Positions 1 through 64,000 of a DNA stretch of 64,000 nt are shown in pieces. The translations under genes were made by a program, and so were the position numbers. Under the pieces are notes generated by a model, which saw nothing but the letters and a program-made list of their open reading frames with translations, was not told where the DNA came from and did not search any database. Source of the DNA: Paraphysomonas bandaiensis (taxonomy: Eukaryota; Protista; Chrysophyceae); the NCBI GenBank assembly GCA_965644295.1, contig CBFFRP010000109.1, positions 1-64,000 of the forward strand. The letters are read 5' to 3'. How positions within the stretch are numbered: the stretch's first letter is position 1; each line of letters opens with the position of its first letter.

Positions 1-406
1 GAGGAATAATGCGAAACTTAGCCATGTTTTCCAGAGTGGAATACCTCGGCTGACGTTTGTGTTTCGACGCGCGTTTGGTAACCTTTTGCCGCTGATGTGA
101 GCCCACAGAAGCCTGAGACTGACTGCTCTCACCATCCTCAACATTTTGTACTCTATCCTCCAATATTTGCATCCTGCTGCTGAGGTTAGACACTGCAGTA
201 GCCACCTCTGTAAAAGACTGAGACATGGCACGAACTGTGTCCAAAATCTCCTGGTTTGGATTGATGTTTGGAGCAGAAGACTCCTGAACGACATCCTGCA
301 CACCTCCAGCAGCATCTTGTTTGGTTTCACCACTACCAGCGGCTTCCTGATCTTTCCCAGGAGTTTTCTTGCCGCCTCTCCTCGTTTTACCAGTCGGAGT
401 AGACAT
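1..406 (-). CDS. 5' part of a gag-like ORF of an LTR retrotransposon (runs off window start)
   Basis: Minus-strand ATG at 406 opens a frame with no stop to position 1 (MSTPTGKTRRGGKKTPGKDQ...LSSRMQILEDRVQNVE...RYSTLENMAKFRIIP), so it is absent from the ORF track. Disordered N-terminus plus short coiled coil; lies downstream of a candidate LTR+PBS. Confidence 0.55.
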   Translation of the reverse strand, partial: MSTPTGKTRRGGKKTPGKDQEAAGSGETKQDAAGGVQDVVQESSAPNINPNQEILDTVRAMSQSFTEVATAVSNLSSRMQILEDRVQNVEDGESSQSQASVGSHQRQKVTKRASKHKRQPRYSTLENMAKFRIIP

Positions 407-707
407 GGTTAATGAGAAGAACTTCCGCCTCAAAGACTATATCCACCAAACTTTTCCCTAACACACTGAGACAAGCAACCCTGGCAACTCCTAGAACCAC
501 TGACCCAGAACTCAACAACACACCAAGACACCACAAGACAAATCCCAAAGACAACCCTGCGTAAGAATCCAAAAACTCAACACTCAACACTCAACACTCA
601 AAACCCGTTGAACCCGTCGGATTTGTACAAGTGACAACAGTTAACACACAGGCGGTATCCACGGTCGATTGACTTCGAAAAGAACCGAATTTCCTCAGTC
701 ACCACAC

Positions 708-1156
708 TGTGTATCAAACAATCACCACTGAACAAAGAGCCTAGAGAACAACTACTGACAACTCACACCCAGAGAACAACAGACAACCAACAACCACAGG
801 CAACCGAAGGCAACAGACAACAAGCCCAAAGAATCAAGCCCAAAGAAGCGTGTCGCAGTTAGTTTCTTATAAGAGTGTGAAACAACAGCGCAAAGACAGA
901 AATTTCTGTACGAGCAGTAAAGTAAATATTTACTATAACAACACCCGGTTTGATAACCAGGGTGTTGGCTCGTAAACAATAGTACTACTATAACACCTAC
1001 ACTGAACCAACAAAGAACAGTAATAACGGTATTATTATTAAAACACTTTTCTAAGTCTAGACCTAAACTTAGTTAGTGACCCCCGCAAAGAGCCACCGCG
1101 CAATGGTATACCGCCGGTACCCAAGTTCACTAGCACCAAGCTTTGGTCTAACCACA
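708..1156 (-). mobile_element. Candidate 5' LTR (~450 bp) of an antisense LTR element inserted in the copia integrase; PBS candidate at ~690-704
   Basis: On the minus strand it begins TGTG(GTTAG) at 1156 and ends (GATA)CACA at 708, followed after 3 nt by TGGTGACTGAGG (tRNA-CCA-complementary, Trp-like TGGTGAC). Copia integrase similarity stops abruptly at ~1156. Confidence 0.5.
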
Positions 1157-4038
1157 CGCCAGAAGACAACCCCATACAAGAACGACCATGGCGCACGACC
1201 AAGGAAAGAACGCTTGCATCCATTTGCAACTCGGGCCTACCACCCAACTTCTGGGAACAGGCTATGTCCACCGTCACGCATATGAAAAATCGCCTGCCAT
1301 GCGCCACTGCAAAGGGATTCATATCACCGTATCAGTTCATCCACGACGAGGCCCCCGATTTATCTTACGCCAGGATTTGGGGCTGCAAATGCCATACATT
1401 CATAGACAAGTCTCAGAGAAGAAACGATTGGTCTCCACATAGCCATATTGGGTACTTCATGGGATACCGAGAAGATGGACCAGGGTACGTCATATATGTA
1501 CCTTCACTCAAGGACTTCGTAATCTCAAGTCACGTCTTTTTCAATGAGTGCATCCCCGACGTCAAGGAAAACTACTACGCTGAAATCGAATCATCACTGA
1601 GAGAAGAAAATTCAGAGAATCGAACAACCGAGAGCTTCCAATACCTCGTTGGAATGACCCACACAGATCCACAGGATGGCCTCCAATACATCACGACAAG
1701 AATCACAGTCATCAAAGGCCACGTGGCTGCTTACAGAGGATTGGCCCCACGAGAAAATGAAGGGCGAGTCATCGAGTTAAATGACCCAATACACGCTGCG
1801 GACATCGAAAGATACACCGCCGAGCACTTCAGTTATCAGAACGCGGTATCACCCCCGCAAGAGGAACCAGGATGCCCCGTGGAAGGAACAGCTCCAGGGA
1901 GGAGCAGTTCAACCGACAGCCGTCATGACGCCACACGGGGCGGGAGTCACAGCCATTTGAGAGGACCCTACTCAAATGAAAAGGAGGCAAGGCCTCGCCG
2001 CACAGCAGAAGCTCAGCGGAATACAGTGCCGAAGGAGGCACGGGGTGACAACAAGCGTGATCACCCTGCTCATAAGGTCAAACGAGCTATCAAGACTGTG
2101 AATTCCCAGGGTGACAGGAGCCGGCAAAGCCCGGATGGCACAATTACGGGTGTAAGGACACCCCACCGACACAAGGTGAGCCGTTGCGTAAAGAAAAGTC
2201 TCCACAGCAAGAGGCAGACCAGGAAAAGGGTAATCATGAATGTACACAAATTCGGTGATAATATATACCACTGTGATGTTGATAAAAGATATTTGTACAA
2301 CCACAAAACACCTGATACACATGATAGTTACAGAACATTATACATGAATGATGTTGACATCATTATGCATGCAAATGACACATGTAGCAATGATGTACCT
2401 AACACACCTAACAATGTTGGCGAGGCACTATCAGGCAGGTACAAGGAACAATGGCTGAAAGCCATCAACAAAGAAATCAAGTCTCTAGAGAGCAAAGGCT
2501 GTTGGAGGATAACGACACCACCAGCAAATTCCAACATTATAAGGGGAAAATTCGTGTTTAGGGTAAAGGTCAAGCGAGATGAGGTTACCTTCAAGGCGAG
2601 GTTAGTGGCTCAAGGTTTCTCCCAGGTCGAGGGTAAAGACTACAACGAAACCTACAGCCCAGTCGCAAAGGCCACATCAATGAGAACAGTCATAGCACTA
2701 GCAACTATACTTGGGTTGGAGCTTCACCAGGTAGATTTCTCCACTGCTTACATCAATGCAGACCTCCAAGAGGAAATTTACATGTATCCACCCGCTGGTC
2801 TCAATGTTCCAAACGGTAAAGTCCTCAGACTTCTAAAGAGTATATACGGACTCAAACAGTCCGGGTTAAATTGGTATAAATGTTGTACTAATTATTTGTT
2901 AGACTGTGGTTTTACCAGATTAGTGTCCGACCCGTGCATATTCACGAAATCAATCAATGGTCGACCCATAATTCTGGCAGTTTACGTCGATGACATCATT
3001 ATCGCCGGTAAAAGTAGGACTGACATCATCCAAATCAAGAATTCGTTAGCTGAAAAATTCGACATTCATGATCTCGGCCTCCTAGATTACTACCTCGGCA
3101 TATTCGTCAAACAGGATATACAGAATCGAACTACGACACTAAATCAATCTCAATACATACGGAACCTACTCCACAGATTCAACATGGAAGATTGCAAGCC
3201 ACGTAGTCACCCCATGACAACAAATTTTCATATAGACATTCTCGAAAAGAAACAACTATCTCAAGAAAATCAAGAATTTGTCCAAAATTTTCCTTACAAG
3301 GAGCTCATAGGTTCACTTATGTATATTGCTGTGTGCACTAGACCTGATATTGCATATGCTGTAAACACCCTTGCTCGTTTCAGTACTAATCCAAATCTAA
3401 CTACATGCAAAGCCGCATTAAACATACTTAGGTACCTCAAAGGCACTATCGATCAAGGTCTACAGTACTCCGGGAAGTCTGTTACTTTAACTGGATTCGC
3501 TGACAGTGATTGGGCACGCTGTAACTTGACTCGCAGGTCGACCACAGCGTTTTGCTTCTTTATTGGAAATTGTCTCATTTCCTGGCAATCACGACTCCAG
3601 ACCACTGTAGCTCTATCCTCTACAGAAGCGGAGTACATGGCACTATCAACAGCATGTCAAGAAGCTATTTGGCTACGGTCACTACTCTCGGAATTGGGCT
3701 TCCACATGCCATACTCAACAACCATATGGTGTGACAACAAAGGTGCAATTCAACTATGCCTAAACCCCGTACACCACCGACGAACAAAACATATTGCCAT
3801 CAGATATCACTTCATAAGAGAACAAGTCGCATCGCACTCTATTATTGTTGATTACATGCCTACAAACGAGATGCTGGCCGACATTCTAACTAAACCCCTC
3901 ACATCAAACACGTTCCACAGATTGCGGGATTCACTAATGGGGGGGGGAGGTATCAACATACCTGCTAGCAATAAAAGAACAAAAGTATCTATCCCACCGG
4001 CAGAGAACTCAACCAAGAGACCACGATGGATGACTTAG
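1157..4038 (+). CDS. Ty1/copia pol (integrase C-terminal part, SH3-like, RT, RNase H); 5'-truncated by an insertion
   Basis: TPEDNPIQER...LPPNFW..A......KNRLP (end of integrase core), RIWGC/GYFMGY (SH3), FKARLVAQGFSQ, LKSIYGLKQSG, YVDD, TRPDIAYAV, ADSDWA, SSTEAEY, CDNKGAI, RTKHIAIRYHFIRE, ADILTK; order INT-RT-RH. Confidence 0.97.
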
Positions 4039-4194
4039 AGATCTACGGAGTTTCCCACGAGTATGCTGTATGTTGACATCAGTGTAATCCACAATCTGTG
4101 ATTGCACTCGTGGGTTTTACCCTCAGTAGAACTATCTCCAAATATATATACCTATATCCATATTTCTATGTATACGCCATATGATTATTTCATT

Positions 4195-4411
4195 GAGGGG
4201 GAGTATTAGGAGTCATTGATTCACGTATATCTCTTAACGCGTGAATACAACACACATATACAATGAAATACCAAATAGACTGAATAATTACCAAACTATA
4301 CATGATACGCGACTGTACAAGATACGCACATGTGTGTGGTGCTAACGCTCTGCTCAAACGTGTCTTGCTATTATACTATTAGGCCTTATCGTTCAATCTT
4401 TATCTCTAATA
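4195..4411 (+). mobile_element. PPT (4195-4203) and 3' LTR (4204-~4411) of the copia element, with TA...TA termini
   Basis: GAGGGGGAG directly followed by TATTAG; matching inverted end CTAATA at 4406-4411. The 3' boundary is tentative. Confidence 0.6.
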
Positions 4412-4485
4412 ATATCAAGTATATTCTGACTAAATATTAAGACTAACCTTAAATCTTATTTTAGAATGGTTAACTACATCCAATT

Positions 4486-4842
4486 GAGTGGGAGTGTTGA
4501 GTTCTGCTATATATGATGTGATATATATTGTGAAATTGAAGTGAGTTAACAGTGTGCAATAAGCAAAGTCAACTCATAGGTGTAACGGGTGATTATAGTT
4601 ACAAAGGAATTAAATTCAGTTACTGATGTGTGACTATACAAGATATAGAACTGACTGATGAACATATGATAAACAGATGTTGCTAAGAACAGATGTTTCA
4701 ACATATGTTACACGAATATGTAGTGAAGTGTTCAGAATAATAATCATAATTTCTTACTTGAAAGTGCGTTGTGTTCAACAGAGCAAGGTTAAGGTTTACG
4801 TGTAGAGCAAAGTTAACTTCAGTGAAATGTCCAATTCGAACA
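4486..4842 (+). mobile_element. PPT plus 3' LTR (4495-4842) of a second LTR family
   Basis: GAGTGGGAG followed by TGTTGAG...CGAACA; near-identical to the reverse complement of the solo LTR at 13969-14314. Confidence 0.9.
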
Positions 4843-5219
4843 CGTAGTACATCCCATATTATAAGAATGACCTTGATTGAGGTATTATTAGAGTTTTGCT
4901 GTCCCTGTGTGAATGTCTTGCCCCTTTCAAGAGCATGCAAATTATAATAACCACCGTCATAATCTCAATTATAACTTGATCTGAGTTATTACATGCGAAT
5001 TAACTTCACACCTAACAAAATGAGTGCAGTGCTGCAATATACTTCGTTTACAATAACTATTACTATGCGCAACATGCGAACACTTCAGAGACTATTAGTT
5101 GGTCATAGCACATAGATATTTATGGCTGTCAACCACATACCTGCAAGTATTTTTTGACTATATACAACGTATCACGGCAATTAAAGGTCTAAGGCAATTC
5201 ATTGCCATGAATTCGCACA

Positions 5220-6325
5220 TCAATCATCCAGCAACGCAAAAAGCTCTTGGTCACTCATCAACTGCTCAGAGAGTGATGATGTGTGCTCTTGTGTGTTTTC
5301 TTCTGTGTTCCCAGGGCTGTCAAAACAAATACCATCCGAAACAAAATCTGTAGCACCACCATTCTCACTGTTGTTTCTCTGGGATTTCGAACGCGACAAA
5401 ACAATGGGGTACTTGACTGTACCAACGCATGGCTCCACTTTAGTACGATACTTTATTCGGGACGCCATTTTATCTATAGAGTCTGCAGGGTCAGCTTTAT
5501 TTGATAAACCGGAGCATATCATGTTGTCCTAAACAGATAGTCAATGTATACATAACGAGTGCTATAGATGCAATCTTACAATACTGTCATCATAAAGTTG
5601 CTGCTGCTTAGATGGTGTGCGTATTTGAAACTTTGTGACTTCAGATACTGACGATTTTGATGATTTGATCTTCTCCTGTTGGCGAGCATTAACCTGGCTA
5701 CTGGACAAGGTACCCAGTGCCCGCCTCGGTCTGCGTACAAGTATTATTATCGACGTATAACTGCAGGGTACATACTTGACAGGGCGCTGTGATAGTTGTG
5801 GCTTCATGTTGCGGCTACCTGCAAGGTCTGTACGTTTCGAAGATACGTTGGCATTTTCGTCCATTGGGGCTGCGGTAATGTGCGATGATACAGCAGACAT
5901 GTTCCACGTGATATCGCGCTCCCTATATCTCAACCACCTCAGCAATGAATAAAGCTGTTGATTTTTTCCTTTAGAGTGAGCGAAATGCTTTACGTCTGTA
6001 GCAATATAATCGTACAGTTCAGATGGAGCAGGAATAAGTGTGTCAGAGTTGTTGGTGTTGTTGCAGATTTTAGCCGTTGGAAATTACGCACTTGATAGTA
6101 TTCTACATATACAAAACATAACGGTATACCTGGTATACCAAGGAGACTTTTTTCGGTCCCACTTTTGTGTTTTTTCGTATGGAACATGAGTGTAGAGCTT
6201 CGAAATTGTGGTCAAAATGACCACAATTTTTTTATTTCGAGTGGGACCAAATACAGTCCGACAAGTGGAGGGCTGGTCCACTTTGTCAAAAAACGTCTCC
6301 CAGGTATACGTAGGAATTTATTCAT
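5220..6325 (-). CDS. Probable spliced hypothetical protein (boundaries approximate)
   Basis: Co-oriented minus-strand ORF pieces (6084-6281, 5562-5945, 5220-5522) with short GT-AG intron candidates, e.g. GTATGT...CGCAG near 5775-5731. No recognisable domain. Confidence 0.4.
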
Positions 6326-6610
6326 GATATATGATTGGCTGGAAGTGGTTGGTTGATACAAAGGTACAGGTCTGGTGCAGTACACAGCAGGGCTATCAGG
6401 TAGACCAGATACACCCATTGTGGTAACCTGCAGATCTAGACGAGTGCAGATGTGCAACAGATTTCGAATATAAATGATGGAGATCCAGTTACGCATTTAC
6501 AGCAAGCAATCGAATAGTATGTACTACAATGAGGAGATTAGTGTTTTAAGATGATATCGATCTTTTTACAGCAACTGAAATGTGGAAAATACTAGTGTTG
6601 AGGGCCAAGT

Positions 6611-7270
6611 ATGTCTAATAACTCCACAAGTCGTAGCAACGAATTTTGTTCAGAGCTGCAGCTTCGACTTAAGTACCACCTTTATATCAATAGTAGTTGT
6701 ATCATTGCATCTATTCCAAAATTTGCTTCTAACTCGATGTGTAATGAACTGATACAGCTCTGTGAATATTGTGGCTTCGTTCAAGAAAACGATGCATATG
6801 GCTACACACAGGCGACTGTAGATCTTGAGGTTGATAGAACTCCGGAAGTTCGAGAGTGGCTACTCGACAGGCATCTAATTGAGGCCGTTACAAGATGTAT
6901 TAAGTGGTCACACGGGCAAACAATATCGGCATTTGATGATGTTTTTGTTGTAAAATATAACACTTCACCTGGTAAAGGTCAGGTGGAGCTCATCAGACAT
7001 TATGATAGCGGTGATGTGTCTTTCATGGTAGCCTTGTCCCCTCGCTCTGCATATACAGGAGGTGGTACAGAGTTCGATGCTTTACGTCAGGAAGAAAGAA
7101 GCGTTCTCCATTTGGAACAAGGGGAACTACTTATATTTAATGCAGCTCTGTATCACTCTGGTGTTCCTATATTGGCTGGAACAAGATACTTACTAGTAGG
7201 TTTCTGTTACACTTCCGATGAAGCCGCCAGAACAACTGGGAATTTGGATTTGAAGTTGCTGCAGATATAG
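6611..7270 (+). CDS. 2-oxoglutarate/Fe(II)-dependent dioxygenase (prolyl/lysyl-hydroxylase-like)
   Basis: FVVKY, HYD (HxD), GGGTEF, distal H in YHSG, and RY in GTRYLLVGF. Confidence 0.9.
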   Translation: MSNNSTSRSNEFCSELQLRLKYHLYINSSCIIASIPKFASNSMCNELIQLCEYCGFVQENDAYGYTQATVDLEVDRTPEVREWLLDRHLIEAVTRCIKWSHGQTISAFDDVFVVKYNTSPGKGQVELIRHYDSGDVSFMVALSPRSAYTGGGTEFDALRQEERSVLHLEQGELLIFNAALYHSGVPILAGTRYLLVGFCYTSDEAARTTGNLDLKLLQI

Positions 7271-8790
7271 TACGAGAATAGAGTCGTTCGAGGTGTAACA
7301 TGTATTTTCTCCAATAATCGATGAATTTTTATGTGCGCGTATCTTAGACAGTCACAATGTGTAATCAATGGATATCAGAACGACTACGTTTAATACTATA
7401 ATTGGCTAGGTTGAGTCATTTATTGCTTTGACTAGGTTTTTGCACCGAAAATAGTATGACTAGGAAATTCAACCAAATTGACTAGGTTGAATAATATATC
7501 TCTAAGGAATAATATATCTCTAACTATCATGCACAACGGAATAGTTAGAAGTGTAACCACTGATAATGACGACGGCACGTTATGATGACGGTCATGTATC
7601 TTCAACAGATACTTTCTCTAATTCAGTTCATGATATATTTCATTGAACATTATAACTCACAGATACAATCTTATATTAAGCTGAACCCTAATAGTAATAC
7701 AAACATTTGCAGCATCACAGCCCCAGTTCATTTAAAATCAAAACAACCAACATAGACGTAATTAGTGCTGTTACTAGGAGACCACACATAAAAAGTTAAC
7801 ATAGCAGAGTAGCATTAAGTAATAAAACTTTACATACTTTGAAAGTGACTAAATGTATCTAAGTAAGGCTCATTCGATGTGAGCTAGTGTCCACTGCTTT
7901 CCTCCCGCACATTGCACATATACCTATTTATTCATCACGAACCGATGCATACATACATTCTAGTGTTACCTTTTTTATGAGCGCAGTCATTGCAATAGTT
8001 CATTTTCGCTAGTACCTTAGACCTACACAATCTGCACGATCGACTCTCCGGGACCCACTGCTCCGACACTTTTTTTCTTGCCAAAGCCTACACATAGGAA
8101 CAGTAACGATGTAATCAGTATTAAGAATCCTTAATAAACCTTATTGGTCTTTCCAGCTTTCAACCCACCACCTGCCACTTTTAAAAAGCTTTAGTACACA
8201 TATATGTCACACAATGTCGGACACCTGTGTTTTTCGCTCCGTCCTTCCACTTGTCCGGAACGCAAACCTTTGAAAGCCTTTCAGTACATTTATCACACAC
8301 CATTGTTATTTAGTTTCTATTCCTATCGAATATATTAGCTCCACTTCCTGCTGTCACCATATGCTGCTATTGCTAAATGGGGGCAATTCTTTTTTATTTC
8401 TCATGAAGAGCCTCGAACGGTGAGCAACGTTGTCGATAATTCTACACAAAAGCGATTATTGCATCGTAAAAAAAATACAATTTTGTAAGTGAGAGTATTA
8501 CGTAGTACGATCGTAGTAGGATAATGTAATTTTTGAGGAAGGATGGACACAAAAACCGTTGTAAATATGAGCGTTAATTCAATACAAAAATTACAAACTG
8601 AAGAATGAATGTCGTTCACAGTGAGTCTGTTGTCTCATTAGCCTCATAACTTTATAACTTATATCCGAGGGCACTTCTACGACTGCTATATCGTCAGAGA
8701 TCCTTTAACTCCTGTGAGTAGACTAGGTTCCTTTTATTAGAGGTGTAATCTTATAGATCTGTGCAGAGAGTTAACAGATATAATTAACGG

Positions 8791-11700
8791 ATGGGGTGTG
8801 GTACCTCAAAGGAAGATATCGCTAAGTATGTTGCGCTGCAGCAAGAGAGAGATGAAATTGCGTTGGCAAAGTCTGAGCTCGAGAAGAGACTGAAAGATCT
8901 TCAGGAGTTGTTTGATGAGAACGAACTGAAATGCCAGGAACAGCTTAATCTATACCGATTTAAAATTGAAGTACTCGTTCAAATGCTGGCAGTTGAAGAA
9001 AAGAAGCTTCAATCTGCTGTTAAACGTTTAGAGGCTCTAAAGTTGGCCATGCTTAACCAAGTAAATATTCTCAACTCTTGGGACTGTATTACACTTAGAT
9101 GCCATTACACATGTAGGGCTTTTCTGATAAAACGATGTCGAACGTCCTTTTATCGGGAGGTGAATCGCCCACAAAGAAAGAAGGCGAAAAAGCCATATTA
9201 CTTACTTCAGCATTTGACTTGACTGGAGCTATTGATAGACTCTCAACAGAAATGAAGAAATCTGCCGAAGATATTATATTTGCCTTTGCTGATTCTGATG
9301 GAAAGATTGTATCTGCTCTCCCGCGCGAAGATTTCATGAGATACCTTTACAATAGTACGGACACGCTTACAAAAACGGATGTGCAGGTGAAGTACTTTAG
9401 TCATAGTTCTCTTATAACGGTCGTATAGGTACTCTCCCTGCGCTTTTATGATGGATCCACTGTTAGTGTTCCAGAATTTATAGATTTCTTCACATGCAGC
9501 TCGAGCACACGAGTAGCCAAATCTGCGGCTGCCGCTGTTCGTGCTAGTCTTAATATGCTTCAGCTAGAAGCGCCTAAAGACAACCTTGAAGAATGCTCCG
9601 AGACCCTGGCTTCGGGGCAGCAAGAGAGTATGAGTGTGCTCCAACGGTCTATTAGCAAGTTGAGATCACTGTGGGATATAGTAGAGGAAGAGCTCATTTC
9701 TGAGTTTGATGATATTGACGAGAATATTGGTGGTGATAGTATGGTACTTATTGAGACATTCGAGGTGAGAGTGCGCAAAAGTATGGGGCAGGACGATAAT
9801 GTTGTACGCAGGAGGTCCTCGATATCGTTTGTGGGCCTTCAAAGGAAGAAGAGTTGAGGAGATTCGGCGTTGCTGCGCAGGACCGACGCAAGTGGTTGAC
9901 AGCACCAGAGGTAAAACAAATTGTTTCCAGGTAATTCACCCATTCGTGTGAGTTGTTATGCGGGTGCGATTCTTTGATTCTGAAATTAGGTTTGAAATTG
10001 GTCGCCGGGTTGACATCAAAGATTTTATGACCTACTTTCAACAAGCTACTGTTGATGACTCACTCACAACAGTGGCGCCCTTTCGGTTCTCTTCAGAGTG
10101 GGCTACCCTTCGGAGCGTGTCTCGTAAGGAATTGTCTACTGTGAACGCTTTCAAGTCAGGTATCGCTCATCCCAGTGAATCAAGTAAGCCTCGAGGTGTA
10201 GAAGCATTTAAACGAGCTACAAAGAAGATATCGGCAGTTAATGCAATGAAAGGAGGGTCAGCACAAGAGAAGGCGAAACAGTTAATGGTTAATACGGACA
10301 TAAAAGGTTTTTTTTCTCTCCAAGTGGTATATGTATCGTGATACTTGTGCTCCAGACTTTGATTTAGAGGCTAGCAGAAGCACTGCAACTCCTCCCCCTC
10401 TAGCTAAAATTCAATCAGGTGAAATTAATATACGTAGTGCGCCGTATTGCTCTTGACAATATACAAGTAGCCAGTGCGCTTCAAACGGACTCTTTGAACC
10501 CTCCCACACTGCTTCATTCGAAAAGTGCTAGTTCTCTGGCACCTTCAAGCCCTGGGAAGTTGACTTCGAGTCCATCCAAGCGTTTTTTGAAAAAAGAAAA
10601 GTCAATATCTGCAGCCACTCTGGCTATGGTATATTCCCGAGATCCCGAGAGCTTTGCAGCGGTTAGTACCTATTACCTTTTCTGGTGCAATTATATCATA
10701 CGATGTATTGTAAAGGAATTAGAAAAGAGAAGTGAGGCGTCGGCATATCTTTTTACTGACGTTCTCTTGAAGAAACACCTTATGGAGATGTGCCCTGCTG
10801 CTAAAGGTATCAACCTGCTTTTTCTCTTGAATAGGCACGAATAAATGCGACACACAGAGAAAAATGTGGATGAGTTTGTAGCCGGAATGGAGTATCCAGG
10901 AGGCACGTGCTCTGCTGCTGCAGTTGTGGAGTGAGTGATACTATGGAATATACGTTTTCATTATGAGGTATTTGTATAATATGCAGGGCTTTGAATGCAC
11001 TGGTAGAAGGGATTTTTGCCGAACATTACCCTAATCACACACAATCTAAGGCACATGAAGTTATTCACACGGTATGTGTACTTTTCACATCTTCACACTA
11101 TTTACTGTAGAAATAGGCTCAGACTGAGGTTCAGCGGCGCGAAGAAAATATCAGAACTCTAAAGCAACAAGTTCTTTTGGACCCTATCGCTCTGTTCTAT
11201 AAGTAAGGATGATGCAGTTAATACAACGTGTATAAAGTATGGTTTGTAGAAATGACCCGAAAGGGTTTGTTGCTGGTGTAAAGTTGGAAACTCAAGGGGG
11301 GAAAGGAAATGCCGTCAGCAAAGGTGTGTTTTGATATAAATGTGATCCTACATAATTGTATTTCAGATGGCCTCGTGAAAGCAATTCGGAATATCGTCCC
11401 TGGAGTGAATGATAGTGATATCGATCTTCTCCTGGTTAGATGTACTTTTAGTGCATTATATCGGTTTGATAATTGTTTTTTGCTGTAGACGGAATTGGAA
11501 GGCAAAGTTCGCGTGCAGACGAACGACATCTTAGTAACATCTGTAACGACGCACCTCAAGCAGCGTGCGACTGAGAAAGCCAAAATCGAGAAACAAATTG
11601 CTATTGAAGAGAAGGCGCTGGTATATGAGAACCGTTTTATTATGCTCTGCAACTTTGAAATTCTTATTTTCTAGAAAAGTGCCCAAGATCGAGCTGTGAG

Positions 11701-12822
11701 GATGGAAGAGAGAGCAAAGAAAATAGAGGAGTATCACGACAAGGCAAAATTGGACCCCATTTCATCCACCTACAAGTGAGTGAAATACGCAATGATAATT
11801 TTCAACTTATGGAGTACAGACTGGAGCCTAAGTCATTTCAGGCGGATTTGGCGTCACACTCTGTGGATAAGAAGGGAAAGAGTATACATGTTGATACTTA
11901 TGCTAGTGCGATTAAAGCCATTGTTAAAGATTCATCAGAAGTAGACATTGACAAACTCAAGGTAGTATCTAGAAAATATAGTTATGGGCGTGACAAAATC
12001 ATGTAGAGTGACGTTAGATCGAAAATAGACTCTAAAACAAGCACGATACCTCTCTCGGCGATTACATCTGTCCTGAAAACCCGTGTCACTTACGCATTGA
12101 AAAATTACAACCTGGCTAAAAAAGAAGAGGCTGCACAGGTTAACATAATTTCAACTGTTCTTGTTGTATGTAGTAATCGGATATTTATCAGGAAAAAGAT
12201 CGAGCAATTGCTAGCGGCGAAAAACCTGCCGGGGGCGGTTGCTGTGGTGGAAGCACAAGCGGTGTGCATGACCCTAGTAAAGCCCCCAGTGACATACCGA
12301 CTGTTCCCGGTGTACCGAATACAGAGCAGACCGAAGCCAATAAGGAGAATGCAGTCTGTACATTTAATGATTCTGATCCGGAGTCATCATTTAAGTCGCC
12401 TTCTGAAAAGGCGACGCCAGCAATGGGCACGGGTGGATACAAAAGAGGAGAAACCGTGGATACCTTGACGTTTTCAGATGCTGGAAGTGTGCATGAGTAT
12501 AAGAGTGATGATGATAAAAGTCATGATATTTTGCTGGGAGGACCTTCTCGAACTGGGTTCCAAAGACCGAAGAAAACAAACAGGTATAGTTCATGGCGTT
12601 TATATCTAGAAGTTTTGTAGATTCATCAGTGTTTTCTGAAGGATAACCCGATCTAAACGTGTTCCTGCCTCACGTCAACAAAGACTTAGTGATGATGAAT
12701 CATCAAGGGATATGTTTGGAGATGAGTCGATGGATGACAAAGAGAGTTACCGCGGTCGCAATGCTGGCGCTTATTCTTCTGACAATAGTGACGAGGAAGT
12801 CTTTACTTCCTTAAGGAAGTAA
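8791..12822 (+). CDS. Multi-exon hypothetical protein with N-terminal dual-acylation motif, coiled coil and degenerate EF-hand-like segments
   Basis: Starts MGCGTSK; ORF pieces joined by short GT-AG introns (e.g. 9061-9117, 9388-9428); last exon ends DEEVFTSLRK-TAA at 12820-12822. Confidence 0.7.
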
Positions 12823-13329
12823 AACGCGGTATAATTTCATTATACGTACAACAGATTAGTATCACTCGATATGGGTTGTTGACGTTAATGAGCTCAGTTT
12901 AATATTTTAGTTATTTCATTTGTCTTCTGCATGAAAGTACTTACTAGGCGTTAATATACTATATATACTGATTGTTTTACTGGCATTGCGCAAGGAGTAT
13001 GACGATTGTCAGTGAGAGCCTTTACTTCAACTGTTGCTCGTTGTCTACGATGAGTAATTCATTGATAATTTTATGACCTATTCGTATGTGTATTCTTTGA
13101 ATATTGTCTTTTTCACTACTTCGTGTCAATCTGAGATCCATCAGTTTACGCTATCAACTTTTAACATTTGATACAAGTACGTAACTGAAATTAAACGCGA
13201 CACACTCCCAAGTAAGGTGCTTGCTGTGACAGGAATAGGAATTGTCTCGACTAGTGTCCATACAATTACAGAAGTAAGGTTAACACCAGCTTGACCTCCA
13301 CGACAACGTTTGTACATTGTTTGACGAAC

Positions 13330-13872
13330 TCGTCATAATGCACCCGATTGTTGAGCGTCATCTGGGCTATTATTCGTAACGCTGCTTTCATAATGAAGAT
13401 TCAATGTGGCAACGAAGCCGTAACTCTGACGGCAAAGAATCAAACTATAATATTTTTGCTCGATGAGGAAGAAGAATTATGACGGTGCGACTCTAGTACC
13501 GAATGACGACGCAGCGCAACGTTTGATGGTAGCAGGCAGCGGAAGCGAGCAAGACTTAACCAGCAAACTCGTTACCGATGAAACACTTGCATACCACAAC
13601 CAATAATGTTGAAAGGTTGTTCAGTAGAGCTACAATTGTTATGACGGGCTTGCGCAAGAGATTGACTCCTCAACATTTAAGTGCTAATTATGTTTTTACG
13701 CATGATTCGTCACCTCTGGAATGAGGTAGCTATATTGGCAGCTAGTGTATTTTAGTACTACATAATTGCAGTTAATTGAAATAGTTGAAATTGAGACATC
13801 AAGTAATAATTGCAATTATAATTGACTTCAACCTGCGTCAATTAATTGACAATTAATTGATACGCAGCCCTG
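13330..13872 (+). mobile_element. hAT-like DNA transposon 3' remnant with right TIR
   Basis: Degenerate frame TNNVERLFSRATIVMTGLRKRLTP (hAT C-terminal dimerisation motif) at ~13600-13670; ends CAATTAATTGATACGCAGCCCTG at 13872. Confidence 0.8.
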
Positions 13873-13968
13873 CTATTCCTCCCGTATTGCACGAGCTTGG
13901 GATGCTCCTTTTTACTTGGCATTAGACTTAACACGTCGGAACCAAACTCGAATGATCGCATATGATTA

Positions 13969-14314
13969 TGTTAACATTGGACATTTCACTGAAGTTAACT
14001 TTGCTCTACACGTAAACCTTAACCTTGCTGTTGAACACAATGCACTTTCAAGTAAGAAATTATGATTATTATTCTGGACACTTCACTACATATTCGTGCA
14101 ACATATGTTGAAACATCTGTTCTTATAGCAACATCTGTTTATCATATGTTCATCAGTCAGTTCTATATCTTGTATAGTCACACATCAGTAACTGAATTTA
14201 ATTCCTTTGTAACTATAATCACCCGTTACACCTATGAGTTGACATTACCTATTGCACACTGTTAACTCACTTCAATTGCACAATATATATCACATCATAT
14301 TGCAGAACTCAACA
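13969..14314 (-). mobile_element. Solo LTR (346 bp) with 5-bp TSD GATTA
   Basis: TGTT...AACA ends; GATTA at 13964-13968 and 14315-14319; reverse complement of the LTR at 4495-4842. Confidence 0.93.
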
Positions 14315-14341
14315 GATTAGATAGAAGCAAGTAGCGGTCAA

Positions 14342-14812
14342 TCACGGAATATGTGGAGCCCCTTTTCCTGGACAAATCTCTATAGCAGCCTCTTCGTTGT
14401 TATTATCATTTACTTTCTCAATTAACACTCGTGCAATGACTTCTGGTGCCAGTTTGGCGCTCATATCGCTAATTAAGTTTAAAAAATTACTATGTGAGAT
14501 AATCCTATGGATATTATAGTCTTTCACCAATCTTCGATTTTTATCCTGATAATTGAATTTTTTTTCAATAAAAATGCCGTTTTTTTAAACTTTTTAGCAT
14601 AAAAAGTTGGGTTTTTTAACATCAATTAATTGAAAATCAATTAATTGGTACGCAGCCCTGGTAAAAATGCCGTTTTTTAACAACTTTTCAGCAAGAAAAG
14701 GTGGTATTTTTTGATCAATTAATTGAAGCTAGCTGGAGTCAATTATAATAATTTTGACTTGATTTCCCAATTTCAATTTCAATAATTGACAAGTGATTGA
14801 TACGCAGCCCTG
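14342..14812 (-). mobile_element. hAT-like transposon 5' remnant with two left-end TIRs (ending 14660 and 14812)
   Basis: ...TACGCAGCCCTG at 14660 and 14812; minus frame MSAKLAPEVIARVLIEKVNDNN is homologous to MSDKVAPEVIARLFFEKINDNN at 28077. Confidence 0.8.
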
Positions 14813-15065
14813 TTCACTACTATTCAAAAGCATTCCTCTCAAACAGCAAAACTCAACACAGTCTTCAATAATGTAAGTTTCAACATGAAGTTTCATCCCG
14901 GTGCCTACTACACTACGTATGATATATACTGTTATTACTCACACTTACCGTTCAATCACGAAAGACATATACATAATATCACGTTAAACTAATTCACATA
15001 TCGGCAGTTTATTGTAAATACGCATGCAACTCCACCTAATTCCTTCACACATGACTTCCATCGAA

Positions 15066-17091
15066 TTAATAGCTCCGTAAGGCAGCTTCATCGGCCATAA
15101 CGGCATTATATGTCGGTACCTGCAGCGTCCCCACAGGCGGAATTGGATCATAATGTCCAGGACCAGGATTTACATCTTTGGCTAGCTCGTGGAACCTGTC
15201 TGCCGATCCGCCCATCAAGGCCTTGGGGTTCTTGTGCTTCTTGACCAAAGGAACAGACACATTATAGTCACCGGGTCCGGGCATTTGAGACTCTTTACGG
15301 GGCAGACTCTGAGCGGTATGATCTTTCATTTTAAGAACTCCAGGAACTTTCCAAGATGGAGTGGTGTTATAGGTTCCAGGAGGTGGGGCATTCGTTATAT
15401 CTTTCTTTCCAGCAAATCTATTTTCGCTGCTCGCAAACATTCGGCTTGGCTTCACAGACTTGGGCTTAGTATGTTGGGCAACAATCTCTCCCTGCCCACC
15501 CGTTCTGTTGTCAGCATTTTGATAGGCGGAGAATGCGGCTTCAGCATCATCAGATGAAGCAGAAAGTACTTTCGTTTGGCTCTTAGGAGTATAAAATCTC
15601 TACGACTGTGTAAGCTGCTGCCATATCAAGTGCATTACAAGACACACCTTTACACTGGACCCAAAGGCGCCAGACCTGGGGTTCTGCCTAGCAATATGAT
15701 CTGCTATTGCCGTCTTAGGCACATATGTGCCTGGTGGTGGAGCTACATTTCCTGGCTCAGCAGTGAAGAACCGCTCTTCCGTGCTCTGAAAAGAAACATT
15801 CTGTGCCCATCCAGACCGCCCCAGCATTCGTTTTCTTCTAAGTATTTTGAGACGATTCCTCTCGAAGTCAGATGTTATGGGGTTGTAGGATCCTGGGTGA
15901 GTCTTGATTCGCTGCGAACGAGGCATCGGCTATAAACACTTGAGTTATATAAACTGCAATTAATGTACCCACGCACTTACATCTCTGAATCTGTCCACAG
16001 TGCTATCAAAGCACTGAATTTTGACATCTCTCTTTTTTACCTCCACCCCATTTCTGGGAACGTTGTACGTTTGTGGCCCAGGTTCATTGGGATCAATTTT
16101 CCTTCCAATGAGGGAGGAACGCTGAGTGGTTGATTCGAAGGAGGACATTTGACGTTTATTGACATTGCTAAGTTTCATATAGAAGTTTCCATTTGATGCG
16201 GAACCATCATCCATGGGTTCAAAGGAGGGACGGAAGTTATAGTGACCCGGTCCAGGATTTTCTGGCGCTTTCTCGCCCACCATACGAGGTGCACCCTGAC
16301 CAGTAAAAATGAAGTGAAGTAAAAGTACGAGTCGTTTTTAACCTTATGAAATAGCGACGACGCAGCACGAGGATGTCTGGAGTCAACCAATTTGGGGTCA
16401 TAGTCTCCAGGACCAACTCCGTCATTCTTTAAACCAGAAAACCCAGGCTTGAGGGGCTGCTGTGGATGAAGTAGGCCGTCTTCAGTCTCTTCATATCCAA
16501 AGCTCTGAAACTTCGTGGGGATTGAAGGAGCGGAAGGCTGAGCAGTCAACTGCAAACTCTCAAATTTGGTAGAAGGCTGGCTACGTGCACGTCTCATTGG
16601 TTTATTCACCTTTATCGCAGGTTGCAACACGTAAGTCCCTGGGACAAGATATCATTATCGTCATAGTGAATCTAAACAAATTAGTAAAACCTGGCCCAGG
16701 ACCAGCTGCGGGCTTATCAGGTACAAATCTCCTGGTTTTAGATTTAAATATTGACCCAACAGGCGCTCGAGATTTCTGAGATCGAAAACATAAAAACAAA
16801 AACAATTAAGTATCAAAGTGTTACTGTTATATCTTGAACGACATTGTATTCACCCGGGCTGGGAGTTGTCGCACTGGTGGGCAGAATCATCTCCCTCTCT
16901 ACAATAATACATTACAATACAGGCGCGACCGTCTATACACACATACTCGATGTGGTGCAGAAGGGCGCAAAGTTGGGTTTAAATTCATGGTGAGTTGTCT
17001 CTGGCTCATAGTACTCTCCAGCACTCTCATTAAAATTAGGCAACTGACGGGTAGACTTCGACAAGAAGCCGAGACGACTCTCACTTGTCAT
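15066..17091 (-). CDS. Sperm-tail PG-rich repeat (STPG/ODF3/SHIPPO-type) flagellar protein, multi-exon
   Basis: Many P-G-P-G-x-Y repeats (GPGDY, NPGPGHY, EPGPQTY, PPPGTY, MPGPGDY) preceded by F.S...RF motifs; probable start MTSESRLGF at 17091; short GT-AG introns. Confidence 0.88.
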
Positions 17092-17481
17092 TACGAGACA
17101 ATCCAGATATTAATACGAGCTTTCTATACGGCGTGCAGTAATAGTGCTCGTGTTTTAGACCTGTGACAGTATCTCTCAGAGATTGCATTACAACCCTGCG
17201 ACACTCAGTGGAAGAGTGCACTCCTCTCTGCCTACAGTACTGTATGTACAGAGTGTGTACCTGCATACAGGACAGCTAAAAAATAAAACCGTTTTGATGA
17301 AGACTGTACTCATCATGTATACAGGTATACAGTGCGTGTAAAGTTGGTGTCCCGTGTCCCATGTCTACATACATACATGTACACTATCTGTGAAGATCTC
17401 CACTCAACCATTACCGTATATATATATATATATAATCATCTCATTTAGTATATTTGGGAAGGAACTAGTGGGGAACTAGTT

Positions 17482-19080
17482 ATGGTCCGCCTTAGATCAC
17501 AGGGTAAGCGGTGCCCCGTGACCCCCGTTTACACCTTCCTCTTGCTCTGTGCTATGGCGTATATATGTTGGTCAGTGGTGATAGCAGTCACTCACAGTCA
17601 CATGAGTGATAATGACCTGTATACTCTACGCCTTAATAGTTTTGATACAAATAGAGTGGCAATCCTTCTGCAACTGAGTCCTGTAGATCCTCAAACTCAA
17701 CGTAGCAGGTTAGAAACTATCGATAGAGGCTGGGCAGCATGGCGCAATAAGGTGTCGCATTGTGGTGATATTGACATATTTGCTCCTGATACGAAGAAAG
17801 ATAGATCCGTGTTTGCTAACATAATGAGCTTTACAACGAACGGCACGAATCCTTTTCAACGATTGCTGGATTCCTTTGTTCATATCGTAACTTCTAATCA
17901 TTACGACTGGATGGTATTTGGCAACGATCATTCATTTATAGTTCCTCCGAACTTACTAAAGTTTCTACGAAATTTGAATGAAGATGAATTGATATATACT
18001 GGAAATAAACTGGGAATTACATATCAAAATAAATTCATCCGCTTCTCATCGGGCGGTGCTGGTGCGGTGCTCTCTCGCCCTGCCGTATTGGCTGTCCTTG
18101 CAACATGGTCTATCTTACACCCAACTTCTATTCGAAGGGCCATACAACGAGGCGATGGTTGCAACGTATTGCAGTCGTTGCCAGCTTGCAATGATAGCGT
18201 CGTCGATATCCGTCCCCAGAGCTCAGTACCCGTGGCAGATTCTCTAGGATGTATCGCATATCTGTCTCAGCAGCAAAAAATTAGCGGGATTCACATGAAG
18301 GTAGCTCAATCTGGTAAGTCTGACAAGAGCGTCGTCATGGTAATATAGGTACAATTGCGGCTCTCGGAGATGGTCACTGCTTATATTGATGGTTTTGGGC
18401 AGTCGAATTTTCTCGTCGTTTCGACGCAGTCTGTAGCAGGGGATAATGACTGGAGACGTATTGTTCACAAAAAAACAATCGATTCATTTTGCACAAGTGG
18501 GTCTACATGGGCTCTTGAGAATCCTGGTAATACTTGTAGTGCTATATGCTTAAAGTTTGTGAAATATACGTAGGGATTATTCTCGCGTCGTGCTTACAAG
18601 AGGTGTGGAATATAAACTTTACTGATGCACTTGCTGGTTCGGTGGAGGGGTACAAGCCAGAAGTAGAGAAAGAACTCTTCAATGTTTACGGTCCTGTCAG
18701 GCTGGTTAGTTTTGCGCACTGTACAGTAGCCTCTTTATACTCACTGTTGATGTCAGTTGACTGGAAGTATTGACGAGTGGTATAAGAATATGAAGAAGCG
18801 TGTTCGTGAAAAAGAAACAGGTGTTATTAGCTCCAGAGTTTGGAGACCTTATCTTATCCCTGAAAGTGTGATATCTTTTCATTACATCTCAGAAGCAGAG
18901 TCTATTTTATTGTATCATATTCTCACTAATTTCAGGAAAATCTCCACTCCTGTTGAGTTAATGGATCTGTGGCCATCTAGGAGCCAAGTTGGTCCTTACT
19001 CTCGCCACTTAAAATCAATAGAGGAGAGCAATACTCTATTCAATGTACTGACCTGCATTGCTGCGAATTGCTGGTGCTGA
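17482..19080 (+). CDS. GT31 (core-1 beta-1,3-galactosyltransferase/Fringe-like) type II membrane protein, multi-exon
   Basis: N-terminal TM anchor; YDWMVFGNDHSFIVPPNLLKFL, IYTG, SGGAGAVLSR and C-terminal ISFHYIS. Confidence 0.8.
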
Positions 19081-19754
19081 ACACTCTAATGATAACATAC
19101 GCATATAATGGATAACAGTGATAGTTGAACGATAGTACCTAAAAGAAGGAAGTGTCAAGCTTATTATACTAAAATCTCTTTGTAATGTTTGTAAGCACAT
19201 TTCAATCACATAAACAGGTTTGTGTGACATTGCTGATGATGTCAAATTAGTGAAATTGTATTATTCAACCTTGTCAAAATGGTTTAAATACCTCATTACT
19301 ATAATATTTGGGGTAGTGAAACACACAGACAGGCGGAAGGGACGGACGGGCGCTTGTGCCGCTTAGACATTGTAATAACCAGCCGTCTGTTCTTAAATGT
19401 AGATGTTCTTATTATATATATATATATTAATGTTTAAGGCTGGAGAAGTTTACTGGAGAATTCCGGGTTTGATATCCACGCTGATAGACATGTATTGCCA
19501 GATTATCCAGTAATACAGTTGTACTTATGTATTTATTTCATTAGGTACTTATTGTTTATTGAACTGTACTTGGAAGTACGTATACAAGGCTTCAACTACA
19601 ATGAGAATACTGAATGTATCTTTCCTTATGAATTTAGCTCTGAGAAGGGTCAGAGCAATGATTATTGAAGAACAACAGTCGATATCGAGTGCTGATGAGC
19701 AGCGCGTCAGAGATATTGGACTCGTTACTGTATTAGATGATGCGTACACCAATA

Positions 19755-21550
19755 TTAAAAGTCTTATTATTTAGCAATAGGCGTTAAAAACCTGCACCAA
19801 AATAGTGGCTAGTTGAATGCTAGACATACTAGTTAGACCGCTACCCATAACTAATCAGCACAAATTCTATTATCCTACTATTTAACGCTATCCAATACAA
19901 TGTATATTGAATGTCTGATTATTTAGCAATAGGCGTTGAAAGCCTGCACCAATTAGTGGCTAGAAGAATGCTAGTCATACTAGTTAGACTACTACCCGTA
20001 ACTAATCAATACAAACTCTTTTATCCTACTATTTAACGCTACAGAAGCTGCTTGTGCGTCGCCGCAAGCACCAAGGTGCAACCACTTCCGTTCTTAGTGT
20101 GTGTTATGAGGCTCGCCATGATCGTGTGTCCTGGGACTCACCGGCGCGTGTGATCTGGAGGTCTCCTCTTGGGATGAGACTCCACTCGCTATATGATAGA
20201 TAGCCTTATGTACCTCACGGGGACTGACTTATTAGCCTTATGGCAGTTAGGGGAAACAGTAATATGCCCTTCTGAGATTGGCGATCTGGTGGCCTTCCTT
20301 TAGGCATTGTTCCAAGTGGCTCGGAGGTATGTGGATGAAGGTCTTGCAAAAGGTTATGGCCTACTGTGAAGAAGCGTCGAAATTGGCTCTTTTGCTGTCT
20401 TAGCCAGCGGTAGAGAACACATGCAAGTGGGTGTATAGCTGTACAGGGGTGGGATGTGAGGGTCATCCGGTGTGTCCAGCTACAGGGAGTCGAGAGGGAG
20501 TGTGATGGTGCAAGAGAGGCAACATCTGATTGAGGAGAGTGAGACTGCGCAACAGAACAAGAGTCACTGAGGTCGAGTACTCTGATAGACCTATGCACGA
20601 GATGATCGTGATGATGATGATGGTCTGGAGGAGACACTCGGACGTCCTCAGCTGCCCTAGTTAGTGTCTGTGTCAGTGCAGGGGGGTACAGACTGAGGCA
20701 TAGAGAGTGTGTGTAAGGAAGATGACGGCAAGGTATCAGAGACGAAGGGAGAGACGATAGTTTGTCTGGGGGTTTTCTAGGAGGAGGTAGAGTGTACTGT
20801 GTGTGTGTATGACACTGCAGTGGTGTTATGAGTGTGTTGGACAGTGAGAGAGAGCTGGTGATGTGTCCAACAGTACAGGTAGACAGGTACATGGACATGG
20901 TGATGTGTCCAACAGTACAGGTATACAGGTACATGTACATGGTGATGTGTCCAACAGCAGTAGAGGTATACACGGAATGGTATACATCCTGTAGGACACA
21001 GTAGTACAGTAGTCGAGTATACCGTATGCGGAATACAGTGTCTATCCAATGAGATGGATGGGCTGTGGGGGTGATAGGTGAACAGGGTGAGGGGGTAGTC
21101 TGCTTGGTGCATAGACCACAGACAAACCATGTTGGGTTGGGTTGAGTGGGCGGCAGAAGGCAGCCCTGTTGCACAGTTGAGAGGGATCGAGAGTATTCAG
21201 TGATTGCATAGGGGGTCCATGGGTCGTTTTCGTGAGCCTGCTCGCACGAGCCATGTTCTGAGAGGTTGTAGCCGTAGAAAGCGATGGGTGAGACGAAGTT
21301 GTCTGCTGAGGGGATAGCACATAGGTGCGGTCAGCGCTGCATTGGTGCAGGCACGTGGTTTAACTGAAGTAGTTGAGTAGGGTGAAGGTTGCAAGGCCAG
21401 GCAGGGGGGCTTGGAGCGTGTACAACATGGTGTGACAGGTAATTTGTCGGAAGCGTGGTGGTCAACAAAATGCAGCAGTAAGGGAGTGCAAAAGGCCCTG
21501 GGCACACTGATGTGACTCAGCCACGGTCTCAATAGAGACATTGGGCTTGG
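19755..21550 (-). mobile_element. 3' portion of a putative non-LTR retrotransposon with a tandemly duplicated ~150-bp terminal module
   Basis: CA-rich, low-complexity minus-strand frames; terminal module present twice (~19755-19890 and ~19905-20041) and again at ~22630-22770, ~57770-57955 and ~61757-61790. Confidence 0.55.
20857..20960. repeat. 42-bp tandem repeat, ~2.5 copies
   Basis: GGTGATGTGTCCAACAG recurs at 20857, 20899 and 20941. Confidence 0.85.
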
Positions 21551-21574
21551 AGCTGGTTAATAGGGTGAAACTTT

Positions 21575-22500
21575 ATGTTGGACTGTATTTGCCATCGTAG
21601 GGCAGAGAATAGAACACAAGATCAAAGCAACTGGACCTACACTGACCACGGCATTTATATAGCTGACGCCGCCGCCAGCGGCGATTGGAAGACACTAGAC
21701 AAAGTGCTCGGAGCCTCCAACTACAGTGTTGTCACAACTGACGCTACGCACATACTGGAAGAATTCTTCACCACGGGTCAATGGCACTGGCGTAGATACG
21801 ATACACACCTCCTCACAGACCTCGGTCCTATGCTAGGAGACATTACTGATCTCCACCACCAGTGGGACCTCCATCACTACACCCTCCGACGAGATAGCAT
21901 GTATGCTGCACAAACGCAACGAGACCCGCAGTATTGGACACGCAGCGGAACAAAGCTCCCACACAAGCTCCATCCCCTCCGTACCCATCACTCCTCCAAA
22001 CACTACATCCCCCTCGCAGAGCGTATACGCGAGACGGCATACGTATGGGACAAATCCTTTGCAATGGGTAGAAACCGAGCCAAAGGAAAATCCGGACATG
22101 ATCGCACAACGGCTTCCACATGCGCAGACTGTGCACACCCCACAGACAACATGGCGCACATGCTTCTCAACTGCACTCACCCTGACATCATTCACATACG
22201 TGAAGATGTCCACCAAGCACACCACAATAAGCTTGACAAACTTCGCACAACCACGCTCCCCCATCCCTAGTTTTACACCGCCATAACCAAACTAGCCAAA
22301 GCGACATCCACCCCACGAACTACACTCTCTGCAAGAGTCCAGACCCGACAGAGGCAAGCGCAACCACTCCGGAAACAACTTTTCCTTACTTGTGGAACCC
22401 ACCTCAACAACCAGCACCATCTCCACCACCGACTTGCACTCTCATATACATCTCGCCTCACCCACCCTCCACATTATCCATGGCACAGGCCCGCCAGACA
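21575..22500 (+). mobile_element. Non-LTR retrotransposon ORF2 fragment (RNase H end plus CCHC zinc knuckle)
   Basis: DHGIYIADAAA resembles the RNase H G(N)xxADxxA motif; CADC-x7-H-x4-C (CADCAHPTDNMAHMLLNC) knuckle; frame broken after 22270. Confidence 0.7.
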
Positions 22501-22629
22501 CATTGCCCAAAGGTAGACCCCCCGACTAACCTCACTACAAGGGACGGTTGCACCATGGTGCTCGCAGCGTTTCACAAGCAGTCCCCAGATGGTTGCCCGC
22601 CACTAGTAGTATATAGCAAATCTAGTTAT

Positions 22630-23390
22630 AAGCTAGTCTATGGACATAAACTAGTTTCTGTACGCAACCGTACTCATGTAATAATCAGACTTTCATATAC
22701 TATTTAACGCTATAGAAGCTGCCCACTTAGTGTTGTTTGTGAGTTTCGCCCTGCTTGTGTGTCTTAGGACTCACTGGCGCTCATTTTCCAGTGGTGATTC
22801 CACCAGGCTCGGAAGTACAGGGTTCTGCATTAAGGTCCTGAGTGTACCGAGCACTAGATGTGTGTGCTGAGAGGTGGATGGTGTGGTGGAATGTGGCGAT
22901 GTCTCCGTGCACCGTCTGGGCATCAGGCATATGTGGAGTTGCCGCAGACGGCGTCGCCGCTGTCTAGGGCCTGATGGTTTTATGCGGTCCGGTGCTATTT
23001 TCCTGTGTGTATGAGTGGTGGGGTTCGTGTGTGAAGTGGGTAGTGTTCCAGTCTCGGTTCGTCTGTGGATTCCTAGTAATCGTAGCATCCTTGGGCGTTT
23101 CCTTATCTGTCTATGTTTTGGACGCCTCAGGGGTCCTTTCTGCAGGGTAACATATCGTCTACTTTGGTCTTGGATCATTAGCTTTGCTGCAGCGAAAAGC
23201 TGTAGAAGTAATCTGATGACCGCTGATTCCATGCTGCGCAGTCCTTGGGGTGTCAGTGTCTCATGGATGTGATCTCCAAATACCGTCTCGAGTTGTGCAG
23301 TTGTGATGGTACCCGTCCAGAACTTGGTGGTGATGTGTTTGTAGAGTGTGTTTTTTGTAACACGAGGTGCATAAGTACGCAATGATGCAG
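22630..23390 (-). mobile_element. 3' end of a related non-LTR element (ORF 23382-22771 plus 3' module)
   Basis: ORF with FWTG motif ends CGCCAGTGA-GTCC, as does the copy near 20135; followed by the TACTATTTAACGCTA-containing module. Confidence 0.55.
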
Positions 23391-24514
23391 TTATAGGTAC
23401 ATGCAGGGACTATCACTATACAGCTGCTGTATTATGTATTACTGCTGAACGCTGATTGGCCAGTCACTGCATTTGCCTGTTGTGTTGGTTTAAGGCTCTT
23501 CCTATAGGCCTCTACGTGAATCTTCCAGAAGGTGGATATCTCCACAAAATTGGCGAAATGTTGCTAAATTTTCTGCAGAATATTGTTCTTTGTTCTCTGC
23601 TGTGTTTCTAGATAGTTCATAGAATGTAAATGGTTTTGTATGAGTCATTATTATGTTACTAGCCTAGCTTTTACACGTTTGAGGAGGTGTCTTCAGATAA
23701 GTGCTTGAGGGTGCTCAGGCAGTTGCAGGGCATAGTAATAAGCATATTCATCTCTACATTTGCTATTTTCTTGTCATATTTGCATATTCATTTCATATAC
23801 ATAGCTGCACCCGGTGTGATACCCCGGGTTAGGTTAAACTAATATACATACCACGAGAAATCTGAATCAAAGTGTAAACTAGCTCCCAATCACCTGCTAA
23901 GAAGCAGAAGCATTGTGCACTTCAGATGTCTTCACCGCCAATCTGAGTTCAGTTAGCTTCCAAGGTAATGATAACATTTGTTCGTCCAAGCCATCTTACA
24001 CCGATTTTGCACCGAGATAACTTCTGGGGTACGATACTGATACAGAGGTGTATATATAGGAAATAATTTACCAAAAATATAATTTCTATTACTTGCATGC
24101 ATTAATAATACTAATATGAACGCTGCCCCCCATTGATGGATATTGAAGATGTTAACAATCACAATACTTGAATCCTTGAATTATCGGGAGAACTTCACAG
24201 GATGCACACTGAGCATGCATTCTGCAAAATAACGACTCAATCAGTATTTCATCCTCGTGTAAGAGCCCTCTTCCACTTCACTGTCTCTTCTGATGGCAAT
24301 AACCACACACATGAATCAGTTGTCCCAAGCGGTTAAAAGTCATCGTACTGGTCTTGCACAGCATGAAGGTTGCGGTACAGTTAAGTCATGTCAGTCCATT
24401 AACGGCTCCATCAATCGTCCTTTGTTTTAATCTGCAGGTGGGGTCATAATTTCATCCCACAATAGACTGTCTGTGTGTCTATTTATGGTCACATGACCCT
24501 CATATCTAACACAC

Positions 24515-24608
24515 TCCTGCCAGTATATCAGCAACCGTATATACAAAATACATACTCTAATACTACGTAATTTACACAATTTTACATAGTTTCGACCGTT
24601 TAGAAAAA
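24515..24608. repeat. ~95-bp dispersed repeat, copy 1 (copy 2 at ~33745-33836)
   Basis: Both copies share AAAATACATACTCTAATA...TAGTTTCGACCGTTTAGAAAA. Confidence 0.8.
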
Positions 24609-25860
24609 TCATTGATAGAAATGGTTGGAAGTAATAAATCATTTTCGATGGCATATTCTAAAGAAGAAAATGCTATAGCTGAACGTGCTAATAAAGAAAT
24701 TTTAAGGCACTTAAGGAATATTATATTTGATAAAAATGTACTAAATAATTGGTCAATGTATCTACCTTTAGTACAAAGAATTATGAAGCACCGGCGTTAC
24801 TCCCGCTAGTATTCTATTTGGGAATGCAGTAGTTTTAGATAAAAGTTTATTCATTGAACACAATGAGAACTTGGACGAAAACGAACAAAAGCTATCACAT
24901 TGGATAGATAGAATACAAAAGGTTCAGTCCACTATTATGGATATTGCAAGACGAAATTTTCGAAAACATGATGAAATCCACATGGCAACTGCACCAAATA
25001 TACAAACAAAAGAATTTCCAATAAATTCTTATGTGTTAGTTGAGCATAGACAAAATGCTTTACGTCCTTGACCGGCAAGTAAGTTTTTACCATATCTTAA
25101 AGGTCCAATGCGAGTAGTCAATGTTATTGGAGATAAATATACTCTTCAAGATATTGTTACTAAACGTAATAAAGAGTATCATATAAAGAAATTAAGGGAA
25201 TTTAATTACGATCCCTCTACTATTGACCCCTTACAAGTGGCATGTAAAGATGGTGGAAACTTTTATGCTATTGACCATATTTCAAAAATAAAAGGTCGAG
25301 CTAAAGGTCCCAAAAGTCAAATAAAATTTCTAGTACATTGGATAGGGTATGAAAAACCTACATGGGAACCATGGGCTAACGTTAGAAAAACGTATGCTCC
25401 ACAAAATTTTCTAACTCAACATCCTGATGAAAATGTAAGAAATTTACTACCTCGAAATGTAGTTTATTCTTCTGATGAAGTAGATTAATAACAAAGTTTA
25501 CAGAATTGAGTGTCAATATAACACATTAACACATCAATTATAAGGGGAGGTAGTGAAGGACTATCCACTTACATATAGAATATATACGTGTACATGTCCT
25601 GTATTATATGATTAGTAGTACAGTACTGTATTGTATACGTGTACCATGTAGTTAGGAATACAAACTGTAGGGAATGCGATTGTTGGGATTAGAAATAGCC
25701 GTTGATATTGTAGACGTATTATTAGTCGTTGATATTGTAGACAGTATTATTCATGATTCATTATACCATAATAATCATTATTTTGTACTTCTGTACTTTT
25801 GGGTATTGCTTTGCACACATACACATATGTATGCAAGCCCACAATATTGGTTTGCGTTCA
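24609..25860 (+). mobile_element. Ty3/gypsy chromovirus 3' remnant: integrase end, GPF/Y region, chromodomain, PPT and probable LTR (~25554-25860)
   Basis: YSKEENAIAERANKEILRHLR, WSMYLPLVQRI, YLKGPMRV, FLVHWIGYEKPTWEP; frameshifts and a stop; PPT AAGGGGAGG at 25542-25550; TGAA...TTCA ends. Confidence 0.9.
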
Positions 25861-27832
25861 ATAACAGATTTAAGACAACATGTACTGGAGGGTTTTATTT
25901 GTGTTGTGGATAGTACTAAGTGAAATCAAAGAATGAGATTGATCGTGCAATATCACAAGTAAGATATCGCGAGAAGAGTGTGTATTCTGATATTATAGAC
26001 TTAGCGCCTAAACTGACTACATACTAATAGTACTATACTTTATAAGTTCTATAAAGCTCTCAAACTAGTTGTATAGTGAAATTATACATGCTGTAGAAAT
26101 TATGTCGGCAACATGGTGATATTTTTGTTCTCTACAGCAAATTCCCATCACTCGTACCAGCTCAAATTGAGAGATAATTTGGAGTTAGAGCTCAAATAAA
26201 CTTTCAAGTCATAATAATGCTGCACTATTTTAATCAAACAAGCCTTCATCAAAGCAGATATTACCTGCCTTTTCTCAGAACTCTAGAACGCTCTTTTTTA
26301 ACTCTTCCGAATTTAGTGCTTGTAATATAACAGACTGCTTCGAACAGATTGTTCTTGCTTATCTAGCAAACGCTTCTTACTTATTGCAATTTGCTCAGTA
26401 TTAGTCGATGAATTTCTTGTAGCAGCTAGACATGAAGTCTTCTACTTCTGAAGTGTTTTGATTTGATCTCCCAATATTGAGTATCTGATTATTATTAAGA
26501 AGCGCACGCTTGTGCGTTGCCGCAACCAATCTAACAACTCGCGCGACTCTCATCTAGTTATTATTTCCACTCAACAAAGACAGAATCACACACAAGAAGG
26601 ACGGAGGGCAAACGGACGCTCGTGCCGCTTACTTTAAGTTTCTATATGATTTAAGTCGCTTAAGATTGTGATTATAAAAAGTGTTCTTGGTGGCAATTCG
26701 CGTATTGATTCTTGCTCTTAAATGAATCAAAAGGATTTAAATTAGATTCAACAATTGATTTGCGTCCGTTTGCCATCCGTACTTCTTGTGTGTGAATCAC
26801 ACCTTTTCGTGGTTGTCTGGGGGATAAGAGTACCGGAGATATTTCTCCGGGAAACAAACGTGAGCCGCATATATATACAGTCAACCGATAGCCAAATGTT
26901 TGTGTGGTACAAGGGACACAAATAAGTGTCTTGTGTAGACGTCTTTGGGCCCTGATGAATGAATAGATAGGTATCCGGGAATGGGCCCACCTCAAGGGTA
27001 ACCGGGGTATTGGGCTGCCTGTTGAGCTGAAGCTGCCAGTAGCCATCATGCCAATAATGCAACAGCAACCACTACAGCGTCTTCAAACCGCTTCTTGTCC
27101 TCTTTATTAAATTTTGACGCGGCCTGTTTAAAATTATCACCAGGTAATATCTTGAGGACTTTTAATCCTTTCAAGACTTTAACCGTACTATTAGAACCTT
27201 TGTTTTTGCGTTTGTTTTGGGCAAGCACTCGATGCAATTCAAGAACTCTCTGTAACAATTTCCTTCCAAAGCATTAATCTCATCACCTTCAATGGTTTCT
27301 TGAGCGTTCGACTCACAATATTGACCTTGTGAGTCAGTAATATCTGCTTCCTCTCCTGTAATAATAATATCAGGCCCAGGAAATCGTCAGCTTTAGTAGA
27401 CACTAACTCAGATGAAATATTCATGCTCAAGCTATACGGAATATATATAGAGTAATGCTGTGAAATACTTGTGATTAGGTTTAACTAATATTGACCTGAA
27501 GAGAAGTACAGAGATTCAAAAAGGTAGGATTTGTGGGTAGTTTTTTTTGTTTAGAACGTGTGTTAACGTTTTGTCAATTTAAAAGTTCTCTAGTTGTGCT
27601 AGAATGGTCACAATGTATTGACATCTTTTTCCACATCTTTGTCCACATATGGACTTTCTAGTACATGCGGACGGACACCACAGTTGTACCGCTTGAAAAA
27701 CCGGAAATGGCCCTTCGCCTAACTTACTAACATCATATAGGTATAAATGCAACAAGTAGGACAAATCATTGAACAAAATGGATGCTAGCTGATGGTAGAA
27801 CTACAGCCCCACTCTATAAGGTTTTATAAAAC

Positions 27833-28663
27833 CAGGGCTGCGTATCAATTAATTGTCAATAATTGAAATTTCAATAATTGAAATAGGGACATCAAATCAT
27901 AGTTGCAATTCTAATTGACTCCAGCTAGCTTAATCAAAAGAATGCCATATTTTAACACTGAAAGTTATAAAAAAAGTCAATTTTTTATTGCGAAAATCGA
28001 ACATTGGTAAAAGACTATATAATATCAATAGAATTAGAGTTATTATACATAATAATTTATTTAATTAATTAGCGATATGAGTGATAAAGTGGCACCAGAA
28101 GTTATTGCACGATTGTTCTTTGAGAAAATAAATGATAATAACGACGAGGTTGCAACAATAGATAGAGACTTGACGATTCCGGGAGTGTCTTGTAGGAAAA
28201 GGTGTTCTGAAGCGAAAGAAGGCTTATGGGTGGAGCAACACGTCGCAGCATGCTATCAAACATGAGGGATGGAAAGATAAAGTTTTGGCTGCCCAGCGAG
28301 GTGGTGGTTCGATGGGTAAATATGTTGAGTGCAAAGTATCACCTCAAGCTTGGAATGGGTATCACTGAGTAGAGTGGGTAAAAATAGATGATCTTCATTT
28401 TTCTTTTTTGTGGAATACCATTTACACGACAGAACACCAGGTTGAGTTATATTTCGAGATCAACCTTGATGAGGTATATATGGAAGTTTTGGATTTAGAG
28501 GTCGAATGCAAGATCAAAGCAATGCTTCCAATGCATTCATTTCGGTTTGGTTGTTGATGGATGGACGTAGAACTAAATTATTGCAATAAATTGCAATAAT
28601 TGAAATTGAGACAGCAAGTAATAATTGCAACTATAATTGTCAATTAATTGATACACAGCCCTG
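27833..28663 (+). mobile_element. Internally deleted hAT-like transposon (831 bp) with both TIRs
   Basis: CAGGGCTGCGTATCAATTAATTG ... CAATTAATTGATACACAGCCCTG; internal degraded transposase N-terminus (BED-like GWSN..QH, EWV...L.FSF, FGLVVDGWT). No clean 8-bp TSD seen. Confidence 0.88.
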
Positions 28664-29526
28664 CTAAAAAACGCACGAACATTATTACTTTCACCAATAA
28701 AGCGAAGCAATTTTCCGTCCCCTGAAACATAGGTACCAATGTGTCTGACAATACTCATAAAATTAGCAGACAACTCCTCCAGATACGTGCTATCAACCAG
28801 AAAATGAGACAGAACAAGTTCACAACCAACGATACCGAAAGTCTTGACGATGTATTTTTCCTCAAAATATTTCTCGAGGGCCTTGATTTGAAGACGCAAG
28901 TGACGGGTCCGTGCTTACTATAAATTCGAATCCTAATGGCCAATATGCAATACATCTTTTTCAAAGATAGCCGCAGTGCCCATCCATTGAAGAATTGAGT
29001 TCATGTTTAGGAATTTCCGATGCAATCTTAGTGACAAAGGCAGGAGGGAGAAACTTCAAGAAAATCTCCAAAAGCGATGGCCTTTGACCTCCTTTTCGCA
29101 CACTAAAACACAGATGGAGTTCCTCGTGTACAGGATGATTTCCAAATTAATCAAGCGACATTGTGTTTTCTCTCTAAGCTTACAGGCGTCGGCAGCAGCG
29201 TCGTGCGCTTTCTTTTGGTCCCTTTCGTGTGCTTTTGAGTTGCTCCTGAACCATTGGTAGTTGTCAGCAAGTGGCAACTTTATCTGCACTTTATATTTGA
29301 TACCTTCATTGTGTACGAAATTCGATATACTCAAGCAAGTATGCTATAGTCGACACAAGATATATATCATATATATCCTTTGCAATTATGAGATAAACAA
29401 AAAAATTCTTATACGCACTAACAAAACAAATTATACAGGTTCGTTCTATACGCTAAAAAGTATATATACACATGGAATATTCGCACGACAATGAAAATAG
29501 CAGCAGGTGTACTGACAATACATATT

Positions 29527-32500
29527 CTAGATTGCACTAGTTGAAATTTGTGATTGAACAGAGTTACGAGCTCTCAAAGCCTCTGCAAGTGCCTTCGTCT
29601 CCCTCCGTTTCATCTTCCTCTTCCTCGCAAGATCAGATAGACCAGCAAATTCATCAACTTCTTCTGGAATTTCGTCTTGTTCATCATTATTTTCTTCTAG
29701 TGACTCCGCTTCCACTACAGGGGCCCCAACTGCGATTTCTTCAGTCATATCTGCTTCCACCCGTGGAGGAATAACAGGATGGCGCTTCTTTCTTTTCTTT
29801 TTTCGTTCAGCTGGCGTCATACTTTGTACATCAGGCGATCTAATTGTGTTGTTATATACATTTAACTTCTTCGTTTTCTTGCGCGTACGCCCCCTAGTGC
29901 GGGATTTCTCAATCACACCGGGAGAAGGTAGGCGACGGTTATCGCTATCATCCTGAACCCCACTCACATCTCCATCTGTTTCATTTTCATCATCAGCAGT
30001 TGGTTTGAGTGGTTTTTCACCGAGAGTATCTTGTCTAGCCGGAGGCATTATACTCAAATTGGTGGGTGCATCTGGTTCACATTCAGGTGTATCTTTTATA
30101 TTTTGGTCAACACGTCCGCTTCTACCAGAGTTCTTGGTGAACGCACTTCTTCTACTGACTGTCGCACTTGGAATCTGCGGTAGCACTACGCCACTCTCAC
30201 TGAATTTAGGACTAAAAAGAGTCCTTCTGTGACTGGCGCTATTGTTCACTGAATTATGACTCCTGTAGTAAATTTCTGGGTCCTCGTCTTCAGAAGAGTG
30301 CTTCTTCTCCATACTCAATTCGCTCGGATCACTTTCACCGCCTATAACTACTACAAACTCCTTTTGTACATTGTGCTTTCGAGGTTGTTCGGGTTCCTTC
30401 CTCGAAAAAACTCTCAAAGAAAACCTTGCCCCCTTTCGGGGACGAAAAATCTTTTTCTTGGGAAGCTCAGAAATAACTGAATTCACACGAGTGATAATTC
30501 CACCAAATCCTTCTCCAGCTAGCACACGTTTTCTGTACTCATTCAACAAGTACACGTATGCCGCATAATGAGACGCTAAGTTAAAAGTAGGCCACAAGAT
30601 TCCCAGCTTGCGTGTCGTCGATATCGTACAAAGAGGGTTGTACACAACATCCCGCATTGCAAACCTCTTTTTCCATCCGTCTGTGAAAGTGTTTTCCATG
30701 CACACTAAGCAAGCGATCAATTTCTCCATCGATTCACTAAGTTCGTCCTGCGTTGAGAGCAAATCTTCTAGGGTCATCTCAGTTATAGTCACGATGGTGT
30801 CTTCTTCTTCCGAAGGTGGAGGAAGACTGGCATCTTCATACCGCAATGTCTCATCGCTCTCCAACTGCATCACCATACTCATTTGCCTAATGTCATACAA
30901 CTCATTCCAGCGATTAAACACTTCAATAAGCTCTCTCTCTTGGTTAGCGATACGTTTCTGAAGTTTAGAAATCGAACGTTTCCAGTATATAGCATATTCC
31001 AGTAAACTGCATGCCTGCTGCTGTCCAGGAACGAATAATGTCGCATCCACGACATGCATAATATCTCGAAAGGCATCCTCATCACAATGCTCACGATATT
31101 TTTCCGCTGCCGTGAACATAACGTCCTCTTTTACGAGCGGGCATGCAAGCGTGTTCTGAAGGGCCTCAATATGTACAAACATTCCTTGCAGATTTACAGC
31201 TTGTTTCAATACTGTTAGAATATATTGAACCGTTGGTGCAGGAAGAAATCCTGGTGACTGGCGCAATATTTTCTGTAAACTGGTCAATTCAGATAAACTT
31301 GCGTTGACAAGAGATGTCGCGCTACTGACATCACTCTTTGCTCCCATCGACAGCACACTGTCGTCGTCATCTTGCTCAATACTTTGCAGTGTGTCGGGGC
31401 TGCTCAGTGTACTTTCCACAGAGTTGTACACACTGCGGGGATATTTAAACCTTTCCTTTATAGGTGGAAGCTTTTTTGCCTGTAGTGAAGATGAACGTGC
31501 GCGACTAGCAATGCTTTGAATGTTCGAGTGTTTCATTTCTTCCTTGTCTAAAAATTTCGACAATTTTTGTACATTCGTCACCCCACAACCTTTGACCACT
31601 GCGAATGCACTATAACTCATATTTGAAATACCATAAAGCACCAACCTTCTTCGCTACGAGTTGGCATAGTCGGCCTCGGAACTGGTGGTGGTATATACTT
31701 AACCTCAGTGAAATACTCCTCCTCCCTTCTGCGCATATTCTCCAACCGAATTCTTGCATCCACAATTAGTCGTATAAATGTGAGTTTATCTCTCCATGTC
31801 ATTGTATGCAAGCGGCTACCCAGTTTCATATTTTTAACTTCACTTTCCTCTACTGTTTTCTTCAATTCAGGCGGAAGATATGAAACTCGGCGACTGGCAA
31901 CCATTCCTTCCAGTTCCATCATCTCACGATGGCGGAATCCGCAATAGCGTAAAACAATACACTTCAGTGACGTGTTAGCCTAAACATAAAGACATTGTGA
32001 GTGTACCACAACATTGAGCCAATCAAGCAAACTGTATGCTTTCATAATCACGGTACTCTATCATTTAAGGGTACCAGTTGTGAGAATTATAGGGGCTTAC
32101 CATCAAGGCGGATATGAAGGCATATCTTAGTGGCGTTGGGTCTATTGGTGTCCGAGACACATTGACATGCTCCAGATCTTTAGAAGAAACAATTAAAGCT
32201 ATTAAGGCAGTGAGGCCTTCTTGGTTAAGACCAGCGGAAGAGACATCCAGTCGCTTAAGGGGGCGTGCTCCAGGGTACAGAAGATGCGGAACAAAGTTTA
32301 GAAAAAACTTATTGACTGTGTACCGATAATGCGTCTGTATGTAGTGAATGAATATCAAGGCATGGTGTATTAACTAGTATAGATTAATATTCAAAGCTGT
32401 AACAGCTAAGACTATTTTAATACTATAGGAATTACTTTATCATCACTGACAGTGATATGTACATCCATGATACGTATAAATAAGTGTGTACTTGTGAGTA

Positions 32501-33455
32501 GTGAAAATAACAAGAAATGTGCATCTACCTGCCCACCAATCCAGAGCTCTTCCAACTACAACATTATACAACAAATCATAAACGAGACACGAGATGGCCA
32601 TGCAATACCACAAGAAAGCACGACGTAATTTTGTGTTCACACCACATTTTCAAGAAAGGGCATAGTACTTTGTGATGCTACTCGCGAATGACATAACAAA
32701 GTTTGTGCACTACAACACGCATATACCATGGACGGAAAACTCACCAAGGCAGCTCTTGATTTTTCAAACATTCTACCCAGCACCCAGGCAGAACCTTTTC
32801 CTAGTTCGTTGAACGCGACATTCAGTACTCGCAATGTGGGTGAAAAATTGTCAATATGAAATAATGCTTCCATTCCTTCATCTGTAAACTTGTTGTGGGT
32901 TAAATGGAGTGTGTGCAAACACTTTAAAGAACGAAACACAGGAGCGAAATGCTTGAGCCCAACGTCTGTGATATTGTTGTTCGACAATGACAAAATTTCC
33001 ACCGGGCATCCTGCGAGGTGAGAAACGAGTTCTTGCAACCCCTTATCCCCTTTAGGTGCCATCTGGCCTGCCACATCAATGACTCGCACCGCATTAAATG
33101 TCCAGAGTTTCGGTTGAACATGTTTCTTGAGCTCGTTAAATTGAGTTGCCTTGTAGTCTCGCAGAAATGGGCTCGGATACATGTCTCGTTTATAAGGGTT
33201 TCCTGACGCATCAGTACCATCATCCACTGAGTGCTGTAGCGGCTTTACATACTGCGGCCCCTTGACAAACCTAAAATCACGCTTAATATCTGCCATAAGC
33301 TCGGCTCGCGTGATCACTACAGGTACATCTGTAATGTTACACACACGAACGAACGCAGTGCGAATGATGCTCCCGGTGACGCTACAGGCCACCACTGCAG
33401 TGAGGGCATCCTTCATTTGGAGGAAGTCCATATCGTTTTTCATATCCTCTGACAT
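29527..33455 (-). CDS. Multi-exon protein with N-terminal RI-like LRRs, helical/coiled-coil middle and disordered charged C-terminus
   Basis: LSLSNNNITDVG, LHLTHNKFTDEG, LNVAFNELG, LDVSSAGL; ORFs 32637-33455, 32065-32358, 31617-31922 and 29527-31644 are joinable by GT-AG introns (e.g. GTTGGT...CGCAG at ~31645-31599). Confidence 0.8.
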
Positions 33456-33744
33456 ATTGAGGACGATAGGCCGCTAAGAGACTGGCCCCAACTCATACAT
33501 CTCCTACGGTAATATATATGTGTGAGTATATATAAGTGTATGTATATACGTATCTGTGTATAGAGATAGATCACTAGGCGCTCTATAGGAAGCCAAATGG
33601 ATTACTAAGTGCTATGGCATGCCATGCCATGCTCCCTGTGCGGTGTGCCAGGACTACTTCGTACGAGACACAGTAACGAATAATACAACGTCTGCTGGTA
33701 CGGAGTATTCCATACATTAGAATACTATTTCGACACATCTGCAG

Positions 33745-33836
33745 TTAGGTATACCAGCAAACGTATTTATAAAATACATACTCTAATAATACGTATTTTT
33801 ACACAGTAATTTTACTTAGTTTCGACCGTTTAGAAA
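33745..33836. repeat. ~95-bp dispersed repeat, copy 2
   Basis: Matches 24515-24608. Confidence 0.8.
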
Positions 33837-34047
33837 ATCCAGCACAGTTCAAAGACCCAGGCAGGCAGGCAGGGGATTCCTATACTGGTGTAGCCGTCGC
33901 ACTGCCTGGAGTCCGATAGAGAGGAAGCAATAATCTGTACATGTCGTGGTCACCAAATACACACTGCTAAATAGCCATCTTCGTGTTACAAGCATGTATC
34001 ATTGACTGTAACATCATTCGCCGTGTGTTATTGTGATACCAACTGGA

Positions 34048-35127
34048 ATGAGGTCGTCGTTATTCAGTATCGCTGTATTTTTTCACATGTTTGATGGTGT
34101 CAAGCTCGGCATACACTCAGTAATCTATACGCGTTTTCATCACTCACAGATAGCGGCAGTATTGACACCTGGGGAAATACTATTTTGGCGGGGATTCTTC
34201 AAGCGTTGCTTCCCAGTTAACATCTGGAGTAGTTGCCATTGCATCGACACAGTATGCCTTTGCGGCTGTTAAAAATGACGGTACAATGGTAACATGCGGA
34301 AGTTTAGGTGCAGGGGGAGTCAGCTCTGGTGCTGTCTTTAACTCGTCAGTTGTTGAAATTTCATCTACATTTTCAGCATTTGCGGCATTGTTAGCTGATG
34401 GAAGTGTGGAGTCGTGGTGATATGATAAATGGAGGTGACCAGTCCGACGTGTCTAAGGAGTTATCATCAGGAGTGCTTAAAATCTATTCCAACTATTACT
34501 CATTTGCGGCCCTTGAAACAAATAAAAGCATATAGTATCCTGGGGAGACCCAGAGGGTGGAGGAGATTCGTCGTCAATGATGTCTCAGTTGAGTTCTGGT
34601 GTAAGATATGTATTCAACACTCGCTTTGCTTATGCTGCACTCAAAACAGACGGAAGTGTAGTCACTTGGGGCATGGATGCATTTGGAGGAAAATCAGAAA
34701 GTGTTTAATCCTCTCTCCGATCGGATATTACGGTTGTTTTCTCGAACTGTTCTGCGTTTGCAGCGGTGCCTACTGTAGAGTCAGGCAAGAGAGTAGTCAT
34801 ATGGGGAGGATGGGATCAGGGTGGCTATGGTGTTCTGACTTCGATCTCCACCCAACTCTATAATATTCTCAAAAGATCCGCTACAGATGATGCCTTTGCA
34901 GCACTGAATGCGAACAACAAAGTAATTACATGGGGTGACGCTATCAGTGGTGCCTGAGAGTACATATTCAAAATTGCATCGCAAACGGCGGCGGGGACTC
35001 ATCTGCAGTCTTCAGCCAGCTCACTGCTGGGGTCTCAGATGTGTTCTCCACGAGCTCTGCTTTCGCAGCTCTGAAAACAGATGGTAGCGTGGTTACATGG
35101 GGGAACAACGATGAAGGCGGAAGCTAA
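34048..35127 (+). pseudogene. RCC1/BLIP-II-like beta-propeller pseudogene
   Basis: At least seven AFAALxxDGSVVTWG-type repeats (~34255, 34376, 34500, 34628, 34754, 34891, 35059) distributed over different frames with stops. Confidence 0.85.
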
Positions 35128-35629
35128 ACTTACGGAAGGTTCTCGGCCTTCCACTGCGCCTCCTTCGCGGTCCATGTCATCTGGCAGGCGATCACCTACT
35201 CATCCTGGGCTCAGTCCTAACGGACGCAAGCGCAAGACTGGTATCAAGTGATGTTTTTCTCAGGGGTAGTTGGTGTACGATTTTCCCATTGAGTACTGAT
35301 ATAATATTGTGGTGTGTATGTATGTGGATATATACATACAAGAATTTAGACTACGAACATTCATATACTATATAGCAGTACAGTAACCCCAACGAGAGTT
35401 GTCATATGTAAAATAATAGTAGAGATGTTCTGGGAGTAGGGTTAGGTGGAGTGTTAGTATTGTTGATTACTTTTATTATTTGATTTTCTTCCATGAATAA
35501 AAAAAGCTACGCCAATAATTAACATATAAGCATTAAATAGACTGAATAAAATATAATGTAGTATTCATTACCTTATTCAGTGCATCCTCAGAATTCGAAG
35601 GTTATATAAGTTTTAGTGGACGATTTTCG

Positions 35630-36061
35630 GTAGATACTACATCTTGTACTGCATTTGTCTTATTGTTGTAGTTTTCTTTTGTCTATGGTGTGTGGATAAA
35701 CACGGGTAATCTTGCTCCTCATGGCTCATGGAGCTAGATAGCATTAAGCACTCATCCCTCCCTACTATAGAAAATGTACGCTATAGACCTTTACTAAACA
35801 TTGAGCTTCTCTTATGACTGAACAACTTAAGGATCTTAAAATCATTATAACTATTATTGGTTATTAGTACAACATTTATAATATTTAGGAGGATATTGGG
35901 TTGAGTTTGGTAAGGCTTGTCAGATGTTTCGTAATCTCAGGAGAGATATAACTAGAACTTGTGTAGATACGGTAATGTGACTGTTGCGAAACATTTGTCA
36001 ACACTCTACATTTTTGATAGATACTACATCTTGTACTGCATTTGTCTTATTGTTGTAGTTG
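35630..36061. repeat. Pair of identical 43-bp direct repeats ~390 bp apart
   Basis: TAGATACTACATCTTGTACTGCATTTGTCTTATTGTTGTAGTT at ~35630 and ~36018. Confidence 0.85.
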
Positions 36062-36934
36062 TCTATTCTGTATTTTGCGTATTTGTCAGCAATTAAAAGC
36101 TGTATTTTATGACCGCTTGTTGACAACTTTACAACTGTAGTACAATGTCATGAGTTAATGATTAATAATATTAGAGAAACTGAAATTTCTTGACTGCATA
36201 AATAAGATCGCGTCTATCTAAGATCTGATAATACTGATTGATACTAGAGAGGGTATAATTTAGAGAGTGACAGTGAATGATAAGCTGTTGACTATGATTT
36301 ACTTATAGATTATTGAGTGAGTTAAAGGTTCAGAAAATAATTTTACATCCAAATGTCAAAAAAATCTTGATTTGGCAGCACCACTTCTCTTACACGCCTA
36401 TATTGCTAATAATAAGACAATGTTCGATCAGTTTGGGGTGATCAAGGTATGGCTCAGCGCAAGAATCGAAATCACGGAGCGTCCAATGAGACCTGCCGAC
36501 AATCGCAGTATAAGGAGAGCTTTGATATATGACTGGGGCAGAAGGATACCTGCATCAGTTAAACAACTAAACGTAGCGATAGATAAGTGTGTGGCTGGCT
36601 GTCGTAAGGGTGGCCTCAACAATTCTTGCACAAAACATAAAATATACACAGAAACATATCGTTTCATTCTACTTGTTTGAAGCATGTAGAGATACTGTCC
36701 CCTGACACCTGACATATGTACAAGACGTTAATAGGCGCACTTATTCCGAAGTTATTCAGATCTTTGTGTAAGACTCTTTCAAGAGAAAAATACATATTAC
36801 AGTTCTTATTAGCTGAACGAACCCAAACTTTACTAATTTTAGGAAATTTCTAAAACACTAACTCGCCATGAAAACCCCAGTGCCCGACACATATTTAACA
36901 CTACAATCAGAACGGTAGTTTAATATTAAATACC

Positions 36935-39900
36935 TCATAAATTCTCGCCGGACGACCTGCTGTATAGTTCGTTGCGCTGAACTTCTTCTATTACTTCTTG
37001 AGAGTGAATAAACCCAATCCTTTCGGCCACATGACGAGCGCGGTCTTTCGTATCATCAAAATCGGCTATGCCACCGCTTTCCTGCTGAGTATAGTCATGA
37101 GAATCTGAGATGCGATCTAATGATTCCGATCCGGCAATACTGGAATGATAAGATTGCCGCTGTGCAAAAGATGCAAATGAATCAAACCACTCGTCCATTG
37201 GATTTTCAGCTAAGTTTCTATCAAACTCAATGGCATCGTACTGGAATCCTGTCAACTTGAGAGAAGAGTGATCTGCATTATTCATGCAGCGCCAGTAAAA
37301 ATCTTTTCTGTCTACTTCTTTCTCTTGTTGCAGGCCCACTGGCTCGAGATAAATAACATTCTTTCTTCTCAAATCATCAATATTAATTTCCATATCATCA
37401 TCTGGTATGTTGACTATATTATGAAACAATTTGGTCTTGACAATATAAAAGAAAAATATCGCTGCAGCGGCACATATCAAACAGAATGCCACTAACAGCC
37501 CTGGAGACACAGCTTCGAGTACATTGCAAAAAAGCAGCAGACAGCACAAGAATACCGGTATCGTTATATCAAGAGCTGACTGTTGTAGTACTTCATTGAA
37601 GCCACTCATCAATGATGGAAAGAACAGCAAAATATATGCAACGTAACCAATATCCCATGCTCGGACAAGCCTTCGAAGACGGCAAATGGTAATATCGCCA
37701 TCATCCAATAATTGCAGAATTTTTGATGCTGTTAGGTGGCTTAAGGGAGGATATCTGCTCGCTCTACAAGCTGCAGATATATGTTGAACAGCTCTGACAT
37801 CAGCTGAAGTATAACCATGCATCATTCTAGTTTGCATGACATTCCGTAAAACATCGTAGACATTCCTTATTTGAGGTCGTATCTTGTCAACGACCATTAC
37901 GTCGAGAACAAAAATCTGCACAACTTCATTCAACAAACAGTCTGTTAATATTATAACAACGATGACCACACCCCATGCATTGGATACAGTGTTGCCATTT
38001 GTCAGTGCCCAATTCAATGACCAATAAGCCATGAATATCCAGCACAAAAACAAAGCCAACCAACTTCCAATCCATTTGTAACTGATTATTCGGCCAGGAA
38101 CAGAAGAATCCATGTTAAACAAACCACGTTTCGCCGCAAACCTACAAATAGGCGAGAGTTGTTCCAACAAGAATTCCTGCAGCAAAATGAGGTCTTGGTA
38201 GTCAGTTTGTCCAGGCGCAATTTGGAACTCGGAAGTCGTCATATCAAGAACGCAGCGAGCCCGCTTACGGACGTATGAGATCCTGTACACCATTTTGTCT
38301 AATGGCGACGCAAATCGAAACTTTTCCCAAAATGACAATGGAACAGGGGTCCCATCTGCACAAATGCCCATCCAGCGCATTATCGCACCCATAAGTACCA
38401 ATTGTCTGCCACCTGCAGTGGCTGCAACCTCTTCAGTTTGCTCGCGCCATGGTAGTGGTACTATTTCAAGAGTAGAATTGAAGAATTCTTTCGCGGCAGC
38501 AATCAACACGTTTACTTCTTCATCATTTGAAAGAGTGTCGCAGTACGCTAGTCGGTATGGTACTGCAATCTCACTTCTGTTAGATACGGATCTTGCACCA
38601 CCCTCCACATCAGAGGCAATCTCTGACCTATCATTATTACTAATCAGATCAGAAACAGACTTGCTAAATAGGTTTTGGTGTTCCCACACAGTTGGCTCAC
38701 GACTAAGTAAGTAGGATGCCAAATTTCCGCCAACGATTGGGCGTTTAGCGCATATTTGCTCAAGAATAAACTGTACAAACCTTCTGAACGGCATGCTGAA
38801 GACGATAATAATCATAGCAACAGTCACTATAAACTCGAGGGTAAATGGTGGTGGTTTTAACGTACACTTGGGTACACTTGAATCCCACTCACACAGGTTA
38901 TCACCCAGACGGAATGCTGACATTTCATTCAGACATTTCTGCTGAGTGCGTTGGTTTTCGCATAGATTATCATCAGGATAAAAGACACTGAAAAATATCG
39001 CACAAGCAAATATTATGCTTAATACATCGCTGCACACGACAGCAAAGCGAATAACGCGTGGTTTATGCATGGAGGGGTAAGTGAAAATTCGTGCCCACCT
39101 ATGATGGCGTTTTATTGCCGCAATAAACTTATGCCACCATGTGTTGCATTGTAGCAGAGAAGTAGGAGGGAAATCATACTTGTTCAGCTGTTCTGAGGCA
39201 TTCGAAGATCTACTTTTAGTTGATTTGCCAAGTGTAATATCACCCTGATGCACAATAGACCCATAATTGCTATCGTCTTCCTTTTCAATTTCTGGACGAG
39301 AATCAGAAGAATTAGAGCCATGGACTGATTCAGCATCATCCAAAAGTTGTACAGAATCCGATGACACATTAGCCGCGACACCACGCTGGTCAAAAACAGC
39401 AGTCAAATTAAATTTCAAGTTTCGGTTCTCAATATCTTGACTTCTCATGTATATAAATATATTTCTGTCCAAGGCATCCCAGCAGTACAAGACAACAAAT
39501 CCCGCAACCATAAGTAGGAGAATAGCAGCAATTGTACTAACCCCCGATATACTTTGCTGTGCAGATATATTCTCTGTACTTCTAATATTCGAACCAGGCG
39601 CAATCTCCCGTGAGCGAATCGTGTAGAAAGTTGACGACTTTTGTTCTGTTTGCAAGTGTCTTCCAGGATAATTCGCAAAATATTTTTGTGATAAGGCCCG
39701 CTTTGAAGTAGCTACCACATCCACTGGACAAAAAAATTCAAGAGAATTTCTACATGTCATTGATACATTAGTTGCTGATTTTGAAGAGATAGTGCATGAA
39801 TCACATTCCGCAAGAGTTTCACCCGGGAGGTCATACTGATAGCACACAGGCTCGTGAGAAAGCAAATTCATCTCCGATGAAAATATCATATTCACATAGT

Positions 39901-42900
39901 ACGGCTCAGAGTTAGCTGCTTCATCAACCAAACTGTGAGTTTCAGCAGTTGCTATAGTTGCAACACTGAAAAACGGTGCTACTAGCTCCAAATCAGTTGT
40001 ATCAAACGGTGAAAATCCCCATGAACTCACAATAATTTTGGCATACTGGTCAAAACTGGGACACTCACTAAATCCATTAGCAGGTAGAATAAACGAAGAC
40101 GAGGGGGAGCCGTACGCAATCTCCTCATCAGTCTGCGGGGAACTCAGCTGAAAACCCTGAAGATCAGTTAATAAGTCATACCTAAAGGTGAGGCGCAAGT
40201 TTGGTGAAGTAATAGTGGACGGGGCTTGGCCAGGAATTAAATCAGCCTCAATATTAACGCGGAATGCATTCAATGCCTCATATATGATCTCTGAAATAGT
40301 ATCAAGCTCTTGTGACTGTACAAACTCTGATAAAACCTCTGCAACCTGAGTTTCTATGTGATCAGACTCACTGTCAGCTGAAGTTACTTGTAGTTCACTG
40401 GACAAAGCTCTCAGCGCACTAGCACATAACTCTGATGATCGAACAGAAAGTACCTCATCAAAATTGTAAAACTCAAGAAGCATTTGAGATAACACATCAA
40501 GCTTTTGAGTGCTTGGGCCCATATAATACGACATATTCAAAAGGCCATGACACAGATCACCACGAGCACTATCTCTTGCATGAATCTCTTCCTGAGTTAG
40601 ACTGCAATCCCCCCCTCCAAAACCAGTAAAGCAAGTGCACTTCGCAATACATTCCGTATTTTCAACTGTACAGCTTGAGCCGAATTCGTTATACCGATGG
40701 TCGAAATACTGACACTGACCCTGTCCGGAACACTGAGTCCCATCGTACTTACTGACAGGACATGATTTAAATGGAGCTGTACATATTCCAGCATCACAAA
40801 CACCATAACGACAATCACTATTCAACACGCAAGACTCGCCAGAAATTGCTCCGGCATCTGTACACGCAAAATTCGAATCACCATAAACTCCATCGAAACT
40901 ATCCAAACAAGGACCACAAGTATGACTAGTGTGGAGGCAACTTTCTCTGTTCAGAGCAGAACAGTTTGGTGCCAACGTACAATTAGCTCTTTCCGCCAGA
41001 CCAAGGACATTCACAGCCCCCGATAACAAATCCTGGGCCCCCTCGGTGTCGAAGATATCCGTGAATTCCAATGCCTTAATGATGGCTGGAATTATATCAG
41101 CAAATACGAATGATTCCAGATCCATGGATCGCGAAGCTAAATCCTTGACACCTCTTGCCAAACGTCGTCCCACACCTGCATCGCCGTATATATCGAATAT
41201 ATCACGTTCGCTAAAAGATGACTGGACTACCTCTTCATCTATAGCACCCGAACCCCATATATCTCTCACAATAACAGCACAAGCAACTGAATCACTTTTT
41301 GACGAGAGACCTTCGGGTAATTTAGTGTATTTATACTGAATCTGGCTGGCCGTACTGGCTTTCAGAGTTGCGGTATTTTCGTCAAAAGTATCACCAATTT
41401 GATATAGAAAGTGGAAAGACAAAGGGTAGTCGTCAGTGTTATCTTCCCAGTTAAAAGCTGCAAAGTAATAATCTGTCAGGTATGCTCTTCCTGATAATGG
41501 TGTAACGGACAGGTAACCGCTGGAGGGAGGTGTGTTTGGAGTAACTGATAATTCAGTGTAATACACTGAGTTACTTGAATCAGTAATCGTCAGGCGGAAT
41601 GTGTATGTCACTCCGCCTGTAAGAGTGTTTTCGTAAAGTGAAAGTGGGAACAGAACACCACTGGAAGCTTGTGAAAAAGTGAAATCCCGCTTCAAAGCGC
41701 CCAAACTGGCAGATTCCAATGACAGCTGATTAGACGATACAAGTGACCACTCTGCATGAACTCCACTCGGGTCATCAGATTGCACTGTAGTTTCAACAAC
41801 TAACTTTGAATCAGGATCAACTACAGGAGGCAATTCGTTTATCACAGAAATATCACTTGTTCGATTAGATGATTCAGCATTGACCAGCAGACTCGTGGAA
41901 CTCTTTCTCGTGATACCTGCAACTGTGGAGGACACCGTCAATGCAAATGAGTAGGAATATGTTGCGGTAAGAGTATTAGCCAGCAGTGTAATTTTACTGG
42001 AGGCTATTTCTGCATTAGAAAATGAACTCAAACAATCTTGGCCGAAGTAGGTTGCAGACACGACAGAACAATCCCAGCTATACATCAGTGACGACGAATC
42101 TCCATTCAGGTCACTGTCAAAGGAGAGGGAGCCATCAAGGACGATATCTTTGTTAACAGCAGATTGAATAGAATTCTCACCAATACTATTTATCACCGCA
42201 GTCACACCGCCACGTTTAATATATAACCTGAATGATGCAGTTGACGTTTCTTGCACATTATCATACTTTCCTGTCACAGCAACTGCTACCGTGTAGGTGT
42301 TCCCAACTTCAAAGGTGTATGCAGCAACAGAAAATACACTTGGATTAGTACTGCTGGATAAAATCGATTGTGCTTTCCCTCCTTGTAACACTTCCCAGCT
42401 GTACGTATAATCAGCAGCCACCTTCGACGTTACACCAGCACTGCATATTGACATCGACACAGAAGTTGCCTTCGACAGCGTCATTGATCTCAGCATCGAC
42501 ACATAGTTGGAGCCAGCAATGCTGACAGCTAAAGCCGGCTCCTCTGATAACACCTCTACACGCACAGTCTTGTATGCAGTTGAGCTTTGGAGAAAGTTGC
42601 GTGTTCCTAAGCTGATAAAAAAAGTAGTTTGACGTAATAATGAAGAGGATATCGTAATCAATTTTGTCGTATCATTGTATGATCGTAGTATATTTAGAAT
42701 GGCGCTTGTATCCCCACCGTCCACTGCTGATACCTTCCAATCAATACCCGCCCACATTCTTCCCGCTCGGCCAGTTGACTGTGTGGCGTCAATAGTTAAA
42801 TTTTGGCAGCTGCTGATTTGAGCAGGAACTTTTAGTACGACATTTGCTTCTATAATTCCAGAACCAGTAGCTACGAGTGATGTGTCTCCACTGGAGTACG

Positions 42901-45900
42901 GGTTATTGCAATTACCAGAGACACATGCTGTACGAATGACACCAGGATTCAGAGACAGTGTATCACCAGGAACTAGAGCATTAGCTGCCGGGGTAGTTCC
43001 ATAATGATTGAGTGTTACAATAATTACAGAAGAGTTAGACCAACGACAAGATGCATCATCAACACCATTGAACGAAAATACAAGGTTACATCGCCAAATA
43101 TCTCGTTGTCCACTCAATGCAACAGCCGCTTTGTCAGTAGCAGAGCTGAAATATATCCAAACTGTCTGACCTGCGTATCCGAATACACTGCGCCTTATCG
43201 TAGGAGCTGCATTGGTAACTGCTGAAGGCACGACATCAACAGAAGTATTCGTAAACGAATCGTCGTATTGAGGCTGCCCACTCCCGGTGACATTGAGTTT
43301 AACGTAGACTACTCCACTGGATCCAAAAATTAGAAAGGACTTTTGAAGAATTAAAGATTCCGATGAAAATGAAATTTTGATAGGCCTAGAAAATACCCCT
43401 GCTTGTACAGTGCTGTGGTCTGCGTCGCTATAAAAATGAGGTGTCACAGTAATTTCTGTCCCACTTGCAGGGGCAGACGACAACGAAAACTGCAACAAAT
43501 GGTCATTGAGAGTTGACTGAGACAACCCAGAATATGAACTCAACTCTGAATAAGCATAAACAGGTTTTCTGGTGACCTCAATAGAGTGGCAGCATTGTGT
43601 TGTATAAAAAAATTCTGTTGCTAATGCATCACGATAAGTTCCAACGTTGCCCAAGGAATCCTCTGCATAACTATAGATGAAATAAGTTTGAAACGGTTGT
43701 AAGCCATCAATCTCAATAGTAAAATCTGTGAAGTCGTCCGCTGTTGTAAATTCTGCAGGTGCAACATGAGATAAACCCTGGACTTTGATATCATCTACAT
43801 TTGTGAATTGTGATGGATCTTCGAAAGCACCAAAATATATTATTCCTCCATAAGGTGTAGTTGACACATTGACTGTCACTGCAACAGTCCCTGCTCTTCT
43901 GGTTTCAGCACTTACCGATTGAACAACAGGAATTGTACCCTCCGCAGGGATATAACTTGTGGGAACTAAAGTGGGCAAAACTGGGTGTCGCGTCGTGCCC
44001 AATCTTGTGGGAGTAACAGAAGGCGATGATGTTGGTCGACGTGTCGGGGTTCTAGTTGGAGTAGTGGTGACCATGTGATTTGGAAATGGAGTTGGGCGAT
44101 GAGTGGGTACTAATGTGAAAGCAGCAGCACTGGTCGGGGAAGAAGAAGTAGTCGAGGGGGCAATTGATATATCATTCGTTGGAGACTTCGTGGGAATACA
44201 AGTCGAAGCAATTCTCGAAGGTGCTATTGTTGGAAGATTTATGTCGCCTACAGATGTTGGGATATTTGTATTCGGTCGACTACTTGGTATTGCACTCGGC
44301 GTCATAGTGGGTGTACTGGTAGGCTCGACAGACGGTGAAATCGTCGGAAACAAACTGGGGGCTATGGTTGCTGGTGTACCTGTTGGTACGACTGTTGGGA
44401 GCACTGTGGGTGCATTCGTGTCGCCTACAGATGTTGGGATATTTGTATTCGGTCGACTACTTGGTATTGCACTCGGCGTCATAGTGGGTGTACTGGTAGG
44501 TTCGACAGACGGTGAAATCGTCGGAAACAAACTGGGGGCTATGGTTGCTGGTGTACCTGTTGGTACGACTGTTGGGAGCACTGTGGGTACATTCGTGTCG
44601 CCTACAGATGTTGGGATATTTGTATTCGGTCGACTACTTGGTATTGCACTCGGCGTCATAATGGGTGTACTGGTAGGTTCGACAGACGGTGAAATCGTCG
44701 GAAACAAACTGGGGGCTATGGTTGCTGGTGTACCTGTTGGTACGACTGTTGGGAGCACTGTGGGTGCATTCGTGTCGCCTACAGATGTTGGGATATTTGT
44801 ATTCGGTCGACTACTTGGTATTGCACTCGGCGTCATAATGGGTGTACTGGTAGGTTCGACAGACGGTGAAATCGTCGGAAACAAACTGGGGGCTATGGTT
44901 GCTGGTGTACCTGTTGGTACGACTGTTGGGAGCACTGTGGGTGCATTCGTGTCGCCTACAGATGTTGGGATATTTGTATTCGGTCGACTACTTGGTATTG
45001 CACTCGGCGTCATAATGGGTGTACTGGTAGGTTCGACAGACGGTGAAATCGTCGGAAACAAACTGGGGGCTATGGTTGCTGGTGTACCTGTTGGTACGAC
45101 TGTTGGGAGCACTGTGGGTACATTCGTGTCGCCTACAGATGTTGGGATATTTGTATTCGGTCGACTACTTGGTATTGCACTCGGCGTCATAATGGGTGTA
45201 CTGGTAGGTTCGACAGACGGTGAAATCGTCGGAAACAAACTGGGGGCTATGGTTGCTGGTGTACCTGTTGGTACGACTGTTGGGAGCACTGTGGGTGCAT
45301 TCGTGTCGCCTACAGATGTTGGGATATTTGTATTCGGTCGACTACTTGGTATTGCACTCGGCGTCATAGTGGGTGTACTGGTAGGTTCGACAGACGGTGA
45401 AATCGTCGGAAACAAACTGGGGGCTATGGTTGCTGGTGTACCTGTTGGTACGACTGTTGGGAGCACTGTGGGTGCATTCGTGTCGCCTACAGATGTTGGG
45501 ATATTTGTATTCGGTCGACTACTTGGTATTGCACTCGGCGTCATAATGGGTGTACTGGTAGGTTCGACAGACGGTGAAATCGTCGGAAACAAACTGGGGG
45601 CTATGGTTGCTGGTGTACCTGTTGGTACGACTGTTGGGAGCACTGTGGGTGCATTCGTGTCGCCTACAGATGTTGGGATATTTGTATTCGGTCGACTACT
45701 TGGTATTGCACTCGGCGTCATAATGGGTGTACTGGTAGGTTCGACAGACGGTGAAATCGTCGGAAACAAACTGGGGGCTATGGTTGCTGGTGTACCTGTT
45801 GGTACGACTGTTGGGAGCACTGTGGGTACATTCGTGTCGCCTACAGATGTTGGGATATTTGTATTCGGTCGACTACTTGGTATTGCACTCGGCGTCATAA

Positions 45901-48900
45901 TGGGTGTACTGGTAGGTTCGACAGACGGTGAAATCGTCGGAAACAAACTGGGGGCTATGGTTGCTGGTGTACCTGTTGGTACGACTGTTGGGAGCACTGT
46001 GGGTGCATTCGTGTCGCCTACAGATGTTGGGATATTTGTATTCGGTCGACTACTTGGTATTGCACTCGGCGTCATAGTGGGTGTACTGGTAGGTTCGACA
46101 GACGGTGAAATCGTCGGAAACAAACTGGGGGAAAGCGCAAAATCATTTGTTGGAGAATGAGTAGGGGGATTAGTCGTATCAGTAGACGTCGGACACAAGT
46201 CAAGTTCAGGTTCTACGACGAGGTTTAAATTGTCCTTTTCAATCAAGCACTGTGCAACACAATCGAAATTGTTTCTATTACTTGATGACGCAGATGAATC
46301 GTGCGCTATCAGTGTTTGAAGCGGAAGATCACAGAGGGAAGCAGGAATCTGGCCTCTGTAGCCATTACTACTGATATCTAAGTATGTCAACGACCACATT
46401 AACGAAAATATCCCGAAAGAATTGTCGACGAAGTCACTCTGGAGTCTTCTGACTTGAGTTTGATCCAGAGATAACACCCGCCGAGATGACATTCCGAAGC
46501 GGTTGCCCTGTAAATATAAGGTTCGGAGATTCGCCAGTTGACCGAGTTCTTGTGGTATCGGTCCAGCCAAATCATTAGACGAAAAATCTATCACGGTGAG
46601 ATGAGAAAGAGATCCTGTTCTTGACGGAATCGTTCCAGTTAGGCCAAGACCATTTAAAACCAAGCCAATAATATGGCCATCCTCATCACAATTCATACCA
46701 GTCCAATTATCCTGGCAAACAGTGTTGTTATTTGATGTTATCGGATCACCATTGCTATCACATGTCCAGCCATTTACAGAATACTCTGACAGTGACAAAG
46801 CGCTGGTGATATCGCAAAGAGCACCTCCTATATTAATCGTTGGTACAGCAGTTGGGGATTTAGAAGGAGACGAAGTCATCATGCGACTTGGACTCATAGT
46901 TGATGTGCTGGTGGGTTCAATTGAAAGATAACTAGTGGGGTACAGACTCGGATTCGATAATATTGACGGCAACGACGTCGGGATTGGACTTGGTAAAATA
47001 ACCGTACTATGGGTTGGGTGTAGCGTAGGAGCTGATGTTGGAATGGATGTATCGAGGTCTGTTCCTGGGCGATCATTGCATACATCGGAAATGGTTTTAA
47101 GCCTCAAGGGTCTGCAAATTGAATCTATAATAGAAAAGAAGAGCTCTTGTGAAGCTGCTCCAATAACACCACAAAAATTCCAAGTTATATTAGCGGTGTG
47201 AGGATATAATAGCCCAGTGACTCTGAAACTATACTCGCCATCAACCAAGCACGTATTGCATTCCGACGATCCGTCATCAGCAACGTCGGCAGCAGCACTC
47301 CACGGAATTCCAAATGCTTGGATTTCACCTTTGCTCAAGATGTCTGAAATAAACCAACCAGCGTTGCTATATTCATTGACAACTGCACTGGTGTTTGCGC
47401 TAATGACAGTACCATAAGTTTCAACAACCAAACCAGTACAAGCACCACTATCCGATGCCTGTATTCCACATGTATTACTTTCTTCGGGAGTGACCCACAG
47501 GTTGTCCCACCACACCAAGCTGTACAAACTGCTTACCGCAGAGTAATCAAACACCAAACTTGTATTGTAGCCACCATAGTATATATCCTGTGCAACACCA
47601 TCCAGAACAAATTGCACATCCCATTGCACCTCCCAGTAGTAGTCGGGAGCTAAATCGTCTGTATTGTGAAGTGACTTCAAAGTTAAATGGTACGAGTGGT
47701 CTTCATGTGAATAATAGTTCGGAAGGCAACCACTCAATACAGTGAGGTTACACGACGAAAGGGATATACTTGAAGTTTGATTACTATCATTTAAATTCCC
47801 AATTTCAAGTGAATAGTACAAACTGATTCTAGGGTCCCAACCGTCACCAAAGGTATCACGTATAGTGATGTATAAACATGTGTCATTTTCGCCAAGTGGA
47901 AATAACTCATTCGATGTCGGGCCCAGAGTTGGCGTTGAAGTTGGAACAGGAGTCGTCGGTATAACAGTCGGGTGCGATGACGGGATATATTCTATCTGCG
48001 GAGTAAAAACAGCCATACACACAAAGCAAGACGGCTCAAAAACCTGTGTGCCGACTGCTAAAGTGAAAACATCTTCGGGGGTGGAATGGGTGGTTTCTTC
48101 ATCCACGCACTGATCCTCCTGGGTAATGATGCTCGCACCAGTCGTAGTGCGATCAAATGCACGTAAACCAGTTGAGTCAGTCAAACTGGTAGAGCTACCG
48201 ACGATACCATAAATGCCTGGAGGAAGTATATATGTATATTGAAAATCAATCAACCGCCTTACATTCGTCACGTCATTGAATACAGCAGTCTCAAATGACA
48301 AGCCTTCCACACAACTTAACGATACCCCACCAGAAAAGGACATATATGACAGTGTCTCAGCAGCTTCATTCATCACATAATATGATTCATCCGTCGAATC
48401 ATGGGGTTGCAAAACAGCACGGAAAAATCGAAGACCAACATTACGGGTACGTGGAATCAATAGCCGATCATATACCAAAGTCTGGAGCTGAAGTATCACT
48501 CCAACAATCGTACCAGTAGGATACGCACAATAGAGTGTTGAAGATTCACATCCCGTCGGAAAATTAAATCTGACAAAATTAGCGTCGTTGGTCGGGTCGC
48601 TATCTTGTCTGGTAATTGGTCCACTACCAACCATGAAAAAACTTCCAGACAAATTGTACGCACCATGCTCAACAACTAACCATGATAACGATAATGGAGG
48701 AGATATTGGCACAGGAACTGCCCACTCTTTGGAACAGAAACTGTCGTTGGCTTGATAGATTCGAGTTTCAAAACTGACTCTGCCCAAAGACGTTACAACA
48801 TTCCGAACTCGGGCTATGGCAGGAAAACCCTCAGATGAAGTATCACCCGGAATATTAGGAAGACTAACAAACACACTTGCATTCATAAACGAGTTTACAG

Positions 48901-51900
48901 TAGTCGTCACTGTGACCCATTCCTGGTCATCTACTCCAGCGAAACCTCCCTCAAGCCAAATAGATGCAATTGGTTCTTTGGTTATTATATTGTGTATATT
49001 TCTTTCAGTGCTGTTGTTATCGGGGCATAATGCTGTTGGAGTTGTACTAGGAACCTCAGTTGCTAGTCGAGAAGCCTCAGATGTCGGAGAAGTTGTCGGG
49101 AGAATTGAAGGACTATGAGTACCACCGATGGAGGGGGACGTTGACGGAGAGTGAACTGTTTGAGGAGTAAACAGTGCCATACAAATGGTGCATGAATCAT
49201 CCTGTACATCTTCCCCAACCACTAAAGTAAACACAACTTCCGCAGTAGTATGAGCGGTTTCCTCGTCTACGCATTGGTCTTCTTGAATAATAATACTAGC
49301 ACCAGTCGAGGACCGATCAAACGCACGCAAACCAGTTGAATCAGCTAAACTAATTGCACTACCGACTATACCAAATATACCAGGAGCCATGGTGTACCTG
49401 TACTTGAAATCAATGTGCCGATTACTATCAGTAACACCATCAAATATTGCCCCCTCCAGTGTTAGTCCTTCAACACAACTTATGGCAACACCATCCGCAA
49501 ATGAAAAATACGCTAATGTTTCGGCTGTCTCATTCATTACATAGTACGACGGGTCTGACGAATCGTGTGGCTGCAAAACAGCTCGGAAGAAACGACGACC
49601 CACCAATAGAGTGCGAGGTATTAACAAACGGTCATATACCAAAGTCTGCAACTGCAAAACCACTCCAGCATCTACACCATCTGGGTACGCACAGAATATA
49701 GTAGACGACTCGCAGCCTGCAGGGAAATTGAAACGAATAAAATTGTTATCGTTAGTAACATCTTCGTTTTCACGAGTGATCGGGCCTGAGCCAACAACAA
49801 ACATATTGTTTGACACGTTATACACACCATGCTCAGCTACAAGCCACGACAGTGTCATTGGTGGATAAATAGGCTGTGGAATCGCCCACTCTTTTGAACA
49901 GAAACTGTCATTTGCTTGATAAATACGTGTCTCGAAAGTAACTGATCCAGTTGTCTGCACATTTCTAACTCTAGCGATCGCAGGGAACCCATCTGAAGGT
50001 GAATCGCCAGGTATATTAGGAAGACTCACAAATACACTAGCATTTCGGAAATTGGTCAATACCGTTGTCACGGTAACCCATTCCTGGTCATCAACACCAG
50101 CGTAACCACCTTCTAACCAAAGATCCGAAACTCCGTGTTTTGTAACCATGTCTACGACATTTGTACTGGAATTTGAAATTCGAGGACACAAAGGTGTTGG
50201 AATCGAAGTTGGGGAAGTAGGAGCCCATGTCGAGGTTGGTGCAACCGAAAGAGTAGGTGAAATCGAAGGTGAAGAAGATGAAGGCTTAAACGAAGGAGAA
50301 CTTGATGGCATATGAGTTGGCTGCGAAGTTATCACTGCACCCTCAGGACTAAACACAGCATTGCACACAAGACATGAAACTGAATCCGCCCTTTCACCAA
50401 CTGCTAAAGTGAAAACATCTTCGGGGGTGGAATGGGTGGTTTCTTCATCCACGCACTGATCCTCCTGGGTAATGATGCTCGCACCAGTCGTAGTGCGATC
50501 AAATGCACGTAAACCAGTTGAGTCAGTCAAACTGGTAGAGCTACCGACGATACCATAAATGCCTGGAGGAAGTATATATGTATATTGAAAATCAATCAAC
50601 CGCCTTACATTCGTCACGTCATTGAATACAGCAGTCTCAAATGACAAGCCTTCCACACAACTTAACGATACCCCACCAGAAAAGGACATATATGACAGTG
50701 TCTCAGCAGCTTCATTCATCACATAATATGATTCATCCGTCGAATCATGGGGTTGCAAAACAGCACGGAAAAATCGAAGACCAACATTACGGGTACGTGG
50801 AATCAATAGCCGATCATATACCAAAGTCTGGAGCTGAAGTATCACTCCAACAATCGTACCAGTAGGATACGCACAATAGAGTGTTGAAGATTCACATCCC
50901 GTCGGAAAATTAAATCTGACAAAATTAGCGTCGTTGGTCGGGTCGCTATCTTGTCTGGTAATTGGTCCACTACCAACCATGAAAAAACTTCCAGACAAAT
51001 TGTACGCACCATGCTCAACAACTAACCATGATAACGATAATGGAGGAGATATTGGCTCAGGAACTGCCCACTCTTTGGAACAGAAACTGTCGTTGGCTTG
51101 ATAGATTCGAGTTTCAAAACTGACTCTGCCCGAAGACGTTACAACATTCCGAACTCGGGCTATGGCAGGAAAACCCTCAGATGAAGTATCACCCGGAATA
51201 TTAGGAAGACTAACAAACACACTTGCATTCATAAACGAGTTTACAGTAGTCGTCACTGTGACCCATTCCTGGTCATCTACTCCAGCGAAACCTCCCTCAA
51301 GCCAAATAGATGTGACTTCTTCTTTCGTCACCAAATTGAATAAATCTCCTGCTTCCTTAGTACCACAAGACGAATTTACGATAGTAGGTAATGATGACCC
51401 TGCTGTGCTAGTAAACGTAGGAGACACTGTCGGAAACAGACTGGGGGAGGGGGTCTGGTCACTAGTGGCAGCAAATGACGGCACAAGGGTAGGTAACACG
51501 GATGGTGTACATGTCGGGGACGAGGTGGGGAAAATAGACGGAGAAGCTGTAGGAGAATTAGATAGGTGCTCACTTGGAGCGAGAGTTGGTAGACTTGTGG
51601 GGTGTAATGTTGTTGACAGCACTGTCGGCATCGAAGTTGTCGGTAATGAAGTTGGCAACTTAGTCAAGTTATCAACCGGCCCTGCTCCTGTGGGCAGAGT
51701 TGTTGGGGAAAGACTGTTTATTTCCGTGGGAAAGGAGGTTGTCAGTGCAGTAGTGGGTAATAACGTCGGGCCCGTTGTTGGTAAACCAGACGGCGACAAA
51801 GTGAAAGATACTGTTGGCAAGCTCGACGGGGTAAACGTGGGAGAAATGGACGGGCAACGTGAGGGGCTTACACTTGGATTCATAGTAGGACTCATGCTGG

Positions 51901-54900
51901 GTTGATTAGTTGGCAGAGTCGAAAGCGAGGGTGAAATCGTAGGGCTTGAAGACTCCCGAGTAAACACTGTGCGGCAAACTATACATGATGATACTTCATC
52001 CTGCTCACCTACAACAAATGTAAAGACCGTCTCCTTAGTCGTGTGAGTTGTCTCCTCATCCACGCACTGATCCTCCTGGGTAATGATACTTGCACCAGTC
52101 GTAGTGCGATCAAATGCACGTAAACCAGTTGAGTCAGTCAAACTGGTAGAGCTACCGACGATGCCATAAATGCCGGGGGGGGCAGAAAATGTAAACTGAA
52201 AATCAATCAACCGCCTTACATTCGTCACGTCATTGAATACAGCAGTCTCCAGGGACAAACCGGATACACAACTTAACGATACCCCACCAGAAAAGGACAT
52301 ATATGACAGTGTCTCAGCAGCTTCATTCATCACATAATATGATTCATCCGTCGAATCATGGGGTTGCAAAACAGCACGGAAAAATCGAAGACCAACATTA
52401 CGGGTACGTGGAATCAATAGCCGATCATATACCAAAGTCTGGAGCTGAAGTATCACTCCAACAATCGTACCAGTAGGATACGCACAATAGAGTGTTGAAG
52501 ATTCACATCCCGTCGGAAAATTAAATCTGACAAAATTAGCGTCGTTGGTCGGGTCGCTATCTTGTCTGGTAATTGGTCCACTACCAACCATGAAAAAACT
52601 TCCAGACAAATTGTACGCACCATGCTCAACAACTAACCATGATAACGATAATGGAGGAGATATTGGCTCAGGAACTGCCCACTCTTTGGAACAGAAACTG
52701 TCGTTGGCTTGATAGATTCGAGTTTCAAAACTGACTCTGCCCAAAGACGTTACAACATTCCGAACTCGGGCTATGGCAGGAAAACCCTCAGATGAAGTAT
52801 CACCCGGAATATTAGGAAGACTAACAAACACACTTGCATTCATAAACGAGTTTACAGTAGTCGTCACTGTGACCCATTCCTGGTCATCTACTCCAGCGAA
52901 ACCTCCCTCAAGCCAAATAGATGTGACTTCTTCTTTCGTCACCAAATTGAATAAATCTCCTGCTTCCTTAGTACCACAAGACGAATTTACGATAGTAGGT
53001 AATGATGACCCTGCTGTGCTAGTAAACGTAGGAGACACTGTCGGAAACAGACTGGGGGAGGGGGTCTGGTCACTAGTGGCAGCAAATGACGGCACAAGGG
53101 TAGGTAACACGGATGGTGTACATGTCGGGGACGAGGTGGGGAAAATAGACGGAGAAGCTGTAGGAGAATTAGATAGGTGCTCACTTGGAGCGAGAGTTGG
53201 TAGACTTGTGGGGTGTAATGTTGTTGACAGCACTGTCGGCATCGAAGTTGTCGGTAATGAAGTTGGCAACTTAGTCAAGTTATCAACCGGCCCTGCTCCT
53301 GTGGGCAGAGTTGTTGGGGAAAGACTGTTTATTTCCGTGGGAAAGGAGGTTGTCAGTGCAGTAGTGGGTAATAACGTCGGGCCCGTTGTTGGTAAACCAG
53401 ACGGCGACAAAGTGAAAGATACTGTTGGCAAGCTCGACGGGGTAAACGTGGGAGAAATGGACGGGCAACGTGAGGGGCTTACACTTGGATTCATAGTAGG
53501 ACTCATGCTGGGTTGATTAGTTGGCAGAGTCGAAAGCGAGGGTGAAATCGTAGGGCTTGAAGACTCCCGAGTAAACACTGTGCGGCAAACTATACATGAT
53601 GATACTTCATCCTGCTCACCTACAACAAATGTAAAGACCGTCTCCTTAGTCGTGTGAGTTGTCTCCTCATCCACGCACTGATCCTCCTGGGTAATGATAC
53701 TTGCACCAGTCGTAGTGCGATCAAATGCACGTAAACCAGTTGAGTCAGTCAAACTGGTAGAGCTACCGACGATGCCATAAATGCCGGGGGGCAGAAAATG
53801 TAAACTGAAAATCAATCAACCGCCTTACATTCGTCACGTCATTGAATACAGCAGTCTCCAGGGACAAACCGGATACACAACTTAACGATACCCCACCAGA
53901 AAAGGACATATATGACAGTGTCTCAGCAGCTTCATTCATCACATAATATGATTCATCCGTCGAATCATGGGGTTGCAAAACAGCACGGAAAAATCGAAGA
54001 CCAACATTACGGGTACGTGGAATCAATAGCCGATCATATACCAAAGTCTGGAGCTGAAGTATCACTCCAACAATCGTACCAGTAGGATACGCACAATAGA
54101 GTGTTGAAGATTCACATCCCGTCGGAAAATTAAATCTGACAAAATTAGCGTCGTTGGTCGGGTCGCTATCTTGTCTGGTAATTGGTCCACTACCAACCAT
54201 GAAAAAACTTCCAGACAAATTGTACGCACCATGCTCAACAACTAACCATGATAACGATAATGGAGGAGATATTGGCTCAGGAACTGCCCACTCTTTGGAA
54301 CAGAAACTGTCGTTGGCTTGATAGATTCGAGTTTCAAAACTGACTCTGCCCGAAGACGTTACAACATTCCGAACTCGGGCTATGGCAGGAAAACCCTCAG
54401 ATGAAGTATCACCCGGAATATTAGGAAGACTAACAAACACACTTGCATTCATAAACGAGTTTACAGTAGTCGTCACTGTGACCCATTCCTGGTCATCTAC
54501 TCCAGCGAAACCTCCCTCAAGCCAAATAGATGTGACTTCTTCTTTCGTCACCAAATTGAATAAATCTCCTGCTTCCTTAGTACCACAAGACGAATTTACG
54601 ATAGTAGGTAATGATGACCCTGCTGTGCTAGTAAACGTAGGAGACACTGTCGGAAACAGACTGGGGGAGGGGGTCTGGTCACTAGTGACAGCAAATGACG
54701 GCACAAGGGTAGGTAACACGGATGGTGTACATGTCGGGGACGAGGTGGGGAAAATAGACGGAGAAGCTGTAGGAGAATTAGATAGGTGCTCACTTGGAGC
54801 GAGAGTTGGTAGAATGGTTGGCACGGAAGACTGTCCACTTGTTGGACGCGCTGAGGGTGATAACATTGGAGGTCCAGTTGGGATATGGAACACTGGGGGA

Positions 54901-56030
54901 AAGTATGACGCCTTGCATACTGTACATGAATAGGATTCACTCTGCTCACCCACAACAAAAGTAAACACCGTTTCCATTGTCGTATGGTTAGTTTCCGCAT
55001 CCACACATTGGTCCTCCTGAGTGATGATACTTGCACCAGAAGTTGTACGATTAAATGCACGCAAACCAGTTGAATCAGCTAAACTAGTTGCACTACCGAC
55101 TATACCAAATATACCAGGAGCCATGGTGTACCTGTACTTGAAATCAATGTGCCGATTACTATCAGTAACACCATCAAATATTGCCCCCTCCAGTGTTAGT
55201 CCTTCAACACAACTTATGGCAACACCATCCGCAAATGAAAAATACGCTAATGTTTCGGCTGTCTCATTCATTACATAGTACGACGGGTCTGACGAATCGT
55301 GTGGCTGCAAAACAGCTCGGAAGAAACGACGACCCACCAATAGAGTGCGAGGTATTAACAAACGGTCATATACCAAAGTCTGCAACTGCAAAACCACTCC
55401 AGCATCTACACCATCTGGGTACGCACAGAATATAGTAGACGACTCGCAGCCTGCAGGGAAATTGAAACGAATAAAATTGTTATCGTTAGTAACATCTTCG
55501 TTTTCACGAGTGATCGGGCCTGAGTCAACAACAAACATATTGTTTGACACGTTATACACACCATGCTCAGCTACAAGCCACGACAGTGTCATTGGTGGAT
55601 AAATAGGCTGTGGAATCGCCCACTCTTTTGAACAGAAACTGTCATTTGCTTGATAAATACGTGTCTCGAAAGTAACTGATCCAGTTGTCTGCACATTTCT
55701 AACTCTAGCGATCGCAGGGAACCCATCTGAAGGTGAATCGCCAGGTATATTAGGAAGACTCACAAATACACTAGCATTTCGGAAATTGGTCAATACCGTT
55801 GTCACGGTAACCCATTCCTGGTCATCTGCACTAACGAAGCCGCTCTCAATCCAATTATCTCGTACGGGAAGCTTAGCAACCATGTCTATGACATCTGTGT
55901 GGTTGGTGTCTACTGGAGGACATAATGGGCTACTTGACGGAGAGAGAGTGGGTGCTTCAGTTGCAATAGTTAGTGTACTTACAGCAGTGAGCATCAGTAC
56001 GGCTGCAAAGGCGGAAGTGGTCATCGCCAT
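36935..56030 (-). CDS. Giant (~6365 aa) intronless polycystin-1/REJ-like multi-pass receptor; the 755-aa and 5626-aa ORFs are one gene split by a 2-nt homopolymer difference at 53786-53791
   Basis: Signal peptide; six ~330-aa repeats; LRRNT+LRR (WTGMNC...LTGTIP...LAGPIPQELGQL); P/T/S stalk; REJ motifs (LDGSLSFD..YSWDC, NTPPSSG.LSVTP..WED..DYPL); EGF (CSGQGQC..CTCFTGFGGGDC); GPS-like cysteines; TM1 then HHRWARIF..PRVIRF and further TM helices. Confidence 0.88.
44243..46130 (-). repeat. Coding tandem array, 177 bp (59 aa) x ~10.7, mucin-like
   Basis: Unit starts every 177 bp (44243, 44420, 44597 ... 46013); units differ almost only at T/I and A/V sites. Confidence 0.97.
48005..55880 (-). repeat. 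Six ~1-kb coding domain repeats (types B,A,A,A,B,A), including a 1611-bp tandem period
   Basis: Matching shadow ORFs start at 51162, 52773 and 54382 (periods 1611 and 1609); pairs 48295/50641 and 49447/55181 are near-identical. Confidence 0.95.
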
Positions 56031-56849
56031 GAATTATTTTTTTCAAACTGAAAAGACTGTGTCTACTTGATCATGTATGAGGAAATAAACGTAAATCGAC
56101 TGCAGCTCTACTGTTGATGATAGTATTGCGCATCACTCTCATTGAACTATCTCCTTCACATGGAGCATATGGAGCATAGTTCCCATATCATATCCATTTA
56201 TGTCAACATACACGCACATCATCCAAAATTTCACTGCCAAGATCCAAAAGTCGTGCATCGCTAGAATCCAATCGATCGAACGTAGTGCTGTTTTATTGGC
56301 CCAATTATACAGAGGTCCATTGTTAACAGCCAATAGTTAAGAGTGTTCAATCCAACAGGATACGGCACTGGATTCAATTTGCAGGGTTACTGGAGAGTCA
56401 TGTACGTAACAGTGTTATACTCCAGATGATTTGAGATAAAGCGGCAAGTGGAATATTTCAATACGATATCTACATGCAGTGCAGTCAACACAGGCTGCAG
56501 AAACATATCAGTAAGTGCTAAAGTTCGAAGATACGTTGGTTTCAGCGGCTAGCACCAACATATGAAAATCAAGAGATTACTACACCTAATATACTGAGAC
56601 ATATCAAGTCCATAATTCAATTTCTATATGGCTCAGCGTGTATGTTATGGTATGGTGTTCACTCGTGCTAGCTGCTACACGCGGAGAAGATTCTTGCCGA
56701 ATACGAGGACTATCTTGGATCAACTAATAAAAGTCGAAAATCTCCGCTGCCAAATATTCCATAGAATAAATTCATCAGCCTGATGTGAAAGATTGAGTTG
56801 AGAACTATCCGTACCGCAGCTTACGAAAGCAATGTAATATAAGTTGATG

Positions 56850-57600
56850 AACTCTAGACCAGATATTGCCTATGCTGTCGGTCTAGATATGCTTTTATGC
56901 CAATGATGGCTACCTGTAATTTGATATTAGTACAATATGTTAGGGGCACCGTTTGGAAAGGTATCTGGTTCAGCGGTACCAGCTTCGATATGCACATGTT
57001 CACTGATTCAGCTTGGGCTGAAGACATAATGTCTCGCCGACCCACGACCGATTTCATCGGATGGACCACTTTCTTGGTAGTCCATACTACAAGCCCCTAT
57101 ATCGACGTCATCAATGCAGGGTGAGTATGCCGGTATGCAGAAACGGGTGTGGCTTCGGGAGTGTTGGCGGAACTAGGACTTCGACTGTGCGAACCTAGTT
57201 ACACAAGTGTTCAAAACATAATGAGATCAAATACCACTGGGTACGTGACATGTTGATCATTCAGCACTGCGATATTGTATAACGTTGAAACAGATGATCA
57301 AAGTGAGAGGTATTCACGAAGTCGTTGTGTAGTGTGATTTATGAGAAGCGTAGAAGAGGTGTCTAGGTGAGGATCAGATCGGTGGAGGTCACCGGAGAAA
57401 ATTAGTACAATCGCGGAGATCGTAAAAGAGTTGACAAGGGTGTAGGTGGCTGAAGTGTCGGAGTCATACGCCCACCAGTTTGTCCTTGGTTTTTGGTGGT
57501 TGCATATCCGTCAGTTATGTCTCGTGATGTGAAATTCTATCTACAGCTTTTGAATTGAGAGTGTTGAGTTTTTGCGTTTAGCTGTTTGTAAACAATTAAA
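56850..57600 (+). mobile_element. Degenerate copia RT-end/RNase H relic with probable PPT and LTR start (~57562)
   Basis: RPDIAYAV, FTDSAWAED..SRRPTT and EIKYHWVR in broken frames; GAGAG followed by TGTTGAG. Confidence 0.8.
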
Positions 57601-57769
57601 AGGTGTGTTTCTAAGGTATTTGAATTTAGACCGTTATCTTCAGAATACAGTATATGTAAACAGTATTACAGGCACTAATGATATGAATTATATTTGTGAA
57701 ACTGAAATATATTGACAGTATAAGATATTGATCTAAGATCTGATTAAATTGATTGGTAGTAGAGGGGTA

Positions 57770-57955
57770 AATGTCTGTTTATATAGCAATAGGAGTTCAA
57801 GAGTCAGAACCAGATTAGTAGATAGATGAACAAACTAGTCAAGCTAGATAAGTATCTGCCATTTACTAACAAGTGCATACTCTGATGTCCTACTATTTAA
57901 CGCTAAGAGAATTGTTTGTGCGTCACCGCAAGTATCAAGGTGCGACCATTCTCGC
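57770..57955 (-). repeat. Diverged copy of the non-LTR 3' terminal module
   Basis: TAGCAATAGG...TCCTACTATTTAACGCTA...TTGTGCGTCACCGCAAG..CAAGGTGC matches 19920-20080. Confidence 0.75.
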
Positions 57956-58598
57956 TATATTCATAAAAGTGTATGTAGGGGACGTTGAACTACTACTACT
58001 ACACTGGAACGCTTAAGACTACACATACATTTTGATTGGTAGTAGAGATTACATAAATGTGGTGCATGACAATGAATGATGAGAGATGTTGATCATAGTT
58101 TAAGAATTGATTATTACATACACTTTCTGTTTTGTAATTTATTTAAAACGTCCCACAGAAATTCTAGGTTGGATATTACGTGCTATATTTTATTATGCAT
58201 TGCAAGTAATACAATTCCAATTTGATTTTGCCAAGAACGACTATTTTAACATTGCGCAACTTGACATACCAGAGAGGTGGCATCTATTTTATGTGTAGCA
58301 CACGTATACATACTACTAGAAAAAATATATGTTATGAACTTTACGACTTCACTAAAATAGTAAAGCTTTTCTGCTTGTTGTTATACGTCCCAATTTACTT
58401 CATATTGCCTGTCTGAGCTAGCCCTATCTCTAATATAGTAGTGCAATACCTTGCGGCGATTACAATCAGAATGAAATAGTATCGAAGTCAACAACGAACT
58501 AAATACATGTGAATGAAAATATTTACGTGAGTTCATTGAGACGAAGCCCTGCTACACACCAACAAGCACGCTAGTGTGTCAGAATACTGTGCGTAACC

Positions 58599-60211
58599 CT
58601 ATAGTTGAATAGACGTCTCGTTGTCATCGTACAAACCAAACTTCAGCCTGGAATATAAGTTCTTGAAGAGGGTTCTCAAGTAACGATAATTTGGCTTCTC
58701 AAAAAAACCCAGTGATTTAACATGACGAAAATATTCCTTGTACTCTCCTAAAAAATTGAACACCCATTATAAGCAGTATACCAGACATAGAATGGGGTAA
58801 ATCACCAGGCACGCCGGCACACAGATCCCTTAATGTGGTCCTAGCCATTATCCTAAAAAATTAAGTTAATGTACACAATATGTGTTGTAGTCAAAGAAAT
58901 ATCCAAGCATATATACGGCAACTCAACATAAGAATATCAGTGCAACAGTGTGAGAATAAATTCATAGGCAAGATATATCATTGGTATAGTAAAATGGCAC
59001 CCTGCATGAACACCTCTCAATAGCGTGGAATGCATCGTTCCCTTCACTGTCCTCCCCCTCGTCTACAGCCTCCCTCCAGGGGAGAGTGTATCCTGGATAC
59101 AGCGCCAGAAGCACATAACCCAGGGCTTCCATGTCGTCTCTTCTGGATTGCTCTGCAGTAACAGGTATCATTAAAGTACTCCCGTTAGTACAATGTTGTT
59201 GGCAATAATGAGAATTCTGCTTCAGTTTGTGTGTATCACAGATAGAAATGACGTGCAGCACAAACTGATAAGCTATTGAGTCAACAATGCTGCATGTCGT
59301 GTGCTGCCTGCACAGATAGTTACCTATTCCTAACAGCGCATTGTGAGACATGTATCCCTTTGTTCCAGCTATACTATGCTCATCTGTGTACCGTACGTGA
59401 AGACCTGAGCTACTTCTATAGAACGATGATAGACCGAAGTCGACTATGTAAACTGTCGAATTATGACGTCCCACTCCCAGGGCAAAGTTATGAGGTTTAA
59501 TGTCCCTGTCATCCACATGAAAGGATAAAAACGACAAAAAAGATGACATTCGTGCAATGAAAGAAGTACCCCCTCACTCACCTGTGTACTATATACTTCT
59601 CGTGTATTTGTTCAAGAAGTGACACAGTCTGGATAGCAATTACTACTGCATTTTTAATCGCAACATGATCTTTCTGTCCAATGGTAGGTCGATGTCCATG
59701 ATTGTACTTTTTATCGTTTCGTTTACGAATAGCGTCGTTAAGATTGCTTCCCAGTCGCTGCATAACCATGGCGTTGTACTGTTTGCCAAGGAACGAGCCC
59801 TGCCAGTATACTGTTGGCACCCCTACTGCATAACACAAAGTTATGAAGCAGCTTCGCAACATAGATCAACTAACCAGTTCCATTAAACATCTTTAATATA
59901 TTATATTCTTTTTGCAGGGTCGACTTTCGCTTCCCATTTTCCTGGTATATGACCGTCATATAGTAATTCTGGACTATTCAACACCAACCATTTTAATTGC
60001 AACATCTCCATTGGTGTGTATGCTTCGACCGGCATACACACTTCCACAACACCCACTTCGAATGTGAGAGGTCAGCTTAAACTGTAATCAGAGTTGTTAG
60101 GCCTAGAGCCAAAGAATGTATGGACATCACACCTCATTAGCCACCAGCTCCGCGTCGATAACATCCTGACTAAGGGTAGGAGCAGGGAAGTGCTCCGAAA
60201 GGGCGTACCAT
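58599..60211 (-). CDS. Casein kinase 1-like Ser/Thr kinase, multi-exon, divergent
   Basis: VAIKM|E, GVPTVYW, MVMQRLGSNL, IVHR|DIKPHNF, DFGLS, GTKGYMS, EQSRRDDMEALGY, LPW, LGFFEKPNY.YLR.LF; stop at 58599-58601; probable ATG micro-exon at 60209-60211. Confidence 0.9.
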
Positions 60212-61488
60212 AATACGGAGCACACTCCTGTTGTTGTTTATGCATCACCTCTATATATATACATGTGCATGCATGACCTTATCAATACATACGAATCCCA
60301 CGTAATTATACATACACAGGAACATATACATCGTCTATGGTAATATATAAGCATTCACCGCACCTATCAAACACCCTATCGCAATATGCTTCAGCCTAAT
60401 TCTCCTCATGATTCTCTCAATAACCAAGAAAGTACCCTGCTCGAAACATGACAATAAGATTGTTGTGCAGCTACAGTCGGCTGGATAATTCACCAGCAGC
60501 GAGGAGAGAGATACTATGCTGTATGTATGCGTATACGAAGTACTGTAATCTTGGCTGGTAGTTCTTTTGAAAAGGTGCATTTTTGAAGGGATTCAGGTGT
60601 TTTTTTGCTAAAAAGTGCAAAAATGTAATTCTAAACACTGTTTTTTACATTGAAATCCAAATAGACAAGACATGAAGGGGCCCTGACGCATGACAGTGCC
60701 GTTATTATCCTTTGTCATTCATGGAACACTGGACATGAACATGCAACCAGAGTTTTTCATTTCACAAGGCGCTTCTTTCATTATCACAGTTTTTACGTTA
60801 TATCGTTCCAATTCCTCGAGTTTCTCTCACGCCCAGCTCTACTGATCCACACCACATAGTGAAGTTTAGATATGAAGCACTCATAAGGTTAGTATACGGC
60901 TGGACACTCACATATATGAATACTGTGCAATTCCTAAAACTAGTTTTTGGATTAGGTCTGATTTGTGTTCTCGGTGACTTCTCTACACGATATCAAGGTC
61001 GTATGAGAACAGAAATGGAAGGGCGCCATGACCAAGGTTCGGGCAGATAAACTTGAACCAGTCCAGTCTAAGGACAATGCTGGACCTCTATAATGATTTA
61101 CGATAGTCCGAGATTTTGCAGTTAGGCAGTGTGAACTATTTCTGCTGAGAGCTCCTCGGGTAGTGAGTATTATGAGGATGTATTACAACACCAAACTTCA
61201 CTACAACGCACACGAACACTTCTGCTCTCAGTGTCACCCGAATTCTTATTGCATGAGAAGTTGCAACACCACACCTTCCACTGTGGTGCCCATTGAAGAA
61301 CAGGGCCTGACAAGGTCCATCGTCTACAAGGGCAGGTGCGGCAAGGTTATCTTGAGTTGATTTTCTTGAGTTCTTCTCCTTATCCTCTTTTTCGTGCTCA
61401 GTCTCAACTTTCTTGCGCTCCTTTTCAGCTGTGATATTAACGCAATGCCAGTTTCCTCATATTTGGTTCATAGTTGCTCCCATTCTTG

Positions 61489-61548
61489 ATACATACATAC
61501 ACACATACACATGCACATACATACATACACATGCATTACACATGCATG
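61489..61548. repeat. Imperfect (TACA)n/(CA)n microsatellite
   Basis: ATACATACATACACACATACACATGCACATACATACATACAC... Confidence 0.7.
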
Positions 61549-62087
61549 CTTTTGCTGCAAATTAACGACAAATCTTGAGCATATATAAATTTCACCTAAT
61601 CTTATAGTTCATTACAGTACACCATCTAGTTCTCGTTATTGCTTGCGCATGTAACAGAAAAGCAATAACTGTACCCCAATGAATGAACTGATTATTACTC
61701 AACAGCCCAATAGTACTCCAGCTACACACTCTACTACTCTAGTACCACTACTTATTATATATTGAAAGTCTTATTATTTAGCGATAGGCGATTTTAGATT
61801 GACATCTGCTCGACCTTTACCTACCCAGAGATATAATGAAATCTAGAACTGCTTTATTCATATATATAGTATATAGGAATACTTTCAACATGCTGTTCTG
61901 TGCCACTAGTACTCTATTCACAATTCAACTCATTTTATAAACATTTCTCCTTATTATATATTTCGGTAATTAGTACAGCAATTGCCTAAGTAACCGAAGA
62001 AACATCATTTCAACACACTTCGACGACTGTCTTGCCATTAAAATTACGAAATTGGACCCACTATATCACACACTACAAAATCTGAAA

Positions 62088-63077
62088 TTACACTTGTTTA
62101 ACACCAGTCGTGTAGGTAACGTCGTAAGTAATGCCACACATATCTTCACCATAAGCAAGGCGAATGTAACCATTCTCACCCCAACTGTCTGACCACGAGT
62201 TTCGGACCTTCCAGTATCCAGCACCAGTATCGACACCAACCAACTGGACAGCGTGATTGATAGAATCACCACAAGTGCTCATGACACCGCCAGTGTACGT
62301 GCTCCAAGTAGTAGCATCGATGGCAATTGAGAGAGGACCAGTAGACTTGATATAGTCAGCCATAGCAGCTTCACCATCGGTAATGGTCTCGTATCCACCG
62401 ACAGTAAGGACATATTTGCTGCTTTCAGAATGGCAAGAGTCAGCAGATCCATCCTCGCCAGAGATATATGGGTAGTCAGATTCAGTCTCAATACCACCCG
62501 TTCTCTTGACGTAGTTATAGGCTCTCTCTTGAAGACCACCGTTACACCCCATAGAAGTACGGTCGCACTCAACCAACTGCTGAGGGGATAGTGTGTAAGT
62601 CACAGACAACTCTCTCATAGCGTCGGACTCAATCTGCTCAGAGGCAGCGAAGGCCCAACAAGAACCACAGTAGCCCTGATCCTTGACAGGAGTTGTATAA
62701 ATTCCGCTCCAGTCAACAAGTTCTTCGGTGCCCGTGTAAGGCGCAACCTTAGCAGACGACACATTTGTCTTCTCCCCCTTGGTGTAGGTGAGGTACCTGG
62801 ACTTGAACTCTTCAGGTGTGAGGTCAGAGAAGCGTGTGATACCATGAACAGCTGATCCATGTGCTTTCTTCTCAGCGGCATTTCTCTCATCAATGTGTCT
62901 TAAGTTCTGCACGAAGACAGCGAATCGGTTGGACTCTTCCTCCATGGTGGGGTAGGACTTGCGGTGATCCCTCTTAAAAGATTCCCACATCAATTTTAGG
63001 TTCTGAGCGGGAGCGGAGCTAAGCTCAGCCGACACAGTGGCCGCAAGCATAGATACAGCAAGAGTCTGATAGATCAT
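62088..63077 (-). CDS. Papain-family (C1A) cysteine protease, cathepsin L/F-like preproenzyme, intronless
   Basis: Signal peptide; I29 prodomain (E..RF..F..N...I...N; GITRFSDLT); QGYCGSCWAF, NHAV, RNSW. Confidence 0.97.
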   Translation of the reverse strand: MIYQTLAVSMLAATVSAELSSAPAQNLKLMWESFKRDHRKSYPTMEEESNRFAVFVQNLRHIDERNAAEKKAHGSAVHGITRFSDLTPEEFKSRYLTYTKGEKTNVSSAKVAPYTGTEELVDWSGIYTTPVKDQGYCGSCWAFAASEQIESDAMRELSVTYTLSPQQLVECDRTSMGCNGGLQERAYNYVKRTGGIETESDYPYISGEDGSADSCHSESSKYVLTVGGYETITDGEAAMADYIKSTGPLSIAIDATTWSTYTGGVMSTCGDSINHAVQLVGVDTGAGYWKVRNSWSDSWGENGYIRLAYGEDMCGITYDVTYTTGVKQV

Positions 63078-63676
63078 TTTGTAGTTGGTTAGGGAAGCGG
63101 TGGCAGGAAAGTGATATCACAGAAGTGGGTTGAATAATGATCCAAGTAGGAATTCTTAACATACTCCTCTTGTCCCTCAGAATTGATGACGTAGAACGCA
63201 AGAAGTGTTGCATCATATCTCTTCCTGAATCTTCAAGGTAACTGGAATCTTGTAGAGGTACGCTGATGGAAACTGAAATTGTATGGCCTTTTATACTTAA
63301 AGTAGTTTTTTTTTATAGTTTTCAGTCTATGTAAAATCATGTCCTACGGCGTTCGTAGGAATTCCTGGTATGTATGAATTTTGGTGCTGGATTTTCGGGT
63401 AATCCAGCACTTTTTTGGTCTACCGATCGCACCCTAAAGTACTCAATTATTCCGTAGTTTTTGGGCATTTCGTGTTTGCAGATTAGAGTGGAATTAAAAG
63501 TAAGTAAGTTGTGGGCTAATCAAAAGAGTTCATGGGAATATGATTGGTTATACTATGATGATGTAGTAATAACGGTATTGTGTGTAGATTCGCAGTGTGT
63601 ACTTGTTTATCACCCCCCCGTACACAATATACCTACTGGCGTTTTAAGTTGGAGATTGGTGTATACCGGAGTGGAG

Positions 63677-64000
63677 ATGAGTGCTCCAAAGAAAAAGTCT
63701 TGGGCCGGAAAACTAGTTAATTCTTTTCTTGGGAAACAGAAATCGGACAGGAGCATTGGCGATAAAAATCGTACCAGCATCCCTCACCGTAATCTGCCTG
63801 CACGATCTGATAGTGAAGCTAACTTTCAGAGGAGTACTGCCGTGCCCAAATCTTCTAGAGCAGTGAGTAATGTGTCAAGGAGGAGGCGCAATTATTCGGA
63901 TCGTGTGAAGGAGGCAGACCAAGAACAAGCACAGGACTGTAGCCTCGAGTCTGATAATACCGTCACTAATGATAAAATCACTTATTCGTCTTCTCGGTCT
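63677..64000 (+). CDS. 5' end of a hypothetical protein (runs off window end)
   Basis: ATG at 63677, frame open for 108 codons (MSAPKKKSWAGKLVNSFLGKQK...); divergent from the protease gene. Confidence 0.45.
   Translation, partial: MSAPKKKSWAGKLVNSFLGKQKSDRSIGDKNRTSIPHRNLPARSDSEANFQRSTAVPKSSRAVSNVSRRRRNYSDRVKEADQEQAQDCSLESDNTVTNDKITYSSSRS

What the first reader, a model, noticed from the sequence alone, without database searches (positions are those of the whole stretch)
48005..55880. ~330-aa repeat unit is itself three modules resembling bacterial H-type-lectin/MshQ-like domains: possible HGT-derived single-chain pseudo-trimer
Seen: each unit holds three ~110-aa sub-repeats (WVTV..F.N..VFVS..ARVRNV...FETRI..LSWLVVEHG; F.FP..VILQLQT..R..F...LQP..ETLSYM; IDF.Y...PPGIYG..LR...A.I..QEDQC.D.ET.H..E.V). 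From my recollection of the family: W..V.F...F..P.V..RVRNVT..GF and EE...D.E..H..E motifs occur in bacterial surface proteins such as MshQ-like pilus-tip adhesins, and H-type lectins are trimeric. Inference: up to 18 binding modules, possibly of bacterial origin, with added cysteines.
Basis: partly seen in the sequence, partly recalled or inferred. Interest (0 to 1): 0.75.

Follow-up and report, generated by a model that had tools for sequence, protein, structure and literature searches.

The report
Single-chain triple H-type-lectin heads
Each of the six repeated ~315-residue "beads" at the outer end of this giant protist surface receptor is three fused, diverged H-type-lectin-like beta-sandwiches; this three-part layout is shared with many bacterial secreted proteins, and the heads probably act as sugar-recognising sites, though binding is untested.

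Summary
Six units lie on the minus strand at 48014-55853, sharing 71-99% identity. Each is three ~100-residue six-stranded beta modules (A-B-C).

No Pfam or NCBIfam model sees the protist unit. Full-database phmmer links it (E 3e-12 to 1e-8) to prokaryotic proteins with the same A-B-C unit, and 26 of 29 of those units match Pfam H_lectin. Profile comparison pairs each protist module with the bacterial module in the same position (A 2e-16, B 2e-6, C 9e-14).

Only module C keeps the full prokaryotic Arg/acid/His signature, so about 6 canonical sites is likelier than 18. Seven added cysteines per unit are confirmed.

The host genome is Paraphysomonas, a prey-eating chrysophyte, and holds at least 87 such units. 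Prokaryote-to-protist transfer is plausible, but no donor is resolved. The MshQ link is unsupported. Earlier notes of this scan reached the same reading on paralogous genes of this genome.

The parts
54915..55853 (-). Unit U1 (A-B-C triple module, subtype 1)
   Evidence: It is 92% identical to U5 and 71-72% to the others.
53582..54524 (-). Unit U2 (subtype 2), broken in module C by a 2-nt shortfall in a C run at 53786-53791
   Evidence: It is 99% identical to U3 apart from the break.
51971..52915 (-). Unit U3, the reference unit used for searches and folding (query window:51896-52930:-)
52595..52921 (-). U3 module A (unit residues 4-112). It keeps Arg55. It has lost the His/Glu of the prokaryotic motif and gained an N-D-x-x-C insert.
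   Evidence: (A vs bacterial A, 2.3e-16).
52265..52594 (-). U3 module B (residues 113-222). Arg175 and Glu206 are kept, P-H-D replaces E-E-E, and there is an inserted Cys142/Cys149 loop.
51995..52264 (-). U3 module C (residues 223-312). It keeps the full conserved signature: D266, R271, E286, D287, D291, E293, H296, E300.
50360..51304 (-). Unit U4 (subtype 2)
49181..50119 (-). Unit U5 (subtype 1)
48014..48958 (-). Unit U6 (subtype 2)
53786..53791 (-). C6 homopolymer (G6 on the + strand) where sister unit U3 has C8. It splits the reading frame into a 755-aa ORF and a 5626-aa ORF.
36935..56030 (-). The whole gene that carries the heads. In order: signal-peptide-like start (by eye, not run through a predictor), six heads on PT-rich linkers, a Cys-rich domain, LRR, a 59-aa x 10.7 PT stalk, a REJ domain, and C-terminal hydrophobic stretches that look like membrane spans (by eye).
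   Evidence: REJ 3.8e-32; LRR_8/LRR_1.

Best explanation
Each unit is one rigid head built from three homologous six-stranded beta-sandwich modules of the H-type-lectin superfamily (A-B-C), fused in one chain. The modules probably pack round a pseudo-threefold axis, so one polypeptide mimics the homotrimer that free H-type lectins and phage or pyocin fibre knobs form.

The same A-B-C supradomain is a common accessory module of prokaryotic secreted enzymes and adhesins. It usually occurs as one copy per protein, often at the extreme C-terminus.

The protist version is a derived, disulfide-stabilised subfamily. Module C keeps the ancestral Arg/acid/His site residues, B keeps part of them, and A has lost most. 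Each head therefore probably offers one principal ligand groove at a module interface, perhaps two.

Six heads are strung on mucin-like PT linkers at the distal end of a roughly 6,400-residue LRR/REJ membrane protein. Together they would give multivalent, avidity-based recognition of surface glycans. In a phagotrophic Paraphysomonas these are most likely glycans of prey or particles.

Shown: the repeat anatomy, homology to Pfam H_lectin-positive prokaryotic units, position-by-position module correspondence, and confident compact models.
Inferred: threefold packing, ligand type, location of the site, biological role, and prokaryotic origin.
For: - Anatomy and repeat identity.
- Link to prokaryotic proteins: phmmer over 1.84 billion representatives gave 226 hits. 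Most span the whole unit. They include P0128 (3e-12), P0139 (6e-10; its cluster includes a Desulfoplanes formicivorans GDSL esterase) and P0150 (1.4e-8), all with Pfam H_lectin above the gathering score.
- Pfam on prokaryotic units: 26 of 29 hit H_lectin, best E 5e-15, and one hits Gp53-like_C.
- hhalign: bacterial modules match each other at 1e-13 to 2e-16. Protist A~A is 2e-16, B~B 2e-6 and C~C 9e-14, with P0150 removed from the protist profiles.
- AF2: pLDDT 91.7 and pTM 0.89 for the window unit; 95.3 and 0.91 for the Leptolyngbya unit. Both show six strands x 3 with no low-confidence stretch between the modules.
- Fold search, single modules: fibre knobs and all solved H-type lectins head the lists.
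- Fold search, whole unit: only single-chain threefold assemblies align over 145-210 residues. These are sc-adiponectin, Cbln1 C1q, sc-APRIL/BAFF, herpesvirus dUTPase and the PCSK9 C-terminal domain.
- Binding sites of H-type lectins lie at trimer interfaces (PMC6048534).
- Prokaryotic partner domains are beta-helix glycanase-like domains, CBM96, S8 peptidase, GDSL esterase, RTX, PilY1 and T9SS tails.
- Site-residue retention differs by module.
- The genome holds at least 87 units.
- The genome is Paraphysomonas.
Against: - No Pfam or NCBIfam model hits the protist unit itself.
- The three protist modules are not significantly alike by themselves.
- I had no model coordinates, so threefold symmetry was not measured.
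- Sugar binding is untested. CofB shows that an H-lectin trimer groove can be repurposed for a peptide ligand.
- Two of the three modules have lost signature residues.
- The gene is frame-broken in U2 in this assembly.
Confidence: 0.7

Rival explanations
1. The heads have the H-lectin fold but are not sugar binders. They would bind a protein or peptide partner, as CofB binds CofJ, or serve only as rigid disulfide-locked spacers that project the receptor through the scale or mucilage layer.
For: CofB's H-lectin trimer groove binds a peptide and not GalNAc. Modules A and B have lost most ancestral polar residues. The seven added cysteines suggest selection for rigidity.
Against: Module C keeps eight conserved polar residues shared with prokaryotic units, at 63-100% conservation in the protist clade. 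Prokaryotic units sit beside glycan-active domains and a CBM. The at least 87 diversified copies look like a recognition repertoire.
Confidence: 0.2
2. The protist family was not acquired from prokaryotes. Either it is vertically inherited from an early eukaryote and lost elsewhere, or the transfer ran from eukaryote to bacteria.
For: In the unit tree the protist and prokaryote units form a clean two-way split on a long branch, with no protist unit inside a bacterial lineage. The paralogue-rooted sister groups for modules A and C contradict each other, and B is unresolved. H_lectin domains in general occur in several eukaryote groups (literature list).
Against: The A-B-C unit was found in at least 10 prokaryotic phyla including archaea. 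For eukaryotes I can only document a stramenopile lineage. Prokaryotic modules keep the ancestral mutual similarity, while protist modules are derived, with inserts, cysteines and lost motif residues. Paralogue rooting places the protist clade inside prokaryotes for A (support 80/50) and C (98).
Confidence: 0.3
3. The three modules are beads on a string, not a compact pseudo-trimer.
Against: pTM is 0.89-0.91 for the whole chain, and pLDDT stays at 92-98 across the module junctions. In most of the 46 prokaryote loci one ORF holds exactly one complete A-B-C set, never a lone A or B. The A-B-C order is conserved between domains of life. Whole-unit alignments of 145-210 residues exist only to compact threefold single chains.
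Confidence: 0.1

Closest known systems
H-type lectins (Pfam PF09458): Helix pomatia/aspersa agglutinins, discoidin I/II C-terminal domain, coral SLL-2
   Different: Here the three copies are fused in one chain and have diverged, so the head is asymmetric. The protist version is invisible to PF09458, carries seven extra cysteines and module-specific inserts, and has lost site residues in modules A and B.
R-type pyocin fibre foot and phage AP22 gp53 / LKA1 gp49 / phi297 gp61 C-terminal knobs (Pfam Gp53-like_C, PF21882)
   Different: Those knobs are homotrimers of one domain per chain at the end of a trimeric fibre. This is a monomeric three-in-one head.
Type IVb minor pilins CofB / TcpB (H-type lectin domain at the pilus tip)
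   Different: CofB is a homotrimer, not a single chain, and its ligand is a peptide. No sequence relationship was detected.
PCSK9 C-terminal (Cys/His-rich) domain
   Different: TM-scores are only 0.24-0.41 and E-values about 1e-2. There is no sequence evidence, so this may be convergence.

Membership tests
Pfam H_lectin (PF09458) | Significant match of the sequence itself to the family HMM | tested here: not met
   The window unit, the 755-aa ORF and 26 protist-type homologues gave no H_lectin hit, even at E up to 0.1-1. None of the 41 word-search relatives has a precomputed Pfam domain.
Pfam H_lectin (PF09458) | Demonstrable homology to sequences that pass the family model | tested here: met
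   phmmer gives E 3e-12, 6e-10 and 1.4e-8 to P0128, P0139 and P0150, all above the H_lectin gathering score. 26 of 29 prokaryotic units hit H_lectin. hhalign pairs each protist module with its bacterial counterpart at 2e-16, 2e-6 and 9e-14.
Pfam H_lectin (PF09458) | Six-stranded antiparallel beta-sandwich superposable on solved H-type lectins | tested here: met
Pfam H_lectin (PF09458) | Threefold assembly with ligand sites at the interfaces between domains | tested here: inconclusive
Pfam H_lectin (PF09458) | Binding of GalNAc-type or other sugars | not testable with these tools
   This needs a glycan array or ITC. The only indirect evidence is the conserved module-C polar signature and glycan-active partner domains in prokaryotes.
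MshQ (MSHA pilus biogenesis protein) | Sequence match to an MshQ family model or a reference MshQ protein | tested here: inconclusive
NCBIfam gave no hit of any kind for the window unit or for 29 prokaryotic units. I had no reference MshQ sequence and do not know whether the library holds an MshQ model.
Gp53-like_C fibre knob (PF21882) | Match to the family HMM and fold | tested here: inconclusive
PCSK9 C-terminal domain | Three-module quasi-threefold single-chain fold with detectable homology | tested here: inconclusive

The most novel reading that the evidence does not exclude
The A-B-C triple H-lectin unit would be an ancient, widespread 'trimer-in-one-chain' supradomain that lets monomeric secreted proteins carry the receptor-binding knob of trimeric phage and pyocin fibres. 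A bacterivorous chrysophyte lineage would have captured it from prokaryotes and expanded it into roughly ninety heads on giant REJ/LRR receptors, as a prey-glycan recognition repertoire. The PCSK9 C-terminal domain might be a remote descendant of the same S8-peptidase-plus-triple-module architecture.
Probability: 0.2. Interest if true: 0.8.

Novelty: new variant of a known kind. Interest (0 to 1): 0.55.

Why it matters
H-type lectins are known as homotrimers. A natural single-chain pseudo-trimer, conserved from archaea and bacteria to a protist, would be a new architectural solution. It allows the three sites to diverge, as seen here: C intact, B altered, A degenerate.

The protist subfamily is invisible to current domain databases, yet it fills at least 87 heads in giant receptor genes of one small grazer genome. 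It is therefore probably a main determinant of what this ecologically important bacterivore recognises.

It also offers a compact, monomeric lectin scaffold for glycan tools. And it is a concrete candidate case of prey-to-predator gene transfer.

Tried and rejected
- Direct Pfam and NCBIfam scans of the unit found nothing useful; the only hits were noise such as DprA_N and DotA.
- Pairwise BLAST of the three protist modules was not significant. Protist-only profile comparisons gave P 0.02-0.3. The internal repeat could only be shown through bacterial intermediates and structure.
- Profile searches of PDB sequences with A2 and A4 returned only low-complexity PT matches and a spurious 2-oxoglutarate enzyme hit. 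No solved relative exists by sequence.
- Foldseek found no match at E <= 1e-3 for either model.
- My first assumption, that the window is from a diatom, was rejected. A Paraphysomonas MMETSP1103 protein matches this genome at 97-99%. The only diatom hint is one member of an ESM-Atlas cluster.
- Taxon names for the protist-type hits were largely unavailable.
- Donor identification failed. Module A groups protists with a Leptolyngbya-type cyanobacterial clade, while module C puts that clade furthest away.
- Literature searches found no description of a tandem or single-chain H-type lectin trimer, or of H-type lectins in diatoms. A search for a PCSK9/Helix pomatia structural link gave nothing.
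- An endosymbiotic (plastid) origin was considered because of the many cyanobacterial hits. It is not favoured: the locus scan was seeded with cyanobacteria-like patterns, and the tree gives no cyanobacterial sister with consistent support.
Full report
**What is there.** The minus strand of the window carries one giant open frame. A 755-aa ORF (53763-56030) starts with a signal-peptide-like sequence. It runs into a 5626-aa ORF (36935-53815). The two are separated only by a C6 run at 53786-53791, where the 99%-identical sister unit has C8.

The N-terminal third holds six repeats of a 313-317-residue core, from W-[LI]-E-x-G to C-x-x-C:
- U1 54915-55853
- U2 53582-54524
- U3 51971-52915
- U4 50360-51304
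- U5 49181-50119
- U6 48014-48958

The repeats are separated by PT-rich linkers. They fall into two subtypes, U1/U5 and U2/U3/U4/U6. Identity is 92-99% within a subtype and 71-72% between them. The coordinates and the repeat are therefore confirmed.

**Databases do not know the unit.** Pfam and NCBIfam give nothing for the unit. Nothing is found for 26 protist-type homologues either, and none of 41 word-search relatives has a precomputed Pfam domain. An ESM-Atlas look-up gave a eukaryotic PT-rich cluster first (0.93). Bacterial H_lectin clusters followed at 0.89 and 0.88, which is a lead only.

**Homologues.** I ran phmmer against 1.84 billion representatives. It found 226 proteins at E <= 1e-3, 78 of them at E <= 1e-30, and most align over the whole 3-module unit. 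Nearly all carry the same cysteines and PT linkers.

Three distant hits are of prokaryotic type, cysteine-free or cysteine-poor:
- P0128 (E 3e-12)
- P0139 (E 6e-10); its 90% cluster includes the Desulfoplanes formicivorans GDSL esterase WP_083254587.1
- P0150 (E 1.4e-8)

All three pass Pfam H_lectin above the gathering score. A unit HMM finds two, six and one-and-a-half complete A-B-C units in them.

A scan of GTDB species genomes returned 46 loci. Many are marine cyanobacteria. Others are Paracoccaceae, Bacteroidota, Spirochaetia, Aquificota, Myxococcota, Verrucomicrobiota, Syntrophobacter and haloarchaea. Most ORFs hold exactly one complete A-B-C unit, often ending within a few residues of the stop codon. 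Of 29 such units, 26 match H_lectin (best E 5e-15) and one matches the phage Gp53-like_C knob.

**Three modules.**
- Direct comparison of the protist modules is not significant. This holds for BLAST and for protist-only hhalign, P 0.02-0.3.
- In the prokaryotic units the three ~90-residue modules are plainly alike: hhalign 1.4e-16 (A/B), 1.3e-13 (A/C) and 2e-16 (B/C).
- With P0150 removed from the protist profiles, each protist module matches best the bacterial module at the same position: A-A 2.3e-16, B-B 2.1e-6, C-C 8.6e-14.

So the unit is a triplication of one H-lectin-type module. The A-B-C arrangement is older than the split between the prokaryotic and protist forms.

**Structure.**
- AlphaFold2 on alignment A2 gives pLDDT 91.7 and pTM 0.89 for U3. 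It shows six strands three times over, and pLDDT stays at 92-98 across the module junctions.
- The Leptolyngbya PCC 7375 unit gives 95.3 and 0.91 with the same pattern.
- Foldseek finds nothing at E <= 1e-3.
- Together with the high pTM this supports a compact pseudo-threefold head. I had no coordinates and could not measure the symmetry.

**Site residues.** An alignment of 61 protist-type and 51 prokaryotic units was examined column by column.
- The prokaryotic signature repeats in each module: Pro...Arg...Phe...acidic cluster...His-x-x-Glu.
- Module C of the protist units keeps all of it: D266, R271, E286, D287, D291, E293, H296 and E300, at 63-100% conservation.
- Module B keeps R175 and E206. 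It has P-H-D in place of E-E-E and has lost the His.
- Module A keeps only R55 (R77%/K19%). It has lost the His and Glu and gained an invariant N-D-x-x-C insert.
- Six of the seven cysteine positions (80, 142, 149, 221, 289, 319) are 83-100% conserved in the protist clade and essentially absent from the prokaryotic units (at most 1-2% at two columns). Position 316 did not reach the screen's 80% threshold.

In H-type lectins the ligand sits in the groove between neighbouring domains of the trimer (PMC6048534). The protist head is therefore likely asymmetric, with one canonical groove and perhaps a second altered one. About 6 to 12 sites in this protein is more realistic than 18.

**Context and host.** Downstream of the heads lie a Cys-rich domain, LRRs, a 177-nt x 10.7 tandem PT stalk, a REJ domain (3.8e-32) and C-terminal hydrophobic stretches that look like membrane spans (by eye).

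The genome is 62.6 Mb in 669 contigs. It holds at least 87 unit matches spread over many giant open frames. A Paraphysomonas MMETSP1103 protein (P0152, TAXON_ID 36769) matches contig C159 at 97-99%. The host is therefore a Paraphysomonas, a colourless phagotrophic chrysophyte, and not a diatom as I first assumed.

In prokaryotes the unit accompanies these partner domains:
- beta-helix glycanase-like domains, G8/CEMIP, CBM96 and PKD
- glucose/sorbosone dehydrogenase
- CAP
- S8 peptidase
- GDSL esterase
- RTX repeats
- PilY1
- Chlam_PMP repeats
- T9SS tails

That is the behaviour of a carbohydrate-binding or adhesive accessory module.

**Origin.**
- In an ML tree of 112 units, the 61 protist-type units form one clan (SH-aLRT 100). 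A branch of about 2.1 substitutions per site separates them from all 51 prokaryotic units, and no specific sister is resolved.
- I then rooted each module subtree with the other two modules (192 modules, 89 columns, quick search).
  - Module A: the protist clade falls inside the prokaryotes with support 80/50.
  - Module C: it falls inside with support 98.
  - Module B is unresolved.
  - The two supported sister groups contradict each other.
- Two further points favour transfer from a prokaryote into a stramenopile ancestor. The unit is spread over at least 10 prokaryotic phyla, and the protist modules are in a derived state.
- This is not proven. The donor is unknown, and the eukaryotic range beyond Paraphysomonas is poorly documented; there is only one diatom hint.

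**MshQ.** No NCBIfam model of any kind matched, so the MshQ comparison remains a recollection. The real pilus parallels are the CofB/TcpB H-lectin tip domains and a Syntrophobacter PilY1-domain protein that carries the unit.

**Earlier notes of this scan.** Notes on paralogous genes of the same genome (s1-456038, s1-440764, s1-439169) reached the same triple-H-lectin reading. They also named Paraphysomonas as the host. I re-derived both points independently here. The finding is thus not new within the scan. I found no paper describing it.

**Limits.**
- U2 was read across its break only with X, in a local identity table.

Noticed in passing
window 53786-53791 (vs 52175-52182): A C6 homopolymer on the coding strand sits where the 99%-identical sister unit has C8. 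It splits the gene into a 755-aa secreted-looking ORF and a 5626-aa ORF. It could be a homopolymer assembly error, a pseudogene lesion or a real truncation.
   Followed up: partly
window 44242-46131: A 177-nt tandem repeat, 10.7 copies at 99% identity, encodes a 59-aa PT-rich stalk repeat. The long antisense ORF 44103-46160 (+) is probably just a by-product of this repeat.
   Followed up: no
window about 47066-47893 (-): A Cys-rich domain with a 'FGDGW' motif directly follows the sixth head. A similar stretch follows the unit in hits P0058 and P0043. No Pfam hit.
   Followed up: no
L005:1804-4152:+ (Hydrococcus sp. MAG): A Peptidase_S8 domain (85-355) is followed by one triple H-lectin unit (396-686). 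This is the same order as the subtilase plus three-module C-terminal domain in PCSK9, which is the only natural whole-unit Foldseek match (prob 0.89-0.96, TM 0.24-0.41). It may be remote homology or convergence.
   Followed up: partly
L045:719-4561:+ (Syntrophobacter MAG): The unit (252-543) occurs in a protein with a PilY1 beta-propeller domain (1053-1214).
   Followed up: no
L013, L023, L036 (cyanobacterial and Bacteroidota loci): A right-handed beta-helix, pectate-lyase-like or G8/CEMIP domain is followed by a C-terminal triple unit. This echoes phage tailspikes (beta-helix depolymerase plus lectin-like knob), but as a monomer with a three-in-one knob.
   Followed up: no
G000 contigs C376, C543, C36, C66, C319, C183, C380, C417, C169 and others: At least 87 unit matches lie in many open frames of 2,000-5,700 aa. 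Some are in near-identical tandem arrays: six copies of ~1,260 nt on C380, and ~1,390-nt periods on C319. This is a large, recently expanding gene family.
   Followed up: partly
G000:C159:95692-97179: The Paraphysomonas MMETSP1103 transcript protein P0152 matches here at 97-99% in three pieces separated by short gaps, with in-frame stops at the piece ends. This fits a gene with small introns. It fixes the host genus.
   Followed up: partly
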